A stretch of 64,000 nt of DNA, from assembly GCA_018238625.1 (NCBI GenBank), contig JABCSY010000006.1, positions 1 to 64,000 on the forward strand, in the 5' to 3' direction. Position 1 is the stretch's first letter. Each line of letters starts with the position of its first letter. The translations under genes and the position numbers were made by a program. Of this stretch, positions 1 through 64,000 are shown in pieces. Under the pieces are notes generated by a model. It was not told where the DNA came from, ran no database searches, and was given only the letters and a program-made list of their open reading frames with translations. The DNA comes from Promethearchaeota archaeon. Lineage in GTDB: Archaea > Asgardarchaeota > Lokiarchaeia > Sigyniarchaeales > SOKP01.

Positions 1-32
1 ATATTGTAAACGATCCTGACTTTCAAATTAAA

Positions 33-794
33 GTGGAGTATTTAACTGATAAAATCTCGACTGTTTTTATGAATAGCGAAAAATCGTGGAATTTTGATAT
101 TACTCCTACAAGTATTTATAATTTTTACTCAAGTGAACCAGAGATCGCAAAAAGTATTAAAAATATATTTTCAAAAGAGAAGTCAGAATTAGATTCAAGT
201 ACAATTTTACCTGGCATTGAAGATAAACTTCAAAGAATTTTGGATATTAATCTTAAGCTTATGGATAAAGTTGCGGCCGAACTCTCAGAAGTTAAACGCG
301 TGCTATTCAGATTAGTACCCTCTGATATTTCGCAATCTCTGTTTGCAATTCCGTTTGAAAAGGTACCTATTGAATATATTTCAGACAACCAAAAATTAGA
401 AAGCAAAGATAAGAAGAAGAAAAAAAAAAGTAAAGATGCTGATCCATTCAAAAAAGGTAAAAAATTAAAAGGGGCTGCAGGACCCCCCAAACGATTAAAA
501 TCTATTACAACTCCAGAAGCTTTAGAAAAAGAAGATACTGAAAGTGATAAAATCACTGCGAAAAAAATAAAATCAGTAAAAGCATCGTTGTCGGCTACCT
601 CTCAAAAAACAACGCCACCCATAGCTCCTCAATCAGTCGCTAAACAAGGTTTCGTCACCCTTGATCCTCTAAAACCTCCGCCACCACCGCCAAAAATTAC
701 TATGAACGTTGGAAGTAATTCTGGACCGGCAAGAAGGGAAATAATATCTGAATTAAAGGATATGTTTGTAAAGCGAGGATTAGTTTCCAGATGA
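33..794 (+). CDS. Hypothetical protein (5' end outside window), Lys-rich linker, poly-Pro tract and C-terminal amphipathic WH2-like helix
   Basis: Frame is open back to the window start. Contains KDKKKKKKSK, PPPPPP and a terminal ARREIISELKDMFVKRG. Confidence 0.6.
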   Translation: MEYLTDKISTVFMNSEKSWNFDITPTSIYNFYSSEPEIAKSIKNIFSKEKSELDSSTILPGIEDKLQRILDINLKLMDKVAAELSEVKRVLFRLVPSDISQSLFAIPFEKVPIEYISDNQKLESKDKKKKKKSKDADPFKKGKKLKGAAGPPKRLKSITTPEALEKEDTESDKITAKKIKSVKASLSATSQKTTPPIAPQSVAKQGFVTLDPLKPPPPPPKITMNVGSNSGPARREIISELKDMFVKRGLVSR

Positions 795-990
795 TATTAA
801 AATATTTTTTTAATAGGTCATAATCAAGAATATTCTCAAACAACACATTTATTTAATATTTTAGATAAATACAAATTAAGTATAGTAAAAATTAATGGTT
901 TAAAGAAAATATTTACACTTTAATATCTTAACTAATTCAATATATTATTGATAGCAATGTAAAATTTTATTTTATTAGACTATTTAACAG

Positions 991-1740
991 GTGAACATAA
1001 TTTCTAAAAATGAAAAAGAAAAAAAAGATTATTATTCTGGAAAGAAGAGAATCTCTGTTTACATTTCAGATGAAGTTGAAGAAGAATGGCATGAGTTTAT
1101 AAAACAAAATAATATTTCGTCAATTTCCAAATTGGTTAGAGAGGGTATAAATTACTATATCAAAGAAAAATCGAGCCTAATGAGCCAAGATTTATCTGTT
1201 TTCACCCATTCATTAAAAGAGAGATTTACTATAATAAAGGGAAATCTACAATTAATACTTGAAAAACATCAAAAGGATCTTAATAAAGATGTTTTAAAAA
1301 TTATAAATCATTTACTAGACGAAATTAAGCAGTTCGAAGAGCGGTTTATATTCAAATTAGAAAAACCTCATGAAAGAGCCGCTCAATATGATATTCTTTT
1401 AATCGAAGATGATTTATCTACAATCGAATTAGTTACTAATTTTTTCGAGGCAAAAGGTTATATATGTAAAGGAGTTATCACAGGCGCGAAAGGTCTCGAA
1501 GAATTGACTTTTAACATCCCAAAATTGATTCTATTGGATATTATTTTACCTGATGTTAGCGGATTTACAATTTGTAAGAAAATAAAGTATAGTGAAAAGT
1601 TTAGCAACATTCCTATCATCTATCTAACCGCAGTCCCAGGAAATAAAGTAAATGAAAAAATCGAAGAAACTAAAGCGGATGGCTACATATTAAAACCTTT
1701 CGACCTTTCGGATTTTGAAATTGTGTTCCAATATTTTTAA
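991..1740 (+). CDS. Response regulator with N-terminal ribbon-helix-helix and HisKA-like segment
   Basis: KKRISVYISDEVEEEW...SISKLVREGI (RHH pattern), THSLKERFTIIKG (H-box-like), receiver ILLIEDD...ILLDIILPD...YILKPF. Confidence 0.75.
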   Translation: MNIISKNEKEKKDYYSGKKRISVYISDEVEEEWHEFIKQNNISSISKLVREGINYYIKEKSSLMSQDLSVFTHSLKERFTIIKGNLQLILEKHQKDLNKDVLKIINHLLDEIKQFEERFIFKLEKPHERAAQYDILLIEDDLSTIELVTNFFEAKGYICKGVITGAKGLEELTFNIPKLILLDIILPDVSGFTICKKIKYSEKFSNIPIIYLTAVPGNKVNEKIEETKADGYILKPFDLSDFEIVFQYF

Positions 1741-1763
1741 TATTTCTTTATCTCTCCAAAATA

Positions 1764-4178
1764 TTATTTAATCGGAAGGGAAAAGTGGAATTCCGATCCC
1801 TTACTTCTTCCTTCAGACTCAGCCCAGATTTTACCTCCATGCAATTCTATAATTTCTTTTGAAATATATAACCCCATCCCCATTCCTCCAACTGTTATAT
1901 CCCATCCTTTACCGTATCTTTCAATTTTTCCGAAAGGTTTAAACAAAAGGTTTTTTTCTTCTTCAGTTAAACCTATACCATTGTCCTTCACTGAGATCGT
2001 TAAAAAGTTTTTGTCAATGCTAGATTTAATCGAGATTTTTCCACCTTGAGGTGTATAGTCTATTGCGTTTATCAGAATATTAGATATTACAGTATAAATT
2101 TTTTCCTTATCTATGGTCGTAATTAATTTTTCGTCTAGAGACACATTAATAGTGTGTTCTCTCATTCCAATAAAACCTTCTAATTCATGTAATACCTCCT
2201 GAATCAAATCAGATACATCTTCTCGTCTTAAGTTCACTCGGATTACTGCTTTCTCTAATTGAGAACCTTCCATAAATGAGTTTATTAAAGCTTCCAACCG
2301 ATTACTTCCTTCTTTGATTCTCCTCAAAAAAGATAGTATTTTTTCATCTAGATTCACTTTGTATTCCGTTAATAAAAAGTCAGCAAAACCTTTAATAGAA
2401 ATGAGGGGCGTCTTGAATTCGTGGGAAAATCGTGTTAGTAAGCTCGATTTTATTTCTTCAATTTCCTTACTTTCAGTTATATCCTGTAGCCACAATCGTA
2501 TATTTATTAATTCACCATTTTCCGAAATAGTATATTTCCTCGTTCCCGATAGCCATTTTAGCTTTCCCTCCTTTGAATATATTCTAAATTCCACATCCCT
2601 GTCTCCATGCGACTTAAGAAGTTCTTCAAGATCCTCTGGATGTAATATTTTATAAAAGATACTATCATCTTTCAATTCTTCCCTTGAATACCCAACGATT
2701 TCTAATAATTTAGGGTTAACATACGAAATATTATTTAGCAATAGGTCAATTTCTATTAAACCCATAACAGCAGTCTCAAGTAAACCACGATGTTTTGCTT
2801 CTGATTCTATCAATTTCTGTTCGGCAATTTTACGTTCTGTTATATCAACTGAAGTCCCAATAATTCCCTTGATTTCCCCATTCTCATCAATGTATGGGAT
2901 TTTAGTTGATATAACCCATTTTAAGCCATCGACCGTCTCCCATTTTTCTTCTATATTTAATTTTGGTTTTCCACTATTAATTACTTCTAAATCATCTCTC
3001 TTTAAATTTGTAGCGAGTTCTTGAGGAAACAAATCAAAGGTCGATTTACCAATGATATCTTCTTTTTCGAGTTTTAGATAATCAGCAAAGACTTGATTTA
3101 CCCTAGTATATATACCACTTTTATTTTTTACAAAAATCATACTAGGGATAATATCCATTATAGTTTCTAATTCAATACTTAAATTTTTGTATTTTTTTTC
3201 TGAATTTCGTAATTCTTCTTCGGCAATTTTGCGATCAGTGATTTCCTCAAATGTGACTAAAATTCCGTTAACATCTCCTTTGGTTTCGATGAGAGGGACT
3301 CTACTTACATCTAACCAGATATTTTTTCCCTTCTCAATAATCCAAGATTCATTTGTATGATATGATGATTTACCCGATAACATAACACTGGTTTCACTTT
3401 CCCTAATTTGTTGAATCTTCTCTCTATTAGAGAGTAAATCTTCATCTGTTTTCCCTATTATACTTTCAGGATGTTCTATGCCAATGAACTCGGAATAATT
3501 ACCATTACAGCCCAAGTATTTAAAGTTTGTATCTTTCCAAAATACACATTGAGGGATATTCTTAATAATTACTTTTAGCATTTCAGAAGTAGTACGAATA
3601 ACGCGTTCATATTTACTGGGGGTAAAGACTTTCCAAAATTGAATTTCTGGAAAAGAATTCGTTATTTTTTGATAATTTTCTTCTTTTTTTTCTAACCTTT
3701 CTTCTAATACCTTGACTTTAGATATGTTCTTCAAAGTAATTAATATCTTTCTTTGATTGTTGTAATCTTTTATCCTTCTAGCTTTTATTTCATACCAAAT
3801 AAATTGATTCTTGTTATTTTTTAACCTAATTTCAGGTATGAAATCATGAGATTTTGGTCTTCTAAACAGAACCTTGGTTATTTTCTTAGCATCATCGGGA
3901 TGAACGAATTCATATATTTCTCGTCCAATTATTTCATCAGGTTGATAGCCTAATTCATCATAGATATAAGGATTAACATAAGTAAAAATCCCATTTAAAT
4001 CTAATTCTCCTACTACATCTAAAATATTGTCTATTAAGAAGTGATATTTTTTCTCATAAAGGTTTGATGATTTTTTTTCTACTAACAAGTGCATTTCTCC
4101 TCCCATGAATTTTTGTTTTGTAAATTTTAACAAATAGAAATTTTCGTGGAAATAATTATACATATAATTATTAACCAA
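1764..4178 (-). CDS. Multi-PAS sensor histidine kinase (true start probably near 4106)
   Basis: Several PAS/PAC repeats (HPDD, DITERK), H-box SHEFKTPL, N-box NILINAI, G-boxes DNGIG and GMGMGL. Confidence 0.92.
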   Translation of the reverse strand: MVNNYMYNYFHENFYLLKFTKQKFMGGEMHLLVEKKSSNLYEKKYHFLIDNILDVVGELDLNGIFTYVNPYIYDELGYQPDEIIGREIYEFVHPDDAKKITKVLFRRPKSHDFIPEIRLKNNKNQFIWYEIKARRIKDYNNQRKILITLKNISKVKVLEERLEKKEENYQKITNSFPEIQFWKVFTPSKYERVIRTTSEMLKVIIKNIPQCVFWKDTNFKYLGCNGNYSEFIGIEHPESIIGKTDEDLLSNREKIQQIRESETSVMLSGKSSYHTNESWIIEKGKNIWLDVSRVPLIETKGDVNGILVTFEEITDRKIAEEELRNSEKKYKNLSIELETIMDIIPSMIFVKNKSGIYTRVNQVFADYLKLEKEDIIGKSTFDLFPQELATNLKRDDLEVINSGKPKLNIEEKWETVDGLKWVISTKIPYIDENGEIKGIIGTSVDITERKIAEQKLIESEAKHRGLLETAVMGLIEIDLLLNNISYVNPKLLEIVGYSREELKDDSIFYKILHPEDLEELLKSHGDRDVEFRIYSKEGKLKWLSGTRKYTISENGELINIRLWLQDITESKEIEEIKSSLLTRFSHEFKTPLISIKGFADFLLTEYKVNLDEKILSFLRRIKEGSNRLEALINSFMEGSQLEKAVIRVNLRREDVSDLIQEVLHELEGFIGMREHTINVSLDEKLITTIDKEKIYTVISNILINAIDYTPQGGKISIKSSIDKNFLTISVKDNGIGLTEEEKNLLFKPFGKIERYGKGWDITVGGMGMGLYISKEIIELHGGKIWAESEGRSKGSEFHFSLPIK

Positions 4179-4447
4179 ATACCCTATACAAAGGTGTATT
4201 AAGTAAAATTAGTATTTAAAATAATTGCTCGAATTAGTTGGTTGTACTAAAATCATCTTGATATTACCCATGTACAAATAATATAGTGATTAAGCAACAA
4301 CTTTTATAATTTACACTATAAATTGGATTAAATTTATATTTATTTACCTTTACTTCTTATACAATATATAAAAAATGTACATAAATTTCTTAATTTGCAC
4401 CTAATAATAAGCATAATGTTTATAAAAGAACACATAAATAAGAGGGG

Positions 4448-5005
4448 TTGAAAATGGTAAATTATAGAAATAGTACGAAAAAGGGCTATACAAGAAGCTT
4501 TGAAGAAGCAGAAATGATATTGGACAATATTCCAGGATTTGTTTTTTATAAGGATACTATTGGGAGTATTCCCAATCTACTACAACGTATAAATGTTGAA
4601 CAAGAATTAGCTAAAAGTGAAAGATTACTATCAACAACATTAAGAAGTATAGGTGATGCAGTTATTTCCACAAATAGTAAAGGTAATGTATCGTTTTTAA
4701 ATCCAGTTGCCGAATCTTTAACTGGTTGGAAACAAAGTGAAGCTATAGGAAATCCTATAGAAGATGTCTTTAATATAATTAATGAAAAAACACGTAAACG
4801 GGTAAAAAATCCTGTATCGAGAGTCTTTCAAGAAGGCATCATTGTCGGTCTAGCGAACCATACTATCTTAATAGCTTATGAGCTCCATGCGAATTGTTTT
4901 ATCACCAAGCCTGTTGATATGGATCAATTTATCGAAGTTGTAAAATCTATCGAGAATTTTTGGTTTTCTATCGTAAAACTACCACCAAACAAGAATTTTC
5001 ATTGA
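4448..5005 (+). pseudogene. Chimeric ORF: PAS fragments fused to a duplicated receiver C-terminus
   Basis: PAS start ([12 protein letters not shown]) is cut short. A second PAS ([10 protein letters not shown]...LANHTILIA) joins [14 protein letters not shown]..., the near-identical tail of 7446-7913. Confidence 0.65.
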
Positions 5006-5007
5006 AA
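4875..5007 (+). repeat. 133-bp direct repeat, copy 1 (copy 2 at 7783-7915)
   Basis: Manual alignment: 129/133 identical. Confidence 0.9.
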
Positions 5008-5032
5008 ATAAAGTACCCGACTGAAATAAAGG

Positions 5033-7300
5033 ATGAGAATAATAAATTCTATATTAAAAGATCGGAAAGAAACAATCAGATATATAGTTGTAGTCGCTTC
5101 AATATCAATACTATGTTTTTTAACATATTATTTTGAAATCATAATTAAAGTCCATATAATTTATTCCCATTTGTTTTATTTTCCAATTATTTTGGGGTGT
5201 TATTGGTGGAAAAAAAAAGGGCTAATTGTACCTTTCTTTTTATCGGGAATTTTAATTTTCTTTTCTTTTCTTGGTGGAGGAACGGTTACTGTTATAATTG
5301 AAGGATTTGTACGAACTATAATATTTACATTTGTTGGTTTCAGTGTTTCATTTTTAAGTCAAATTATCTCAAAAAATGAACGTTATTTAAGAGAATCCAA
5401 TGAAATGTTAGAACAACGTGTTAAAGATCGCACAGCCGATTTAGCTCTTGCAAACGAAAAATTAAACAAAGCACAAGAGCAATTGAATTCTGTTCTTTCA
5501 AGCTTAAAAGATATCGTTTTTGTCATATCAGAAGACTACAAAATTTTGTTTAAGAATGAAACTGCTCACGAAATATTCGGAAAAGAATTAATTGGAGAAG
5601 TCTGTTATAAAGTAATAAAAGGACAAAGCCAAGTGTGCGAGATTTGTCCTATAAAGACATTTGCAGAAAGCAACTTGTGTCAATTACGATTTGAACAATG
5701 CGTAAAAACACCCCTTCTTAAGGGGGAAAGAGTTTTTGATATTATTACCTCACCAATCAAAAATTACACCGGGCAACCGGCAATAGTAGAAACATTAAGA
5801 GATATTACCGATCGAAAGCAGGCAGAGGAAGAATTAAGGAAAGCCAAGACCTTTTCTGAATCAATAATAGATAGTTTACCAGGAATTTTTTATTTTTTTG
5901 ATGAGAAGGGCAAATTTCTTAGATGGAACATAAATTTTGAAGAAGTTTCTGAATACTCATCTGAAGAGATATCAAGAATGAGCATGCTTGATTTCTTTAA
6001 AGGAAAAGATAAAAAAATTATGGCTGAGAGAATTCAAGAAGTATTTATTAAAGGCAAATCTACAGCAGAAGCGGAGTTCATATCCAAAAGTAGTAAAAAA
6101 ACTCCTTATTATTTTACGGGGCTACGTATAATGATTGGTAATATACCTTATCTTGGAGGAATGGGAATAAACATTGCCGAACGTAAAAAGATCGAAGAGG
6201 AATTAAAAAAAAAAGCAAACAGTCTAGATAATGCTCAAAGAATTGCTCATATAGGTAATTGGGATTGGGATATTGTGAAGAATGAATTATTTTGGTCTGA
6301 CGAGATTTATCGGATTTTTGGTTTAAATTCGCTGGAATTTGGTGCAACATATGAAGCATTTGTGAATACGATCCATCCAGATGATCGAGAATTAGTACAG
6401 ATTTCTGTAGATGAAGCTTTACATGATAATAAACCTTATAGCATTGATCACCGTATTATTTTACCAAATGGTTCAATCCGCATTGTTCATGAACAAGCTG
6501 AGGTTAATTTTGACGAGGCTGGTAAAGCCCTTAAAATGGTTGGAACGGTTCAGGACATTACTGATCGCAAGAAAGCAGAAGATGAACTTAAAGCAACATT
6601 GAAAGATTTAAAGCGGTCAAATACTGAATTAGAGCAGTTCGCATATATAGCCTCCCACGATCTTCAAGAACCATTGCGGATGGTTGCAAGTTTTACACAA
6701 TTATTACAAAATCGTTATCAAGATAAATTGGATGAAGATGCTAATGATTTTATAAATTTCGCTGTTGATGGCGCTACTAGGATGCAGAATTTGATCAATG
6801 ATTTATTGATTTTTTCACGAGTAGGAACGCGTGGTAATCCTTTTAAAAAAATAGATATGGGCGCTGTTTTAGAAGGTGTAATTGCTACTTTTAGGCAATT
6901 AATTAAAGAAACCAACGCAACACTCACTTACAATTCCTTACCAATGATTTTCGCAGATGGATCCCAAATGATAGAACTACTACAAAATTTAATCTCTAAT
7001 GCTATTAAATTTAGGACTGAAGAACCTCCACGTATTCACGTATCAGGAGAGGTTAAAGCAGATAAATGGATCTTCTCTGTGATTGATAATGGAATTGGGA
7101 TTGATTCTCAATATTTCGATCGGATTTTTATTATTTTTCAGCGCTTACATAAAAAAGATGAATTTGGTGGTACTGGAATAGGATTGGCTATATGCAAAAA
7201 AATTGTAGAACGACACGGTGGTAAAATTTGGGTGGAATCAGAATTAGGAAAAGGTTCCACTTTTTACTTCTCAATTCCAAAAATAGAGGTTAGAAAATAA
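5033..7300 (+). CDS. Membrane-anchored PAS sensor histidine kinase (Cph1-like transmitter)
   Basis: N-terminal hydrophobic helices, PAS domains, FAYIASHDLQEPLR, QNLISNAIKF, GTGIGLAICKK. Confidence 0.93.
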   Translation: MRIINSILKDRKETIRYIVVVASISILCFLTYYFEIIIKVHIIYSHLFYFPIILGCYWWKKKGLIVPFFLSGILIFFSFLGGGTVTVIIEGFVRTIIFTFVGFSVSFLSQIISKNERYLRESNEMLEQRVKDRTADLALANEKLNKAQEQLNSVLSSLKDIVFVISEDYKILFKNETAHEIFGKELIGEVCYKVIKGQSQVCEICPIKTFAESNLCQLRFEQCVKTPLLKGERVFDIITSPIKNYTGQPAIVETLRDITDRKQAEEELRKAKTFSESIIDSLPGIFYFFDEKGKFLRWNINFEEVSEYSSEEISRMSMLDFFKGKDKKIMAERIQEVFIKGKSTAEAEFISKSSKKTPYYFTGLRIMIGNIPYLGGMGINIAERKKIEEELKKKANSLDNAQRIAHIGNWDWDIVKNELFWSDEIYRIFGLNSLEFGATYEAFVNTIHPDDRELVQISVDEALHDNKPYSIDHRIILPNGSIRIVHEQAEVNFDEAGKALKMVGTVQDITDRKKAEDELKATLKDLKRSNTELEQFAYIASHDLQEPLRMVASFTQLLQNRYQDKLDEDANDFINFAVDGATRMQNLINDLLIFSRVGTRGNPFKKIDMGAVLEGVIATFRQLIKETNATLTYNSLPMIFADGSQMIELLQNLISNAIKFRTEEPPRIHVSGEVKADKWIFSVIDNGIGIDSQYFDRIFIIFQRLHKKDEFGGTGIGLAICKKIVERHGGKIWVESELGKGSTFYFSIPKIEVRK

Positions 7301-7445
7301 CGATATTCAAGATAAATTTCAACAAATTAAAATTTATTTACTTGATATATTAATAAATAAATAAAAACCTATATGTGAAATGAGTATAAGTACTTAAGTC
7401 AAATCTAAAATTAAATATAGTATAGTTATAAAAGAAAATAAATAT

Positions 7446-7913
7446 GTGAAAAAAATGAGTTTAAGTAAAGGAATTAGACCTGTTGAGATATTACTGGTAG
7501 AAGATAATCCTGGTGACATTCGTTTAACAAAAGAAGCCATGAAAGAAGCTAAAATTATTAATAATCTTAATGTGGTTGAAGATGGTGTAGAAGCCTTAGC
7601 GTATTTAAGAAAAAAAGGGAAATTTAAGGACGCTAATCGCCCAGACATGATCCTCTTAGATATAAATTTGCCGAAGAAAAATGGTCGCGAAGTATTGGCT
7701 GAAATTAAGCAAGATAAAAATCTTAAACAAATTCCTGTAATAATTCTTACAGTATCTAAGGCAGAAGAGGACATTATCAAAACTTATGAGCTCCATGCGA
7801 ATTGTTTTATCACCAAGCCTGTTGATATGGATCAATTTATCAAAGTTGTAAAATCTATTGAGGATTTTTGGTTTTCTGTCGTAAAACTACCACCAAACAA
7901 GAATTTTCATTGA
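7446..7913 (+). CDS. Single-domain response regulator (Rcp1-like)
   Basis: [32 protein letters not shown] motif. Confidence 0.93.
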
Positions 7914-7915
7914 AA
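7783..7915 (+). repeat. 133-bp direct repeat, copy 2
   Basis: Matches 4875-5007 with 4 mismatches. Confidence 0.9.
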
Positions 7916-8014
7916 CATTATGAGTTATTAATGATGAGAACGAAATATTAATTTTAAAAATTATAAAAGATAAGATATTGTAGAATATCGTAAAAAAAGG
8001 GTTTAAAATTTAAG

Positions 8015-8149
8015 ATGGAAAGCAATAAACCAGATTTAAAGACGATAAATAAAAAGGTTAATTCGGGAGCTCGCGCTTATTTAATTAAAAGAAATATTTT
8101 TTCAGTATTATTAGAACACTCAATTTTCAATGCAATATTAAAAATCTAG
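8015..8149 (+). pseudogene. Degenerate receiver-domain remnant (44 codons)
   Basis: Translates to ...KKVNSGARAYLIKRNIFSVLLEHSIFNAI, similar to KAVKAGAQDYLVKGQIESNSLILSIFHAI of 11783-14011. Confidence 0.5.
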
Positions 8150-8191
8150 AATGAAAATAATTTATTGAATTTACTGTAAAAAAAGAATTAA

Positions 8192-11100
8192 TTGATTTTT
8201 TTGAACTTTAATAAAGTTAAAACAAATGAACAAAAATTAAAAGAATCTGAAGAAAAGTTCAGAACCATATCTGAACAATCATTAATGGGTATTGCTATAC
8301 TTCAGGACGACAGATATAAGTACGTTAATCAAGCAGCGGCAGATATGCTTGGATATACAGTTGAAGAATTGTTGGATACTCCACAGGGGGGTTTTATGAA
8401 TTACATTCATCCCGAAGACAGAGAATTTGTTCGTGAGCAAGCAACGAAGAAACAGATGGGAATGAAGGATGTTATAACAAAATACCAGTATCGAGGTTTA
8501 ACAAAACTGGGTGAGACTATTTGGGTTCAAAATTATTCTTGTACTATTACTTATGAAGGAAAACACGCAGATCTAATTACTATGATTGATTTCACAGAAA
8601 AAGTTAAAGCAAAGGCTGAAATCCACAAATTGAGCGTATATAATCGTAATCTAATTGAAGTGAGTTTAGACCCATTAGCAACAATCGATCAAGATGGAAA
8701 GATTATGGATGTAAATTTCGCTACAGAGACAATTACAGGCCAATCTCGCGAAGAATTGATAGGAACTGAGTTTTCGTCGTATTTCACCGAGCCTGAGAAA
8801 GCAACTGAAGGATATAAAAGGGTTTTTGAGACGGGTTCGGTTCGGGACTACGAATTGGGTCTCCAGCATGTAGATGGGCATGTGACGCCAGTACTATATA
8901 ATGCTTCGATTTTTAAAGACGAAAATGGTAAAGTTATGGGGGTATTTGTCGCAGCACGAGACATTACTAATCGAAAAAAAATCGAGGAAGAACTTAGAGA
9001 ATCTGAAGAAAAGTATAGATTAATCTCAGAAAACGCAAATGATTTAATCGCCATTCTAAATAGCAAATTTGAACACGAATATATAAACGAAGAGACTTAT
9101 CAAAGAATTTTAGGTTATTCTAACGAGGATATGCTGGGGAAAACACGACACGACATCGTTCATCCAGCAGATACCAAGCAAGCTTTTAAAGTGTTAAAAG
9201 ATGGTTTTAAAAGGGGCGAAGGAACGGGCGAATTAAGGCTTCGACACAAAAATGGAAATTACATTTGGGTAGAAACTAAAGGACGAACCTTTAAGGGCTC
9301 TGATGGTCTATTAAAAGCGCTTACGGTCTCAAGAGATATAACTGAACGAAAATTGTCAGAACAACGCTTAAAAGAATCTGAGGAAAAATTTCGATATTTT
9401 TTTAATAACGCACAAATAGGATTATTTTGGTCAAGAATTAGTGATGGCAAATTTCTTGAGTGTAATAATACTTTTGCTAAATTAGTTGGATATGACACAC
9501 GAGAGGAATGTTTAGCAGATTATATTGCTCTTGAGCATTATGTGGATTTAAATACGCGAAATAAAATGTTAGAAGAAATCCGTATTAATAATGAAATAAA
9601 GGATTTTGAAATACAAGTCACCAAAAGAGACGGCACTCCCTTTTGGGCGAGTATCTCTGCTCGAACAGATCTAAAAGAAAATCGTTTAGAAGGTGCTGCT
9701 ATTGATATCACTGCGCGCAAGAAAGCAGAACAGAAATTAAAAGAATCCGAAGAAAAGTATCGAAGTATACTTAAAAGAATTAAAGAGAGTTATTTTGAAG
9801 TTGATCTAAGAGGTAATTATACTTTTTTTAATAACTCTTTAGTTGAAGTCCTTGGATACTCTAAAGATGAATTACTTGGTTTAAATTTTGGTCGTCTCAT
9901 GGATAAGGAAAATAAACGGAAGGTGTTTAAAGTGTTTAACGAAGTCTACAACAGTAGTAAAGAAAAAGAGAATTTTCAATTCGAAGTTATGAAGAAAAAT
10001 GGAGAAATAATAGCAGCTGAAACTTCTATATATTTAAAATACGATCAAGATGGAAATAAAATTGGATTTGGTGGCATAGTACGTGATATAACTGACCGCA
10101 AGAAAGCGGAGAAAGCGCTTAAGGAGAGTGAAGCCAGATTCAAGGGGATTTTTGAGTCTAAAATGATTGGTACATTTTTCTGGGATGCAAATGGCGATAT
10201 TACCAACGCTAATGATGTCTATCTTGAGATGGTAGGATATTCTAAGGATGAAGTTCTTTCTGGAACTGTACGCTGGAAGGATTTAACACCCCCGGAATAT
10301 ACAGATCTTGATAATAAAGCTTTAGAGGAGATTACTACTAAGGGTGTAATGACCCCCATCGAAAAAGAATACATTCGTAAAAATGGAAGCCGCTTTCCCA
10401 TTCTTATAGGTGGATCGGCATTACCTGGTTCTACACTTGGCGGTGTGAGTTTTGCTCTGGACATTACCGAGCGCAAGAAAGGGGAACAGATAATCAAAAA
10501 TTTATTAGAAAAATTAAGGCGAATTAATATCGAACTCGAGCAGTTTGCTTATGTAGCATCCCATGATCTAAAAGAACCTCTTCGAATGATTTTAAGTTTT
10601 GCCCGACTATTGGCAAGACACTATAAAGGCAAAGTAGATGAGGATGCTGATGACTTTATTGATTTTATAGTTGCTGGAGCTATGAGAATGCAAAAATTGA
10701 TAAATGCTTTGTTATCTTATTCTCAAATCGGGAGAAGCGATAAACAATTCAGATTGATTGATGTAGATATCGTTTTAAAAGAAGTTATTGCTAATTTAAG
10801 GCACTTAATTGAAGAATCAAACACAATCATTACTATTGATCCTTTACCTAAATTAGTAGCAAATGAGGTGGAATTTATTCAATTATTTCAAAATTTAATT
10901 TCTAATGCTATAAAGTTCCATGGAGAAAGTCCTCCTCTTATTCATGTTTCAGTAAAACTTCAAAAAAAACAGTGGATATTTTCTGTTCGCGATAATGGGA
11001 TAGGGATTGATTCAAAGGACTATAAGCGAATTTTCATAATCTTTCAGCGCTTACGTACAAAGTACGAATATGAGGGCACTGGAATAGGCTTATCCATATG

Positions 11101-11209
11101 TAAAAAGATATTAGAGCATCATAAGGGAAAGATATGGGTGGAATCAGAAGTAGGAAAAGGTTCTACTTTTTACTTCTCAATCCCAAAAGAGATTGATATA
11201 AAAAGCTAA
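8192..11209 (+). CDS. Multi-PAS (about six) sensor histidine kinase
   Basis: Repeated ESEEK(F/Y)R...DIT.RK PAS units, FAYVASHDLKEPLR, QNLISNAIKF, GTGIGL. Confidence 0.93.
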   Translation: MIFLNFNKVKTNEQKLKESEEKFRTISEQSLMGIAILQDDRYKYVNQAAADMLGYTVEELLDTPQGGFMNYIHPEDREFVREQATKKQMGMKDVITKYQYRGLTKLGETIWVQNYSCTITYEGKHADLITMIDFTEKVKAKAEIHKLSVYNRNLIEVSLDPLATIDQDGKIMDVNFATETITGQSREELIGTEFSSYFTEPEKATEGYKRVFETGSVRDYELGLQHVDGHVTPVLYNASIFKDENGKVMGVFVAARDITNRKKIEEELRESEEKYRLISENANDLIAILNSKFEHEYINEETYQRILGYSNEDMLGKTRHDIVHPADTKQAFKVLKDGFKRGEGTGELRLRHKNGNYIWVETKGRTFKGSDGLLKALTVSRDITERKLSEQRLKESEEKFRYFFNNAQIGLFWSRISDGKFLECNNTFAKLVGYDTREECLADYIALEHYVDLNTRNKMLEEIRINNEIKDFEIQVTKRDGTPFWASISARTDLKENRLEGAAIDITARKKAEQKLKESEEKYRSILKRIKESYFEVDLRGNYTFFNNSLVEVLGYSKDELLGLNFGRLMDKENKRKVFKVFNEVYNSSKEKENFQFEVMKKNGEIIAAETSIYLKYDQDGNKIGFGGIVRDITDRKKAEKALKESEARFKGIFESKMIGTFFWDANGDITNANDVYLEMVGYSKDEVLSGTVRWKDLTPPEYTDLDNKALEEITTKGVMTPIEKEYIRKNGSRFPILIGGSALPGSTLGGVSFALDITERKKGEQIIKNLLEKLRRINIELEQFAYVASHDLKEPLRMILSFARLLARHYKGKVDEDADDFIDFIVAGAMRMQKLINALLSYSQIGRSDKQFRLIDVDIVLKEVIANLRHLIEESNTIITIDPLPKLVANEVEFIQLFQNLISNAIKFHGESPPLIHVSVKLQKKQWIFSVRDNGIGIDSKDYKRIFIIFQRLRTKYEYEGTGIGLSICKKILEHHKGKIWVESEVGKGSTFYFSIPKEIDIKS

Positions 11210-11285
11210 ATTAATCACAAGAAAGAATCAGAGTTAAAGAAGTTAAGAATTAAACTTTAGAAAATTTGAGAGCTAAACGATTAAA

Positions 11286-11726
11286 ATGAAACAAAGGAAT
11301 GAAGCAAAACCATTTGAAATATTATTGGTAGAAGTTAATCCTGCTGATGTTCGTTTAACTATGGAAGCCCTAAAAGAAAGTCCCAGGAATATTAAGCTTC
11401 ATGTAGTAGAAAATGGCATAGAAGCATTACATTTTTTAAGGAAAGAGAAAGATTATAGGGCAAGTCCAACACCAGATCTTATTTTTTTAGACTTAAATTT
11501 ACCTAAAAAAAATGGTCGAGAGGTCCTAGCTGAAATAAAGGAGGATATAAATCTTAAACAAATTCCTGTAGCTGTTCTTACAATTTCGTCAGCAGAAGAA
11601 GATATTGTAAATGCTTATGAAAATCATGCAAATTGCTATATAATAAAACCTTTGGATTTAGATCAATTCGTTAAAAAAATATTGAATATAATAGAATTCT
11701 GGTCATTAAGTGTTAGATTACCTTAA
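11286..11726 (+). CDS. Single-domain response regulator (Rcp1-like)
   Basis: ILLVEVNPAD, IFLDLNLPKKNG, ANCYIIKP. Confidence 0.9.
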   Translation: MKQRNEAKPFEILLVEVNPADVRLTMEALKESPRNIKLHVVENGIEALHFLRKEKDYRASPTPDLIFLDLNLPKKNGREVLAEIKEDINLKQIPVAVLTISSAEEDIVNAYENHANCYIIKPLDLDQFVKKILNIIEFWSLSVRLP

Positions 11727-11782
11727 CATATAGAATGTATAAATAAGATTAAATTGAATTAAAAAGAGCTAGAAAGAGAGAA

Positions 11783-14011
11783 ATGCAGAGTAATAATGGT
11801 TTAAATCAAATTATATACATGCTTCTAATCGAAGATAATACCGGTGATATACGAATAATAAAAGAACTCCTTAAGGAGGCTAAAGAATTTATATTCGATT
11901 TGCGTATTGCCGAAAATTTTTCGAAAGGATTGATTTGTATCAAAGAGGCTTCGTTTGATATTATTCTTCTAGACCTTATGCTCCCGGACAGCTCTGGTAT
12001 AGAAACATTAGAACGGATGTTAGATGAAATTTCGATAAGTCCCATTATTGTGCTTACAGGGATGGATAACATGAATTTAGCAATTAAGGCAGTTAAAGCA
12101 GGTGCTCAAGATTATTTAGTTAAAGGACAGATTGAAAGCAATTCATTAATACTCTCAATATTTCATGCAATTGATAGACATAAAATGAAGCAAACTATTG
12201 AATCATTAGTATATAAATTACAAAAAGATGAGATTCAATTACGCAAAATAATAGAAGAGAACGCTGATAGTATTGTCATTGTCGATAAAAAAGGAGTAGT
12301 CCGTTTTGTAAACCCAATTGCAGAAAAATTTTTTGGACGATATAAGAATGAATTTATTGGGGAAAATTTTGGTTACCCTACTGGACCAGAAACTCAAGAG
12401 ATAACTATTATACGAAAGTCTGGTAATATCGCAATTGCTGAAATCAATTCAGTAGAAATAGATTGGGAAGGTGAAATTGCTGATTTATTAACTATTCGAG
12501 ATGTATCTGAACATCGAATGTATGAATTGCGCATACAAGAATCTGAAAAGAGATATCGAGATTTATTTGAAAAATCTCCATATCCAATTTTAATTTTAAA
12601 CAAACAAGGCGTAGTTATTGACTGTAATTCCGGTTTAGAGCAATTACTTGATTTTAAAAAAGAGGTTATAATTAATAAAAATTATAAAGAAACTCCCTTG
12701 GCTAATCCGGAGTATTTAGAATTATTTGATAAGGTTCACAGTGAAATATTAAAAGGAAATTTCCCAAATCCGATAGAAATTAAATATTTAAAATCAATAA
12801 AAGACGAAATTATTTGGCTTAAACTAAATTTTTCATCTATAATTATAGGAAACCAGGCTTTAATTTATATTTTAATTCAAGATATTACAGAAATTAAGCA
12901 ATCAGAGCAAGAAGTAAAAAGATTGGAGCAAACGCTTCATGAAATGAATGCGTTGATAGAGGATGCTCCTCTAGCAATATTTTTAATTGATAAAACGAGT
13001 AAGATTTTAAGAGCTAATAAAAAAGCTTTAAATTTATTTCAATATCATTTAGATGAGATATTAAATCTAAATATATTCGATTTAGTTAGTTCAGAATTTT
13101 CAGAAATTATTACAACGCACTATACTAAAGAATTATATGATTCTTCAGAACCAATTAAGATAGAAATCGTAGTTCAAAAAAAAGATGGAAAAAAGATTGA
13201 TGTAGAAATTACCTCTAGAATAATAAGAATCGCAAATAATATGATTATTCAATCTTTTTTTTCCGATATTACTGAGCGTAAAAAATATGAAAGGAATCGT
13301 CAAGAATTATTAGACAAATTAATTTCCTCCTTAGAATTTAAATCGAGATTCCTCGCAACTATGTCTCACGAGTTAAGAACGCCTTTAAATGCTATAATCG
13401 GCTTTACATCATTATTGTTAGACAGAAGTTATGGACAGTTAAATGAAGATCAAATTGATTTTTTGGAAGATGTTACTTCAGAAGCAGATCATTTAAAAAA
13501 ATTAATCGACACGATTTTAGATTTATCGATTATTGATATGGGTAAATTTGAACTAACTACAGAAAATTTTGAGTTACTCTCCATTACAAAAGAAATAGTT
13601 TCAATTGTAAATCATTTATTTAAGAAGAAAAGATTAGATATTAGTTTAGAAGGTATAAATAAACATATTTATATTAAAGCAGATCAATTTAGGTTTAAGC
13701 AAATTTTATATAATTTAATTGATAATGCGATAAAATTCACAGAACACGGTAAGATTACGTTTAGATGCATAGAAAAAGACGATTATTGGGAGTTTCATGT
13801 TGAAGACACCGGAATAGGGATTGCAAAGGAAGATTATGATGTAGTGTTTAGAGAATTTGGTAGAATTAAAAACGATAAAAGAGAAAATGTTCCTGGTTCA
13901 GGTATAGGTCTAGCACTATCAAAAAGATTAGTACAGCTTCACGGGGGAGATATCTGGTTTGAAAGCGAAGTAGGGAAAGGTACAACCTTCATTTTTACAA
14001 TCCCCAAATAA
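11783..14011 (+). CDS. Hybrid receiver-PAS histidine kinase
   Basis: N-terminal REC (LLIEDN, ILLDLMLPD), PAS domains, MSHELRTPLNAIIGF, NLIDNAIKF, DTGIG. Confidence 0.93.
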   Translation: MQSNNGLNQIIYMLLIEDNTGDIRIIKELLKEAKEFIFDLRIAENFSKGLICIKEASFDIILLDLMLPDSSGIETLERMLDEISISPIIVLTGMDNMNLAIKAVKAGAQDYLVKGQIESNSLILSIFHAIDRHKMKQTIESLVYKLQKDEIQLRKIIEENADSIVIVDKKGVVRFVNPIAEKFFGRYKNEFIGENFGYPTGPETQEITIIRKSGNIAIAEINSVEIDWEGEIADLLTIRDVSEHRMYELRIQESEKRYRDLFEKSPYPILILNKQGVVIDCNSGLEQLLDFKKEVIINKNYKETPLANPEYLELFDKVHSEILKGNFPNPIEIKYLKSIKDEIIWLKLNFSSIIIGNQALIYILIQDITEIKQSEQEVKRLEQTLHEMNALIEDAPLAIFLIDKTSKILRANKKALNLFQYHLDEILNLNIFDLVSSEFSEIITTHYTKELYDSSEPIKIEIVVQKKDGKKIDVEITSRIIRIANNMIIQSFFSDITERKKYERNRQELLDKLISSLEFKSRFLATMSHELRTPLNAIIGFTSLLLDRSYGQLNEDQIDFLEDVTSEADHLKKLIDTILDLSIIDMGKFELTTENFELLSITKEIVSIVNHLFKKKRLDISLEGINKHIYIKADQFRFKQILYNLIDNAIKFTEHGKITFRCIEKDDYWEFHVEDTGIGIAKEDYDVVFREFGRIKNDKRENVPGSGIGLALSKRLVQLHGGDIWFESEVGKGTTFIFTIPK

Positions 14012-14047
14012 TCTTGAGAATAAATTTGGACTTTTAAAATAAATTAT

Positions 14048-15199
14048 CTACTTTTTTTTTATTCTGGTTTCTGGTATTAATATTATAAAATTACTACCCT
14101 TAGTATGATCTCCTTTAATGCTATCTTCTACCCTAATTTGTCCTTTGTAACTATCTAACAGTCTTTTTACAAGGGATAAACCTATACCCATTCCGCCAAT
14201 ATAATTGTTATCTGGAGAAGCTCTAGTAAAAATTGAGGCTTTCCTCGAATCCTCTATGCCAGTCCCGTTATCTATAAACTCTATTTTGACACAGCTTATT
14301 TGATTTTCTTTCTTTTTCGAAATTTTAATTGCTATTTCTACACTCAGATTTTCGTTATGTTTTACAGCATTAACTAAAATATTTTCAAAAACATCTAATA
14401 AAAGCTCATTTGCTTGAACATAGACTCTCTTATAAGAAGAGTGAATTTTTATATTAATATTATGGGTCTGATATCCGTCTTTTAAATTATTAATTGAAGT
14501 CTTTAAAAGACTAAGTATTTCTTTTGATTGAATAGGCGTTGTGTATTCTTCAAGTTGAGATAGCTTACGAACATTAGAGATTAATGTTGAACCTCGAATG
14601 ATTTGATTTTCGATAATTCCTATTATATCCACAATATCATTTTTAACATCTAGATTCATCATTTGAAATTTACAGAGTTGGGCAACTGATAATATCCCCT
14701 GTAAAACATTACTCATATCGTGAGCAAAAATATCTTTGTAAAAATTAGCCCGTTGGAATTCTTCTTCAATTTTATTTTTAGAAAGTTCTAGTTCTAGCTT
14801 GACTTGCTGTCTTTCAATTGCATATAAAATTGAGCGTTCTAATAATACGGGATCAATTTTTCCTTTAACTAAATAATCTTGCATTCCAAGTTTAAGGGAA
14901 TTAATCGCTAATTCTTCATCATCCCTTCCTGTAAGTATAATAATTGGCATAGCCTCAACCTTTTCACGAATAATAGATATCGTGTTAAGCCCTGTGCAAT
15001 CGGGAAGATTAAGGTCCAATAGGATTACATTTATCTCGCTTTTTAGAAGCTCTTCTAATCCCTCGCTAAGCGTCTTGTGATTAAAGAAATTGAATTGAAA
15101 TCTTTTTGCCTCTTTTAACATTTCTTCAATCAATCGAGCATCTCCAGGATTATCTTCGATGATTAGGACCGAGATCTCTTCTTTAATTAGTATTTTCAA
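14048..15199 (-). CDS. Hybrid receiver-histidine kinase
   Basis: VLIIEDNPGD, ILLDLNLPD, FAHDMSN, ENILVNAVKH, DNGTG, GMGIGL. Confidence 0.9.
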   Translation of the reverse strand: MKILIKEEISVLIIEDNPGDARLIEEMLKEAKRFQFNFFNHKTLSEGLEELLKSEINVILLDLNLPDCTGLNTISIIREKVEAMPIIILTGRDDEELAINSLKLGMQDYLVKGKIDPVLLERSILYAIERQQVKLELELSKNKIEEEFQRANFYKDIFAHDMSNVLQGILSVAQLCKFQMMNLDVKNDIVDIIGIIENQIIRGSTLISNVRKLSQLEEYTTPIQSKEILSLLKTSINNLKDGYQTHNINIKIHSSYKRVYVQANELLLDVFENILVNAVKHNENLSVEIAIKISKKKENQISCVKIEFIDNGTGIEDSRKASIFTRASPDNNYIGGMGIGLSLVKRLLDSYKGQIRVEDSIKGDHTKGSNFIILIPETRIKKK

Positions 15200-15568
15200 A
15201 ACCTATTTTAATTTTGTGGAGTTATTTTTTAATATAACCTTTAAAAACATTCATTTACTAAACAATTATCAATCTATCTTCCTATTTTAGGATTTTAAAA
15301 TAAATTGGAATTTTCGAAATTTAACAACTATAAAAAAGAACTAATATTAAAATGTTACCCCAAAAAATTATTTAAATGTGTTATTCCTAAACTTTTTAGT
15401 TTTCTACACTACTCAAACTTGATTTGGCACAAGAACTTATTTTTTGTTATAAAAAAGTTTAAATATAAACTAAAATATTATCTTTTTGTACAAATATTAG
15501 TAAATATTTTTTATATTCTAAAAAATTAAATTAAAAATAAATTAGACAAAATCGCAAACCAAAGAATT

Positions 15569-16378
15569 ATGATTGTATTCGAGCCTGATAAGTCCATTTC
15601 CATGGAGCTTCTTGGCGTAGGATTGACAAAATTATCCGATTTAAATGCTGGAGGGAAAATAAATATAATTTACCAAAAAGGAATAGGCGACCAACTCATC
15701 CAAAAATTAATTAATTTAAATAAAGAGAAAATATTAGGAAACAAACGAGGATTTTTAATTGATAATATTTGTAATTATACCGCATATATTCACTATTTTG
15801 ACAATAAACACAAGGAAATAACCGTTATAATTTATCTGGATACGAAAAAATCAATATTAAAATTCTCTAAATTTTATTATTTCTCGAAGAAATTAAACGA
15901 AGCACTTTCCTCTAAAAGATCACTTTCAGAAATTCAGCAAATTTGTGAACAAGATTTCGAAATTCCAAAATCAAATTCTTTATTAGCGCTTCTTATAATA
16001 AGCACAGCTGGACATTTATATTTTTCAAAAATTAATTACAACAAAACGAAACTCGCAAATGTTGAACTTCAAATCAGCGGTTTTATATCTGCTCTATTAT
16101 CATTTACGAAAGAATTGATTGGTCAAGGGCCGGGTATAAGCCTTAAAGAGATAAATTTTGGAAATCAGCGAATTTATCTAATTATAAAAAATGATGTCGT
16201 TTTTGCTTATTTGGTCGAAAAAGAAAAAATATTAAAAATTGATAAAAGGTATATGCAACTAATCTCTGATGAGTTTATAACTTTATTCAAAGATCGAGTA
16301 AATCCACAAACTTTTGATGGAGATGTCTCCCATTTCAAAAGATTTGGAAGCATAGTGGATAATTATTTCGTTATTTAA
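15569..16378 (+). CDS. Longin/roadblock-like domain protein
   Basis: C-terminal LLIISTAGHLYFSK...ISGFISALLSFTKEL...LKEINFG...VVFAYLV pattern typical of longin folds. Confidence 0.6.
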   Translation: MIVFEPDKSISMELLGVGLTKLSDLNAGGKINIIYQKGIGDQLIQKLINLNKEKILGNKRGFLIDNICNYTAYIHYFDNKHKEITVIIYLDTKKSILKFSKFYYFSKKLNEALSSKRSLSEIQQICEQDFEIPKSNSLLALLIISTAGHLYFSKINYNKTKLANVELQISGFISALLSFTKELIGQGPGISLKEINFGNQRIYLIIKNDVVFAYLVEKEKILKIDKRYMQLISDEFITLFKDRVNPQTFDGDVSHFKRFGSIVDNYFVI

Positions 16379-16515
16379 TCATTTTAGGCAAATATAATCC
16401 TACTTTATTCTTTTTCCGTTTCTCTAAAAAAAGGATATCTGTATTTACAATTTAAGTTCTTCAGATATATAAATTTAAAAAAGAATTGATATCTACAGGT
16501 GAATTAATCAAAACT

Positions 16516-18057
16516 TTAACGAAAAATCTGATTTAAGCATTCAACCGTTTGCTTTTCGTCCTTAGCCAAGTAGTTCTGTTTGAAGATAGATGCAAAAAAC
16601 GCGCGATCTTTTGGGTTGAAATATTTATAACCAAATTTATTCCAAGCGGTTTTTTTATTTAAGGGCGCAAGCAAAGCGATTTGATCTTTTACTAATTGAG
16701 TTAGTATGATTGGAACTTCTTCTTTGTTATTCGGTGTGAAAGCGTTCAATAAAATATCGTCGTTAAAGTTATCCCAAGTATCCTTGAATTGTATACAAAA
16801 TCTTCTAATATCGACCTTGTTTTCTACGATTAATTTTGCCAAAGCTTTTATAGCGATTTCATAAGAAGTAGGGTTACTATTTGATGGGTTTGATATTAAA
16901 GTGCTTGGTAAACTACTTCCGTTGTTTTTATTTTGAGGTAAGTTATACTCCGGAAGAATTTTTATCTGGTTTAACCCCATGATATTTCTGACGTCTTTAA
17001 TATTTCCACCTGTGTCAAAAAACCGTTTGTTTATAATGTATGTCAGAAGCTTTTGAGCGTGAACATCTCCAAAGTAAGGGTAATCTGAGGCGTATAGAAG
17101 GTATTCGGACCAATCTCGCTTATCGACTCTTATTTTATTTTGTGCCTTAAACCATGTTCTAAAATCTTCTAAAAAGTTCCCAGCCCCCTCTCCATGAAGC
17201 ATAGATAAATCGCCATAAGTATTTGGTTGGACAATCGCATTATAGACTTCGTAATCGCCAATATTTCCTTGAGCGAAATGTGCGATTATAACCTTGAAAT
17301 GAGGTAATAACTCGGGATAATGTTGAGCTAACGTTGTCCTAGTAGTCCTAATTAACTCGGCGATGTCTAATATCGAGCCTCTACCGCGAGTGTCGAATAA
17401 TACGGGCATTGAATGGCTTGCGGCTTCAATTAAAACCTTTTGTGGTTTACCTGTTTTAATATTATCGATCCATCTTTCTGATCGAGGATGTAATTTTAGA
17501 CCCCGGAGACCTAATACTTCTCGAGCGTATGTTACCTCCTTAATTGCCTTTTCACCTTCCATAGGATCGCAGCGAGCGTATCCAATTAGTTTCATAGAAA
17601 ATGGGAAGCGCGTAGTAAATCTGGAAACGTTAATGTTGCTAGCTCGATACAAAGCTTCTGGATGTTTATTTCTAAACACATCTTGAAAAGGAAAAACAAC
17701 GCCTTGATCGATGAAAGAATAAAATTTCGACTTTTCTTTTAAATCAGAATACCTTTTTCCCAAAGTTTCTAACGCAGCATATAATTTATCTGTAAAAGGA
17801 TAGGGGTTGAACGACCAAGCAATTTTAGTCGATTTCCCGTCCATTGAAGTTTTAAAGGATTGTTCTCCGGTTTTTACCCATTCTGATTTTAATCTTCCTT
17901 GAACGTTACCCCAAAAATCAAAAGTTCCTGTACCCGGTGCTAGTGGATTCATCATTGTTGCTCCATCCACGTCTTCTCCTAAATGCGAGTGGGCATCGAT
18001 TACATATATGTTTTCTATTCGCGTTTTTCCTTCTTGTTCGATAGTTGCTGTTAGCAT
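16516..18057 (-). CDS. Amidohydrolase family protein
   Basis: IDAHSHLG, GLKLHP, IIAH, YASDYPY metal-binding motifs. Confidence 0.85.
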   Translation of the reverse strand: MLTATIEQEGKTRIENIYVIDAHSHLGEDVDGATMMNPLAPGTGTFDFWGNVQGRLKSEWVKTGEQSFKTSMDGKSTKIAWSFNPYPFTDKLYAALETLGKRYSDLKEKSKFYSFIDQGVVFPFQDVFRNKHPEALYRASNINVSRFTTRFPFSMKLIGYARCDPMEGEKAIKEVTYAREVLGLRGLKLHPRSERWIDNIKTGKPQKVLIEAASHSMPVLFDTRGRGSILDIAELIRTTRTTLAQHYPELLPHFKVIIAHFAQGNIGDYEVYNAIVQPNTYGDLSMLHGEGAGNFLEDFRTWFKAQNKIRVDKRDWSEYLLYASDYPYFGDVHAQKLLTYIINKRFFDTGGNIKDVRNIMGLNQIKILPEYNLPQNKNNGSSLPSTLISNPSNSNPTSYEIAIKALAKLIVENKVDIRRFCIQFKDTWDNFNDDILLNAFTPNNKEEVPIILTQLVKDQIALLAPLNKKTAWNKFGYKYFNPKDRAFFASIFKQNYLAKDEKQTVECLNQIFR

Positions 18058-18333
18058 TTTATTTATTTTTATTGCTTTAACTTTTTTTTTTTCTTATTTC
18101 TATAGAAGAAATTTTGATTACTTTAGATTATATCAAGTTGTCTCCTTATATATTCTTAAGTAATAATTATTCCTTATATATTATAGCGTTTCGATTGTTT
18201 CTAAAAGATTGTTCAAAAAAATTTTGAATAATTAATTTTATATAAATATTATATTTTATATTCAAATTTCTTTTTTGTTAAAAAGTTAGTTTTAAGTTAG
18301 TATTAAAAATAACCCCGATATTAAAAATTTAAT

Positions 18334-18822
18334 TTACCATTCAATCTCTTCGCCAAAATGTTTTATTGGCCAAGCCCAGTAATGCTTTTCCTTTTTAACT
18401 CCTTTTTTTTTCAATTCTTTAAATAAATTCTCCTTTTGTTCTTTTACCAATCCCAATGGGTCATACAGAAGTCTCCCTTCATCCAATGCATATAAAATAA
18501 GATCGGTTTTGATTCGAACTAAATTTTTAAATTCACTTTCAGTCATCCAAAGCGAATCTACTCTTGAAGGTGAGAACTCCATTAATTTTAATTTCAGCGC
18601 GCTTCTTTTTCTATGATGTTCTGGCAGTTCATTGTCTTTAAAAATTATAATTAAATCAATATCACTTCGCTTTTCTTCTGAATAAATGGCATCTCCTCTA
18701 GCCAATGAACCAAATAAAACAATTCCTACGATGATTTTATTTACTTGAAATAGTTGAGTTAAGTAGTTTTCCAATTTTGTTGAATAATACTCGTTATTTA
18801 AAAACTTCAAATTTATGTCCAT
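18334..18822 (-). CDS. Minimal nucleotidyltransferase (MNT antitoxin)
   Basis: LFGSLARGD...SDIDL motif; overlaps the HEPN gene. Confidence 0.85.
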   Translation of the reverse strand: MDINLKFLNNEYYSTKLENYLTQLFQVNKIIVGIVLFGSLARGDAIYSEEKRSDIDLIIIFKDNELPEHHRKRSALKLKLMEFSPSRVDSLWMTESEFKNLVRIKTDLILYALDEGRLLYDPLGLVKEQKENLFKELKKKGVKKEKHYWAWPIKHFGEEIEW

Positions 18823-19334
18823 TGTTTCAATTCTCCGAGTAATGATTCTAATCGATCTAAATCTTTAAATTCTTCTTTTGTCATGTTCAAGCTCTTCTTA
18901 AGAAGCTTTAAATATAAAATTACGATCTTTTCAAGATTTATGAGAAAATCTTTGATATTTTCGAAGGATTGATAAATCTCTTCAGCGATAATTAATTTAT
19001 TATTCTTGATTGTTCCATATCGAGTTTGAACCCCTTCATTCTCAAAAAATTTTGAATGTTTTAGAATTTTTTTAAGTATCTCTTTTGTTTCTAAATCTAT
19101 CGCTAAAGAAGACTCACTTTTTAGAACATCTTTTAAAATATCTGTTGGAACATGGGTTTTTTCCACTTTCAAACCCATAAAACTTAGGATAGCTTTATTT
19201 AATTTTTCTACTGCAAACTGACTTCTAAACGCTACAAGAGAAAAATAATCATTTTGAAGACTATTTATCACGATTTTTATATCACTTATAGCGGATTTGA
19301 TCAAACTTTTTCCTTGAGAAAAATTAGTATTCAT
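18813..19334 (-). CDS. HEPN domain protein (HEPN-MNT toxin-antitoxin pair)
   Basis: FRSQFAVEKLNKAIL...KTH...TRYG pattern; coupled to MNT. Confidence 0.75.
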   Translation of the reverse strand: MNTNFSQGKSLIKSAISDIKIVINSLQNDYFSLVAFRSQFAVEKLNKAILSFMGLKVEKTHVPTDILKDVLKSESSLAIDLETKEILKKILKHSKFFENEGVQTRYGTIKNNKLIIAEEIYQSFENIKDFLINLEKIVILYLKLLKKSLNMTKEEFKDLDRLESLLGELKQWT

Positions 19335-19563
19335 TTTATATGATATATATTTTCATTTATTCTACTAAATAATTATCTTTTTATTTATAAATTTTTATGA
19401 GTTTTATTCCTAAATCATTTGGAACGATTCAATTTTATTTCATTATTATAATAACATTATATTATTCTTATGCTGGAATTTAAAACAATCATTAGATTTT
19501 AATCGTTAATTTTCCTTTTGTTAGCATAAATAATCTGTGAAAGATAAAAAAAAATCAATTATA

Positions 19564-21264
19564 TTACTCTCTCATTTCTTTTGGAAGAGACAATACGCCT
19601 GTAAGCGGATTATTTAACGGATCTTGACAATATTCAATTGTGAAATATATTAAATCATTTAAAATATTTGGATCTTGTCCTGCCTTTAGTTTATAATCGT
19701 AAAGAGATAATTGATACTCCGCCTCAGTTATTGGAGGTTCCGCGTAGCTTACATTTCCAAAAACTGATTGAAGTATAGGTTTCAAAAACGGCGAGTAGAG
19801 AAAACCAAGTTCTTTTAATTCGTCTTTTAAGTAGAAAAACATCCTTTGAACTGCTTGCATCATATACCTAATAGGTTGATTCTCAGGCCCTAAATATTGT
19901 TCTGCAAAATTCGGGTCATATTGCGCGAGATGTTCTCGAGTAAGATTTTGAGGGCGGAATAACGATATTAACCCTCTTTCGATGGTAGTCTTTCTATTAT
20001 ACGCGATCGTCTCGCTACCCGCGTCCGGCACCCATACTCCTTGGTCTAATAACTTTCGAGTTTTATAACACATCGCTTGTAGTAATAAGGCGATCCCTAT
20101 TCTACGGCATATTGAAATTTGAGCGTCGCTAACTCTTATTTCAATTGTTCCCCAATCTGTGAATGGAAACACGTCTTGGAAGCGTCCATCCTCTAAACTC
20201 GCTTTCTGGACAACTTGAAGGAAGTAGTCGATTGTATCTTGGTCTCCCGAAGTTATATAGGGGGGAAAATGTTTAGGGTCGTTGTTACTTAACATTGTAG
20301 TGTTATTTTTTAACCTTAAAGAACGTACGCAATTTGGCGCTGTAATTCTATTATTAACTATTTTAATAACATCTGTTGGCTTATTATTTAATATAGGTGA
20401 ATTACATGTAAGAGCAATTATATGCGGAATAAAGTTACGAATCATACAATATGACTGCACTTTTTCTAAATCAGATTTAAAGGAGCCAATGTGGCTATGG
20501 TCCGCCTGGGTCAACCCGCGCATATATTCTTTAGCTGCTGGGTTAATGGCTGAAGCTATGATGTGTAAGTCTCTTGGTAGGGTGTTTTTTGCTAAAAGAA
20601 ATAAGGTTGATCCCCAATAAGCCAACTCCTCAACATATTCACATGGGGGCGTCACGAGTTCTAATATATAAGTAACTGCTGTAACATTACCATCACGACC
20701 AAAAGTATCAATGTCAACGACATTTCCATCTGGAAGCGGATATCTAATATCCATTACATATCCTTTTTCAATGTCATCCTTCCCATAAGGCCTTGCCAAT
20801 ACTTTTTGTCGAATATAATCGGGCACAGGTAAGAAATCGTCTCTTCCTTGGTATAAAATCTGATCCATAATTTTTATGGCATCTTTTACGATCTCTTTCA
20901 TCCGATAAACCATTTCATCACCGGGCGGGTAGTTACCACTGTCATCTGCGATAATTAATTCCATTTCAATTCCATGCGTGAAGGGTAAAGGGGTCCAATG
21001 CTCGATATCGGCTAAGATTTCCCCCCAAGATCTTTCGGGTATAAGTACTTCTCTGTAATCCGTTCCAAGAAACAATTGATCCGAAGATCTATCTATGGGT
21101 TCTCCAATAAAAACGCCTGAAGGAAGCCCCGACGCTGCTTTTGCCTTAGACTTATGCTTTTTACCCGTATCTTGTCCCATAATTTGCGAGAACGTATCGT
21201 ATTCATCTCCGCCTGATCCTTTCTTCTTTTTCTTTTTTTTATCCTTAGCCATAAATTCCTTCAC
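19564..21264 (-). CDS. Glutamate-cysteine ligase family 2 (GCS2/YbdK-like) carboxylate-amine ligase
   Basis: GIEMEL, LELVTPP, HSHIG, ALTCNSP, GTIEIRVSDAQ. Confidence 0.75.
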   Translation of the reverse strand: MKEFMAKDKKKKKKKGSGGDEYDTFSQIMGQDTGKKHKSKAKAASGLPSGVFIGEPIDRSSDQLFLGTDYREVLIPERSWGEILADIEHWTPLPFTHGIEMELIIADDSGNYPPGDEMVYRMKEIVKDAIKIMDQILYQGRDDFLPVPDYIRQKVLARPYGKDDIEKGYVMDIRYPLPDGNVVDIDTFGRDGNVTAVTYILELVTPPCEYVEELAYWGSTLFLLAKNTLPRDLHIIASAINPAAKEYMRGLTQADHSHIGSFKSDLEKVQSYCMIRNFIPHIIALTCNSPILNNKPTDVIKIVNNRITAPNCVRSLRLKNNTTMLSNNDPKHFPPYITSGDQDTIDYFLQVVQKASLEDGRFQDVFPFTDWGTIEIRVSDAQISICRRIGIALLLQAMCYKTRKLLDQGVWVPDAGSETIAYNRKTTIERGLISLFRPQNLTREHLAQYDPNFAEQYLGPENQPIRYMMQAVQRMFFYLKDELKELGFLYSPFLKPILQSVFGNVSYAEPPITEAEYQLSLYDYKLKAGQDPNILNDLIYFTIEYCQDPLNNPLTGVLSLPKEMRE

Positions 21265-21294
21265 TTTTTAATTTTAGTTTGAAAAATTATTAAA

Positions 21295-23181
21295 TTACAT
21301 TATTGTTTGGATAAACGCTTTAAATGTATCGTAATCGTTTAAGAATTCATATGATAGAATTAAATTAACTATTTTGAAATTACTACCATAGAATATGCTG
21401 TTTAGATTATCAACAGTTTTGCCCCCCTTAAATAAAGAGTCGTCTATTATTAAATCAACGCGATCTCCAAGCTTTTTAATAATTTTGGTTTTAATTGGAT
21501 TCGTCTCATTTAATTCAGAAGAGAGAATAATTGTAGGTTTTCCTAAATAGGGAATAAAGTCAAAATTAAAAACAACAACTTGTTTTGAAATTTTCTCGGG
21601 TTGGAAGAACTTTTTTAACGTAGATTGTATTACTACTAATTCTTCTTGATCGTGATTGTTGCTTGATGGATAAATGTAATACGCAAAAGATTTATCCGAA
21701 CTGTACTTTAACTCTGAATAAACTCTATCAATGATAGGAAATATGCCAAAATCAAAACTAAATAGCGATATGAGAGCAATGTTGAAGTTATAATCGCCCA
21801 TTAGAATGTTACTGCTTGCATTTCCTCCAATGAGGGAAAACTGATTTATTTCCTTAGAGCTTTTTGAAGCGTAAGTATTTAATAGAAAGAATTGAGAAAA
21901 TGTTCCTATAGGTTCAACTTTAGTTTTTTTCTCTTTAACCATCTCGTAAATTTCGTTAAATAAGTCTTTTGCAACTCTTTCTCTTAGCCCTACCGAGCTT
22001 ATTTCCCCTATGACCGTGTCAGCAGCTTCTGGACAATCTAATTCCGCAATAATGCATATAGCTCCTCTAAAAAATGCGTAAGCCGGGTTCTTATAATCTT
22101 TAGCTGATAAAACAATTTTATTAGAATTAAGAATAATTTGATTGATTTGATTTATAATTTTAAGAATTAATACATTATTCTTTTTTTCATGCAATTTTTT
22201 TATAATGTTAAATAGAACTTTAATTTTAAGGATCTCATCTTCAATAGACTCAGAAAGTTTAAGAGCTAAATTGAAACCATTTTCCAGAGATTTGCTAATG
22301 ATGTTAATAAGTGCTTTTTCCTTTAGCGAAGCGTCGTCGATAAAAGAAAGAACCCTGATAACTTGATCTTGATTAGTATTTAGTAAATCAAGCGCTATTT
22401 TTTCTACTACTTGATTTTTTTTATTTTTATCGTTTAAATTTTTAATAACTTCTATTGTAGCGTCTAAATTAACTGTTGCATTGGCTCTAATTAAGTTATA
22501 ATAAAGCTTTTTTTTTTCTCCTTCATCAGATAGTTTTAACGAGTATTCTAACGCCTTAAAAAAATTACCCATCGAGAGATATGATTTTGCTAGAACTTTT
22601 AATTTATTATCAATTTCAACAAGCTTAACCCCAGTATCTCCATCTAATAATGGCGTATCGGAAGTTTGCAGGTTTTTTTGTGTTTCGCTATGAATTTTTA
22701 TTAATTCTTTAATTTCCTTCTCAATTATCTTAACTTCACTTTTACTAGACGCTATAAATAAGTCTTTTGAGTTAAACCCATCTCCATCATCGAATTCGAG
22801 AACTTGTATATTTTTCAAAATTTTATTTATTTTACTTGCGGAAATAGTCTCTCTTATCTTTTGTATATCTACCACGTATTCGACCAATTTCATCCAATAG
22901 GCATTGATTGTTAATTTTCCGTACCCATCAGCGGTTGGTTTCAATGTTAAATCTATTTTCCTAGTTTCTCCTGATTTAAATAGAACTTCTTTGTTGAACT
23001 CTTCTGGGTTAACCTCAATATCTAGATTTTCTCCCTCAAAAACAAATTTAAAATGTTCCTCCTTTTTAGAATTATTCACAACTTCTAAAGAAACAGAATT
23101 TTTTAAACTAGGAATTAGAAGATTTTGAGGAAACTTTTTTATAGTTATGGAGATTACTTGATTAGGGTCTGAGATTGCCAT
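21295..23181 (-). CDS. Hypothetical protein (beta-rich N-terminus, alpha-helical repeats)
   Basis: 628-aa ORF with repeated (I)DDxxL(K/R)xKxL helical units; no recognised family. Confidence 0.55.
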   Translation of the reverse strand: MAISDPNQVISITIKKFPQNLLIPSLKNSVSLEVVNNSKKEEHFKFVFEGENLDIEVNPEEFNKEVLFKSGETRKIDLTLKPTADGYGKLTINAYWMKLVEYVVDIQKIRETISASKINKILKNIQVLEFDDGDGFNSKDLFIASSKSEVKIIEKEIKELIKIHSETQKNLQTSDTPLLDGDTGVKLVEIDNKLKVLAKSYLSMGNFFKALEYSLKLSDEGEKKKLYYNLIRANATVNLDATIEVIKNLNDKNKKNQVVEKIALDLLNTNQDQVIRVLSFIDDASLKEKALINIISKSLENGFNLALKLSESIEDEILKIKVLFNIIKKLHEKKNNVLILKIINQINQIILNSNKIVLSAKDYKNPAYAFFRGAICIIAELDCPEAADTVIGEISSVGLRERVAKDLFNEIYEMVKEKKTKVEPIGTFSQFFLLNTYASKSSKEINQFSLIGGNASSNILMGDYNFNIALISLFSFDFGIFPIIDRVYSELKYSSDKSFAYYIYPSSNNHDQEELVVIQSTLKKFFQPEKISKQVVVFNFDFIPYLGKPTIILSSELNETNPIKTKIIKKLGDRVDLIIDDSLFKGGKTVDNLNSIFYGSNFKIVNLILSYEFLNDYDTFKAFIQTIM

Positions 23182-23343
23182 CTTAGTGTATCTTATTTAA
23201 TTTTAATATTTCTATTAATTGCGCATATCAGATATTTATTACGAATTAACAATGCATGCGTAAAAGCGCTATTTTACCTTAATATCAACAATATAAAATT
23301 TATTGATTTTAAATTTTTACAAAAAGAAAACTTCCCTTTTCTT

Positions 23344-24069
23344 CTATTTTCCTTTTCTTCTATTTCTCGCCAAGTAATCTTTGATATCTTCAATTATCAT
23401 TTCTTTATTATAATCAGGCCATAGGTCAGTTCTAAATTTGAACTCTGCATAAGATGCGTCCCATAACAGAAATCCCGAAATTCTAGCGCCATCTTCCATG
23501 CCTGTGCGAATGATGTAATCTAACTCTGGAAAACTTTTCGTATATAAATAGCTCTTGATTAAATCTCGCGTAATATCTTCTGACTTAATATTATCTTCCG
23601 TTATCTTTTTCACAGCGTCTACGATTTCTTCTTGGCCGTCATACATAATGCACAAGTTAATGAAATTTTGGTTATGGTCCTTTGTAAATTCAATTAATTC
23701 TTTGATTTTCTCCTGGACATCTTCAGGTAGCAAATGCACTCGGCCAATTACGTCAAATTTAACTTTCTCTTCTCTAACGGTTGATTCATTTATTACTGTA
23801 TCCACTGCTTTTAAAATTATCTTAAAAATATATCTAAGTTCGCTAACACTTCTTTTCCGCGCGTTTTCGAGGGATAAGGCGTAAATGCTCAAATAATGAA
23901 TTCCTGCGTCAAAAAAATCAAATAACCTATCTTTTAAATTCTCGTACCCTATTAAATGGCCCACATTTGCCTCAAACAATTTTTTTTTTGCCCATCTACG
24001 ATTACCATCTAAAATTAAACCAATGTGTTTAGGCAGCTTATTTGCGGGTATGTCCTTTAACTCTTCCAA
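23344..24069 (-). CDS. uppS: cis-prenyltransferase (polyprenyl diphosphate synthase)
   Basis: HIGLILDGNRRWA, YALSLEN, DYIIRTG...RISGFLLW, NRRKGK. Confidence 0.93.
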   Translation of the reverse strand: MEELKDIPANKLPKHIGLILDGNRRWAKKKLFEANVGHLIGYENLKDRLFDFFDAGIHYLSIYALSLENARKRSVSELRYIFKIILKAVDTVINESTVREEKVKFDVIGRVHLLPEDVQEKIKELIEFTKDHNQNFINLCIMYDGQEEIVDAVKKITEDNIKSEDITRDLIKSYLYTKSFPELDYIIRTGMEDGARISGFLLWDASYAEFKFRTDLWPDYNKEMIIEDIKDYLARNRRKGK

Positions 24070-24367
24070 GATAATTTAACCTTTAGAGACATTACTACAA
24101 TTGATACTACTATTAATATTAATAGGAATATGAGATTTATTTATTATAAATTTTTATTATTTGAATTACAATTCATATTTTCTCTTATTACCACGATTAA
24201 GAATTTGAACTGTTGAGATTATTAGAAATTTAAGAAATCTTATATAACTACCTCATATAATAAGAATAATGTTTAACTAGATAAGTTTTTGAATAAATAT
24301 TTAACTAAATAAACATTACATTTAACAATCGAACCAATTTAAACCAGCGTTAAAAGAGAGATCCCTA

Positions 24368-25996
24368 ATGATAAGCAACGAATACTTGTTTTCTGATATC
24401 GGAATCGATAGTGTAGGGTTTTATGCTCCAAAATATTATGTCAAGTTAAAAGATCTCGCTGTTGAGCGGAAAGTAGACCCTGATAAATATAAAAAGGGTC
24501 TTATGGCAATAGAAATGAGAATACCCGATGTGAACGAGGATATCATTTCTCTGGGATTGAAGGCAGGATATCAAGCTTTAGTAAAGGGAAACATATCTCC
24601 TAAGAGTATTGACGCTCTTTTCGTAGGAACAGAGACTATAACATATGCAGTAAAGTCGGTTTCAAACATCTTCGCCGAATTGTTAGGGATATCAACCAAT
24701 TCTGTTTGCCAAGACGTCTATAACGCGTGCGCAGGTGGAACTCTAGCCCTTCTCAACGCGATTGCTTTGGTAGAAAAAGATATTATAAAAAAAGCACTTG
24801 TCATAAGTGTTGATATTTCTTCATATCAAATAGGCAGTCCAAGTGAGGCTACTCAAGGTTCAGGAGCAATTGCTTTAGTTATCTCAAAAAACCCTAGGAT
24901 TGCGACCTTTGGTGAAAAATTTGGAAAGGTTTCGGGAAATGTTGACGATTTTTTCCGCCCAGCTAATGAAAAAAATGCTAAAGTTTTTGGTCATTATTCA
25001 GTAAGTACTTATCTCAATTTTCAATTGAAAGCATACGACGATTTGATTAACAATATAGGGGATTTTCACGCTGATTTCTACACATTTCACGCGCCCTTTT
25101 CTAAACTACCAATAAAAATCATGCAACAGATAATCCAAAAACGCTGGATAAAGCATATTCAAAACCTTCCAAGGGTAAAAAAAGATCAAATAACATCGTC
25201 CCTCCTTAAGAAACTTGATTATTTTATGCACGATATTACTGTTTTACCAGAGTGGTTATATTTGAAACTGAAAGAGAGAGGTTACTCCTCCGAAACATTG
25301 GAAAATATATCATACAAACTTATAGCAAATGTTAAAGGTAAAGTACTTCCACAATTAAGAGTGCCTTCGCATTTCGGGAATCTTTACAACGCTAGTATCT
25401 GGGCTCAAATCATTTATCTTCTTGAAAATTATTCTCGAGCAAACGACACGATTTATTTTGGTTCATATGGGTCTGGGGCGACATGCATTTCTGGATTGTT
25501 AAAAGTTAAGGAAGGTTTTAAGACAGTCGTTGATAAAAGTCCAAAGATTAATGATTTTATTGAAAATAAAGAACGCAAAAGTGTGAAAGAATACGAGTTA
25601 ATAAGGTCTGGTGATTATGTGCCTACAACGGTATTAGGTGAAATTGCTGAACACGAGATCAATAAAAACAGAGGGTTTACGCTTCATTTTTGCGATGATG
25701 GGTGTATCATTCCAAATATAGAAGGATTAGATCATTGTCCAAAAGGACATTCTGGTTTTCACAAGAGATTTTTTCCATTGTTTGCGATATTAAAGTCAGA
25801 ACCAATCGTAAATCCTAACGAAAATGATCTTAGTTTCCTCAGCAATGGGTTAGTAAGGATTGCTGGTAACGCTAAACAGGGGGCTTGTTTAGAGTACGAG
25901 ATAAGACGCATTGAAAATAAAGAAGAAACAAATATTAACGCTATTGGTTTATTAAACTGGAGCCCCTTGTATGTTCCCGTTCAAAGAATTTATTGA
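24368..25996 (+). CDS. HMG-CoA synthase with C-terminal Cys/His-containing extension
   Basis: FVGTET, NACAGGT (catalytic Cys), EATQGSGA, DFFRP, FHAPF, GNLYNAS, SYGSG. Confidence 0.9.
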   Translation: MISNEYLFSDIGIDSVGFYAPKYYVKLKDLAVERKVDPDKYKKGLMAIEMRIPDVNEDIISLGLKAGYQALVKGNISPKSIDALFVGTETITYAVKSVSNIFAELLGISTNSVCQDVYNACAGGTLALLNAIALVEKDIIKKALVISVDISSYQIGSPSEATQGSGAIALVISKNPRIATFGEKFGKVSGNVDDFFRPANEKNAKVFGHYSVSTYLNFQLKAYDDLINNIGDFHADFYTFHAPFSKLPIKIMQQIIQKRWIKHIQNLPRVKKDQITSSLLKKLDYFMHDITVLPEWLYLKLKERGYSSETLENISYKLIANVKGKVLPQLRVPSHFGNLYNASIWAQIIYLLENYSRANDTIYFGSYGSGATCISGLLKVKEGFKTVVDKSPKINDFIENKERKSVKEYELIRSGDYVPTTVLGEIAEHEINKNRGFTLHFCDDGCIIPNIEGLDHCPKGHSGFHKRFFPLFAILKSEPIVNPNENDLSFLSNGLVRIAGNAKQGACLEYEIRRIENKEETNINAIGLLNWSPLYVPVQRIY

Positions 25997-26146
25997 CCAA
26001 TAATCCATTGTGGAAGAGTTCCTCTGCCGGTATTATAATAAATAATGACATCTTCTATTTTTCACCATTCTATCAACCAAAAGTTCAATATTATCTAGGG
26101 CAAGACAATTAGAAGATGATATAAATAATTTCAAATTAAGATTAAT

Positions 26147-27439
26147 GTGAATAAAGATATGCAAGAAATTCGTTCAGATATATCGGGTTTTTATAAGTTA
26201 TCCTTAGAAGAACGCCAGCATCAATTAGCTAAATTGATTAACTTAAAACACGAAGAAATTAAATTATTGCAAGCTTTGGGGTATTTTACGTCCAATCAAA
26301 TTGACACGCTAATAGAAAATGTAATTGGGAGCTACCAATTGCCCTTGGGGATTGCTTTAAACTTTAAGATTAATGGAAAAGATTATATTTTGCCCATGGT
26401 GATTGAAGAACCTTCAGTAGTGGCCGCTGCTTCTAACGCAGCTAAGATAGCAAGAAAAAACGGGGGTTTTCAGTCTGAAGAAGTTAAATCAATCATGATT
26501 TCTCAAATCCAAATAACTCAATTAAAAGATATTGCTGCTGCCAAGGAAATTTTAGCGAGAAATAAGGAAAAAATCTTAAAAATTGCAAATGAGCAAGATC
26601 CCTTATTAAATAAGCTAGGTGGAGGTGCTATAGATATTGAGCTTCGAGAAATAGAAACAAAAAAAGGAAAAATGCTAATCCTTCACCTTCTGGTTAATGT
26701 CTTAGACGCTATGGGTGCTAATGTAGTAAATACGATGGCTGAAGCCGTAAGTCCTTACATTGAAGAAATTAGCGAAGGGAAGATATATCTGCGAATTGTA
26801 TCTAACTTGGCTACACATCGAATTGCGAAATGTAAAGCCACATTTGATAAGAACTTGCTGGGTGGAGAAGAAGTAGTTGAGGGTATTTTAAACGCTTATG
26901 AATTTGCGCTCGCCGATCCCTATAGAGCAACGACCCATAATAAAGGGATAATGAATGGAATAATTGCGTTAACTTTAGCAACAGGAAATGACACTCGTGC
27001 TATTGAAGCAGGAGCTCACGCATACGCTTCCTTGAGCGGTAAATACAAACCTCTTACGAAATTTAAATCTGACTCAGAGGGTAATTTAGTTGGCGAGATA
27101 GAAGTTCCTTTAGCTCTTGGAATTGTTGGAGGAATGACAAAAATTCATCCAATGGCACGTTTAGCACTGAAAATTTTAGGTGTTAAGAGTGCAGAAGAGT
27201 TATCTCAAATTGCTGCGGCGTTAGGGTTAGCCCAGAATGTAGCCGCCTTAAGAGCCTTAGCATCAGAAGGTATCCAGAAGGGTCATATGACACTTCATTC
27301 TCGTAATATAGCGAAATTAGCTGGTGTACCCGAAAATTTGATTGAAGAGGTTGCAAATAAAATAGTAGAAGATAAAAAAATAAGAGTAGATTACGCAAAG
27401 GAAGTTTTAAAGGAAATAATTAAAAGTAAAAACCTTTAG
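26147..27439 (+). CDS. mvaA: HMG-CoA reductase, class II
   Basis: ENVIG, EEPSVVAAAS, DAMGAN, THNKGIMNG, GNDTRAIEAG, GIQKGHMTLH. Confidence 0.93.
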   Translation: MNKDMQEIRSDISGFYKLSLEERQHQLAKLINLKHEEIKLLQALGYFTSNQIDTLIENVIGSYQLPLGIALNFKINGKDYILPMVIEEPSVVAAASNAAKIARKNGGFQSEEVKSIMISQIQITQLKDIAAAKEILARNKEKILKIANEQDPLLNKLGGGAIDIELREIETKKGKMLILHLLVNVLDAMGANVVNTMAEAVSPYIEEISEGKIYLRIVSNLATHRIAKCKATFDKNLLGGEEVVEGILNAYEFALADPYRATTHNKGIMNGIIALTLATGNDTRAIEAGAHAYASLSGKYKPLTKFKSDSEGNLVGEIEVPLALGIVGGMTKIHPMARLALKILGVKSAEELSQIAAALGLAQNVAALRALASEGIQKGHMTLHSRNIAKLAGVPENLIEEVANKIVEDKKIRVDYAKEVLKEIIKSKNL

Positions 27440-27520
27440 TTTTATAAAAAGTGTTTCATAAACTCCTCTAATAAAAAGCGATATAATTGATAACTGCATA
27501 ACGATAAATAAAATTTTGAG

Positions 27521-28831
27521 ATGATATTTATGGGATTTAGAGATTATATAAATAAAATTGATGAGAAAGGTCTCCTTCAAAAGGTAGATATCGAAACTTC
27601 GAAGAATTTAGAGATTTCTGGAATTTTAAAAGAGAAAGAACCAACTTCCTTAATGTTTAATAATGTTAAAGAATCTGAATTCAGGTTGGTTGGTAATATG
27701 TTCTGTACTAAGAATGTGATTGCTTCGTATTTCAATGTAACTCCCACAGACATCATACCAATGCTTTCAAAAGCAATTACTGAATGTTCAGAACCCGAAA
27801 TCGTACCAAATGCTCCTTGTCAAGAAGTTATAGCATCAAGCGTAGATTTAGATAAATTACCAATTTTATTTCATTGCGAAAAGGACGGCGGGAATTACAT
27901 AAGTTCTGCTGTCGTAATCACAAGAGACCCAGATTACGGACAAAACATGGATTTTCATCGGGCTATGCAATTTTCCAAAAACAAATTTTCTACTCGAATA
28001 GTTAGAGGTCGACATTTTCATACATTTTTAGAAAAAAATAGCGAATTAGATGTTGCTTTTTGCATAGGTAATACTCCTAACATTCTAATTGCCGGAGCTA
28101 CGTCTGTGGATATTGGGGTTGACGAATTACATATTGCAAATGCATTAGAACCAATAAAAGTTGTTAAAGCAAATACAGTTGATCTTTTAATCCCTGCAGA
28201 TGCAGAATTTGTATTAGAAGGGCGTGTCTATTTAGAAGAAAAACACGCTGAAGGCCCTTTTCTCGACTTAACAGAAACTTATGATATTATAAGAGAAGAA
28301 CCCGTTTTTGAAGTTAAAAAAATAACTCATAGAAAGGACGCGATCTGGCAAGCGTTATTACCCGGTGCGCTTGAACATAAAATATTGATGGGTATGCCAA
28401 GAGAACCAACTATTTTCAATAAAGTGAACGAATCTGGTGTTAAATGCCTAGATGTTAATATAAATCCTGGAGGATGTTCGTGGCTACATGCAATTGTGCA
28501 AATTGATAAAAAATCAGAAGATGATGGCAAAAAAGCTATTGAAGGTGCATTTATTGGACATAGTAGTTGCAAACACATATTTATTGTGGATAAAGATATT
28601 GATATTTACGACCCGTTATCTGTGGAATGGGCGATGGCAACTCGCTTTCAAGGCGATGTTAATATGAAAATTAAAGATAAGGAACCTGGAAGTAGTTTAG
28701 ATCCTAGCGCAGAACCAGGAACGAAAATGACAACTAAAATGGGATTTGATTTAACGAAACCCTTAGTGACTAAAGGAAAGAGCTTTGATAGAGCTAGTTT
28801 CCCAAAAGTAGATTTGAACAAATATTTTTAA
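27521..28831 (+). CDS. UbiD-family decarboxylase, probable trans-anhydromevalonate phosphate decarboxylase
   Basis: DGGNYI, AEFVLEG, EGPF, DIDI...VEWAMATRFQ, SSLDPS; sits within the mevalonate operon. Confidence 0.85.
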   Translation: MIFMGFRDYINKIDEKGLLQKVDIETSKNLEISGILKEKEPTSLMFNNVKESEFRLVGNMFCTKNVIASYFNVTPTDIIPMLSKAITECSEPEIVPNAPCQEVIASSVDLDKLPILFHCEKDGGNYISSAVVITRDPDYGQNMDFHRAMQFSKNKFSTRIVRGRHFHTFLEKNSELDVAFCIGNTPNILIAGATSVDIGVDELHIANALEPIKVVKANTVDLLIPADAEFVLEGRVYLEEKHAEGPFLDLTETYDIIREEPVFEVKKITHRKDAIWQALLPGALEHKILMGMPREPTIFNKVNESGVKCLDVNINPGGCSWLHAIVQIDKKSEDDGKKAIEGAFIGHSSCKHIFIVDKDIDIYDPLSVEWAMATRFQGDVNMKIKDKEPGSSLDPSAEPGTKMTTKMGFDLTKPLVTKGKSFDRASFPKVDLNKYF

Positions 28832-28841
28832 TACAAAGCAT

Positions 28842-30044
28842 TTGAGGATTATGAGACTAGAACAAATAGAAAAAGATATGCTTGACGGAAAGCATGGAAA
28901 GTCCGCCCAGAAATCCATGGAAATATTAACCACTTTAGGCGAAATATTTGGTGCTGAATGTATGGTTGATGTTTATGGGGTTCAAATAGCAGGAGTTTCC
29001 TACGCTAATCTTGGAGAAGCGGGGTTGGAATTCTTGAACGAAATGGCAGAGGATGGAAAGGTCAGGGTTTTAACTACTTTAAATCCCGCTGGAATGGATC
29101 GCGAAAATTGGCGAGCGTTAGGGATAGACGAAGAATTTTTTAAAAATCAGAATCGAGCTATAGATGCTTTTGCAAAAATGGGAATAATTACGACGTGTTC
29201 TTGTACACCTTATTTAATTGGAAACGCACCCCATTATGGACAGCACATTGCTTGGGCCGAAAGTAGCGCTGTTTGTTATTCCAACTCTGTTATTGGAGCT
29301 CGAACGAATCGAGAGGGAGGACCAAGCGCTCTAGCAGCGGCTATAACCGGTAAGACGCCTAAATACGGCTATCATTTGGAAAAGAATCGTCATGGCCAAG
29401 TCTTGTTTAAGATAAACGCTTCAGTCAAGGGTACTGATGAGTTTGGCGTGTTGGGAAAATTTATTGGCGATAAACTAGTTGAAAATGGAAAAAAAATCCC
29501 TTATATTGCGGGAATTCCTTCTGCTACCGTTGAAGAACTTAAGTCCTTTTGCGCTTCAGTCGCTACCTATGGTGGAACGGCATTATTCCACATGGAAGGA
29601 ATTACTCCTGAGTACAATAAGTACGCTAAACCAAGTGAAATTGTCATCGAAATCAATCAGGACGATTTAGATAAAACTCGTGCTGAGCTTATTGACGACG
29701 ATCTTGAGATAGATTTTGTAAGTCTAGGTTGTCCTCACGCTTCAATTCACGAAATAGCGGAAATTGCGAAATTGTTAGAGGGAAAAAATGTAAAGAAAGA
29801 ATTTTGGATTACTACGGCACGACCTACAAAAAGGATCGCAGACGAAGCCGGTTATTCTAAAATTATTGAAGAAGCTGGAGCAAAATTTGCGGCAGACACC
29901 TGTTGCGTCGTAGCTCCAATTAAAGGTCGCTTCAAGGGAATTATGGTCGATTCAGCAAAGGCGTGTTATTACGGCCGCGCAAAAAATAAATTTAAAGTAA
30001 AAATTGGTTCAATAGAACAATGCGTTGAGGAGGCGATTAAATGA
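28842..30044 (+). CDS. Aconitase X large subunit, probable phosphomevalonate dehydratase large subunit
   Basis: CSCTPY, AWAESSA, GARTNREGGP, LGCPHAS, DTCCVV. Confidence 0.9.
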   Translation: MRIMRLEQIEKDMLDGKHGKSAQKSMEILTTLGEIFGAECMVDVYGVQIAGVSYANLGEAGLEFLNEMAEDGKVRVLTTLNPAGMDRENWRALGIDEEFFKNQNRAIDAFAKMGIITTCSCTPYLIGNAPHYGQHIAWAESSAVCYSNSVIGARTNREGGPSALAAAITGKTPKYGYHLEKNRHGQVLFKINASVKGTDEFGVLGKFIGDKLVENGKKIPYIAGIPSATVEELKSFCASVATYGGTALFHMEGITPEYNKYAKPSEIVIEINQDDLDKTRAELIDDDLEIDFVSLGCPHASIHEIAEIAKLLEGKNVKKEFWITTARPTKRIADEAGYSKIIEEAGAKFAADTCCVVAPIKGRFKGIMVDSAKACYYGRAKNKFKVKIGSIEQCVEEAIK

Positions 30045-30430
30045 AGCTAGAAGGACGGAAAATTTATAAAGGAATTGCGAAAGCAGAAGCGATAGTAACT
30101 AAAGATGGGATCTCATTTTATGGTGGCGTAGATCCTGACACCGGTATAGTTGTTGAGGTTGGGCACGATCTTGAAGGACAATCAATAACCGGAAAAGTGC
30201 TAGTCTTTCCTACTGGTAAAGGCTCGACTGTAGGGTCGTACACGATGTATAGGATGAAAAAGAACAACAAGGCTCCAGCAGCAATCGTAAACGAAGAGAT
30301 CGATACTATAATAGCAGTGGGTTGTATAATTAGTGAAATTCCATGCGTAGATAAAATTGATATTAAAAATATTAAGACTGGGCAAAAATTAATTGTAAAT
30401 GGTTCAGAAGGTACTGTGGAGGTGAAATAA
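30041..30430 (+). CDS. Aconitase X swivel (DUF126) subunit, phosphomevalonate dehydratase small subunit
   Basis: ISFYGGVDPDTG, GKGSTVGSY; overlaps the large-subunit stop. Confidence 0.9.
   Translation: MKLEGRKIYKGIAKAEAIVTKDGISFYGGVDPDTGIVVEVGHDLEGQSITGKVLVFPTGKGSTVGSYTMYRMKKNNKAPAAIVNEEIDTIIAVGCIISEIPCVDKIDIKNIKTGQKLIVNGSEGTVEVK
30418..30425 (+). promoter_or_regulatory. Shine-Dalgarno GGAGGTGA, 5 nt upstream of an ACG codon that opens the mevalonate kinase frame
   Basis: GGAGGTGA-AATAA-ACG read directly. Confidence 0.6.
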
Positions 30431-31397
30431 ACGGGAACTGGAAAAGGATACGGTAAGACCATTCTCTTTGGCGAAATTTACTTCTCATTTCGGTAGTAGA
30501 CGCAATCATTTTGTAGTTTATGGTCTTCCCGCTATTGCTTCGGCTTTAGGTACCTATACAACCGCAGATGTTAAAGTTGTTGAAGGGCAAAATTGGACTG
30601 TTGACGATCAGAGACCCGCTACACCGGGTTATAAAAAAAAGAAATACGATGAAGCTATGCAATCAATTAGAAATGTATTGGAACTTTTAAAAATAGATAC
30701 AGATAGTCAAAAACTTGAAATAACTTTTACCGGAGATTTATTTGCTGCGAGTGGAGTTGGAGCTTCTGCTGCTCAATGCACATCTCTTACTCGTGCACTC
30801 AACGATTGCTTTAATCTAAAATTAGACGATGAAAAGATAAACGAGGCTGCGTACGAAGGAGAAAAAGCTTATCACGGAACCCCTTCTGGTATTGACAACA
30901 CGGCTTCGACTTACGGTGGTTTGATTTGGTTTGTGAAAAATTTAAGTGGTGGAAAAAATACGATGGACTTCCTTCAATCGCCAAAAAAGATGCCCTTAGT
31001 AATCGCAAATTCAGGAATAACGGCTTCAACAACGGAAGTAGTTGCTGATGTTCGACGTTTAAAGGAAGCTAATTCAGAAGAATTTGAGAAGATACTAAAC
31101 GAATATAAGACTCTATCAGAAAAAGCAAAAAAAGCCTTGCTTGAAGGTGATATTGCCATTATAGGTAAATTAATGAATCAAAACCACGAATTACTTCAAA
31201 AAATCTCAGTTTCAGGAGAAATAAACGATAAATTAGTGGAGATAGCACTAAAAAATGGAGCGGTTGGAGCTAAAATGACGGGAACTGGTCGGGGAGGTTT
31301 AGTAATCGCTTTAGCAGAAAATGAAGAAATGCAAGAATTTATCGCCAAGGCTATCGAAAAAGAAGGCTATGCCGCCTGGAGAACAATGATAGGATGA
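30431..31397 (+). CDS. mvk: Mevalonate kinase, split gene: join(30431..30475,30507..31397), 311 aa
   Basis: Exon 1 (ACG)GTGKGYGKTILFGE joins HFVVYGLPAIA to give the GHMP GK.ILFGEH motif. Also SGVGASAA, HGTPSGIDN, GAKMTGTGRGG. Confidence 0.88.
30476..30506 (+). other. Putative 31-nt BHB-type intron in mvk
   Basis: GGCG AA^A TTTACT-loop-AGTAGA CGCA AT^C; removal restores both frame and motif. Confidence 0.8.
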
Positions 31398-31410
31398 GTG
31401 TTAATTAAAA

Positions 31411-33315
31411 TTGAAAAGTAGTAATGAAATATTTCTGTTAAAATTGGGTGGAAGTTTATTAACGGATAAAAATATTCCTTTTTCTATCCGAACAGAAGTT
31501 GTAAATAGCGCAATTCAACAAATTATAGATGCTAATAAAAAATTGATCTTAATCCATGGAGGAGGTTCCTTTGGACATCCGATCGCTAAAAAATATGGTA
31601 TTTCTCAAGGAATCGATATTTCTATTAAAAATCAGATATTTGGGCTAACTAAAACGCACGAAGCGATGATTAAATTCAATTCGCAAATAATTGAAGGATT
31701 TTTGGAAAAAAAATATCCAGCTCTTTCCATTCAACCTTCTAGTATTTTTATCAAACATTTAAACGAGATTTCTTTTGAATCTATCGAGCCAATTGAAACT
31801 TCGCTTGATCTTGGAGTTCTACCCGTTTTATATGGAGACATTATTCTTAATAAAGAAGGCAATTTTTCAATAATTTCTGGAGATCGCATAATTTTGGAAT
31901 TGTGTAAAAAATTGAATAAGTATAGCATTTCTAAAGTTATTTTTGCTATTGAAAAAGATGGAATTTTTGTTGAAAGTATTGAAAATGATAAAAAAATCAT
32001 AAAATTAGCCTCAGAAATTAGTCTTGATGAGTTAGATAAAATTAAATTAGCCAATTTAGGAAATAAGATTGATGTTACGGGAAGTATTAGAGGAAAAATA
32101 CAGGCTATTAAAGAAATTTGTAGATTAAATATTCCGGTTCAAGTTATAAACGGTCTGACGGATGGTAATATTTTAAAGGCCTTAAGCAGTCAAAAATTAA
32201 AATGTACGAGCATTAGTGGAATTCACGACGAAAAAAGGTTATCAGAGATTTACATGAGAAAGATAGAACATCTCAAGATACCAATCACATCTAATGTCCA
32301 ACACATAAAAAATTATTTTGACGATATAAAATTAATTCATCATTCGCTTCCGGAAGTAGAACTAAATGATATTGACATCTCAACAATGTTTTTTAATAAA
32401 AAAATTTCTGCTCCAATTTGTATTTCCGCTATAACCGGTGGCCATCCAATCTCTAAAGCAATAAACAGAATTTTAGCTAAAGCCGCAGAAGAAGAAAACA
32501 TCATAATGAGCGTAGGAAGCCAACGCATAGGCTTGGAAGATCTCTCTACCATTGAGTCTTTTGAGGTTGTTCGCGAAGTTGCGCCTAACATTCCGATAAT
32601 TGGAAACATAGGAATCGGCCAAATAAATTCTTCCACCTTTAAAAAAGAAGATTTTATCGAATGTATTGAAATGGTAAAAGCAGATGTAATGGCTATTCAT
32701 TTTAATGCTTTACACGAATTGGTCCAAAGCAACGGGAATATTTCCTACAAAAATTTCTTAGAAAAATTTCAAAAATTTCGAAAAGAAATTAACATTCCAA
32801 TCATCGCAAAAGAAGTGGGAACTGGCTTCAATAAGGACTTAGCCTTGAGTCTTGATTCGCTAGGATTCGATGGATTTGATGTCGGAGGCACTGGAGGTAC
32901 AAGTTTTGCTGCAATTGAATCTCACCGCGATAATTTTAGTTTTGAAAAATATACGAGAAGACTCGCAGATTCTTTTAGAGAATGGGGTATCCCCACACCT
33001 CTAACCATTCTTTATGTAAGAGAAGTTACTAAAAAATTGATTATAGCCACTGGTGGACTAAGGAATGGAATAGATATTGCTAAAAGCATCGCATTAGGTG
33101 CTGATATCGGAGGATTTGCTTATAAATTTCTATTATCCGCTTGGAAAGATTACAACAACAACACTTTTAATCATACAATTAAAGAAATTAAAACATTGAA
33201 AGACGAGTTGCGTTCTTCCTTATGGTTAACGAACGTAACAAACTTAAAAAAACTTAAGGGCAATAAGGACAAGCGAGTTCTGCTTGGAGAACTCTATCAA
33301 TGGGTAAATCAATAG
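31411..33315 (+). CDS. Fusion of isopentenyl phosphate kinase and type 2 IPP isomerase (IPK-Fni)
   Basis: N-terminal LKLGGSLLTDK, IHGGGSFGH, SGD, DVTG. C-terminal RKIEH, SAITGG, VGSQR, HFNALHE, KEVGTG, GGTSF, TGGLRNG. Confidence 0.9.
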   Translation: MKSSNEIFLLKLGGSLLTDKNIPFSIRTEVVNSAIQQIIDANKKLILIHGGGSFGHPIAKKYGISQGIDISIKNQIFGLTKTHEAMIKFNSQIIEGFLEKKYPALSIQPSSIFIKHLNEISFESIEPIETSLDLGVLPVLYGDIILNKEGNFSIISGDRIILELCKKLNKYSISKVIFAIEKDGIFVESIENDKKIIKLASEISLDELDKIKLANLGNKIDVTGSIRGKIQAIKEICRLNIPVQVINGLTDGNILKALSSQKLKCTSISGIHDEKRLSEIYMRKIEHLKIPITSNVQHIKNYFDDIKLIHHSLPEVELNDIDISTMFFNKKISAPICISAITGGHPISKAINRILAKAAEEENIIMSVGSQRIGLEDLSTIESFEVVREVAPNIPIIGNIGIGQINSSTFKKEDFIECIEMVKADVMAIHFNALHELVQSNGNISYKNFLEKFQKFRKEINIPIIAKEVGTGFNKDLALSLDSLGFDGFDVGGTGGTSFAAIESHRDNFSFEKYTRRLADSFREWGIPTPLTILYVREVTKKLIIATGGLRNGIDIAKSIALGADIGGFAYKFLLSAWKDYNNNTFNHTIKEIKTLKDELRSSLWLTNVTNLKKLKGNKDKRVLLGELYQWVNQ

Positions 33316-33863
33316 CCCCCCCATCTCTTTATCCCGCTTTCAATACCTATTTGATCAAGTATTCTTCCTACGAAATAATTATTTAGTTCATTGATATTTT
33401 TAGGTTTAATATAATAAGAAGGAATTGGTGGCGCGATTATAACTCCAATTCTTGCTAATTTAAGCATATTTTCAAGGTGTATCGCGCTAAAAGGAGTTTC
33501 TCGAACTACTAATACGAGTTTTCTTCGTTCTTTAATTGTTACATCTGCGGCTCTGGTTATTAAGTTATCTGCATAACCGTTAGCAATAGAAGCCAAAGTT
33601 TTCATCGAGCACGGAATAATTACCATAGCATCAATTTTATAAGAACCACTGGCGGGGTTTGCCGTTAAATCATTAACATCGTAATGTTTTGTTGATAAAT
33701 CAATAATATCATTTAGCTTGAAATCAGTTTCAATGTCAATGATTTTCTCAGCTACTCTTGATATTATTAATTCAGTTACAACTTCTTTTTTCTTCAGTTG
33801 TTGTAGCAAGATAATCGCTAGGTTAGCCCCACTAGCGCCCGTGATAGCAACTAACAAAACCAA
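33309..33863 (-). CDS. ubiX: Flavin prenyltransferase
   Basis: AITGASG, ASGS, PCSMKTL, RAADVTIKERR, RETP. Confidence 0.93.
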   Translation of the reverse strand: MVLLVAITGASGANLAIILLQQLKKKEVVTELIISRVAEKIIDIETDFKLNDIIDLSTKHYDVNDLTANPASGSYKIDAMVIIPCSMKTLASIANGYADNLITRAADVTIKERRKLVLVVRETPFSAIHLENMLKLARIGVIIAPPIPSYYIKPKNINELNNYFVGRILDQIGIESGIKRWGGY

Positions 33864-34147
33864 TATTTTTCACCACTAGAGTTTAAGGTATTTTAATTAT
33901 TAATTATTCTTTAATTATTTATAGTTCTTATCTATTTTCTCTAAATTATGATAAAAAAAAAATATTGAAAAAGTTAGTGGAATTAATGAAAAGTTAAATT
34001 GGGATGGTTCATTTAATTACTAAGATGTTAATTACTTTAGTTATAATTCATCTTATTTAGGTTATTATACATCAACTTAACACAAATATTTTGAGGAGAT
34101 AAATTATTAGCCAAGAAAACCTTGATGATAAGCTTATAATTCGGGAT

Positions 34148-34729
34148 TTGGTGGAACACCATCGCGAGGATGACCTTAGATGTTCTTATAAAGTTGTAAA
34201 TATTGTAGCTACAGTTATTACCGAAATTGATGCTTCGATTGATTTAAACCAAATAATTCAAGAACTCTCCAACGTGGAATATCATCCTGATCGTTTTCCA
34301 GGCCTAATTATGAGAATTGAAAATCCACATGCTACTTTATTAATTTTTTCTTCGGGTAAAATGGTAATTACTGGTCTTAAAAAAACCGTAGATGCTAACT
34401 TGGCAGCTCAACAAGCAGTTGAAAAGTTGCAGAACATCGGATTTAATATAAAAAACCCAAAAGTTACCATTCAAAATTTTGTAGCAACTAGTAGTCTGAA
34501 TATTAATGTTGATTTAAACATGTTAACTATTATGATGGACAATGTTATGTACGAACCTGAAGTATTTCCAGCAGCAATTTACAAAATGCCAGTTCCAAAG
34601 GTAGTTTTCTTAATTTTTTCGTCTGGCAAAATAGTATGTTTAGGTGCTAAAGTAAAGGAAACAATTGATGAAGCTATACCGATACTAATTAAACAACTTA
34701 GTGAATCTGAGGTTACAGATTTATTTTAA
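34148..34729 (+). CDS. tbp: TATA-box binding protein (divergent paralog)
   Basis: Two TBP repeats: NIVAT...YHPDRFPGLI...LIFSSGKMVITG and NFVAT...YEPEVFPAAIY...LIFSSGKIVCLG. Confidence 0.9.
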   Translation: MVEHHREDDLRCSYKVVNIVATVITEIDASIDLNQIIQELSNVEYHPDRFPGLIMRIENPHATLLIFSSGKMVITGLKKTVDANLAAQQAVEKLQNIGFNIKNPKVTIQNFVATSSLNINVDLNMLTIMMDNVMYEPEVFPAAIYKMPVPKVVFLIFSSGKIVCLGAKVKETIDEAIPILIKQLSESEVTDLF

Positions 34730-34753
34730 AAGTATTTTAAAACAATAGAGCTA

Positions 34754-36016
34754 TTACAAAAAGGAAATCATATCTTTTATTGCTCGGCTCACTAAATAAA
34801 GTTGTATATTTCTAGCCCCACCAATAATCTCTTGCACTTTTGCAACCTCTAAAGCTTTATCGATTCGTAGGTTATCTGTGAAAGCAATTCCTCCGCATAA
34901 TTGCTGAGTCTCATACGAAATTTTGTGAGCTAAGTTCGAGGCAAGGAATTTCGCTCCTGAGCTAAACGATGCGTTGTACTTTATGTATTTTTTCTCTTCA
35001 AAATGTTGGCGTTCTATAGTCTTATCGTATTCTGTTGCGCTTGTGAAACCTAACTCCGTAGCGGCCATTAACTCCGTAATTAGCTGAGTAATGGGGAAAG
35101 AAACACCTTGAAAGTCGTATATCGGGCGATTAAATTGAGATCTTATGTTTGTATATATAAGAGCCGTAATTGCAGTAAGCCAAGCGATACCAAGGCTAGA
35201 ACCTATAATAGCGCACCTTTCAGCAACTAACCCAGAAAAAAGGTTCTTATATCCTTGACCTTTAGCCCCAAGAACATTTTCTTTGGGAATTTTAACTGAA
35301 TTAAAAATTGTTTGTCCAATTTCTACCCGGGGAACGGATTGAATGCCAAGCCTGTTAGTTTCTAAACCTTCAAAACCTCGCTCAACAATTACTTGGTACA
35401 TTGTGCCTCGAGGATTTGATGTGTCTGATACGCCATAAACTATGAAATAGTCCGCGTTAGGTCCATTTGTCGTGTATAATTTTTCCCCATCCATAATTAG
35501 ATAATCTCCCTTTTCCTGAATTTTAGTTTTCATATTAACCGCATCAGACCCTTGGTACTTTTCCGTTATACATATACAACCAATCTTTTCACCCGTTACG
35601 ATTTGATGTAAAACCTCAGTGATACGCTCGCTTTTACCAAATTGGAATAAAGGATTTGCAAATATTACGCCAGTTACTACTCTTGCCAAGTCTAGTTCAG
35701 GATCGACGATCGAGGTTGCCATAGCTAATAACATCTCATATCGCATATTACACCTATTACAATCACCAAAATTATTTAATCTTTGAATGTAATTTTTTTT
35801 CCCAAGAATAGGAAAAAGCTCATACACCTCTGTGTTGAGGTCTATATTAGGTTCAATATGTTTAAGCAGAAAAAGTTCTAATTCTTCTAAAAAAGCTCTC
35901 TCTTCTTCGGTAATGAGGGGCATAATAAAATTATTAAAAATTTTATAGATATTTTTAGTTGTTAATTTTTCCTTTACTTCTTCGTCTAAAATATCTACTC
36001 CAGTTATTTTTTTCAT
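34754..36016 (-). CDS. Acyl-CoA dehydrogenase family protein
   Basis: CITE...GSD, GEKLYTTNG, RSQFNRPI, QQLCGG, IIGG. Confidence 0.88.
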   Translation of the reverse strand: MKKITGVDILDEEVKEKLTTKNIYKIFNNFIMPLITEEERAFLEELELFLLKHIEPNIDLNTEVYELFPILGKKNYIQRLNNFGDCNRCNMRYEMLLAMATSIVDPELDLARVVTGVIFANPLFQFGKSERITEVLHQIVTGEKIGCICITEKYQGSDAVNMKTKIQEKGDYLIMDGEKLYTTNGPNADYFIVYGVSDTSNPRGTMYQVIVERGFEGLETNRLGIQSVPRVEIGQTIFNSVKIPKENVLGAKGQGYKNLFSGLVAERCAIIGSSLGIAWLTAITALIYTNIRSQFNRPIYDFQGVSFPITQLITELMAATELGFTSATEYDKTIERQHFEEKKYIKYNASFSSGAKFLASNLAHKISYETQQLCGGIAFTDNLRIDKALEVAKVQEIIGGARNIQLYLVSRAIKDMISFL

Positions 36017-36104
36017 TCTAAGCTCTATTCCTTATTATTTCATCTTTTTTATTTACTTTTTCAGTTTATTAAGTAAAATGAAGGATAAAATCCTTACTCT
36101 CTCT

Positions 36105-36536
36105 TTAGGGATTCTTAGGGATAGGATCTATGACTTCAAGTCCGGATATTCTTTTGAAAGCATTATCGTGCGTACAAATCTTTTTAATTCCTTTCTTTTT
36201 TAAAAAAGATAGGATAGTAGCATCTCGGCTTCCTATTCCCAAATGAGTATGATCACATAGTTCAGAAAAGATAGATCCTAAATCTTCAAAGAGTAAATTA
36301 CCAAAATAAAAATCTATCGATGAGAAAATTTCCCATTTCTTTTTTGCAACAGATACACCTAATTTTTTGACTAGATAATGCATCGTTTCAATCATTATAA
36401 CTGTATTTACAGCAATTGTGTAATTATCATAAATCTCATCAAAAAACTTCTTGACATAAGGATGTTCTGGAGTTGTTTGATCAAAAAGATAAACCCAAAA
36501 ATTAGAGTCAATAAAGATTATTCTTTCAGTTTCCAT
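36105..36536 (-). CDS. PIN-domain VapC toxin
   Basis: IFIDSN, MIE, RDATI, CTHD. Confidence 0.88.
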   Translation of the reverse strand: METERIIFIDSNFWVYLFDQTTPEHPYVKKFFDEIYDNYTIAVNTVIMIETMHYLVKKLGVSVAKKKWEIFSSIDFYFGNLLFEDLGSIFSELCDHTHLGIGSRDATILSFLKKKGIKKICTHDNAFKRISGLEVIDPIPKNP

Positions 36537-36769
36537 ATTTTTTTAATCGACTCCGGTGTGGGTGTTTCTTCTGAAGGAATTTTTATGCATCCAACAAGTT
36601 CTTTAAAAATAATTTCCTTAGATGGTTTCTTATATAATATTATCTTATCTGAATTTGTGGTAACTGTTAATTTATCACCAGTCTTTATTCCTAATTTCTT
36701 TCTTACTTTAGATGGAAGCGTTAATCTTCCTCTTTCATCAATTTCGATTTTTCCCATATTATTTCCCAT
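36518..36769 (-). CDS. AbrB/MazE-type antitoxin (start likely 36757 or 36769)
   Basis: IDERGRLTLPSKVRKKLGIKTGD; overlaps vapC. Confidence 0.85.
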   Translation of the reverse strand: MGNNMGKIEIDERGRLTLPSKVRKKLGIKTGDKLTVTTNSDKIILYKKPSKEIIFKELVGCIKIPSEETPTPESIKKIWKLKE

Positions 36770-36817
36770 ATCACTACCCATACCCATTATAATACCCACA
36801 AATATTTAAATTTATGC

Positions 36818-37885
36818 TCAAAATTTCCTTTCTAACACAAATTTTAATAGGTTTTCATAAAACTCTAACTCAGAATTCTGAATAACTGGCTTTAATTTTT
36901 CAAGGGCAACTTTCGCTTCTTTATAATAAATATCTGCAAGCTTTTTACTACGATTAATGACATCTGCTTTAAGAAACAATTCTCTTACTTCTTGAACTTC
37001 CTCTTGAGTCATATTAATGCTTTCGAGTAATTCATTGAGTCTGATTTTATCATTATCTTTTAGCGTATTATTGGCCTTTATTAATAAACATGTTTTTTTT
37101 GATTCTCTAATATCTCCGTCTATTGGTTTTCCCGTTGTTGTTTCATCACCAAAGGTTCCTAAAATGTCGTCTATTATCTGGAATATAATTCCTAAGTTTT
37201 TTCCATAAATAGATAAATATGATTTATATTTTTCTTCCACTTTTGCGTAATTAGCACCAATTAATATCGATTTTTCTAGTAATGCTCCCGTTTTAAGAGA
37301 AACCATGTGGATATAATCTTCCATTTTTAGATTTTTCTTGTTTACCATATCAATTTCGATCAAAACACCATTTGCTATTTCTCTAAAAGCATGTTCGTAA
37401 TATTGAATTGCTCTGAGATTTAAGTTATTATCAAAATTGTTAAAAAAAAAAGCTTCTATACCTAGAAAAAATGCGGAATCTCCCCCAATAATACCTATCG
37501 AATTACCATAATCTTCAGCTGCTATTTTTTTAAGCCTATTTTCTAAGTAAAATTGCCTAAATCTATAATGAAACGCGGGTTTTCCTCGTCTAAAATTATC
37601 CTTATCAATAATATCATCGTGGATTAAAGTAGCGTTATGTAGGAATTCGACACCAACGCTTGGGAAGATAATATCGTCGTTTTGTTTTTCACTAAAAGCG
37701 TTATAAGTAGCGATACAAAGTAATGGACGAATTCTTTTTCCTCCCGCTAAGAAATAGTCTCGTAATTCTGAATAATAGGCTTTTAAGAACGAAATCTTTA
37801 CTTCTTTTAATTGTCTATTATAGATTAATGCTATTGCATCGTTTATCTTAGGTTTATAAAAACTCACGTATTCAGTAAATTTCAT
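36818..37885 (-). CDS. Geranylgeranyl diphosphate synthase (trans-prenyltransferase)
   Basis: GGKRIRP, LIHDDIIDKDNFRRG, KTG, FQIIDDILG. Confidence 0.92.
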   Translation of the reverse strand: MKFTEYVSFYKPKINDAIALIYNRQLKEVKISFLKAYYSELRDYFLAGGKRIRPLLCIATYNAFSEKQNDDIIFPSVGVEFLHNATLIHDDIIDKDNFRRGKPAFHYRFRQFYLENRLKKIAAEDYGNSIGIIGGDSAFFLGIEAFFFNNFDNNLNLRAIQYYEHAFREIANGVLIEIDMVNKKNLKMEDYIHMVSLKTGALLEKSILIGANYAKVEEKYKSYLSIYGKNLGIIFQIIDDILGTFGDETTTGKPIDGDIRESKKTCLLIKANNTLKDNDKIRLNELLESINMTQEEVQEVRELFLKADVINRSKKLADIYYKEAKVALEKLKPVIQNSELEFYENLLKFVLERKF

Positions 37886-39005
37886 ATAGACTCACTTGAT
37901 CCATTAAATTTTTCATGGCTATTACTGAACTACGATGATTTTCCCACAACGATAAGAATTTCTTCAAATTTTCATCACTTTGAAAAATCTTGTCTCTTAA
38001 AATCCGTTTTGCTTTTAAAACTCTGAGAAATTTATTGTCTAAAATTCCTTCATAAATAGAACCTAATTTATCTAACTTGTCTTTTTCTTCGCATGTTTTA
38101 ATAGCGTCAATAGCAAATTGACCCGACATCATGGCATAGGGTATCCCTTTTCCAGAAATTGGGTCTACGATTCCTCCAGAATCACCTATAGCAAAAACTT
38201 TATCTTCATATAATTTAGATCTTAACCCAACGGGAATTAAATGGGGTTTAAAGATTTCCATTGTTGAATTTTTTAGCGCTAGTTTTACAAATGGAAGCTC
38301 TAGAAATTTTCTAAATTCTTCTCTTGAATTTTTCACTAAATTAATTTGATTACCCCATCCTACTGTAATCCTCTCAGTTTTTGGAAACAACCAAGCGTAA
38401 CCAACACGAATAAGGCTTTCAATACCAAAAAACAAATGAACTGTATCATGTCCAAGAGTTTTATCTATATTGGACTTAGTAGTTTTCATCTCTTGAGTAA
38501 TCGTTAAAATTAAGTCTTCACTTTTGAAAAAAGGCCAATTTAGCAATTTTAAAGTGGGCGAAGTAACGCCATCAGCGGCAATTATGTATTTTGCAGTATA
38601 TTTTTCTCTGTTAGTACTGATATTGTAAAAGGTATCAACTTTTTCAATGTTAATCATAAGCTCTTTCTCTTTTAATAAGGCTCCACTATCAACAGCCATG
38701 TCAGTTAAAAATTTATCAAAAGTGCTTCGCCAAACGACAGCACCTTTACCTTTTTTAGAATAAGTTTCTCCGTCAACATGGTGCAATTCTAAAGATTCAA
38801 TAACCCTACCAATTTTATCTTCTGGGTAGTTTATTTCGTCTATTAGTTCCCATGCCGTAGCTCCTCCACACGCTTTATATCTTCCTTTCTCACCAAGCGT
38901 TTCTTTTTCAAGGATACAGGTTGAATACCCGTTTTCGGAGGCTACTTTAGCTGCAACAGAACCTCCTGGTCCTGCGCCTATGATAATAATATCAAAATTT
39001 TTCAT
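37872..39005 (-). CDS. Geranylgeranyl reductase family FAD oxidoreductase
   Basis: GAGPGG, KACGG, AADG, GYAWLFPK, GDSGG.VDPISGKGI. Confidence 0.88.
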   Translation of the reverse strand: MKNFDIIIIGAGPGGSVAAKVASENGYSTCILEKETLGEKGRYKACGGATAWELIDEINYPEDKIGRVIESLELHHVDGETYSKKGKGAVVWRSTFDKFLTDMAVDSGALLKEKELMINIEKVDTFYNISTNREKYTAKYIIAADGVTSPTLKLLNWPFFKSEDLILTITQEMKTTKSNIDKTLGHDTVHLFFGIESLIRVGYAWLFPKTERITVGWGNQINLVKNSREEFRKFLELPFVKLALKNSTMEIFKPHLIPVGLRSKLYEDKVFAIGDSGGIVDPISGKGIPYAMMSGQFAIDAIKTCEEKDKLDKLGSIYEGILDNKFLRVLKAKRILRDKIFQSDENLKKFLSLWENHRSSVIAMKNLMDQVSLYEIY

Positions 39006-39174
39006 AAGTTTTTCGACCTTTTATTTTATTTAGAAGTTAGCTAAAAAGTTGATGATACTATAAAAAGAGTATCACATAACCAATATTATTAAAAATAGAT
39101 ATATTTTAAACTGGATTTTAGGATTTTTAAATAATAAAAGTAAATTTTAAATGGCGAAAATTAGATAAATATAT

Positions 39175-39924
39175 ATGAGTTATACTCCATTTGAACTGCG
39201 TGTAATGCCACTCTTTTTTTATTACCTACTGCTTTCTGGGCTAGGGCTCCTACTTACAATAAAAATGTTTTTGAAATGGCGCGAAAGGAAAGTACCTGCT
39301 CCCTTATATTTGACTCTCGTTTTTATTTTTCTAACTACCGCTTTGGTAGGACTTACAATAGGCTTGTCTGAGGCCGTAATTACGGGATTTTATAAAGAAA
39401 TATATAGAATCTCTTTACCATTTGCTTATGGTATGGTTCTTTTTGCAGATTTCTTTTTGTTTCTTTTCGTGAGTCAGATAACAGAAAAAGGAAGAAAGGT
39501 GCTTATCCCGTTATTTATTATAGGGATAGGTGTATTCATTATGCTATTTTTACCTTGGAATTGGTGGGGGGTACCTCCTGAAGACTATGAAGGCTTATTA
39601 AATATTAGAATATACTCAACGTTGAGTCTAATATTATATTCATATGTTATTTACGTTTTAATCGCCATTACATGTCGTAAGGCAATGAAAAAAACAGATG
39701 ACAAGATAACTTCTACAGGCTTAAATTTATTATTTTATTCAATGATCTCTATGATTCTTTTCTTTCTAATGTTTATTGGGGATACTTTAATGATACAACT
39801 ATTCGATCATCCCGGTTACTCTGAGTTTGTTTATGTTGCTTGGATATTTGCTATAATCTTTTATGTTTTATCTTATTTATCGCTGGTTATGCCTAAGTGG
39901 CTTGTTAATCGGATTGAAAAATAA
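39175..39924 (+). CDS. Seven-TM membrane protein of unknown function
   Basis: About seven hydrophobic segments counted by eye. Confidence 0.65.
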   Translation: MSYTPFELRVMPLFFYYLLLSGLGLLLTIKMFLKWRERKVPAPLYLTLVFIFLTTALVGLTIGLSEAVITGFYKEIYRISLPFAYGMVLFADFFLFLFVSQITEKGRKVLIPLFIIGIGVFIMLFLPWNWWGVPPEDYEGLLNIRIYSTLSLILYSYVIYVLIAITCRKAMKKTDDKITSTGLNLLFYSMISMILFFLMFIGDTLMIQLFDHPGYSEFVYVAWIFAIIFYVLSYLSLVMPKWLVNRIEK

Positions 39925-39958
39925 AATACAAAAATAATTTTTTTTTATTTAATTTTAT

Positions 39959-42781
39959 TTAATAGTTATTCTCAAGCTCAAGTTTTATCGTTACTATTAT
40001 GTGCGGTTCCAAAGTTAAATCAAGATGATTCCCTTTACTTGAATCAATTTTTGCCTTAATGTCGTTTTCTGGCTTTTCTTCCAAAAAGTTTACAATATCC
40101 GCACTTTTGATGGAAGTTTTTTCGTGTAATGTTAACCTAGCTTTTTGAGTGGTTGGAGTGATGTTGTAGACTCTAACAACTAAAAACTCTCCTTCCTCCG
40201 ATTTCTTCAAAGCGCTAAGCATCACATTCCTGTTATCGATTTCAAGAAAGCTTAATTCAGCGGGTAAATAAGGTTTTAACGGTTGAGTAGGTGCTGGTTT
40301 AAAATATGAGATGATTCCAACAGGTGCTAGGATAACTTTATTCGAAGCTCTCATTGATGTTCTAACTATTGAGGGAACCACCACCTCAAAAGGGTTGTTA
40401 AATTCTTTACTTTTTATGTGAACGCTCGAATCTAACCAATTAGACTTGTTTCCTTCGACGACGAGAGAAAGTTCGAAAGTATGCTTGCCAAGACATTGAG
40501 CTTCTGGAGTATTTAGGTCTGGACCGGCGTTACTCCTTCTCGAGGCAAAATCGCCTCTTGAAAGCCATTCAATACACCGCAGTAATGTAATAGCCAGCGA
40601 AATAGTTCCATCTTTGTTTATAACTGCTTCGTATTCGGGTAATCCTTTGTTTATAACCGAAAAAGTTCTTGATGCATCGTTAACAGACACAAAGTCTTTC
40701 TGATGGTTAGTAGGTAAAGGCTGTTGGGCCCACCCTTCAGACTCTGGCATCTCAACATCTCGCGAAATGACGTAAAAATGACCGTCGGATTCTACTTTTT
40801 TAGATTTAATATTTGAAGGAAAAATTACTCGTATTCGATGGTCTTTACTATTGTTTTCTAATTCAATCTTAAAATCAATTCGTTTAATGTCTTTATATAC
40901 CGTTATATAGATATCAATTAAGTTTGAAATTAGATATTCGTCTCTACTATATCTATCATCGGTTAAAGAATTAGGCAAATTGATGTTTGCTCGTATTTTT
41001 ATCGTTTTTTGGGTTGCCCCGTCTAAAAACGGTGTTATTTCTAGAACATTCAGATCTTCTGAGGTGAATTTTAGATCAGTTTGATTATCATATGGTCCAG
41101 AAAAGTCATATTCGTCCCCCCAATCTCCTACATCTTCAAAATAACAAATATTTTCGTACAAAGTTTTGCTTTCCTTATCTAAAACATCGATTTTTCCTTT
41201 AAAACTTATGTCGATTTTGAAAAACTGATTTTCTAAGCTATTTATACCTAACTTCAATTGTTCGCTCTTTACTACAGATTCTTCTGGTTTTTCTCCTGGT
41301 ACGATATAATAACACCTGTATCCACAAGCAGGAACCTCGGCTAAGAACGAACAATAATAACTAATCGAACCAATAATTCGATATCTTGGTTCTTCGTTGA
41401 TTTGAACGTATTGGTATGAGATCTCGTTACCTTCAGAGTCGAGAATTTTGAAAGCGTCTGGATTTTTAAATCCAGCTTTTTTAGTCATAGATATAATGTT
41501 AATATTTGCGATATCTTTTCGTTTCCAAGGAAGAGGATTAAATACTACGATCGGAATTTTATTCTCGTCTTCCTCAACTGTGATCAAATCGTATAGATAC
41601 AATAATGAATTTTTAAACACTTCAACACCGATTTGCTCCGCCCAATCAAACCTAGTTTTCATTTCTCTATGAACTTGATCAATAGAACAGCCACATATGC
41701 TATCGTGGGGGTGGTTTTTAATAAGCCATTTTAAACCTGTGAGCATATAAGCTTGAGGGTAATTAAAATTTTTATATTTATCGAGAGACCATATAATTGT
41801 TGATAAGGGTTCTGTATATTTTTCGTACAGATATTCAATTGCTGTGTTTCTCTGTTTGATCCACATGCGAGCTGAAAATACTCCTGAAAGTAGATGAGCG
41901 TACTTTCCCCCTCTTAATTCGCCTTTGAACTGTTTTAACTCTGGATTACAGCCTAATACTTTATCGATGTAATATTCAAAATCGTTTTGTTCTAAAAGTT
42001 TCTCGGGATACATTTCGTTCCATTGTCTGACTATTTCAGGAATTTCCGATCGAGCTTCATGATGATCTGAACCGCTATTCAGAAGAACATAAGGTGTAGC
42101 TGTGAATTTTTCGAACTTGGAAACAACCCTTTTTATCTTATGAAGCGCTAGTTTATATTTTCCACTTTTTTTTGATAAATTAAGATCAGCAACCGAACCG
42201 TAGCTCTGCTTTAAAAATATTCCTAAAATAGAGCTAGAATCTCCGGGGGAATTCCAAATAAATTCAATGTTCAAGTTGTTTTCTTCGAATTCGTTACCAA
42301 ACCCTCGCCAGAATAAAATCGAAGGGATTTCAAATCCTTGAAGTATTTGAGGTAATTGAGCAATGTGGCCAAATGGATCAGGGATATAGCCTGCCTTCAT
42401 AACCCTTCCAAATCTTTTAGCAACTTTATGTCCAATTATTAAGTTCCTAATTAGAGATTCGCCACTTACCAAAAACTCATCTGGTAAAATATACATAGGG
42501 CCAATCGAAAGCCGCCTTTCTTTTACGTATTTTTTTATCTCATCTTCAAATTCAGGTCGAACTTCAAGATAGTCTTCTATCGGAATCGTTTGTCCGTCAA
42601 GAGTGAAGTTTTTATAATTTGGGTCGCTTCTTAGGATATCTAAGAGCTTATCCATCATAAGAACTAGTCTTCCTCTATACTCTTGAAACGGGAGATACCA
42701 ATCATGCTTTATACATCAATTGTATAAAGTTTCACGGTCCCAATGAGTTTCAGGAACTATAATTATGTTATTAGCTTTCAC
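39959..42781 (-). CDS. GH38 alpha-mannosidase, split gene: complement(join(39959..42700,42731..42781)), 930 aa
   Basis: Exon 1 (GTG)KANNIIIVPETHWDRE joins WYLPFQ to give the GH38 HWDREWY motif. Also LDGQ, GPMYILPDEF, PDPFGH, HPHDSICGCSID. Confidence 0.9.
42701..42730 (-). other. Putative 30-nt BHB-type intron in the GH38 gene (contains an in-frame TGA)
   Basis: CGTG AA^A CTTTATACA ATTGA TGTATAAAG CATG AT^T: 4-bp central helix, two 3-nt bulges, perfect 9-bp intron stem. Confidence 0.85.
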
Positions 42782-42900
42782 TTTAATTACTTGATTTTAT
42801 AATTTAATAATAATAATTGGAATTAATTTTACTTAATATTACATATCTTTTTGAAAATATTAAGATAAAAGAAGAAAAAAAATCAGATTTTCTTTTGTAA

Positions 42901-43761
42901 TTATCTCATTGAAGATTCTTTACTATCTATCTTTAAAGGATTTGTTAAAGGTTCAGTAATTCCAATTTTTTTTGCTATTTTTTGTATGTATCTCTTTCTA
43001 TGTTTTGCTGTGATATCTAATATAACAAATGCTGGAACAGCCATGACAATTAATAAAAAAGGTAATAATGGAATTAGAAAAACACCCGGATTAATGTCAA
43101 CAACTGCCAATGTATCAATTGTAAACTTCGCATAAATAAAAACAATAGAAATTCCTGCATATCCTTTTAGGATGTAATTATACCAACCTCCCACGCTCCG
43201 TACTTCTATAGGGTCTCGTATCCCGTTTACTTTTTCTTTATTTGTAAAGACAATCCCTCCATCAAGTAAAAACCAAATTGGTGAAAAAAGACCCATGGAT
43301 ATTCCAAACATTAAAGGAAGAATTGTCACAAGCGTCACCAAGGGAATTTTTAATTTGTCACTTACCTCTACTACATAAGTTGGAGATAATATTATATTTT
43401 GAACCCATTCAAACTGTGAAAACATTAGCGCAAAATTTATCGCCATGAGTGTTGGCCAAATTGCTTTAAAACCAATCTTTACTTTAAATGGCTCAGGTCG
43501 GTCTTGGATTCCATATTTCATCCTAATTCCTAAAGTATATTTATGAACAATTAGAAAAATAGGACCTAAGATATATCCTATAAAAATACTTCCAATGATC
43601 CCCGCAATTGCTGACATCCAAAATATGTAATACATTTGAAAGCCTAAATGATCTGGTAATAATTGAGTATACCCTGGAGAATCAACGAAAATTGTAAGCG
43701 CAAGAACTCCTAGCACGACTGAGAAAACAATTAGATGCTTTTTATAACTAATTTCTGACAT
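42901..43761 (-). CDS. Multi-pass membrane protein of unknown function
   Basis: Several hydrophobic helices. Confidence 0.6.
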   Translation of the reverse strand: MSEISYKKHLIVFSVVLGVLALTIFVDSPGYTQLLPDHLGFQMYYIFWMSAIAGIIGSIFIGYILGPIFLIVHKYTLGIRMKYGIQDRPEPFKVKIGFKAIWPTLMAINFALMFSQFEWVQNIILSPTYVVEVSDKLKIPLVTLVTILPLMFGISMGLFSPIWFLLDGGIVFTNKEKVNGIRDPIEVRSVGGWYNYILKGYAGISIVFIYAKFTIDTLAVVDINPGVFLIPLLPFLLIVMAVPAFVILDITAKHRKRYIQKIAKKIGITEPLTNPLKIDSKESSMR

Positions 43762-43872
43762 TTTCTAATCTAGATTTGTTTTAATTTAATTAAATGGAAT
43801 AGGGTTTTAAGGTAAAAAAGGATTACAAATTATTTTGACTATATTGTTAAAAAACTGTTTCATTAGTTAAGA

Positions 43873-45393
43873 TTAATACTTAAAAACAGATTTTCCAACA
43901 ACGCTGAAATGTGGTTTTTCGCCTAATAAATCTAAGAGCGTCGGAACCATATCCGTCGTTTTACAGTACGATAACTCCGTTGAGGGGATGTTTGGAGACC
44001 CTCCTATGATGAATGGCACAGTCATCGACTTTTTAAGTCCTATATCGTGAGTATATGGAGAATAAGGTTTAGATTCCCCATGTTCATAACCAAATCCATA
44101 TTCGCCAATCGTGGATATCATAATATCGCAAGAACGCGGATTTTTAAAATATCGAGGGATTTGATCTACTATCATCGGAAAATCAATTTTATTCGTTCCT
44201 TCTAACCACTCATCAATATTGTGAGCTTTATTATCTAAAAGCGCAGCGGATTCCTCGTAAGCTTCGTATTTGTATAAATCGCTTTCATCAACGATATATT
44301 TTGTTCGTTGATTTTTTCCATGACCCTCATATTCAATAATGTTTTTTGAAATTTTTCCTGATTTCTCGTTTAGATGTTCCACATATATTCTCCCTTTGTC
44401 AGGTGTGTTATCGTCGTCGCGGTAATACATCAATTTCACGCCCGGAATCTTCCATAAAGTTTCAAATAAATTCAATTTAGTCTTTCCTAAACCGCTTGGA
44501 ACAAATTCTTTTAATTGGTTAGTAGTCGGATGATGATGCCAATCTTTCCCTGGAAAGTTGAAAAATCCAACTGAACCAAAGCTAACGTCAAAATCACCAA
44601 TTCCTTTTCTAGGTAAGTATTGCATTAAACCCAATTCTTTAAAATAAGGTTCAACGTCATACAATTTTTCAGTTTTATAGTTTCCATGATCTGAAATAAT
44701 TCCAATCGCAGTTGAATCAAAATACCCTTTTTCCTTTAACATTTTAATTATTAGGCCAATAGATTCATCGCATTTAATAATTTCATTAATGTATTGTGGA
44801 TGAGAAAACCCTTTTTTATGCATAAGGTCGTCTGTTTTGGGGATATAAGCAACGCTTACTTTAGGTACTTCTTTGTTTGAAAAGATTTTTTTAGGATCTT
44901 TATATATCTCTTCAACCCCCTTTAATATCGATTGAGTGGTGTATTCTACTGGGGGAATTAATACCGATCCTCGATTAAAAAGGTTCAACGAGCTTAAAAA
45001 ATTACCTTCTCCTGCTTGTTCAAAAATAGTTCGACAATTTGGTCCTAAATCATTGTTAAATTTTAGGATATGGCTTCCCTTTCCGCCATTTCGGATAATT
45101 GGAAATTTCTTTCCTTCTGATGGCGGGTCTGTTCTGCCAACCCAATGATACATTGGTATACCACTTCCTTCTATAGGATAGTATCCCGAATAGGCTCCAA
45201 GAACTATATTAGTGTAACAAGGATATGTAATACTCGGAAAAGAAGTAGTACAATTTTGGCACGAGATTCCACTCTCAGCAAGTTGAGCTATATTTGGTAG
45301 CTTTCTTTGCTTAATTAAATCAAAAAGGTGGGACGCTCGGACATCATCAATAACGATTAAAATTACTTGATTAACTAAACTATTTCGAGGCAT
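43873..45393 (-). CDS. Alkaline phosphatase superfamily (nucleotide pyrophosphatase/phosphodiesterase)
   Basis: LIVIDD, FPSITYP, DDLMH, ISDHG, DMVPTLL. Confidence 0.85.
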   Translation of the reverse strand: MPRNSLVNQVILIVIDDVRASHLFDLIKQRKLPNIAQLAESGISCQNCTTSFPSITYPCYTNIVLGAYSGYYPIEGSGIPMYHWVGRTDPPSEGKKFPIIRNGGKGSHILKFNNDLGPNCRTIFEQAGEGNFLSSLNLFNRGSVLIPPVEYTTQSILKGVEEIYKDPKKIFSNKEVPKVSVAYIPKTDDLMHKKGFSHPQYINEIIKCDESIGLIIKMLKEKGYFDSTAIGIISDHGNYKTEKLYDVEPYFKELGLMQYLPRKGIGDFDVSFGSVGFFNFPGKDWHHHPTTNQLKEFVPSGLGKTKLNLFETLWKIPGVKLMYYRDDDNTPDKGRIYVEHLNEKSGKISKNIIEYEGHGKNQRTKYIVDESDLYKYEAYEESAALLDNKAHNIDEWLEGTNKIDFPMIVDQIPRYFKNPRSCDIMISTIGEYGFGYEHGESKPYSPYTHDIGLKKSMTVPFIIGGSPNIPSTELSYCKTTDMVPTLLDLLGEKPHFSVVGKSVFKY

Positions 45394-45479
45394 AATTAAA
45401 TTAAAAATATTATTTTAGTGGATAAATTCGCAATACATTAAAAAATTTTTTTATCGAACGCGATTACGGTTACTTTTAT

Positions 45480-46820
45480 CATTTTTCGCAAAAGAAAACA
45501 CGTTCCTTTAGGGATGCGATGAATTTTGCATCACTAAAAATTGAACCTCTTCTTCTTTAAATACAAGAAAATAATAGATTAACCAATGCAACTCGTTCGA
45601 CAAGTTCAATTCAAACGATCAAATCTCTTGGACGAGATAACTTTTCTTTCAAAAAACTTGTTTAACGTTGCCACCTACACGGTTCGACAACGGTTCTTCG
45701 TGGATCGTCATTGGGCTCGATATAACGAGTTATGGAAATTGCTAAAAACTCACGAGGCGTATAAAAAGCTTCAAGAGACGTGCGGTTCTCATCCGCCACA
45801 GCAAGTCCTTAAACAAGTAGATCGAAACTTCAAGAGCTTTTTTAAAGCGATTAAAATATGGAAAAAAGAACCGTCTAAATTTCAAGGAATGCCAAGGCTC
45901 CCACATTACAAACGTAAGAACGGTCGTAATTTGGTCTATTTCACTTCATTACAATGTAGGTTGAAGGACGGTTTTGTTTTACTCACGAGAAAGATGGAAA
46001 GATTAGGCTTTCCGAAAATAAAAACGGATCTCGAAAGCGTGAAAGGAGTTCGCATCGTTCCTTTCGGGGATCGATATAACATCGAATTGATCTACGACTA
46101 CGAGCCACTAGACTTGTACTTGAACGAGGATAACGTGTTAGGGATCGATTTAGGACTTAACAACATCGTAACTGCGTCAGATAACGTTGGAAACAACCCA
46201 CTGATTATCAAGGGCGGTGTCGTGAAGTCGATCAATCAATTCTATAACAAGCAATTAGCCAAATACAAATCATTCAGCAAGATTTGTAACGACACCGAAT
46301 TGACTAAGCGCATCTTGAAGCTTCATCGAAAGCGAAACAATAAAATTAGAGATTTTTTCCACAAAACTTCGAGAAAAGTAATCAATTACTGCATTTCTAA
46401 CGATATAGGAACGATAATCATCGGGTATAACGAAGGTTGGAAGCAAATGATCGCGATAGGGAAGAAAAACAACCAGAACTTCGTTTCCGTGCCATTGTTA
46501 AAACTCGTTCGGCAAGTAGAATACAAGTCCGAGATGGTTGGAATTAAAGTGGTGAGAATCACCGAAGAATATACTTCGCAAACGTGCTCTTCGTGTGGAG
46601 TCGTACGCAAGTCAAACCGCAAGTATCGCGGTCTATATGCGTGTAAAGATTGCGGAGTTGTTCTAAACGCCGATGTGAACGCTTCAAGAAACATGATACA
46701 GAAAGGAGTCCCTGAGTCCAAGTGGTTAGGGGATAGAGGATGCTTGAACCATCCATTAGTGTTAAAAGTTTAACGACTCTTAACCTGCGAATCCAAGCCC
46801 TTTAGGGTGTGGTAGTTCAA
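45480..46820 (+). mobile_element. IS200/IS605-family (IS1341-type, tnpB-only) insertion element; ends approximate
   Basis: Subterminal hairpins CGTTCC-TTTA-GGGATG (left, inside GCAAAA/TTTTGC) and GCCC-TTTA-GGGT (right), ending GTTCAA; locally higher GC; no tnpA. Confidence 0.75.
45586..46773 (+). CDS. tnpB: RNA-guided endonuclease TnpB
   Basis: GIDLG (RuvC-I), EEYTSQTCSSCG...CKDCG zinc finger, NADVNA (RuvC-III). Confidence 0.92.
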   Translation: MQLVRQVQFKRSNLLDEITFLSKNLFNVATYTVRQRFFVDRHWARYNELWKLLKTHEAYKKLQETCGSHPPQQVLKQVDRNFKSFFKAIKIWKKEPSKFQGMPRLPHYKRKNGRNLVYFTSLQCRLKDGFVLLTRKMERLGFPKIKTDLESVKGVRIVPFGDRYNIELIYDYEPLDLYLNEDNVLGIDLGLNNIVTASDNVGNNPLIIKGGVVKSINQFYNKQLAKYKSFSKICNDTELTKRILKLHRKRNNKIRDFFHKTSRKVINYCISNDIGTIIIGYNEGWKQMIAIGKKNNQNFVSVPLLKLVRQVEYKSEMVGIKVVRITEEYTSQTCSSCGVVRKSNRKYRGLYACKDCGVVLNADVNASRNMIQKGVPESKWLGDRGCLNHPLVLKV

Positions 46821-46871
46821 TCAAGCGTGATTCCAAAAAGTTTTTGATGTTTAAAATATTTAATAAGACAA

Positions 46872-47972
46872 ATGAGTGAAGCAATTGAAAGAAATTTTAT
46901 TGTGGGAATCTTAGGGGATAATTTTGATATTAATAATCTAATAGGACAAGCGTTAGGTTCCCCCGGAACAAAATCAGATATTCTATTTTACAATCGCTTG
47001 GATGTAAGCCTAAATCAAGTGTTTTGTGGGCTAACTCCTATTGACTATCCCGAAAAAATTAAACCGCTTTTACAAACTCTAGCAATATCTAATATTCATT
47101 GTCTTGTAATAGATTTAAATGTGGGGTTAAATGCCTCTATTGGAGAAATATTAGTTGGAATGGATTTATTTTATCAACTCTTTAAAACTAAAGCTTTAAT
47201 AGTGATAGCTGGGATAAACTCGAAAACAGAGTGGAAGCTGCCTGAGATAAGAAAGAAGCTCGAAGCAATTTTGGAGAGCACTAGTTTGAACAATACAGAA
47301 ATATTCGAGTTAAAAATCAAAGAGGATTACGAAAATTTAAAGAAGAAAATTATTGATCTTGGCATTAAACTTCTGGAAAAAGAGCCAAATTCCGAAGAAA
47401 ATACTAAGATATTAATCGATCACGTGTTTCCAGTTAAAGGAATTGGTACTGTGATACTTGGAATTGTAAAGCAAGGAAAGGTTCAAAGCGGTCAAATGCT
47501 CGAAATAGTAGGTTATGAAGCAGCAGTAAAAAAAGTAATAATTCGAAGCATACAGAAACACGATAGAACTTTTAAGGTCGCCTACGAGGGCGATCGAGTA
47601 GGTCTTGCTTTAAAGGGAAATATTTCACCCCATGATGTTAGTCGAGATAATCTTTTAGTTAGTCCTGGAGTTTTTAAACAAGAACTTGAAATAAAAGCTA
47701 AGGTTTTTATAAATCAGTATTATGCGCCCAAAGGGGGAATAATAAAACCCGGCGATGGAGTTCAGTATTACGGTTTAGTAGGCTTAAAATTATCTCCTCT
47801 CAAATTTATTGAAGGCCAAGAATTAACTCCCGGTAAGAGCGGAGTCGTCAAGATTCTTTTTGATAAAACAGTAGTTCACGATGCCGAGGGACTTAAAGGA
47901 ATTATTACAGAATTAAATCGCTTCAATAATAAGCTACGCATTGTAGGATATTTTTTGCAAATCGAGGACTAA
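46872..47972 (+). CDS. SelB-like/EF-Tu domain 2 protein with degenerate G-domain
   Basis: IDHVFPVKGIGTVILG, IRSIQKHD, GDRVGLALKG; no intact GxxxxGK. Confidence 0.75.
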   Translation: MSEAIERNFIVGILGDNFDINNLIGQALGSPGTKSDILFYNRLDVSLNQVFCGLTPIDYPEKIKPLLQTLAISNIHCLVIDLNVGLNASIGEILVGMDLFYQLFKTKALIVIAGINSKTEWKLPEIRKKLEAILESTSLNNTEIFELKIKEDYENLKKKIIDLGIKLLEKEPNSEENTKILIDHVFPVKGIGTVILGIVKQGKVQSGQMLEIVGYEAAVKKVIIRSIQKHDRTFKVAYEGDRVGLALKGNISPHDVSRDNLLVSPGVFKQELEIKAKVFINQYYAPKGGIIKPGDGVQYYGLVGLKLSPLKFIEGQELTPGKSGVVKILFDKTVVHDAEGLKGIITELNRFNNKLRIVGYFLQIED

Positions 47973-47980
47973 GAATTCAA

Positions 47981-48907
47981 TTAAGTTTTATACTTATTAA
48001 TTTTTAAATTTTCTAAAATCTTTTTCATGAGCTTATACAACACTCCTTCTTCAAACGATTCTGTAGCGACTACTAGTGATTTAAGATTTATATTAGGTAT
48101 ATCAAGCGGTACCATTAGCATTCTGAGTATTTTATCGTCTACATTTATTAAATGTGTTTCTCCATCATTAAGATCTATCGTTTTTTTCTTTTGAGTTAAA
48201 TGGTAAAAGATTCGATAAGACTCATAAATTAAATTAATATCGAAATCATTAGATTTTGATTGGACAATTATACCATTATTATAATCTGTAATATAACAGA
48301 TCGATTTCGAAAAATCCCTAACGCTAACATCGAGAGATTTTTTAAGAGAAAAAGTTTTATCGGAAAATTTACTAAGGATTTCAGAAAAAGCATTATGAAT
48401 ACTATAAACGAATTCTTCATCTATACTCGTGAAATAAAGCAAATGTTCCATAGGTAAGTTGATGATACTCTGAATTTGGTATGTAAGTATTTTAACATTA
48501 TTTCTAATAGCCTTTGGAATTAGATCGATTTTATGAAAAATTATCATCAGTTTTGTTTCTTTATTAATCCTTTTAATAATATTATGTACTTCTTTAATCT
48601 CATCAGCGATTTCCTGTGAATTACTTTGCCAATTATCGTAATCAAAAATATAAATAACAGCGGCGGCATTTCCAAAAGCAATAATTTGTTCTGATTCTTC
48701 TTTCAGTAAACTATCTAATTCTTGTCCAGAAGTATCAAAAACGCTTAACTCTAAATCTAACCAAGAATAGTTTGATGTTTCTATTCCTCGAGTTGGCTCG
48801 AGAGAATGAACTAAAAGCTCGTTGGGGTCCCCACCCTCAAATATAATTCTTTTTAATGTTGATTTTCCTACACCCGCTCTTCCTAATAATAATAGTTTTC
48901 GTGCCAT
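47981..48907 (-). CDS. Rag/Gtr1-like small GTPase with C-terminal roadblock-like domain
   Basis: GRAGVGKS, EPT, DTSGQE, HKID. Confidence 0.8.
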   Translation of the reverse strand: MARKLLLLGRAGVGKSTLKRIIFEGGDPNELLVHSLEPTRGIETSNYSWLDLELSVFDTSGQELDSLLKEESEQIIAFGNAAAVIYIFDYDNWQSNSQEIADEIKEVHNIIKRINKETKLMIIFHKIDLIPKAIRNNVKILTYQIQSIINLPMEHLLYFTSIDEEFVYSIHNAFSEILSKFSDKTFSLKKSLDVSVRDFSKSICYITDYNNGIIVQSKSNDFDINLIYESYRIFYHLTQKKKTIDLNDGETHLINVDDKILRMLMVPLDIPNINLKSLVVATESFEEGVLYKLMKKILENLKINKYKT

Positions 48908-49097
48908 AAAAGATCATCTTGTTATTTTAGATTTTCATTTATTAAATAGGATATTCCAATAGTTAAGCAATGACAATTTTTATATTTAAATTTAAAGAAA
49001 AAATAGATTGATAAATATTCATTAATTAAAAGTTTTAATAAGTTCGAAGAGCTAAATATAAGCAATAAAATGCATATTAAAGATTACTAATTTTATA

Positions 49098-50171
49098 ATG
49101 GAAACTGTTCACAAATTTTTTTTTAAGAATTCTTCTGATATGAGCGAAGTAAAATCAGATACAATTGATTTGGTAATAACTTCGCCCCCCTACCCTATGA
49201 TAGAAATGTGGGATAAGTTATTTTCAACGCTGAACGAAGATATCCAACAATCCCTTCAAGAGGGAGACGGTTATAGCGCTTTTAATCTTATGCATGAAGA
49301 GTTAGAAAAGATTTGGAAAGAAGTTGTGAGAGTGGTAAAACCGGGGGGAATTGTTTGTATCAATGTTGGAGATGCTACAAGAAATATTAATAAAAATTTT
49401 CAACTATTTACTAACCATGTTAGGATAACTACTTTTTTTCAAAACAATGGATTTATAGTTTTACCATGCATTCTATGGAGAAAACCAACAAATAGTCCTA
49501 ATAAATTCTTAGGCTCAGGTATGTTGCCAACAAATGCATATATAACCCTTGAACACGAGTATATATTAATTTTTAGAAAAGGAGATAAAAAAAGGAAGCT
49601 GTCTCCTGGCCTAGAGCATAGATATAATAGCGCTTATTTTTGGGAAGAAAGAAATAAATGGTTTTCAGACTTGTGGCCAGATATCAGAGGTATGTCCCAA
49701 AAATTGAGTAGTATAAATGAAAATAAAAAAATAATAAGAGAAAGATCAGCAGCTTTTCCTTTAAAGCTACCATATAGATTGATTAATATGTTTTCTATTT
49801 ATGGAGACACGGTTTTAGATCCTTTTTGGGGGACAGGTACAACGACTTTCGCTGCGATGGTTTCTGGGAGAAATTCTATTGGGTACGAGATTAATTCTGA
49901 GTTTTTAGAAGGCTTTAAAATCAATCTTAAAGAACTAAAAAATACGACTAAATCGATTAACAATAACCGAATTAAAAATCATATTGAATTTATAGAAAGT
50001 TACAAGAAATCAGGAAAGGAGCCTAAATATCTAGCGAATAACTATAAGTTTCCTGTTATCACAAAACAAGAAATTGAAATTTTATTATTTTCCATAATAA
50101 ATTATATCGAAAATAACAATGAATTTACTGTTAACTATAGTAAATTTGAGTTAGAACAAAAAGATAATTGA
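49098..50171 (+). CDS. N4-C/N6-A DNA methyltransferase (beta class)
   Basis: TSPPY precedes VLDPFWGTGTT. Confidence 0.9.
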   Translation: METVHKFFFKNSSDMSEVKSDTIDLVITSPPYPMIEMWDKLFSTLNEDIQQSLQEGDGYSAFNLMHEELEKIWKEVVRVVKPGGIVCINVGDATRNINKNFQLFTNHVRITTFFQNNGFIVLPCILWRKPTNSPNKFLGSGMLPTNAYITLEHEYILIFRKGDKKRKLSPGLEHRYNSAYFWEERNKWFSDLWPDIRGMSQKLSSINENKKIIRERSAAFPLKLPYRLINMFSIYGDTVLDPFWGTGTTTFAAMVSGRNSIGYEINSEFLEGFKINLKELKNTTKSINNNRIKNHIEFIESYKKSGKEPKYLANNYKFPVITKQEIEILLFSIINYIENNNEFTVNYSKFELEQKDN

Positions 50172-50309
50172 TATACTCAAACATCGAATATCTATCCTTA
50201 AATAAACTACATAAGCAGTAATATAGCCATAGCAAGTCCCAACTCTCGCGGAGAATTCATCAAATAACTTCCCTAATTGGGCTTTTTTATTTGAATCATT
50301 AAATAGGAC

Positions 50310-51176
50310 TTATTCGTTACAATCAATTGATTTTTGGAGGTTAATTTTAATGAAAGCTTCTTCTTGTCTGTTTCTTTGTTCTGATTTTACCGATCTGTTT
50401 ACTTGCGACAAAAACTTCATTGCGTTAGTTTTGCCTTCGTTAATGTTTTCAATTAATTCTTCTTTGCTTAAAGCTCCAGAAATAACTAGCGCCGTTTGAA
50501 ACGATTGGTCTGGTTCTAAAGTTTTGAATTCAATTTGCAAAGCCGATAAGATCTCTCCAGCCTCGCCGTGTAAAGTATTTGACAGATTCAACCTTTCGTT
50601 ATTGATTTTAAAGTCTTTCGTTAAACAAGTTTCGTAATTCGTCGATTTTGATATGGGAGAAAAACCAGCATATAAACCTGTATGATCGTATTGGTAAAGT
50701 ATATCGTTCTCTTCGTTATAACCAGATAAGTCGTTATCGAAACCCTCTAATCCGTTGACGTCAAAGTCAAACACAAAGTACATCGAGAAGTCAATTAAAC
50801 TGAAATCGGAAATATTCTTTAGCGTGAAAAAAGTGTTGACGTAAGGAACTTTTGGACGATTAAAAACGTCAATATACAAACGAATCGAAGAATGTTCCTT
50901 TTTAAATGTAATCGGTTGAATTTTCTTTTCTCTTATTAATATTTTTAAGTATTCTTTTACGTCAAAATCTAGCGTTATGCGGTCGATCACAGTTCCCGTC
51001 CGGCTGTTTACCATTTTATAGATCGGCGTTGGCTCAATATTTTTCAACACAACAGGAATAGTGCCAATTTTTTTGCCTATTAATTTAAAACTAAACCATG
51101 GCCCGGCAAACTGCTGTTCTGTCAAAAAGAGCAAATATTTTCCCTGATATGTTAATTCTTTTATCGAAAACCCCAT
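50310..51176 (-). CDS. Hypothetical protein
   Basis: 288-aa ORF; no recognised motif. Confidence 0.55.
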   Translation of the reverse strand: MGFSIKELTYQGKYLLFLTEQQFAGPWFSFKLIGKKIGTIPVVLKNIEPTPIYKMVNSRTGTVIDRITLDFDVKEYLKILIREKKIQPITFKKEHSSIRLYIDVFNRPKVPYVNTFFTLKNISDFSLIDFSMYFVFDFDVNGLEGFDNDLSGYNEENDILYQYDHTGLYAGFSPISKSTNYETCLTKDFKINNERLNLSNTLHGEAGEILSALQIEFKTLEPDQSFQTALVISGALSKEELIENINEGKTNAMKFLSQVNRSVKSEQRNRQEEAFIKINLQKSIDCNE

Positions 51177-51346
51177 TAAATAACCTGACTGATTTCAAGT
51201 AGCCAAAACATCGTTGAATAATACTTTTAATACTATTTTTTTACAACCTCCTTTATTTATTTCTAAATAAATATTTAACAAACTTGATGCTAGTCTTACA
51301 ATAATAAGAATATATACGAAAATTAAAAAAGTTTCTAGCGATTAAT

Positions 51347-52324
51347 TTACGCTTTTTCAATAAATCTGTAGGCAATATAAAGGAAAGCCTCGTTGACATT
51401 TTCGCCTGTTCGGGCAGAAGTCAAAATGTGGTGAAAGCCTAGTTGTTTGGCAACAACCTTTATTTCTTCTTCGCTAATAACTATTTCTTCTTGTAAATCC
51501 GATTTATTTCCAACTATCACGACGGGTATATCTCTCGATACAGAAGTTTTGATGTCCTTATACCATTTCTTAACGCTTTCTAGATTGTTTGGACGAGTTC
51601 TGTCAATTACAATAAAAGCTGCGCTTGCTCCTTCGTAAAATCTCTGTCTATAAGGTGCCATTGAGCCTATTTGACCCCCAATATCCCATAGGACGAAATT
51701 AATGTTTGTATCTTCGTTCATTACAACGGATTTTTTAGAGATCTCAACTCCAATAGTAGAGATATATTTTTCATTGAATTCGTTATCGACAAATCTCTTA
51801 ATTAATGAGGTTTTCCCCGTTCCATAATCGCCATTTAGAATGAGTTTTGCCGTAAATTGACCCTTCGGTAGCTTACCCTCCTTTCTTTTTGATAAAACTC
51901 GAATAATTTCTGGAATATCCGTAGAAACATTATCGAAACCATCGAGAATCAGTTCTACTTTACCGGCAATATATTCCGAATAAATTCTTAGTTCTGTATT
52001 TGAAGTAGTTGGATCAGCGATTGTAGTTAATATACAATGAGGTCCCATGGAACAATAAGCAAATTTTTTATCTTGCATTGAGGTTATATTAAAAAAATTG
52101 CTCTGGGTTTTATATTCACTTTTTATTCTGTCAATATAAACATCAAGAAATGCTGAAATTGCTCCAATTACTAAATTCGATTCGTGTCCTCCTTTTTCTT
52201 TACTCTCAGAGGCGATAATAAAACCATCTCTATCGCAAATTGTCACCGCTGCGGCACCATCTACATCGAACATGTAGTTTTCTAATAATGACTGAATTAA
52301 ATCGATATTGGGTAGACCTTCCAT
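51347..52324 (-). CDS. Roadblock-domain/Rab-like small GTPase fusion (start probably ATG 52324)
   Basis: AAAVTICDRDGFIIAS (roadblock), GDYGTGKTS, YISTIG, WDIGGQ, GNKSD, TSARTG. Confidence 0.85.
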   Translation of the reverse strand: MEGLPNIDLIQSLLENYMFDVDGAAAVTICDRDGFIIASESKEKGGHESNLVIGAISAFLDVYIDRIKSEYKTQSNFFNITSMQDKKFAYCSMGPHCILTTIADPTTSNTELRIYSEYIAGKVELILDGFDNVSTDIPEIIRVLSKRKEGKLPKGQFTAKLILNGDYGTGKTSLIKRFVDNEFNEKYISTIGVEISKKSVVMNEDTNINFVLWDIGGQIGSMAPYRQRFYEGASAAFIVIDRTRPNNLESVKKWYKDIKTSVSRDIPVVIVGNKSDLQEEIVISEEEIKVVAKQLGFHHILTSARTGENVNEAFLYIAYRFIEKA

Positions 52325-52481
52325 AGAATTCAACTTTGTTGGTAGCTTTCTTAAAATTATATTAGTTTTAAAAAATATAAATATAGCTATTAGAAAATTG
52401 TTACATGAAGTCATTTTTAAACTCTGAGTATCTCCATGACATAAACTTATTTATTTTCTAATTTGCATTGATTTTTGTAGA

Positions 52482-52634
52482 ATGGAAGAAAATTTTTTAA
52501 AGCACGAGGAAAACATAGCAAAAATTCTGAGTCGCGTAGTTTCCCTATGCAAACAAGCAGATCTTACGGACCTATCAAAAAAAGGAGAACAAGTTCTAAA
52601 GAACTACGACAAAGCAAAATCGTTAAGAAAATAA
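52482..52634 (+). CDS. 50-aa microprotein (paralog of 52764-52928)
   Basis: MEENFLKHEENIAKILSRVVSLCKQADLTDLSKKGEQVLKNYDKAKSLRK; aligns without gaps to its neighbour. Confidence 0.6.
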   Translation: MEENFLKHEENIAKILSRVVSLCKQADLTDLSKKGEQVLKNYDKAKSLRK

Positions 52635-52763
52635 TTTAACGGTTCAGAATTACTTTTTGTCGATTCTTAAGGAAGTTATCTCGTTTTATTCCAAAAACAA
52701 TATGTTTAGAGTTATATCACAATATTATTCTTTTTTTTATTCGAAGTATTTGTTCTATATTTT

Positions 52764-52928
52764 ATGATAGACAATATACATTTGGAAAACGACTTGTTTG
52801 AAGAAAAGCAAATTGAAAAAGTTTTATTTAGAGCCGTTGATCTCTTTAAAAAAACCGGACTAACAGAATTAGCTGAAAAATGGGACAGAATTCTGAAAAA
52901 TTATGTAGCAAAAAAAGAATTAGTTTAG
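52764..52928 (+). CDS. 54-aa microprotein (paralog of 52482-52634)
   Basis: MIDNIHLENDLFEEKQIEKVLFRAVDLFKKTGLTELAEKWDRILKNYVAKKELV. Confidence 0.6.
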   Translation: MIDNIHLENDLFEEKQIEKVLFRAVDLFKKTGLTELAEKWDRILKNYVAKKELV

Positions 52929-52988
52929 TATTCATTTTTTTAATTACTTTTTTCCAATATCTCTCAAATTTTATAGAAGCATGAAGGA

Positions 52989-54872
52989 TCATAAATTCTT
53001 CAAAACTTTAGATATATAATTACGTTGCTCATTTGTTATTCGATAGAGATCGAAAACAACTGAATTAATTTTATTTTGTAAATTAGTATAGTGTTCGGTA
53101 TCAAATTTATCTAATTTCAGGATGGTTTTGACGAGTATTATAATTTCTCTTGAAAGATTCTTTTCAATATCGATTTCAGGAACTACTATAGGCATACTCT
53201 TTAAATTCTCTATAAGAATCCTTGGGAATAATTTTTTATAAGAGCCAAATGATTTAATAAAGTAAAACGTTAATAGTTGCGAATTTAAAAGCCCTAGAAG
53301 GTAATAATTATTAAATTCTGTAATAGGAGATTTAAGTATTTTTAAGTTGTAAAGCGATTGCGAAGTCAATGAACCCTTATCATAAGTAGCACATATTAAG
53401 CTATTTTCTACTAACTGTCTTACTATTACGCGATTTTCGTAGCGATTCAACTCCTTATAATTAATGCCTTGTTTAGTCGTATCAATATATTTTAAATCTT
53501 TGACTTGGTATCGATTAATAGAATAGAGAAATGGTTTATATTTTTTTTTTAAATCGCCTTTAATACTTTTTATTATTATACATTCTATAGAATCTTTGCT
53601 TAATTCTGATTTACATTCTTTGCAAATATAATTATTTTTTGGAAGAGGAAAATATTTTTTACAAGTATTACAGAATATAACCTTTCCATTTTTACCTAAT
53701 TCAACGCCCCTCCATAGATCTATTTTAAAATTTGGATTAGCATTTAAATCATTTAATTCTGGAAAATTTATGTTCAAAAACTCGATAATTTCTCTATCCT
53801 GGTCATTTAAATTAATTAGAAATCGATAACTCCATTTTTCTATTATATTTTGACTGATTTTACTTGGCTCAGTTCGATTTTTATCATGTTTGATTTGAAT
53901 TAGGTTTGTTAATCTTTTGGTTTCATCAGATTCTTTTTGTAAAGTAATTACAATATTTGAAACGACGGGATCATCGAATTGAGGACCGCTATAATAAATC
54001 TCCCTTATTTTAGTTGACTCATATATATATCTCCTAAGAATCTTACGATTTGATAACACGAGTAAAGAATCTGGGATTATATATCCAAGTAAACCATTTT
54101 GCTTTAATATTTGAATTCCTATTTCGGTAAACAGTTGATAATAGTCATACTGTCCTTTATTGGTCTCCAAAGGGAGGTTTTCAATCATTTTTCTATAATC
54201 GTGTGGAATCGCTCGAATAAATAAATATGGGGGATTCCCAACTACATAGTCGTATTTATTATTAAAATTAAATTGAAGAGTATCTTTATTGAGAATATTA
54301 AATACGGGTATTAGGTAATCTTTATTTGATTCTAAAATTATTGTGATGAGTTCGAAAAGCGTATAATAAAAGTTGATTTGGCATAAAATACAAGCAATTG
54401 GATTTATGTCAATACCAAAGATATTCGCTTTAATTTTATTGATAATTTCTATCGCTTGTTTAGGCGTTAACTCTGGGTTCTCTTTCGAATTAATTTGCTT
54501 TTTTAATTTTTCTAAGAGAACTTTTACAGCTCTAATTAAAAAACTTCCTGAACCACAACTTAAATCTATTAATTTTTTATTTTCAATCTCTTGCCGTTCT
54601 GTGTAGCCAACTCTATTTAGTATGTAATCAACGATTTGAATGGGAGTGAAAAACTCGCCCATTGTTTTTCTTTGGGAATGAGGAATAATCTTTTCGTAAG
54701 ATTTCGCTAGGATATCCAAATCATGAATTTTTTTGGATTCAATCTTAGTTAAATTTTTGACTATATTATGGATGAAATCGTTTATTTCTTTATCTTTTAA
54801 ATCGATTCCATATCGTTTTATTAGGTTTGAAATTACTCGCTTATCTATTAGGAATTTTTGAAAATCGCTCAT
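52989..54872 (-). CDS. N6-adenine DNA methyltransferase (gamma class, TaqI/Eco57I-like)
   Basis: GEFFTP, DLSCGSGSFL, GIDIN, VGNPPY, C-terminal YLLGLLNS region. Confidence 0.88.
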   Translation of the reverse strand: MSDFQKFLIDKRVISNLIKRYGIDLKDKEINDFIHNIVKNLTKIESKKIHDLDILAKSYEKIIPHSQRKTMGEFFTPIQIVDYILNRVGYTERQEIENKKLIDLSCGSGSFLIRAVKVLLEKLKKQINSKENPELTPKQAIEIINKIKANIFGIDINPIACILCQINFYYTLFELITIILESNKDYLIPVFNILNKDTLQFNFNNKYDYVVGNPPYLFIRAIPHDYRKMIENLPLETNKGQYDYYQLFTEIGIQILKQNGLLGYIIPDSLLVLSNRKILRRYIYESTKIREIYYSGPQFDDPVVSNIVITLQKESDETKRLTNLIQIKHDKNRTEPSKISQNIIEKWSYRFLINLNDQDREIIEFLNINFPELNDLNANPNFKIDLWRGVELGKNGKVIFCNTCKKYFPLPKNNYICKECKSELSKDSIECIIIKSIKGDLKKKYKPFLYSINRYQVKDLKYIDTTKQGINYKELNRYENRVIVRQLVENSLICATYDKGSLTSQSLYNLKILKSPITEFNNYYLLGLLNSQLLTFYFIKSFGSYKKLFPRILIENLKSMPIVVPEIDIEKNLSREIIILVKTILKLDKFDTEHYTNLQNKINSVVFDLYRITNEQRNYISKVLKNL

Positions 54873-55113
54873 AAAGTTCGGTTTTAGGTATTATAAATCA
54901 AATTATTTTTATCAAATTATATTTCCATTTAATTTAATCTGAATAAAGTTTATTATTTAATATTTAATTATGAGTTCTTTAAAAATATGCAAATAAAATA
55001 TTCACATAAAACTTCTTATAGGTTGTTGAACCAATATTTATATAAAAATATTCAATATCTTCTTTGACACAAAAGGAAGAAATTAAAAATAATTAAGAAA
55101 TCCCTTAAAATTA

Positions 55114-56214
55114 ATGATTGCAAGCATATTTATTGTCGCTTACTTTACGATATGTTCTATTGGTTTAATATACGGATTATTTCACAGAGAAAATTACAAG
55201 CCTGAAGTAGGTTTTTTTATCGTAATTATGCTATATGTAGCGAGTGAAAGTGTTTACTTCATTTTATTTAATCTATCAGTCGAGACCTTTTTTGACGTAA
55301 ATTTAGCCCTGATATTATGGAGTGTATCGATCTTTGCTAGAGTAATATCAAATGGGACATGGTCTGCTATTCATAGTATGGAATTAAACAAATCTAGCCG
55401 AGTTAGATTTTTACCCGTTATTATATACATCTTATTGGGAGGGATTATACTTAGCTTATTGTTCAATCCCGTTTCGTTTTTAGTTACCCAGACTGAATTT
55501 GAGTACTATTACTTTTTCAGTAACCTCCCCTTATTAATTTCGATTGTTTCATTCAATGGGTTTATTGTAGTTATTTCTTGGATTACGCAAATAAAAGGAT
55601 ACAAAGATATTAACGATAGAAAGTTAGGTAAACTCTATTTCCTCTTCGTATTTCTCTTATGTTTAAAAATCCTATGGTATACTCTCTATATATTAACTCT
55701 AAATTCACTTTTTAAAATTCTACATCAAACGTTTTACATTATTTTTATAGGATTTGTAGTCTTTCTTGTAGTTAAGAAACCAAATGTGCTCGTAGTTTTC
55801 ACTAATAAAATATACGATTTTATTATTTTCCATAAATCTGGCATCTTACTATATTCTTTTAATTTCGAAAAACAATCAGAAGTCGATGAATCATTTTTAA
55901 AAGGGAGTATACTGATCGGAATTAATCACATTTTAGCTAATTTATCAAACGTCGAAAATCAGATAACCCTTATTAAGATGAGCGATCGAGCGATTGTTTT
56001 TAACTATAACAACCAATTAGGTTACGCAGTTTTACTAATCGCAAAACACAAAAATAAAATACTCGAAAGCGCAGTAGATAATTTTACGAATAAATTTGCC
56101 GAGATCAATAAAGATAGCTTAAAAAAGCTAGGTGGTCTAATTGATGTTTCAATTTTTAAAAATGCTCACGATCTAATCGAAGAATATTTTAGCCATTATT
56201 TAACTGGAAAATAA
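55114..56214 (+). CDS. 7TM protein with C-terminal longin-like domain
   Basis: Seven hydrophobic segments, then IFHKSGILLYSFNF...ILIGINHIL...GYAVLLI. Confidence 0.65.
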   Translation: MIASIFIVAYFTICSIGLIYGLFHRENYKPEVGFFIVIMLYVASESVYFILFNLSVETFFDVNLALILWSVSIFARVISNGTWSAIHSMELNKSSRVRFLPVIIYILLGGIILSLLFNPVSFLVTQTEFEYYYFFSNLPLLISIVSFNGFIVVISWITQIKGYKDINDRKLGKLYFLFVFLLCLKILWYTLYILTLNSLFKILHQTFYIIFIGFVVFLVVKKPNVLVVFTNKIYDFIIFHKSGILLYSFNFEKQSEVDESFLKGSILIGINHILANLSNVENQITLIKMSDRAIVFNYNNQLGYAVLLIAKHKNKILESAVDNFTNKFAEINKDSLKKLGGLIDVSIFKNAHDLIEEYFSHYLTGK

Positions 56215-56405
56215 ATAAAGCACCTACATTTTTACACAGATTTGTATCGTAATTTATGTTTTTAAAAGATTTTATCACATTTTTTTAGAAATACGTTCAG
56301 TAATTCTTAAAAACCAATAATTCTTCTCTATTTATAAGAATATTTTTTGATATTTCTAAGAAATCTCATAGTTTTTCTTATTTAAATTTTGAACCATTTT
56401 AAATT

Positions 56406-57554
56406 ATGAATTATACTACTTCCATATCGCTCATCATTGGCTATATTATTATATTATGTTTAAGTGCTATAACAATAATTCACATCATCCGATATCGAAA
56501 AAAATATGGAACGGAACTAATAGCTTTTTTGCTTGCGGCAACAGTTCTTACCGGGGGTATTATTTATTCAACATTATTCGTCTTTTCAGTTACTTTTTTC
56601 ATATCAAATGAAATCAACGTTTTATTCTGGAAACTATCACTTGTATCTGGGGTTATTTCACTAATAATATCTTCATTCGTGTATTCATTTTTTAACGAAT
56701 ATAAAAAAATTAAACCTTTTCCATTTCTATACTACACGCTCCTTCTTGGCATGTTGATTGGGGCTTTACTAACTCCTGATTCAATCGAATTAATTCTTGA
56801 TATCCCCCCTCCTTCGTCGTTTTCAGTTATAGATCCGGCTCTAATTAATTTTCGCTTTAACTTTATAACTGGAGCAATAATTATATTGTTGCAAAGTTTA
56901 ATCACGATTTATTATCTTTATATCGCTTCTTTAATTAATATCCGATCAAAAAAAAAGGAAGAAAGTTTGCCTTTAATATTAAATACTATTGTTTTTACGA
57001 TTCCCATATTAATGAATATTTATTACGTAATATTACAACAGACCATCTTTAGAGAGTTATACATAATTCTTATTTGGATAACATACTTTGCCGTTAATAT
57101 CATGCTAATTAAAAAACCAGAGATGTTTTTCGTTATACCAAATAGAATTTATTCAATTAATATTTATCACAAATCAGGCATCTTACTATATTCTTTTAAT
57201 TTCGATAAAAAATCAGATAAAAAAGATGAATCACCCATCTGGGGGAATATCCTTATAGGTCTAAATCATATTCTCAGCGAGTTTATTGGCAAAAAAGATA
57301 AAATTGACGTCATCCAAACAAAGAAATCGGATATCGTTGTTAAATATGAAATTGACTATGGATACGCTTTGGTAGTTATCACTAATAAAAAAAATAGCAT
57401 AATAGAAGACCTTATGCTAAACTTTTCGATTGAATTTAAAAGAAAATATGAGGCTGAGCTAACCGATCTTCAAGATATAAATCGGTTAATTAACGTTTCC
57501 GAATTCAGCGGCGCAAAAGAAATGGTTGAGAAAAACTTTCAATTGTATTTATAA
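56406..57554 (+). CDS. 7TM protein with C-terminal longin-like domain (paralog of 55114-56214)
   Basis: Same layout: IYHKSGILLYSFNF...ILIGLNHIL...GYALVVI. Confidence 0.65.
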   Translation: MNYTTSISLIIGYIIILCLSAITIIHIIRYRKKYGTELIAFLLAATVLTGGIIYSTLFVFSVTFFISNEINVLFWKLSLVSGVISLIISSFVYSFFNEYKKIKPFPFLYYTLLLGMLIGALLTPDSIELILDIPPPSSFSVIDPALINFRFNFITGAIIILLQSLITIYYLYIASLINIRSKKKEESLPLILNTIVFTIPILMNIYYVILQQTIFRELYIILIWITYFAVNIMLIKKPEMFFVIPNRIYSINIYHKSGILLYSFNFDKKSDKKDESPIWGNILIGLNHILSEFIGKKDKIDVIQTKKSDIVVKYEIDYGYALVVITNKKNSIIEDLMLNFSIEFKRKYEAELTDLQDINRLINVSEFSGAKEMVEKNFQLYL

Positions 57555-57686
57555 TCCAGAACATTCGCGAAATATGGAAATTACTAAATTATAGATATCT
57601 AAACATTTTTTAATAGGTGTAACTATAGGATTCATAAAGAAGTTATAATTCAATTAAAAAACTTTAAGATTTAACAATTTCATAAA

Positions 57687-57899
57687 ATGGAACAATTAGA
57701 AATTCAAGATAAAGAATGGGCGAGCGATTGGAAGGTTATCGTAGAAGTTTTTAACACAATAGATCACCTTAAAGGATTATTTGAAAGCTTTAACGTACCA
57801 TACTTGAGAGAAATACAACAAAAAGTTTTAATTTTAAATCTTGAAAAGTATGCCTGGTCTTTGCAAAATTATATTATAGAGAAATATTCTAGAGCGTAA
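57687..57899 (+). CDS. Small hypothetical protein
   Basis: 70-aa ATG-started ORF in its own intergenic space. Confidence 0.55.
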   Translation: MEQLEIQDKEWASDWKVIVEVFNTIDHLKGLFESFNVPYLREIQQKVLILNLEKYAWSLQNYIIEKYSRA

Positions 57900-58118
57900 A
57901 GCACGATAGCCCTTTTCTATTTGACTTTTCTTAGTTAAAAGAGAAATGTTGTAATATTAGACATATAATTATAAATTTAAATAAGTAGAATATGCTAAAT
58001 TTATATTTTGATATTGAAATAGTTTAAAATTGCTTATTTTTATATGTGAAAGAATCTAATACCTTATATAAATTTTAAAAATAAACAATAAAATAATTAA
58101 ATTATTGGTTTTAAAAAG

Positions 58119-59498
58119 ATGAATCAAAATAAAGATAGAAGTACTCAAGGATTTGGGGCGCTACAAAAGTGGAGTTTCGGTTCAATTTCGTTCGGACTAT
58201 TTTTTATTAATAGTGCATTTAATACATGGGTTTTTTCTTTTTATTATGTCGCTGTTGGCTTGGATATAGCGTTAATAATGTTAGCATATGTTTTGTGGAC
58301 AATTTGGAACGCAGTAAATGACCCACTAATTGGTTACTTTTCAGATCGTACACATACACGTTGGGGTCGACGAAAACCATATATAATGCTTGGATTAATA
58401 CCTGTTCTCATAATCGAGATAATTTTATGGTTGCCCCCTGTTGGTAATCAAATGCTAGGCTTTATCTATCTTCTTACCATGCTTATATGTTATGATACCT
58501 TCTATACTATGTTGGCATTACCTTCAGATTCATTATTTCCTGAATTGTATACATCTGTAGAAGAACGGGCACAAGTAAATACTATTAGACAAGTTTTATC
58601 TACAGTTGGGTTGATATTAGCTTTCTTAGTTCCAGGTTTTTTCATTGAAGAATTGGAAGAGATGTCTGGTTACCTAACAAATGGTATTGTTACATCGATA
58701 ATCGTAGGAATAACAATGCTTATTTTTCTAAAATGGGGTGCTGTTGAACGCGTAGAATTTAAAGAAGACTACAAACAAGCATTTTCCTTTTTTGGAGGAT
58801 TAAAATATGCTTTAAAGAATAAAGGTTTTGTATTCTATACACTCATGTTTTTCTTATATGAGTATGTCCTACTGGTGCTCGCAACAACCGTACCATTGTA
58901 TGGTAAACATGTTCTAGGCGTAGGTACATTTCCTACATCGATAATGTTAGGGCTGTTGTTTATCGTAGGAATTGTCACGGTAATAATTTGGAGGAAGTTA
59001 GATGTTAAACTTGGAAGCAAAAAAGGATATTTTATCTCAATTGTCGCATATTTTGTTGCTTCAATCCCATTGTTATTTATAGAGACATACGAAATAGCAT
59101 TAATTGTAGTATCTTTAATGGGCTTTGGATTTGGAGGCATGTTGTATTTCATTTACTTGATTATTGCAGATGTTATTGACGAGGATGAGTTAAAAACGGG
59201 CGTACGGCACGAAGGAATCTTCTTTGGAATTACAAATTTCTTCATGCGACTTTCAATGGTTCTTTCTATTTTAACTGTAGGGCTCGTATTCACAGCGTCG
59301 GGTTGGGGAGATTACCAACCTTCTCCAGGTGTAGATGAAATTTTTGGACTTAGATTATTAGTATTTCTGTTCCCAGCCATTGCACTAGGTCTAAACCTGA
59401 TTTGCTTAAAATTTTACCCCTTCTCAAAATCTAGAGTTGAAGATATTAAGCAACAAATCACGGAACTTCATAACCAGAAGAAAGAAAAAGTTACTTAA
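58119..59498 (+). CDS. MFS transporter, glycoside-pentoside-hexuronide (MelB-like) family
   Basis: WNAVNDPLIGYFSDRTHTRWGRRKPY, ADVIDEDELKTG, ~12 TM. Confidence 0.9.
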   Translation: MNQNKDRSTQGFGALQKWSFGSISFGLFFINSAFNTWVFSFYYVAVGLDIALIMLAYVLWTIWNAVNDPLIGYFSDRTHTRWGRRKPYIMLGLIPVLIIEIILWLPPVGNQMLGFIYLLTMLICYDTFYTMLALPSDSLFPELYTSVEERAQVNTIRQVLSTVGLILAFLVPGFFIEELEEMSGYLTNGIVTSIIVGITMLIFLKWGAVERVEFKEDYKQAFSFFGGLKYALKNKGFVFYTLMFFLYEYVLLVLATTVPLYGKHVLGVGTFPTSIMLGLLFIVGIVTVIIWRKLDVKLGSKKGYFISIVAYFVASIPLLFIETYEIALIVVSLMGFGFGGMLYFIYLIIADVIDEDELKTGVRHEGIFFGITNFFMRLSMVLSILTVGLVFTASGWGDYQPSPGVDEIFGLRLLVFLFPAIALGLNLICLKFYPFSKSRVEDIKQQITELHNQKKEKVT

Positions 59499-59570
59499 AT
59501 TAACTAAAAAATTATTTTAATATTCTTTTTTTTTATTTTTTTTAGGCTCAAGTTCTAATCTTAATATAAC

Positions 59571-60848
59571 TTATAGATTTTTTAAGGCTTGATCCAAATC
59601 TCTGATCAAATCACTAGGATCTTCTAAACCGACCGAAAATCTAAAGTGAGTATCAGACATTCCCATGGTTCGCTTTTCCCACGAAGCTAGATCAATTCCC
59701 GTCATAACGGCAGTATATTCTATTAATGAAGTCGTGTCTCCTAACGATACTCCAACTTTGATTAGTTTTAATAAATCGATAAACTTATAACTAGCATCCA
59801 TCGACTCCAATTCGAAGCCAATCATGCCACCAAAATCCGTCATTTGCTTTTTAGCGATTTTGTGACCCAAATCTGATTCTAAACCCGGGTAAACAACACT
59901 TGTCACTTTTGGATGTTTACTCAAGAATTCTGCTATTTTTATTGCACTTGAACTATGTCTTTTCATTCGCAAGCTAAGAGTTCTACATCCGCGCAAAATT
60001 AGCCATGCGCTAAACGGGCTTAAAACGGCACCTTGTGTTTCTAACCAGAAATACCGAATATTTTGTAGAGCGTTTTTAGGACCTATTATTGCTCCACCAA
60101 GGCAATCACCGTGGCCATTAATAAATTTAGTTAAACTTTCAATTACCAAATCAGCACCTAATTCTATTGGTTTTTGTAACGCTGGACTTGCGAATGTGTT
60201 ATCCACGATACATTTTCCACCTATTTCGTGAATAAGTTCAGCGCATTTCTGAATGTTTATTATGTCAATTGTGGGGTTTGCTGGCGTTTCAACAAATACA
60301 AACTTAGTTTGTTCGTCAATAGCCTTTTTGACAGCGTTTAAATCCCGCATATCAATTATTCTCGGTTCGTATCCCATTTGTGGGTATACATTTGTAAAAA
60401 GGCGATATGTTCCCGTGTATTGATTTTTATGCATAATAAAGTTTGGAATATGATCTGGTTTACTTTGAGGAAAATATTTAGAAAAATTTTTCGGTTTCAC
60501 TCTCTTAATCCGTTTTTGGAGGACGCTCGAACAAGCAAGATGAACAGCCGCCATCCCAGAAGCAACGGATATAGCATCTTCTCCCCCATGCAATGTCGCG
60601 AGTTTCTTATCCAAAGCAAACAATGTAGGATTTTCTGTTCTCGAATAAAAGTAATGGTGTTTTAAAAGCTCTGTTAGAGAGGAGTATACGTATGATTTAG
60701 TCGCATATAAAGGTACGCGTAAACTATGGGTAGTGCTAGGGTATGGATCTTCTCCAGCTCTGATTAGTTGTGAATCAAATTCTAAGTTATCCCACTTTTC
60801 TCTTAATTCTTTATTGATTTGATCTTGTGGTTTTTTTTCTGCCATCAT
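59571..60848 (-). CDS. PLP-dependent Cys/Met metabolism enzyme (methionine gamma-lyase/cystathionine gamma-synthase family)
   Basis: YSRTENPT, ASGMAA, ETPANP, VDNTF, SLTKFINGHGD, VSLG, RFSVGLE. Confidence 0.9.
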   Translation of the reverse strand: MMAEKKPQDQINKELREKWDNLEFDSQLIRAGEDPYPSTTHSLRVPLYATKSYVYSSLTELLKHHYFYSRTENPTLFALDKKLATLHGGEDAISVASGMAAVHLACSSVLQKRIKRVKPKNFSKYFPQSKPDHIPNFIMHKNQYTGTYRLFTNVYPQMGYEPRIIDMRDLNAVKKAIDEQTKFVFVETPANPTIDIINIQKCAELIHEIGGKCIVDNTFASPALQKPIELGADLVIESLTKFINGHGDCLGGAIIGPKNALQNIRYFWLETQGAVLSPFSAWLILRGCRTLSLRMKRHSSSAIKIAEFLSKHPKVTSVVYPGLESDLGHKIAKKQMTDFGGMIGFELESMDASYKFIDLLKLIKVGVSLGDTTSLIEYTAVMTGIDLASWEKRTMGMSDTHFRFSVGLEDPSDLIRDLDQALKNL

Positions 60849-62356
60849 TATCCCTCCAGACCAATAATTTCTTGAGGATCGTCAGATTCATCTAACCCTT
60901 CGGCTTTTCGAAATTCATCCATGGTGCGGGATGCTATAATTTTAAAGTACTCTTTTAGTTCTTTATCAACTTCTGGAGCAATTCCGGGGCCTACTTGGTT
61001 TTCAAGTATTAAATTAACTTTTTCTTTAGCTCTCACGATTATATCTTTTGATCCGTTCCTTCTCCAAACCCCTCTTTTATCTCTATCTGCTAATTTTGGG
61101 ACAAAAATTTCTTTCCTAGTATTTTTTGATGTGTGCTTTAACATCATATAATTCTTCCCCTCATTTGCTACCCTTTTAATTTCATTTATAGCAAGTGTTT
61201 CCTCGTTGAATCTAATCCCTTTCATTCCATGATTAATCATATCAATTAATTCATCATCAATAACGAGTAATTCTAACGCTTCCGCTAAAGAAGATTCGTA
61301 GGTTCCCGCACACGTAATGTAATTTATTCCCGCTTGTACAGCGAAGAAGAGCGTCATAAATCTCTCAAATCCGTTTTGAATATCGAAACATTTTGATTCT
61401 GTAACGGCTCCTGGACCTCTAGAAGGAATCTTATAGAAGCGAGCTAACTGAGCTGCAGCTGCAGTGATTAAACCCGTTTCTATTGATCCCCAAGCAACAT
61501 TCCCGCTGGGAGGATCCATTGGACAATTCATTGTCGAATAAAAAACAGGTGTTCCAGGATTAATGAGTTCAGTAAGAACGATTGAAGATAAGACTTCCAT
61601 ATTTGTTTGTATTAACAATCCCGCTAAAGTTACTGGTGCAGTCGCTCCAGCACTAGCCGCAGACGCAATAATTATTGGCTGCTTGTATTTTGCAAAAACG
61701 AATAAGCCATTTAACATAATTTTAGTAAGCATAAGTGGACTTGTTGGGTTAAAAAACCCAATTAACCTTGGTCTTTTTTTTAGTTCATCTTCACCGCCAG
61801 CGATAATTGAAGTTAGATCCATCATATCCTTGCTTGCAACCCTCCCATAACACCCTAATCCAAAGGGTTTGTAACTATGTTCTGCCCAAGCACGTATACT
61901 GTGATAATGAGTTTCCGTATAGGGCACATCGTTTGGCCACACGTCTACGTGCGAACAAACTATGTTTTTTAGACTGTCTACGATCCGAATTTGACTTATA
62001 GTATCTTCAAGCAACGATTTTCGTACTCCGCTTTTTTTTTCAGGGGCGTACATTTTAACTGGCGTACCAACGGTCGCAAATTTTGTACTGGATGTATTTA
62101 CTTCAAACTTAAACGAACCGTCTGGCCCCCATAGACTGAAAGAATCGGGCACGATTTTAATAGTGTCTTTTACAAGGCTTTCAGGAAATTTTACATATTT
62201 ACTATTTTTATCAAATTCGGCTCCATTGTCAATTAGAAGATTCCTAGCTTCGGTAGACTCTATTCTAACGCCAATTGTTTCTAATAGTTCAATAGTGTTT
62301 TGATGTATAAGTTCAATTTCATCCTTTGTTAAAACTTCAATTTGATTCATTCTCAT
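60848..62356 (-). CDS. MttB-superfamily methyltransferase, non-pyrrolysine
   Basis: EIELIHQNTIELLETIG, NPTSPL, APVTLAG, NPGTP, AQLARFYKIP; uninterrupted ORF with no in-frame TAG. Confidence 0.88.
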   Translation of the reverse strand: MRMNQIEVLTKDEIELIHQNTIELLETIGVRIESTEARNLLIDNGAEFDKNSKYVKFPESLVKDTIKIVPDSFSLWGPDGSFKFEVNTSSTKFATVGTPVKMYAPEKKSGVRKSLLEDTISQIRIVDSLKNIVCSHVDVWPNDVPYTETHYHSIRAWAEHSYKPFGLGCYGRVASKDMMDLTSIIAGGEDELKKRPRLIGFFNPTSPLMLTKIMLNGLFVFAKYKQPIIIASAASAGATAPVTLAGLLIQTNMEVLSSIVLTELINPGTPVFYSTMNCPMDPPSGNVAWGSIETGLITAAAAQLARFYKIPSRGPGAVTESKCFDIQNGFERFMTLFFAVQAGINYITCAGTYESSLAEALELLVIDDELIDMINHGMKGIRFNEETLAINEIKRVANEGKNYMMLKHTSKNTRKEIFVPKLADRDKRGVWRRNGSKDIIVRAKEKVNLILENQVGPGIAPEVDKELKEYFKIIASRTMDEFRKAEGLDESDDPQEIIGLEG

Positions 62357-62528
62357 TGTGATTTCAAACCAGATAAGATATTTAAATTCTCTTTTAACAA
62401 GATATTATTTCATTATTTTAGTTCTAGAAACCATTAATTTATCTACTTTTTGAAAAACTTTTTTTTTCATAGAGGTTAGTAGATAACTAATAACTTTATT
62501 TTAAATTCTATTATTCAAAGGAGTTAAA

Positions 62529-63170
62529 ATGTCATTAGAAGAACAAGTGAAAGAACTTGTTGAGGAATGGGATGAGGATGGCTTAAAAGATCTATGTCAT
62601 TCAGTGTTAGATAACGAAGAAGCATCAGCAGAAGACCTCTTGGAAATTATTGGCAACCTCATGAAATTTATTGGTTCTCAATTTGAAAATGAAGATATTT
62701 TTCTACCTGACTTAATTGGTGCTGCGGGAGTCGTTAAAGTCGCAATCGACGAAGTCTTAGACCCTGCAATCAGAGCTTCTGGTAGTGAAAAGAAAACGCT
62801 CGGAAAAATTGTTATTGGAACCGTTGAAAGCGATGTACATAGTATTGGGAAGGATTTAGTATCGTCTTTTCTATTTTCAAATGGATTCGATGTCTATAAT
62901 TTAGGGGTAGAGGTTACTGCTGACGAATTTATTACTAAAGCAGAAGAAGTTGGCGCCAAAATTATAGGAATGTCTTCGTTATTAACGATGTCTATGGATT
63001 TTCAACGACAAGTTATAGAAGAATTGAAAAAAAGGGGATTGAGGGAGAAATATAAGGTTATCGTTGGTGGTGCTCCTACAACAGATGAATGGTCTGAGCA
63101 AATTGGAGCCGATGGCTGGGCAGATGATGCTATTGAAACGGTAAGTTTAGTAAAGAAATTAATTGAATAG
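62529..63170 (+). CDS. Methyltransferase cognate corrinoid protein
   Basis: GTVESDVHSIGK B12-binding motif, SSLLT, IVGGAP. Confidence 0.92.
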   Translation: MSLEEQVKELVEEWDEDGLKDLCHSVLDNEEASAEDLLEIIGNLMKFIGSQFENEDIFLPDLIGAAGVVKVAIDEVLDPAIRASGSEKKTLGKIVIGTVESDVHSIGKDLVSSFLFSNGFDVYNLGVEVTADEFITKAEEVGAKIIGMSSLLTMSMDFQRQVIEELKKRGLREKYKVIVGGAPTTDEWSEQIGADGWADDAIETVSLVKKLIE

Positions 63171-63200
63171 ATAAAAATAAGAGTGTAAGTCTGATTAACT

Positions 63201-64000
63201 ATGAAAATGGAAAAATTGAAAGTATTATCTACAGATGAAATTGAATTAATTCATTCTGCATCAATGGAATTACTATCAACCGTCGGTATTAAGATTGATG
63301 ATCAAGAAGTTAGAGAGTTACTTCAGGAAAAAGGTGCTGTTATTAATGATAATACCAAATTTGTAAAATTTCCTGAAAATTTTATTGAAGAGCAGATAAA
63401 AAAAGTACCCAGTTCTTTTAAATTACACGGGCCTGATGGATCTTTTAATTTTGAAGTAAATACGCACGATACCATTTTTGCAACTATAGGAACTCCAGTT
63501 AAAATATACGACCCAGAGAAAAAAAGCGGAGTACGAAAATCGTTGCTTGAAGATACAATTAAACAGATACGCGTCGTAGATAGCCTGGAAAACATCGTAT
63601 GTTCGCACGTAGACGTGTGGCCGGGAGATATACAATATACGACTATCCACGCTCGTTGTATCTACGAATGGGCTAAGAATACTAAGAAACCTTACGGTCT
63701 AGGCGTTTATGGGAAGCTTGCAAGTACAGATGTGATAAACATGGTCTCTATGATTGTAGGAGGAAACGATGAATTAATCAACAGACCTCGTCTTGTTGGG
63801 TTTTTTAACCCTACTAGCCCGCTTCATTTACCCCAAATCATGACAAATGGATTGCAAATCTTTGCGAAATACAAGCAGCCAACAATAATTGCTCCAGAAG
63901 CTCTTGCTGGATCCTCAGCACCAGTTACTTTAGCGGGATTATTAGCCCAAACCAACGCTGAAATTTTGGGTGGTGCTATTCTTGCTCAGATTTTTAACCC
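63201..64000 (+). CDS. Second MttB-superfamily methyltransferase (partial, runs off window; absent from ORF track)
   Basis: MKMEKLKVLSTDEIELIH...CSHVDVWP...RPRLVGFFNPTSPL...APVTLAGL; clear paralog of 60848-62356. Confidence 0.88.
   Translation, partial: MKMEKLKVLSTDEIELIHSASMELLSTVGIKIDDQEVRELLQEKGAVINDNTKFVKFPENFIEEQIKKVPSSFKLHGPDGSFNFEVNTHDTIFATIGTPVKIYDPEKKSGVRKSLLEDTIKQIRVVDSLENIVCSHVDVWPGDIQYTTIHARCIYEWAKNTKKPYGLGVYGKLASTDVINMVSMIVGGNDELINRPRLVGFFNPTSPLHLPQIMTNGLQIFAKYKQPTIIAPEALAGSSAPVTLAGLLAQTNAEILGGAILAQIFN

Follow-up and report, generated by a model that had tools for sequence, protein, structure and literature searches.

A short same-site insert in the mevalonate kinase gene of Asgard archaea is very probably a BHB-type mRNA intron

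The window analyzed here is the whole 64,000-nt stretch of DNA GCA_018238625.1 JABCSY010000006.1:1-64000, with a G+C content of about 28-37%. The host is an Asgard archaeon of the Promethearchaeia/Lokiarchaeia-type class (NCBI taxonomy), and the source genome is a MAG of 4.29 Mb in 201 contigs, 97.94% complete and with 7.59% estimated contamination. The mevalonate kinase gene, mvk, lies in a mevalonate-pathway operon (Table 1). Upstream lie the genes of an aconitase-X-like large subunit and of a small subunit with DUF126, which in the archaeal mevalonate pathway would form the phosphomevalonate dehydratase. In the downstream fusion gene (31411-33315), NF040647 matched residues 9-268 (7e-60) and TIGR02151 matched residues 283-618 (1.4e-104). 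The codon at the mvk start position, 30431, is ACG, which directly follows the TAA of the upstream gene.

An insert of 31 nt (30476-30506, plus strand) separates GKTILFGE from HFVVYG in mvk. The DNA reads ATT CTC TTT GGC GAA up to 30475, then the insert ATTTACTTCTCATTTCGGTAGTAGACGCAAT, and then CAT TTT GTA from 30507. The GKxILFGEH motif is split in the window DNA and is contiguous only without the 31 nt. Exon 2 alone scored 214.6 bits against TIGR00549 (cut-off 163.05) over profile positions 11-276, and the uninterrupted orthologue L039 scored 239.8 bits over positions 3-276, which places the insert between profile positions 10 and 11, within GKxILFGEH. A sequence-only reading of this DNA had proposed a frameshifting BHB-like intron at this place, and every one of its sequence details (exon ends, insert, helices and coordinates) was found where it had put them. 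It had also asked whether the genome has another mvk. A profile search of the 4.29-Mb genome showed that mvk with the insert was the single gene above the TIGR00549 cut-off; the next GHMP kinase, a 314-aa protein on contig C97, matched mevalonate kinase models best in NCBIfam but fell short of their cut-offs (about 137.5 bits for TIGR00549), and carries PGRICLMGDK in place of GKxILFGEH.

Table 1. Features of the mvk locus and elements of the predicted BHB-type fold (a slash marks an exon-intron boundary; columns are those of alignment A1)
Feature	Position	Strand	Remarks
Upstream gene, aconitase-X-like large subunit	28842..30044	+	profile match
Upstream gene, DUF126 small subunit	30041..30430	+	profile match
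Shine-Dalgarno-like GGAGGTGA	30418..30425	+	5 nt 5' of the ACG start position; kept in relatives
mvk exon 1	30431..30475	+	15 codons, translates as TGTGKGYGKTILFGE; the same 15 codons run straight into HFVVYG in uninterrupted orthologues
Putative mvk intron, 31 nt, BHB-type (ATTTAC...CGCAAT)	30476..30506	+	in-frame TAG for the exon-1 frame
mvk exon 2	30507..31397	+	translates as HFVVYGLPAIAS..., 296 aa then stop
Exon-exon clamp, 5' half AAGACCAT	30455..30462	+	codons K-T-I
Central helix H, 5' strand GGCG	30470..30473	+	exon 1, Gly codon and first base of Glu; columns 25-28
5' bulge A A/A	30474..30476	+	exon-intron boundary after second bulge base
Intron stem h', 5' arm	30477..30484	+	columns 32-39; TTTACT 30477-30482 faces AGTAGA 30495-30500
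Intron stem h', 3' arm	30493..30500	+	columns 48-55
Central helix H, 3' strand CGCA	30501..30504	+	intron; columns 56-59
3' bulge or loop A U/C	30505..30507	+	intron-exon boundary after second base
Exon-exon clamp, 3' half ATGGTCTT	30520..30527	+	codons Y-G-L
Downstream gene, isopentenyl phosphate kinase and type 2 IPP isomerase fusion, 634 aa	31411..33315	+	NF040647, TIGR02151

The mvk gene was located in 93 of 135 family genomes, and the N-terminal regions of all 93 were compared. An insert occupied the same codon boundary in 55 of them; 37 were uninterrupted and read GKTILFGE-HFVVYG, and one was cut by a contig end. The insert was 31 nt long in 50 genomes, 30 nt in 4, and 28 nt in 1. Among 80 metagenome contigs with mvk, the insert was present in 22 and absent in 56, and the N-terminus was missing in 2. 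This same-site presence and absence (55 with and 37 without, of 93) backs the BHB-like intron proposed in the sequence-only reading. An assembly or sequencing artefact could be suspected in a MAG with the contamination given above, but the same-site insert recurred in 55 assemblies and 22 metagenome contigs, and contigs of the independent DNA study X6 covered both insert junctions of the window's allele at 99-100% identity. Together these data rule out that the insert arose in assembly or through a recent inactivating mutation, and the chance that the insert is an artefact is negligible. A search for mobility with blastn-short found no second genome copy of the intron core (self match 42/42; others 12-17 nt). 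A group I or group II intron was considered and rejected, the insert being 28-31 nt long against a ribozyme core of hundreds of nt. Rfam gave no match at E <= 1 in 30200-30800.

Most variable exon columns were third codon positions (9/12 and 9/11 in the two exons), and 29 of the 31 intron columns were variable. From this pattern, both mvk exons appear to be under coding constraint in the intron-bearing alleles. Such constraint bears on the view that the insert inactivates mvk, which would then be a pseudogene, with phosphomevalonate supplied by another kinase or pathway. The unspliced gene is indeed unreadable, and the second GHMP kinase resembles mevalonate kinase models, although below cut-offs. 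However, the exons were intact beside the insert in 55 genomes, with no match containing an internal stop; the exon variation at third codon positions left the GKGYGKTILFGE peptide conserved; the size (exactly 31 nt in 50/55) and the structure of the insert were held, with compensatory changes; and the C97 paralogue has PGRICLMGDK rather than GKxILFGEH. We consider loss of the gene extremely unlikely.

The reading frames through the insert were then compared. In the exon-1 frame, a stop was found in all 55 inserts, 3-21 nt in, so that unspliced mRNA would give only a peptide of 16-22 residues. The exon-2 frame was also closed in 23 of the 55 inserts, and all three frames were closed in 7. It could be supposed that the insert is kept in the mRNA and that the ribosome frameshifts or bypasses it, as in phage T4 gene 60, where bypass depends on a stem-loop, an in-frame stop, and matching take-off and landing codons. 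A length of 31 nt equals +1 modulo 3, the exon-2 frame of the window is open through the insert, and the insert holds a stem-loop and an in-frame stop like those of bypass sites. However, a GAA or GAG landing codon matching the take-off Glu ended none of the 55 inserts, whose last three bases were AAT, TAT, TAA, AAA, TAG, TAC or CAA. Inserts of 28 and 30 nt also exist, a frameshift product would carry about 10 variable residues within the invariant GE/H motif, and the covariation described below fits the geometry of EndA cleavage. With frames closed in this way and no matching landing codon, frameshifting or bypass is no general solution, and we regard it as very improbable.

Just as improbable is translation from a start codon within or downstream of the insert, giving a kinase that works without the N-terminal GKTILFGE strand. 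Mechanical ORF calling does give a 309-aa ORF from TTG at 30468, which is presumably what public gene callers annotate. In relatives, however, the frame upstream of H closes at once, and only 296-304 aa are open in many of them; 23 of the 55 inserts have a stop in this frame. The exon-1 peptide was coding-constrained in 55/55, and uninterrupted orthologues matched the profile from position 3. The sequence-only reading had held that GK.ILFGEH is out of frame in the unspliced gene and that splicing is obligatory; the stops in every insert and the single mvk above the family cut-off agree with both statements. The data support splicing as a probable requirement for the only clear mvk of this genome, and hence for isoprenoid lipid synthesis.

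The predicted fold was examined in alignment A1, which contains the 55 intron-bearing sequences; the intron boundaries were set by the uninterrupted alleles, independent of any fold. These boundaries, 30475/30476 and 30506/30507, match the canonical cleavage positions after the second bulge base on the two flanks of a 4-bp helix. In the window, GGCG and CGCA form three pairs and a G.A. Among 54 distinct sequences, the central column pair 27-57 (30472/30502 in the window), in which the third base of the Gly codon covaries with the intron, was C-G in 49, U-A in 4 and U-G in 1, and was never unpaired; the outermost central pair was G.A in 33 (as in the window), G.U in 20, and G-C in 1. In the eight pairs of the intron stem h', 84.2% of cells were paired, and two-sided changes occurred in 4/8 pairs; in the exon-exon clamp, 96.3% of cells were paired. 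For the whole named structure the value was 89.1%, in comparison with 37.5-44.3% when partners were slid. The named structure showed two-sided changes in 5 pairs (24 cells), and none of 500 shuffles reached its covariation score, a significance that is overstated because the sequences share kinship. The BHB structure thus appears, from comparison of the alleles, to be kept by compensatory change.

The exon parts of the structure were also compared between alleles with and without the insert. All eight clamp pairs were formed in 41/55 intron alleles and in 1/47 intron-less alleles, counts that are not independent as the sequences are related. The mean number of clamp pairs was 7.7/8 in the intron alleles (n = 55) and 5.2/8 in the intron-less alleles (n = 47). 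The Gly codon was GGC in 50 and GGT in 5 of the intron alleles, whereas intron-less alleles used GGA (20), GGT (11), GGC (9) and GGG (7). By these counts, selection for RNA structure acts on synonymous sites in the intron alleles only. Of the elements named in the sequence-only reading, the central helix and the intron stem are supported by compensatory changes, and the 8-bp clamp by selection at synonymous sites.

The fold also has weak sides, among them the G.A at the fourth central pair noted above. Beside the 3' bulge, the outer exon helix h could have one A-U pair (30508 with 30469), and the 8-bp clamp stands 7 and 12 nt off rather than adjacent to the bulges. With a single A-U pair as its outer helix, the motif is relaxed (BHL/HBh'-like) and not a strict hBHBh', as the earlier assignment to a relaxed BHB/BHL had it: h' is present, and outer h is absent beside the 3' site. 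Folding of a single 91-nt sequence gave z = -1.86, with an MFE structure that differs from the BHB fold, and RNAalifold on the intron-bearing sequences did not predict the BHB structure. The BHB model had a mean of -8.3 kcal/mol against -20.7 kcal/mol for the MFE, and came within 3 kcal/mol of the MFE in 0/55 sequences. A competing hairpin between 30473-30477 and 30487-30491 would mask the 5' splice site; it was paired in 84.3% of cells, against at most 57.3% with slid partners, and showed some covariation. Despite this thermodynamic folding against it, we retain the BHB model, as a prediction, on comparative grounds.

The genome was also scanned for further mRNA introns, the motif being defined by 3/4 central pairs (two or more of them G-C), an intron stem of 6 bp, a length of 18-120 nt, and frame rescue. 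This method, which has low power, returned 14,358 structures and 945 frame rescues, in comparison with 988-1014 in six decoy geometries, and there was no excess over the decoys at any exon-length threshold. The 31 short scan candidates that were inspected resembled gene boundaries or off-frame ORFs. Chance alone often yields the motif together with frame rescue in this genome, so a single sequence is unconvincing and the comparison across genomes decides.

RNA evidence was sought by comparing four sequencing runs with the window. Metatranscriptome run X20 yielded a 1592-nt contig (depth 51.5) that covers 30041-30475 and 30507-31397 and skips exactly 31 nt. This contig, which comes from a relative, has 116 differences from the window over 1326 positions (about 91% identity). 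Among DNA relatives, the insert was present in 5/5 genomes at >=90% nucleotide identity and in 7/7 metagenome contigs at >=90% amino acid identity, and no intron-less DNA was more than 84.5% identical to the window. Since all close DNA relatives keep the insert, the likelier reading of the X20 contig is spliced mRNA of a relative. It could instead represent a strain that lacks the intron, or a carry-over of DNA into the RNA library; intron losses are frequent in the family, and the source strain is known from its RNA contig. In the RNA-library run X18, a contig represented the unspliced, L008-like form of a relative, which could be precursor RNA or carried-over DNA. The joined form was absent from runs X18 and X17, which is no evidence against splicing. 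The junction check suggested in the sequence-only reading was thus answered in part, by an exact skip in one contig of a relative at about 91% identity (X20), beside an unspliced form in X18 and no joined form in X17.

We then analyzed the splicing enzymes encoded in the genome. Two EndA paralogues were found, 200 and 201 aa long, with PF01974 scores of 97.7 and 73.8 bits; their genes lie on contigs C58 (region of 7294-7518) and C7 (region of 25627-25875). The best alignment of the first was to PDB 3p1z_B (E = 8.2e-35), the catalytic EndA subunit from Aeropyrum pernix. This paralogue retains the catalytic His, and its K-P-R falls on K44-P45-R46 of the 3p1z_B specificity loop. The best alignment of the second was to 1a79, with Ser where 1a79 has His. 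The His position in these alignments was assigned by the numbering of the catalytic triad. A His-bearing and a Ser-bearing paralogue fit an (alpha-beta)2 enzyme. The Crenarchaea-specific loop gives EndA a broad specificity that includes cleavage of a BHL intron, and its Lys44 is essential (PMC3241643). RtcB is also encoded (556.8 bits). By these alignments, the host appears to encode an endonuclease suited to relaxed motifs as well as an RtcB ligase. Two full-length EndA paralogues were reported in 44/60 Asgard genomes, and Asgard tRNA genes were described as heavily interrupted (preprint 10.64898/2026.10.13.758758). In the present near-complete genome ARAGORN found only 19 tRNAs, 11 of them with introns, of 5-35 nt. 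The cbf5 gene of the same genome was uninterrupted.

Taken with the RNA contig of the ~91%-identical relative, the comparative evidence makes it very probable that 30476-30506 is an mRNA intron spliced by EndA and RtcB, with cleavage and ligation being the steps that we infer. In the polycistronic transcript, exon GGCG and intron CGCA would form the 4-bp central helix, adjoined by the 8-bp intron stem, and the distal 8-bp exon-exon helix AAGACCAU/AUGGUCUU would hold the exons together. An EndA of the (alpha-beta)2 type would cut after the second base in each 3-nt bulge, the 5' site being canonical and the 3' site relaxed and loop-like (BHL or HBh' type). RtcB would then join the exons into ...GKTILFGE-HFVVYG..., giving the junction peptide ...TILFGE-HFVVYGLPAIASALGTYTTADVK, and would probably circularise the 31-mer. 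If the intron were not removed, translation would stop within the insert and no mevalonate kinase would be made.

The history of the intron was examined with a quick ML tree of exon-2 proteins (100 rows, a gene tree rooted by outgroups), from which L036 and L101, being too short, were excluded. The outgroups, which belong to other Asgard groups, were intron-less; the earliest-branching family clades all had the insert, and intron-less clades were scattered. Parsimony gave 17 changes, of which well-supported branches force at least 4. One gain at the base of the family followed by many precise losses is the most likely history suggested by this gene tree. The cbf5 intron has the same pattern of gain and loss, and loss through reverse transcription of spliced mRNA was proposed for it (PMC2738675).

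That splicing gates lipid synthesis, as the sequence-only reading had suggested, is a possibility raised by the competing hairpin, which is conserved, and by an intron lying 45 nt behind a translationally coupled start. The hairpin (30473-30477/30487-30491) might compete both with the BHB fold and with ribosomes that come in from the coupled upstream gene, and the spliced fraction, through EndA/RtcB activity or through uncoupling of transcription and translation, might tune mevalonate kinase output. That splicing is a regulated checkpoint on membrane-lipid synthesis in these archaeal relatives of eukaryotes seems to us unlikely. If it were true, the checkpoint would be a functional analogue of the IRE1/RtcB splicing of XBP1/HAC1, and would suggest that protein-catalysed control of mRNA splicing was already used in Asgard archaea.

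The 55 intron-bearing and 37 intron-less orthologues of one family form a well-populated natural experiment, which can reveal how synonymous codons bring exon sequence into a splicing motif, and how an intron is precisely lost. Gene callers would probably annotate mvk as truncated or frameshifted in these genomes, so that pathway reconstructions could wrongly score the mevalonate pathway as broken.

Introns of the tRNA type are extremely rare in protein-coding genes. A 2023 review names cbf5 and HVO_1309 as archaeal genes spliced by the endonuclease, at least two in all, and holds that others probably await discovery (PMC10485636); mvk would be a third archaeal host gene. A literature search of openly available full texts returned no mevalonate kinase intron and no BHB intron in an Asgard protein gene. 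Within the literature searched, the mvk intron would have no precedent in Asgard archaea, and none that lies within the catalytic motif of an essential metabolic enzyme. On sequence grounds it appears to add both a host gene and a lineage to those known for EndA-type mRNA introns, with unusually rich comparative support.

The closest known system is the cbf5 intron of Crenarchaeota (Aeropyrum and Sulfolobus; Desulfurococcales and Sulfolobales). Like the mvk intron, it is a short insert in a protein gene with a relaxed, BHB-like motif, it occurs in hosts with an (alpha-beta)2-type endonuclease, it is lineage-restricted with precise secondary losses, and its removal is needed for the protein (PMC2738675, PMC10485636). 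However, cbf5 encodes an RNA pseudouridine synthase of Crenarchaeota, whereas mvk encodes a core lipid-pathway enzyme of Asgard archaea, and the mvk intron lies 15 codons in, inside a catalytic motif. Splicing of cbf5 was shown by experiment, while that of mvk is deduced. The HVO_1309 transcript of Haloferax volcanii is reported as the second mRNA in archaea to be spliced by EndA, there of the alpha2 type; gene, lineage and enzyme type differ from those of the mvk intron (PMC10485636).

The relaxed (BHL, HBh') tRNA introns processed by (alpha-beta)2 or epsilon2 EndA share with the mvk intron the 4-bp helix, the 3-nt bulges, and the position of the (in mvk predicted) cut after base 2, and their size range, from the 5-35 nt of tRNA introns in this genome, is comparable. 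They also share an EndA loop with the equivalent of Lys44, which provides broad specificity and BHL cleavage (PMC3241643, PMC5829648). In contrast to tRNA introns, the mvk substrate would be an mRNA in which the exon half of the motif is encoded by synonymous codons and a distant clamp replaces the outer helix.

Finally, the mvk intron can be compared with XBP1/HAC1 of eukaryotes. There, a very short frame-shifting mRNA intron with twin stem-loops is cut out by the endonuclease IRE1 and the exons are joined by RtcB or a tRNA-type ligase, as a regulated stress switch. XBP1 has been described as carrying a short non-spliceosomal intron (PMC5435141). The two systems would be alike in protein-catalysed splicing without a spliceosome, but IRE1 and its RNA motif differ from EndA and the BHB-type fold, and the introns are not of the same family.

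An alternative hairpin was found over the 5' splice site of the mevalonate kinase (mvk) intron, in which the splice site was paired to the loop of the intron stem. The pairing was conserved, at 84.3% over 54 distinct sequences, and the column pair 31-43 of the alignment of intron-bearing loci was AU in 21 and UA in 7. The proposed bulge-helix-bulge fold and this hairpin were mutually exclusive, and the thermodynamically predicted fold included the hairpin.

The start position of mvk was also compared. The TAA stop codon of the upstream gene abutted an ACG codon of mvk without any gap. Among 102 distinct loci, the start position was occupied by ATG in 57, TTG in 27, ACG in 10, GTG in 5, CTG in 1, and other codons in 2. 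ACG was common to the clade of the window and to the intron-less relatives L039 and L041, which ruled out an error at this codon. The implication is that translation of mvk would begin at a near-cognate codon, or by termination-reinitiation. Upstream, the genes for the large (ORF 28842-30044) and small (ORF 30041-30430) aconitase-X-like proteins overlapped by 4 nt (30041-30044); together with the stop-start abutment before mvk, this overlap suggests that the genes of the operon are tightly coupled in translation. In the 634-aa fusion protein, isopentenyl phosphate kinase occupied residues 9-268 and type 2 IPP isomerase residues 283-618.

Features located in the window and in the genome containing it (G000)
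Feature	Location	Strand	Remark
mvk start-position codon ACG	window 30428-30433 (with preceding TAA)	+	5 nt downstream of GGAGGTGA
Alternative hairpin GAAAU/AUUUC	window 30473-30477 with 30487-30491		conserved pairing
Isopentenyl phosphate kinase / type 2 IPP isomerase fusion	window 31411-33315	+	one 634-aa ORF
GHMP kinase, 314 aa	G000 contig C97:3649-4479 (locus L163 1414-2358)	minus	

The top matches of the 314-aa GHMP kinase on contig C97 were mevalonate kinase models, below their cut-offs (137.5 vs 163.05 bits). Its N-terminal motif, PGRICLMGDK, was of the sugar-kinase type, and a second GHMP kinase gene (C97:1628-2620) adjoined it.

For loci L124, L126, L130-L132, and L141, the mvk gene belonged to the same Asgard family as the window, and the titles given to the records by their submitters included 'Nanopelagicaceae bacterium', 'Bathyarchaeota archaeon', and 'Nitrosopumilales archaeon'. 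L130-L132 and L141 fell inside this family in the tree of mvk exon-2 proteins, and the L124 locus was identical to L012. The assemblies behind these loci are probably taxonomically mislabelled.

Only 19 tRNA genes were called by ARAGORN in G000, which is 97.94% complete, and 11 of them had introns of 5-35 nt. Multiple or non-canonical introns probably conceal many other tRNA genes from detection; a 2026 preprint (10.64898/2026.10.13.758758) describes tRNA genes interrupted in this way in Asgard archaea.

Follow-up and report, generated by a model that had tools for sequence, protein, structure and literature searches.

A predicted 30-nt bulge-helix-bulge intron in the GH38 alpha-mannosidase gene of a Promethearchaeota archaeon

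Introduction

A GH38 alpha-mannosidase gene of a Promethearchaeota archaeon is broken at its catalytic motif by 30 nt that include an in-frame stop codon, which raises the question of how a full-length enzyme could be made from it. The gene lies in the window, as we call the whole stretch of DNA that was analyzed (64,000 nt; positions 1 to 64,000 of contig JABCSY010000006.1, assembly GCA_018238625.1). A first-pass annotation, made from the letters of the window alone, had read the 30 nt as an intron of the bulge-helix-bulge (BHB) type. Our analysis leads to the same reading, to which we assign a probability of about 90%, and it suggests that the intron is probably mobile.

Results

Anatomy of the split gene

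The features of the locus are as follows.

43873..45414, minus strand: phosphodiesterase/sulfatase-like gene (Pfam PF01663 and PF00884), syntenic in relatives
42901..43764, minus strand: 286-aa ORF without a Pfam match, between the phosphodiesterase-like gene and GH38
42731..42781, minus strand: GH38 exon 1, with a GTG start (42781-42779) and 17 codons, VKANNIIIVPETHWDRE, containing the H-x-D metal-binding motif
42733..42736, minus strand: exon strand CGTG of the central helix (codons CGT GAA), paired in 100% of alignment cells
42701..42730, minus strand: predicted BHB mini-intron, 30 nt; stem arms 42729-42721 and 42715-42707, loop 42720-42716
42706-42703, minus strand: intron (3') strand CATG of the central helix, pairing with exon CGTG
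39959..42700, minus strand: GH38 exon 2, WYLPFQEY... to the stop codon; remaining N domain, middle domain and C domains

The insert, ACTTTATACAATTGATGTATAAAGCATGAT (42730-42701, minus strand), separates HWDRE from WY. It follows CAT TGG GAC CGT GAA, whose last base is 42731, and precedes TGG TAT, which begins at 42700. Translation across it reads VKANNIIIVPETHWDRETLYN*CIKHDWYLPF, and the in-frame TGA (42718-42716) falls inside the 5-nt loop. The rest of the gene is intact, as the first-pass annotation had stated: no other in-frame TGA occurs in the 940 codons, the four Pfam domains PF01074, PF09261, PF07748 and PF17677 all scored above their cut-offs, and the product matched PDB 5kbp with an E value of 9e-105 (phmmer). 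The H-x-D of the GH38 N-terminus, which we take to be a metal ligand, lies upstream of the 899-aa ORF that begins at 42658. That ORF matched the Pfam GH38N profile from position 32, whereas the read-through product matched it from position 2, so the earlier remark that the shorter ORF lacks the motif holds.

Cuts after the second base of each bulge would excise 42730-42701 and fuse GAA to TGG; the HWDREWY that results is continuous, as it is in solved GH38 structures and in 67 homologues that lack the intron. Against three PDB chains (5kbp, 3lvt and 2wyh; phmmer), the gap was exactly the 10 residues TLYN*CIKHD between HWDRE and WYLP. The precise 30-nt indel that the first-pass annotation had named as a check is thus present in the alignments. 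The insert is not an assembly artefact, since a DNA contig from a separate study spans 42552-42900 with two mismatches and no gap.

Distribution among relatives

We examined 103 GH38 loci, of which 20 had a 30-nt insert at the site, 79 had none and four were cut. After removal of duplicate genomes, 13 distinct Asgard (Promethearchaeota) genomes carried the insert and 67 lacked it precisely; a scan with a degenerate intron pattern added two metagenome contigs with the insert at the same GH38 site. All 13 inserts contain in-frame stops that differ in kind and position, in genes that are otherwise open, and exon 1 with its start codon is kept in every intron-bearing relative. The orthologous inserts have TAA, TAG or two TGA at other positions. 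Recoding of the TGA (for example as a selenocysteine codon), under which the first-pass annotation would have given up the intron, was excluded on these grounds and by the presence of one TGA in 940 codons. A repeat or MITE was likewise rejected: no second genomic copy was found within six substitutions, and the metagenome matches were at the GH38 site only.

Between intron-bearing GH38 genes dN/dS was 0.06-0.15, and the split genes remain under purifying selection. If the carriers gained the intron recently, these values would mostly describe the time before insertion.

RNA fold and covariation

In the predicted fold, the central helix CGUG/CAUG has 4 bp, one of them G-U, and is flanked by the 3-nt bulges AA^A and AU^U; the inner stem CTTTATACA/TGTATAAAG has 9 bp. 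The outer, exon-exon helix consists of one C-G pair beside the 3' bulge, a 5-nt asymmetric loop and then GGGA/UCCC. Because a single C-G pair is all of the outer helix that adjoins the 3' bulge, the motif is a relaxed form and not the canonical one. Endonucleases of the (alpha-beta)2 and epsilon2 types accept non-canonical introns as substrates, and a loop insert has been linked to their broad specificity (passages of PMC5829648).

With 116 nt of sequence, RNAfold gave the BHB as the minimum-energy fold (-25.5 kcal/mol, z -1.94; 9 of 200 shuffles as stable). With 70 nt the stem was retained (z -2.49) and the 4-bp helix was exchanged for another pairing, so thermodynamics alone leaves the central helix unfixed. 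A scan of the whole genome on both strands (8.58 million positions) for the same geometry, with a Watson-Crick stem of at least 9 bp and a loop of 3-8 nt, found 22 sites; at one of them the geometry is in register with an insert delimited independently by homology.

In an alignment of 13 sequences, 90.4% of cells were paired, compared with 35-56% when the partners were slid. Six of the nine stem pairs have changed on both sides, and the covariation score was reached by none of 500 shuffles; these compensatory changes support the predicted stem. The changes in the central helix are one-sided only (G-C/G-U, U-A/U-G), which is weak support for pairing. The exon bases GACCGTGAA are invariant in all 13 carriers and vary in intron-less genes (GATAGAGAA, GACCGCGAG and others). 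The insert, its stop and the pairings named in the first-pass annotation were all recovered. Among the exon-exon pairings that it had listed as available, C-G and GGGA/UCCC were present in all 13 sequences, and only 74% of cells had TGAAAC/GUUUCA.

Splicing enzymes and transcript data

The genome has two EndA genes (PF01974, on contigs C58 and C7), both above the cut-off. One is alpha-like and matches the catalytic repeat; the other is beta-like, matching the structural repeat and, weakly, the beta subunit. An RtcB gene is present on C24 (556.8 bits). Introns were predicted in 11 of the 19 tRNA genes reported by ARAGORN, and the plausible ones span about 15-35 nt. Asgard archaea have been assigned an (alpha-beta)2 endonuclease with a loop linked to broad specificity (passages of PMC5829648).

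Metatranscriptome contigs, from one set and from a relative that is ~92-93% identical, cover 40984-42530 and end ~170 nt before the intron. Two other runs labelled as RNA are probably DNA.

Patchy occurrence and a neighboring endonuclease gene

On a GH38 gene tree of 74 rows the intron required 12 changes for 12 carriers. All 12 are separate on the tree, and at least four (L006, L068, L091 and L111) have close intron-less sisters. Introns that are identical or 1-3 nt apart occur in genes whose proteins are 60-65% identical. The intron of the window is identical at 30 of 30 positions to those of L065 and L111, with proteins 62-65% identical and flanks that differ at 48-51 of 210 nt. Within the clade of the window the GH38 introns have diverged, with covariation.

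The usual upstream neighbor of GH38 in relatives is the phosphodiesterase/sulfatase-like gene. Among loci with at least 1300 nt of flank, a LAGLIDADG ORF was found upstream of GH38 in 5 of 12 carriers and in 0 of 62 non-carriers (Fisher p 4.9e-5). Corrected for kinship, the association gave five independent pairs, none contrary, with a sign test p of 0.0625; five pairs cannot reach p<0.05. The carriers with an adjoining free-standing endonuclease gene are G016, G004, G001, G009 and L091/L118; the GH38 gene of the window has none adjacent, and 7 of the 12 carriers lack one. At 42901..43764, where relatives have the LAGLIDADG gene, the window has the 286-aa ORF, which showed no similarity to the LAGLIDADG endonuclease and whose homologues were found upstream of GH38 in G008, L022/L089 and L081 only.

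The endonuclease has two conserved LAGLIDADG motifs, AYWLGFLYADGSV and LAWLLGYYDGDG, with acidic catalytic residues. Its profile matched I-HjeMI (1.9e-6) and I-AniI (1.2e-5), as well as I-MsoI and I-CreI, and Pfam PF14528 matched five of six members (best E 5.4e-11). The L091/L118 copy has two in-frame stops; the G016 copy is intact. The order in G016 is an orphan promoter with an exon 1 of the intron-less type, which ends exactly at the intron site, then the endonuclease gene, then another exon 1 with the intron and exon 2 behind it. The genus is rich in LAGLIDADG genes, which occur in 18 of 24 genomes with up to six in one genome. Beside the paralogues of the present genome, on contigs C12 and C42, no mini-intron was found.

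Similar inserts in other genes

The sole aEF-1alpha match in each of G017 (98% complete) and G018 (100%) has a 33-nt insert with the same geometry, as assigned manually, and with its stop inside the GHIDHG-K-ST P-loop. The insert is absent from 27 other genomes, and the motif was not found in three. Here the BHB was not the minimum-energy fold (z -0.24). One relative has a similar mini-intron in an amidohydrolase gene. Both of these inserts are in phase 1, inside a codon, and related endonuclease genes adjoin both genes.

Searches of the window and the genome

A whole-genome census of BHB motifs that join ORFs gave no excess over frame-shifted decoys, in which the 3' site had been moved by 1-2 nt (for example 4583 versus 4626-4768), so such introns are rare in this genome. 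In the compact-hairpin class there were 15 candidates against 7-10 in decoys, and GH38 was the only convincing case. The first-pass annotation had counted two BHB introns; no second example turned up in the window, either in a looser scan, which yielded pure noise, or in the syntenic 45 kb of G016 (~91% identity), where just two indels were seen, at 21132 and 54720, both in frame and free of stops. The overlapping ORFs at 18334-19352 probably read as two separate genes, from the ATG in the overlap.

Discussion

Splicing as the best explanation

With the anatomy, the precise insert, the covariation, the conserved split gene and the enzyme genes all observed, the explanation that we judge best is that the 30 nt are a BHB intron removed from the GH38 mRNA. 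We infer cutting and joining of this RNA from sequence, in the following manner. In the pre-mRNA, exon CGUG would pair with intron CAUG, leaving the bulges AA^A and AU^U and the 9-bp intron hairpin. Each bulge would be cut by the tRNA-splicing endonuclease of the alpha/beta type, and ligation of the exons by RtcB, as GAA|UGG, would restore HWDRE-WY and allow a full-length GH38 enzyme with the metal-binding H-x-D to be made. The excised 30-mer would probably be circularised.

If the insert instead stayed in the RNA, as a scar or immunity insert of a homing endonuclease, the gene would have become a pseudogene recently, or its sole product would be the 899-aa protein that starts at Met 42658 and lacks H-x-D. 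A stop within the insert and a split catalytic motif would fit such an inactivation, and the gains look recent, so that intact reading frames could mean that there has been too little time for decay. However, the hairpin has been kept by compensatory changes and the exon bases of the helix are fixed in carriers only, and a scar at the DNA level would need neither. All 13 carriers, and the two metagenome copies within the reach of their contigs, keep exon 1, the start codon and an open exon 2. The same type of insert also occurs in the single aEF-1alpha gene of two near-complete genomes, where loss should be lethal. We consider inactivation very improbable. Programmed translational bypassing, for which gene 60 of phage T4 is the precedent, seems to us more far-fetched still. 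Translation would take off at GAA (Glu17), skip 30 nt over the hairpin and land before UGG; the hop would yield the same protein, and a stable hairpin with a stop inside does lie just past the take-off site. Yet the landing site is preceded by GAU in 12 of 13 versions and by GAG in the remaining one, neither of which matches GAA, and the stop is 4-5 codons past take-off, not adjacent to it. Bypassing would have no use for the 3-nt bulges or for the 4-bp helix between exon and intron, and the phase-1 inserts of aEF-1alpha and amidohydrolase fit cutting and joining of RNA, not hopping from codon to codon. To our knowledge, no bypassing has been described in archaea.

Probable mobility of the intron

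A spliced intron could still be old and vertically inherited, with its patchiness due to many precise losses and with the LAGLIDADG gene as an unrelated selfish element that favors the spot. The divergence and covariation of the introns in the clade of the window are what long residence would produce, most carriers lack the endonuclease gene, and LAGLIDADG genes are widespread in the genus. Such descent does not sit well with near-identical introns in genes that have diverged so far, with 12 separate carriers, several of them beside close intron-less sisters, with an endonuclease gene next to carriers only and related ones next to two other genes that bear mini-introns, or with an orphan exon in G016 that ends exactly at the intron site. 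We consider vertical descent unlikely, though by no means negligible.

The GH38 intron is, in our judgment, probably a mobile element that was spread by a LAGLIDADG homing endonuclease. The free-standing, double-motif enzyme would cut GH38 genes that lack the intron within the conserved stretch coding for HWDRE|WY. On repair of the break from an intron-bearing copy, the intron would be transferred together with a few adjoining bases of the exons and, in some cases, the gene of the endonuclease. With its target site interrupted by the intron, a carrier would be shielded. The copy in the window may be an intron that came without its endonuclease gene or outlasted it. The patchy occurrence and probable mobility of the intron, its LAGLIDADG association in relatives and its counterparts in other genes go beyond the first-pass annotation.

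We also lean, with less assurance, towards a genus-wide class of mobile, protein-spliced BHB mini-introns (30-33 nt) in the most conserved coding motifs, spread by free-standing LAGLIDADG endonucleases that cut the empty site. The sites proposed for this class are the H-x-D site of GH38, the P-loop of aEF-1alpha and the amidohydrolase core. If such a class exists, the tRNA-splicing machinery would routinely splice mRNAs in these close relatives of eukaryotes, that of an essential translation factor included.

Novelty and significance

A literature search over titles, abstract openings and passages found no BHB coding intron for Asgard archaea, GH38 or aEF-1alpha, and none linked to a free-standing homing endonuclease. 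The main text of a preprint on Asgard tRNA introns (10.64898/2026.10.13.758758) has no mRNA introns, which its supplements might mention. If splicing of GH38 is confirmed, gene callers would be truncating such genes, here to an 899-aa product without the metal site, and mRNAs would be among the substrates of the tRNA-splicing endonuclease and RtcB in the archaea most closely related to eukaryotes. Confirmation would also offer a testable route of intron entry, by an endonuclease cut at a conserved site and then co-conversion, and candidate LAGLIDADG enzymes with defined natural targets.

Comparison with known systems

The exons of HAC1/XBP1 mRNAs are joined by RtcB-type ligation. In this unconventional splicing of eukaryotes, as proposed here, a short mRNA intron is removed by a protein endonuclease that recognizes RNA structure (passages of PMC13149111 and PMC12530127). 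However, IRE1 is unrelated to EndA, and the process is stress-regulated, changes the reading frame and involves no mobility.

The cbf5 pre-mRNA of Crenarchaeota has a BHB intron whose splicing was shown experimentally (Watanabe 2002; Yokobori 2009, passages of PMC2738675), and until 2020 it was the sole case reported in a coding region, according to a passage of PMC7714728. It resembles the predicted GH38 intron in being a short BHB-type intron spliced by proteins inside an archaeal coding sequence, with patchy gain and loss and in hosts with heterotetrameric EndA. It differs in gene, in position and in lineage (Crenarchaeota rather than Asgard), and the GH38 intron interrupts a catalytic motif and is associated with a homing-endonuclease gene. 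In Haloferax volcanii the archaeal splicing endonuclease also acts on an mRNA, that of HVO_1309; this BHB intron lies in the 5' UTR, with no mobility described in the passages of PMC7714728, whereas that of GH38 is in the reading frame.

Closer parallels for the mobility exist in rRNA and in phages. The 16S loci 1213 and 1205 of Pyrobaculum oguniense have rRNA BHB introns, a LAGLIDADG endonuclease and co-converted hairpin mini-introns (passages of PMC4496867). According to the same passages, BHB introns of <50 nt, mostly hairpin, lie at highly conserved sites, the endonuclease of a neighbor cuts the empty site of the mini-intron, and endonuclease genes decay after spread. Those are rRNA genes of Thermoproteales with the endonuclease inside a neighboring intron, whereas here protein genes and a free-standing endonuclease are concerned. 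In phage collaborative homing, ORF-less group I introns are served by free-standing endonucleases (passages of PMC3984707; titles of PMC2790892 and PMC6083498). The phage introns are self-splicing ribozymes, their enzymes are of the HNH/EndoVII type, and cleavage at the insertion site has been shown for them, whereas for GH38 it is proposed. In the phage system, and in the GH38 carriers that have a neighboring endonuclease gene, a free-standing endonuclease gene adjoins the gene whose ORF-less intron interrupts its presumed target, and the two elements may travel jointly or separately. If the genus-wide class is real, it would be the archaeal mRNA counterpart of phage collaborative homing.

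The insert in the GH38 alpha-mannosidase gene

Our results showed that the GH38 gene is interrupted by a 30-nt insert, with this arrangement in the window:

42781-42731, minus strand, GH38 exon 1, 17 codons from a GTG start (VKANNIIIVPETHWDRE)
42730-42701, minus strand, insert of 30 nt (ACTTTATACAATTGATGTATAAAGCATGAT), in-frame TGA at 42718-42716
stop at 39959, minus strand, GH38 exon 2 (WYLPFQEY...), 913 codons, the frame resuming after the insert

A phmmer search against all PDB chains aligned the GH38 enzymes 5kbp, 3lvt, and 2wyh (E 9e-105 to 4e-96) with a gap between HWDRE and WYLP that spans the ten insert-encoded residues and no others. Because the gap matches the insert exactly, the first-pass annotation is confirmed in its observation of an insert, its coordinates and its 30-nt length. 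The insert is genuine and has precise limits, and it was also present in an independent DNA contig of another study. The ORF of gene-caller type, which starts at Met 42658 and encodes 899 aa, had been said to lack the motif region; in agreement, it enters the Pfam GH38 N-domain profile only at position 32, and the read-through form at position 2.

All elements claimed for a bulge-helix-bulge (BHB) structure were found in the sequence. CATG, close to the 3' end of the insert, can form a 4-bp helix with the exon bases CGTG (42736-42733). A bulge of 3 nt lies on each side of this helix (AA^A and AT^T), and the interior holds a 9-bp stem without mismatches, closed by a loop of 5 nt. The archaeal splicing endonuclease cuts each bulge 3' of its second base, and such cuts would remove exactly 30 nt from GH38. 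With 116 nt of context, RNAfold gave the BHB structure as the minimum-energy fold; with the 70 nt of the original finding, the stem was retained and the flanks paired otherwise. Because the outer helix is a single C-G pair followed by an asymmetric loop, the predicted structure is a relaxed BHB form. A scan of the whole genome (8.58 million positions) found 22 sites of the same geometry whose Watson-Crick stem reaches 9 bp or more, and the in-register overlap of one of these with an insert defined by homology is not chance.

Conservation of the insert in relatives

The GH38 survey covered 41 genomes and 80 further loci and gave 103 GH38 loci. The 30-nt insert was present at the identical site in 20 and absent from 79, and 4 were cut by contig ends; after removal of duplicate genomes, 13 carriers stood against 67 non-carriers. 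The ortholog alignment proposed as a check thus came out as expected, with precise presence or absence of 30 nt at the same site. All 13 versions of the insert contain in-frame stops, which differ in kind and place (TAA, TAG, one or two TGA), and recoding of TGA is excluded for this reason.

On the 13-sequence alignment, 90.4% of cells were paired, versus 35-56% with slid partners, and six of the nine stem pairs had changes on both sides. The central helix was paired in all 13 sequences (variants G-C/G-U and U-A/U-G), and none of 500 shuffles reached the covariation score. The exon side GACCGTGAA is invariant among carriers; non-carriers encode the same residues with GATAGAGAA, GACCGCGAG and others. 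Exon 2 is under purifying selection: dN/dS is 0.06-0.15 in comparisons among carriers and 0.12-0.22 when carriers are compared with their intron-less sisters. These findings suggest that the RNA structure and the gene holding it are both in use. Taken together, the stops, the covariation, the exon bases fixed in carriers, the purifying selection and the independent DNA contig point to a spliced BHB intron, a reading to which we assign a probability of about 0.9. The only metatranscriptome contigs, from one library, cover the body of a GH38 gene ~92-93% identical to this one (window 40984-42530); they end ~170 nt before the junction and at most hint that GH38-type genes are transcribed in sediment.

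Distribution of the probable intron and the neighbouring LAGLIDADG gene

Carriers were scattered in the gene tree: at least nine intron changes are forced by well-supported branches (97-row tree), the 12 carriers among 74 distinct rows require 12, and several carriers have intron-less sisters just 3-8% diverged in protein. The introns of the window gene and of its 93%-identical orthologue in the relative G008 disagree at 5 of 30 positions. Among other fetched loci, the introns of L065 and L111 are identical to that of the window (30/30) and those of L068, L091, and L113 are 1-3 nt away; the proteins of these five are 60-65% identical to that of the window, and 210 nt of flanking sequence contain 48-60 differences. 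Differences between sister pairs concentrate at the junction (e.g., GATAGAGAA vs. GACCGTGAA), a pattern that resembles a short conversion tract. The intron is single copy in the genome containing the window (G000), and a metagenome scan with a degenerate intron pattern found two contigs, both GH38 at the same site.

A gene of the LAGLIDADG homing-endonuclease family lies beside GH38 in some relatives. The coordinates of the orphan exon 1 beside it in G016, and of the two paralogues encoded elsewhere in G000, are:

L119:4100-4203 (G016:C65, about 68100-68203), orphan promoter and exon 1 in the relative G016, ~1.4 kb upstream of the working exon 1
G000:C12:4042-5433 (L120:543-1934), minus strand, G000 LAGLIDADG paralogue 1
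G000:C42:17034-18299 (L121), G000 LAGLIDADG paralogue 2, cut by the contig end

The order in G016 is phosphodiesterase-like gene (the usual neighbour), orphan promoter and exon 1, LAGLIDADG ORF, second exon 1, intron, and exon 2. The orphan is a copy of the native promoter and exon 1 (VKANNIIIVPETHWDRE) with codons of the intron-less type (GATCGCGAA), and it ends exactly at the insertion point. The ORF (419-428 aa, opposite strand) carries two LAGLIDADG motifs, AYWLGFLYADGSV and LAWLLGYYDGDG, and its stop codon is 5 nt from the end of the orphan exon 1. The working promoter and exon 1 are a second, different copy, followed by the 30-nt intron and exon 2.

Pfam PF14528 matched five of the six members of this endonuclease family, and the family profile matches I-HjeMI, I-AniI, I-MsoI, and I-CreI. 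Homologues occupy the equivalent spot, between the phosphodiesterase-like gene and GH38, in G004, G001, G009, L091, and the metagenome contig L118, divergent from GH38 wherever the strand was read; the ORF is intact in G016, G009, G004, and G001 and has two stops in L091 and L118. Counting the loci whose upstream flank reaches 1300 nt or more, the gene was upstream of GH38 in 5 of 12 carriers versus 0 of 62 non-carriers (Fisher's test, 4.9e-5, kinship ignored). Five phylogenetically independent pairs all pointed in the same direction or were uninformative (sign test 0.0625, the best possible for five pairs). The window has no endonuclease gene beside GH38, and a 286-aa ORF without a known family occupies the spot.

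Within the genus, 18 of 24 genomes had the LAGLIDADG family, with up to six copies each; outside it, this endonuclease family was rare, being found in 2 of 11 genomes of a sister family and in none of 5 genomes from two further families. Both G000 paralogues are 28-35% identical to the G016 endonuclease, and no mini-intron was found beside them. The C12 paralogue is flanked by gatA and by a gene resembling those of Asp/Asn-tRNA synthetases, both named by eye. Matches within open frames of 1049-1303 aa (G020:C10:57095-57883, G004:C235:1274-2230, G004:C70:2639-3238) may belong to inteins or fusions and not to free-standing genes.

Spread by endonuclease-driven conversion is the best account of this distribution, and a probable one. 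The endonuclease would cut the conserved coding site between HWDRE and WY in empty GH38 genes, and repair would copy the intron and sometimes the endonuclease gene too; the intron, which splits the target site, would protect its carrier. The orphan exon of G016 would then mark a cut at which homologous repair took place on just one side. We infer this homing account from the sequence comparisons.

Candidate mini-introns in other genes

A scan of the 30 fetched loci for compact, frame-joining BHB motifs gave two homology-confirmed cases besides GH38:

L145:1048-1080 (G017:C11), minus strand, 33-nt insert in aEF-1alpha, also in L159 (G018:C106)
L150:497-526 (G009:C47), 30-nt insert splitting an Amidohydro_3 gene at a point between positions 288 and 302 of the Pfam profile

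Three further matches were taken as chance.

The aEF-1alpha insert of G017 contains a TAA and splits the Lys codon of the P-loop GHIDHG-K-ST, and a decayed LAGLIDADG gene lies directly upstream. By hand, the insert can be drawn with a helix ATGG/CCAT between the bulges AA^T and AT^A and with a stem of 8 bp; RNAfold did not give this structure as its best fold. G018 has the same insert with 2 nt different. It was absent in 27 other genomes, and the motif was not found in three. The aEF-1alpha gene of G000 is uninterrupted. Each genome had a single aEF-1alpha match, G017 and G018 included. The product is an essential translation factor, and a stop codon within its sole gene is difficult to account for if the insert is retained.

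The Amidohydro_3 insert of G009 folds as a canonical BHB with a 5-bp outer helix (MFE -26.4 kcal/mol, z -2.18), precisely lacking in the G000 orthologue, and a LAGLIDADG gene lies ~1 kb downstream on the other strand. The interrupted gene looks like one for formylmethanofuran dehydrogenase subunit A.

Three other explanations were weighed against a spliced, mobile intron: that GH38 is a dead gene, that ribosomes bypass the insert, and that the intron is old and was lost many times. Each is at odds with at least one of the following: the covariation, the phase-1 inserts, the stop within an essential gene, and the identical introns in diverged genes.

The host genome and other features of the window

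G000 (4.29 Mb, 32% G+C, 201 contigs) has a completeness of 97.9% and a contamination of 7.6%. Close relatives of its GH38 gene are in MAGs titled Promethearchaeota or Promethearchaeia (Asgard archaea), and the sequencing runs containing the stretch are cold-seep and marine-sediment metagenomes. ARAGORN called 19 tRNA genes, 11 with introns, the plausible ones spanning ~15-35 nt. Some of these calls are dubious, and 19 is a low count given that marker genes put the completeness of the genome at 98%; many tRNA genes were probably missed because their introns are unusual or multiple. One of two genes for the tRNA-splicing endonuclease EndA matches the catalytic repeat, and the other matches the structural repeat and, weakly, the beta subunit; there is one gene for the RNA ligase RtcB. 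Asgard archaea are described as possessing an (alpha-beta)2 endonuclease with a loop insert tied to broad substrate range (PMC5829648).

Other features of the window were:

39175-39924, plus strand, ORF flanking GH38, no Pfam family
42901-43764, minus strand, ORF flanking GH38 (286 aa), no Pfam family
45586-46770, plus strand, TnpB-like gene, OrfB_IS605 and Cas12f1-like TNB domain
46872-47969, plus strand, EF-Tu-like protein, domain 2 (PF03144) alone recognised
47984-48907, minus strand, Gtr1/RagA-family small GTPase (PF04670, E 1e-22)

The TnpB-like gene looks like an insertion in G000, because no alignment of at least 300 nt to the syntenic G016 region covers it. Neither ORF flanking GH38 is covered by such an alignment, and the 286-aa ORF fills the site of the relatives' endonuclease gene. 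No P-loop was readable in the N-terminal region of the EF-Tu-like protein (VGILGDNFDINN...), whose ORF has a near-identical start and end in G016. Gtr1/RagA-family GTPases are eukaryote-like signature proteins, and this one fits an Asgard origin.

Comparison with known systems

Among BHB introns within coding sequences, the closest known case is that of cbf5 in Crenarchaeota, described in 2020 as the sole such intron reported, beside a 5'-UTR intron in Haloferax (PMC7714728). In the literature searched, we found no description of introns that combine a protein-coding host with an Asgard lineage and a LAGLIDADG gene that is free-standing, and it is this combination that is new. For mobility, the nearest precedent is in rRNA genes of Thermoproteales, where hairpin mini-introns are co-converted when the endonuclease of a neighbouring intron cuts an empty site (PMC4496867); the host of the GH38 intron, in contrast, is protein-coding and the endonuclease is free-standing. 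Another is the "collaborative homing" of phages, described as pairing ORF-less group I introns with free-standing endonucleases (PMC3984707).
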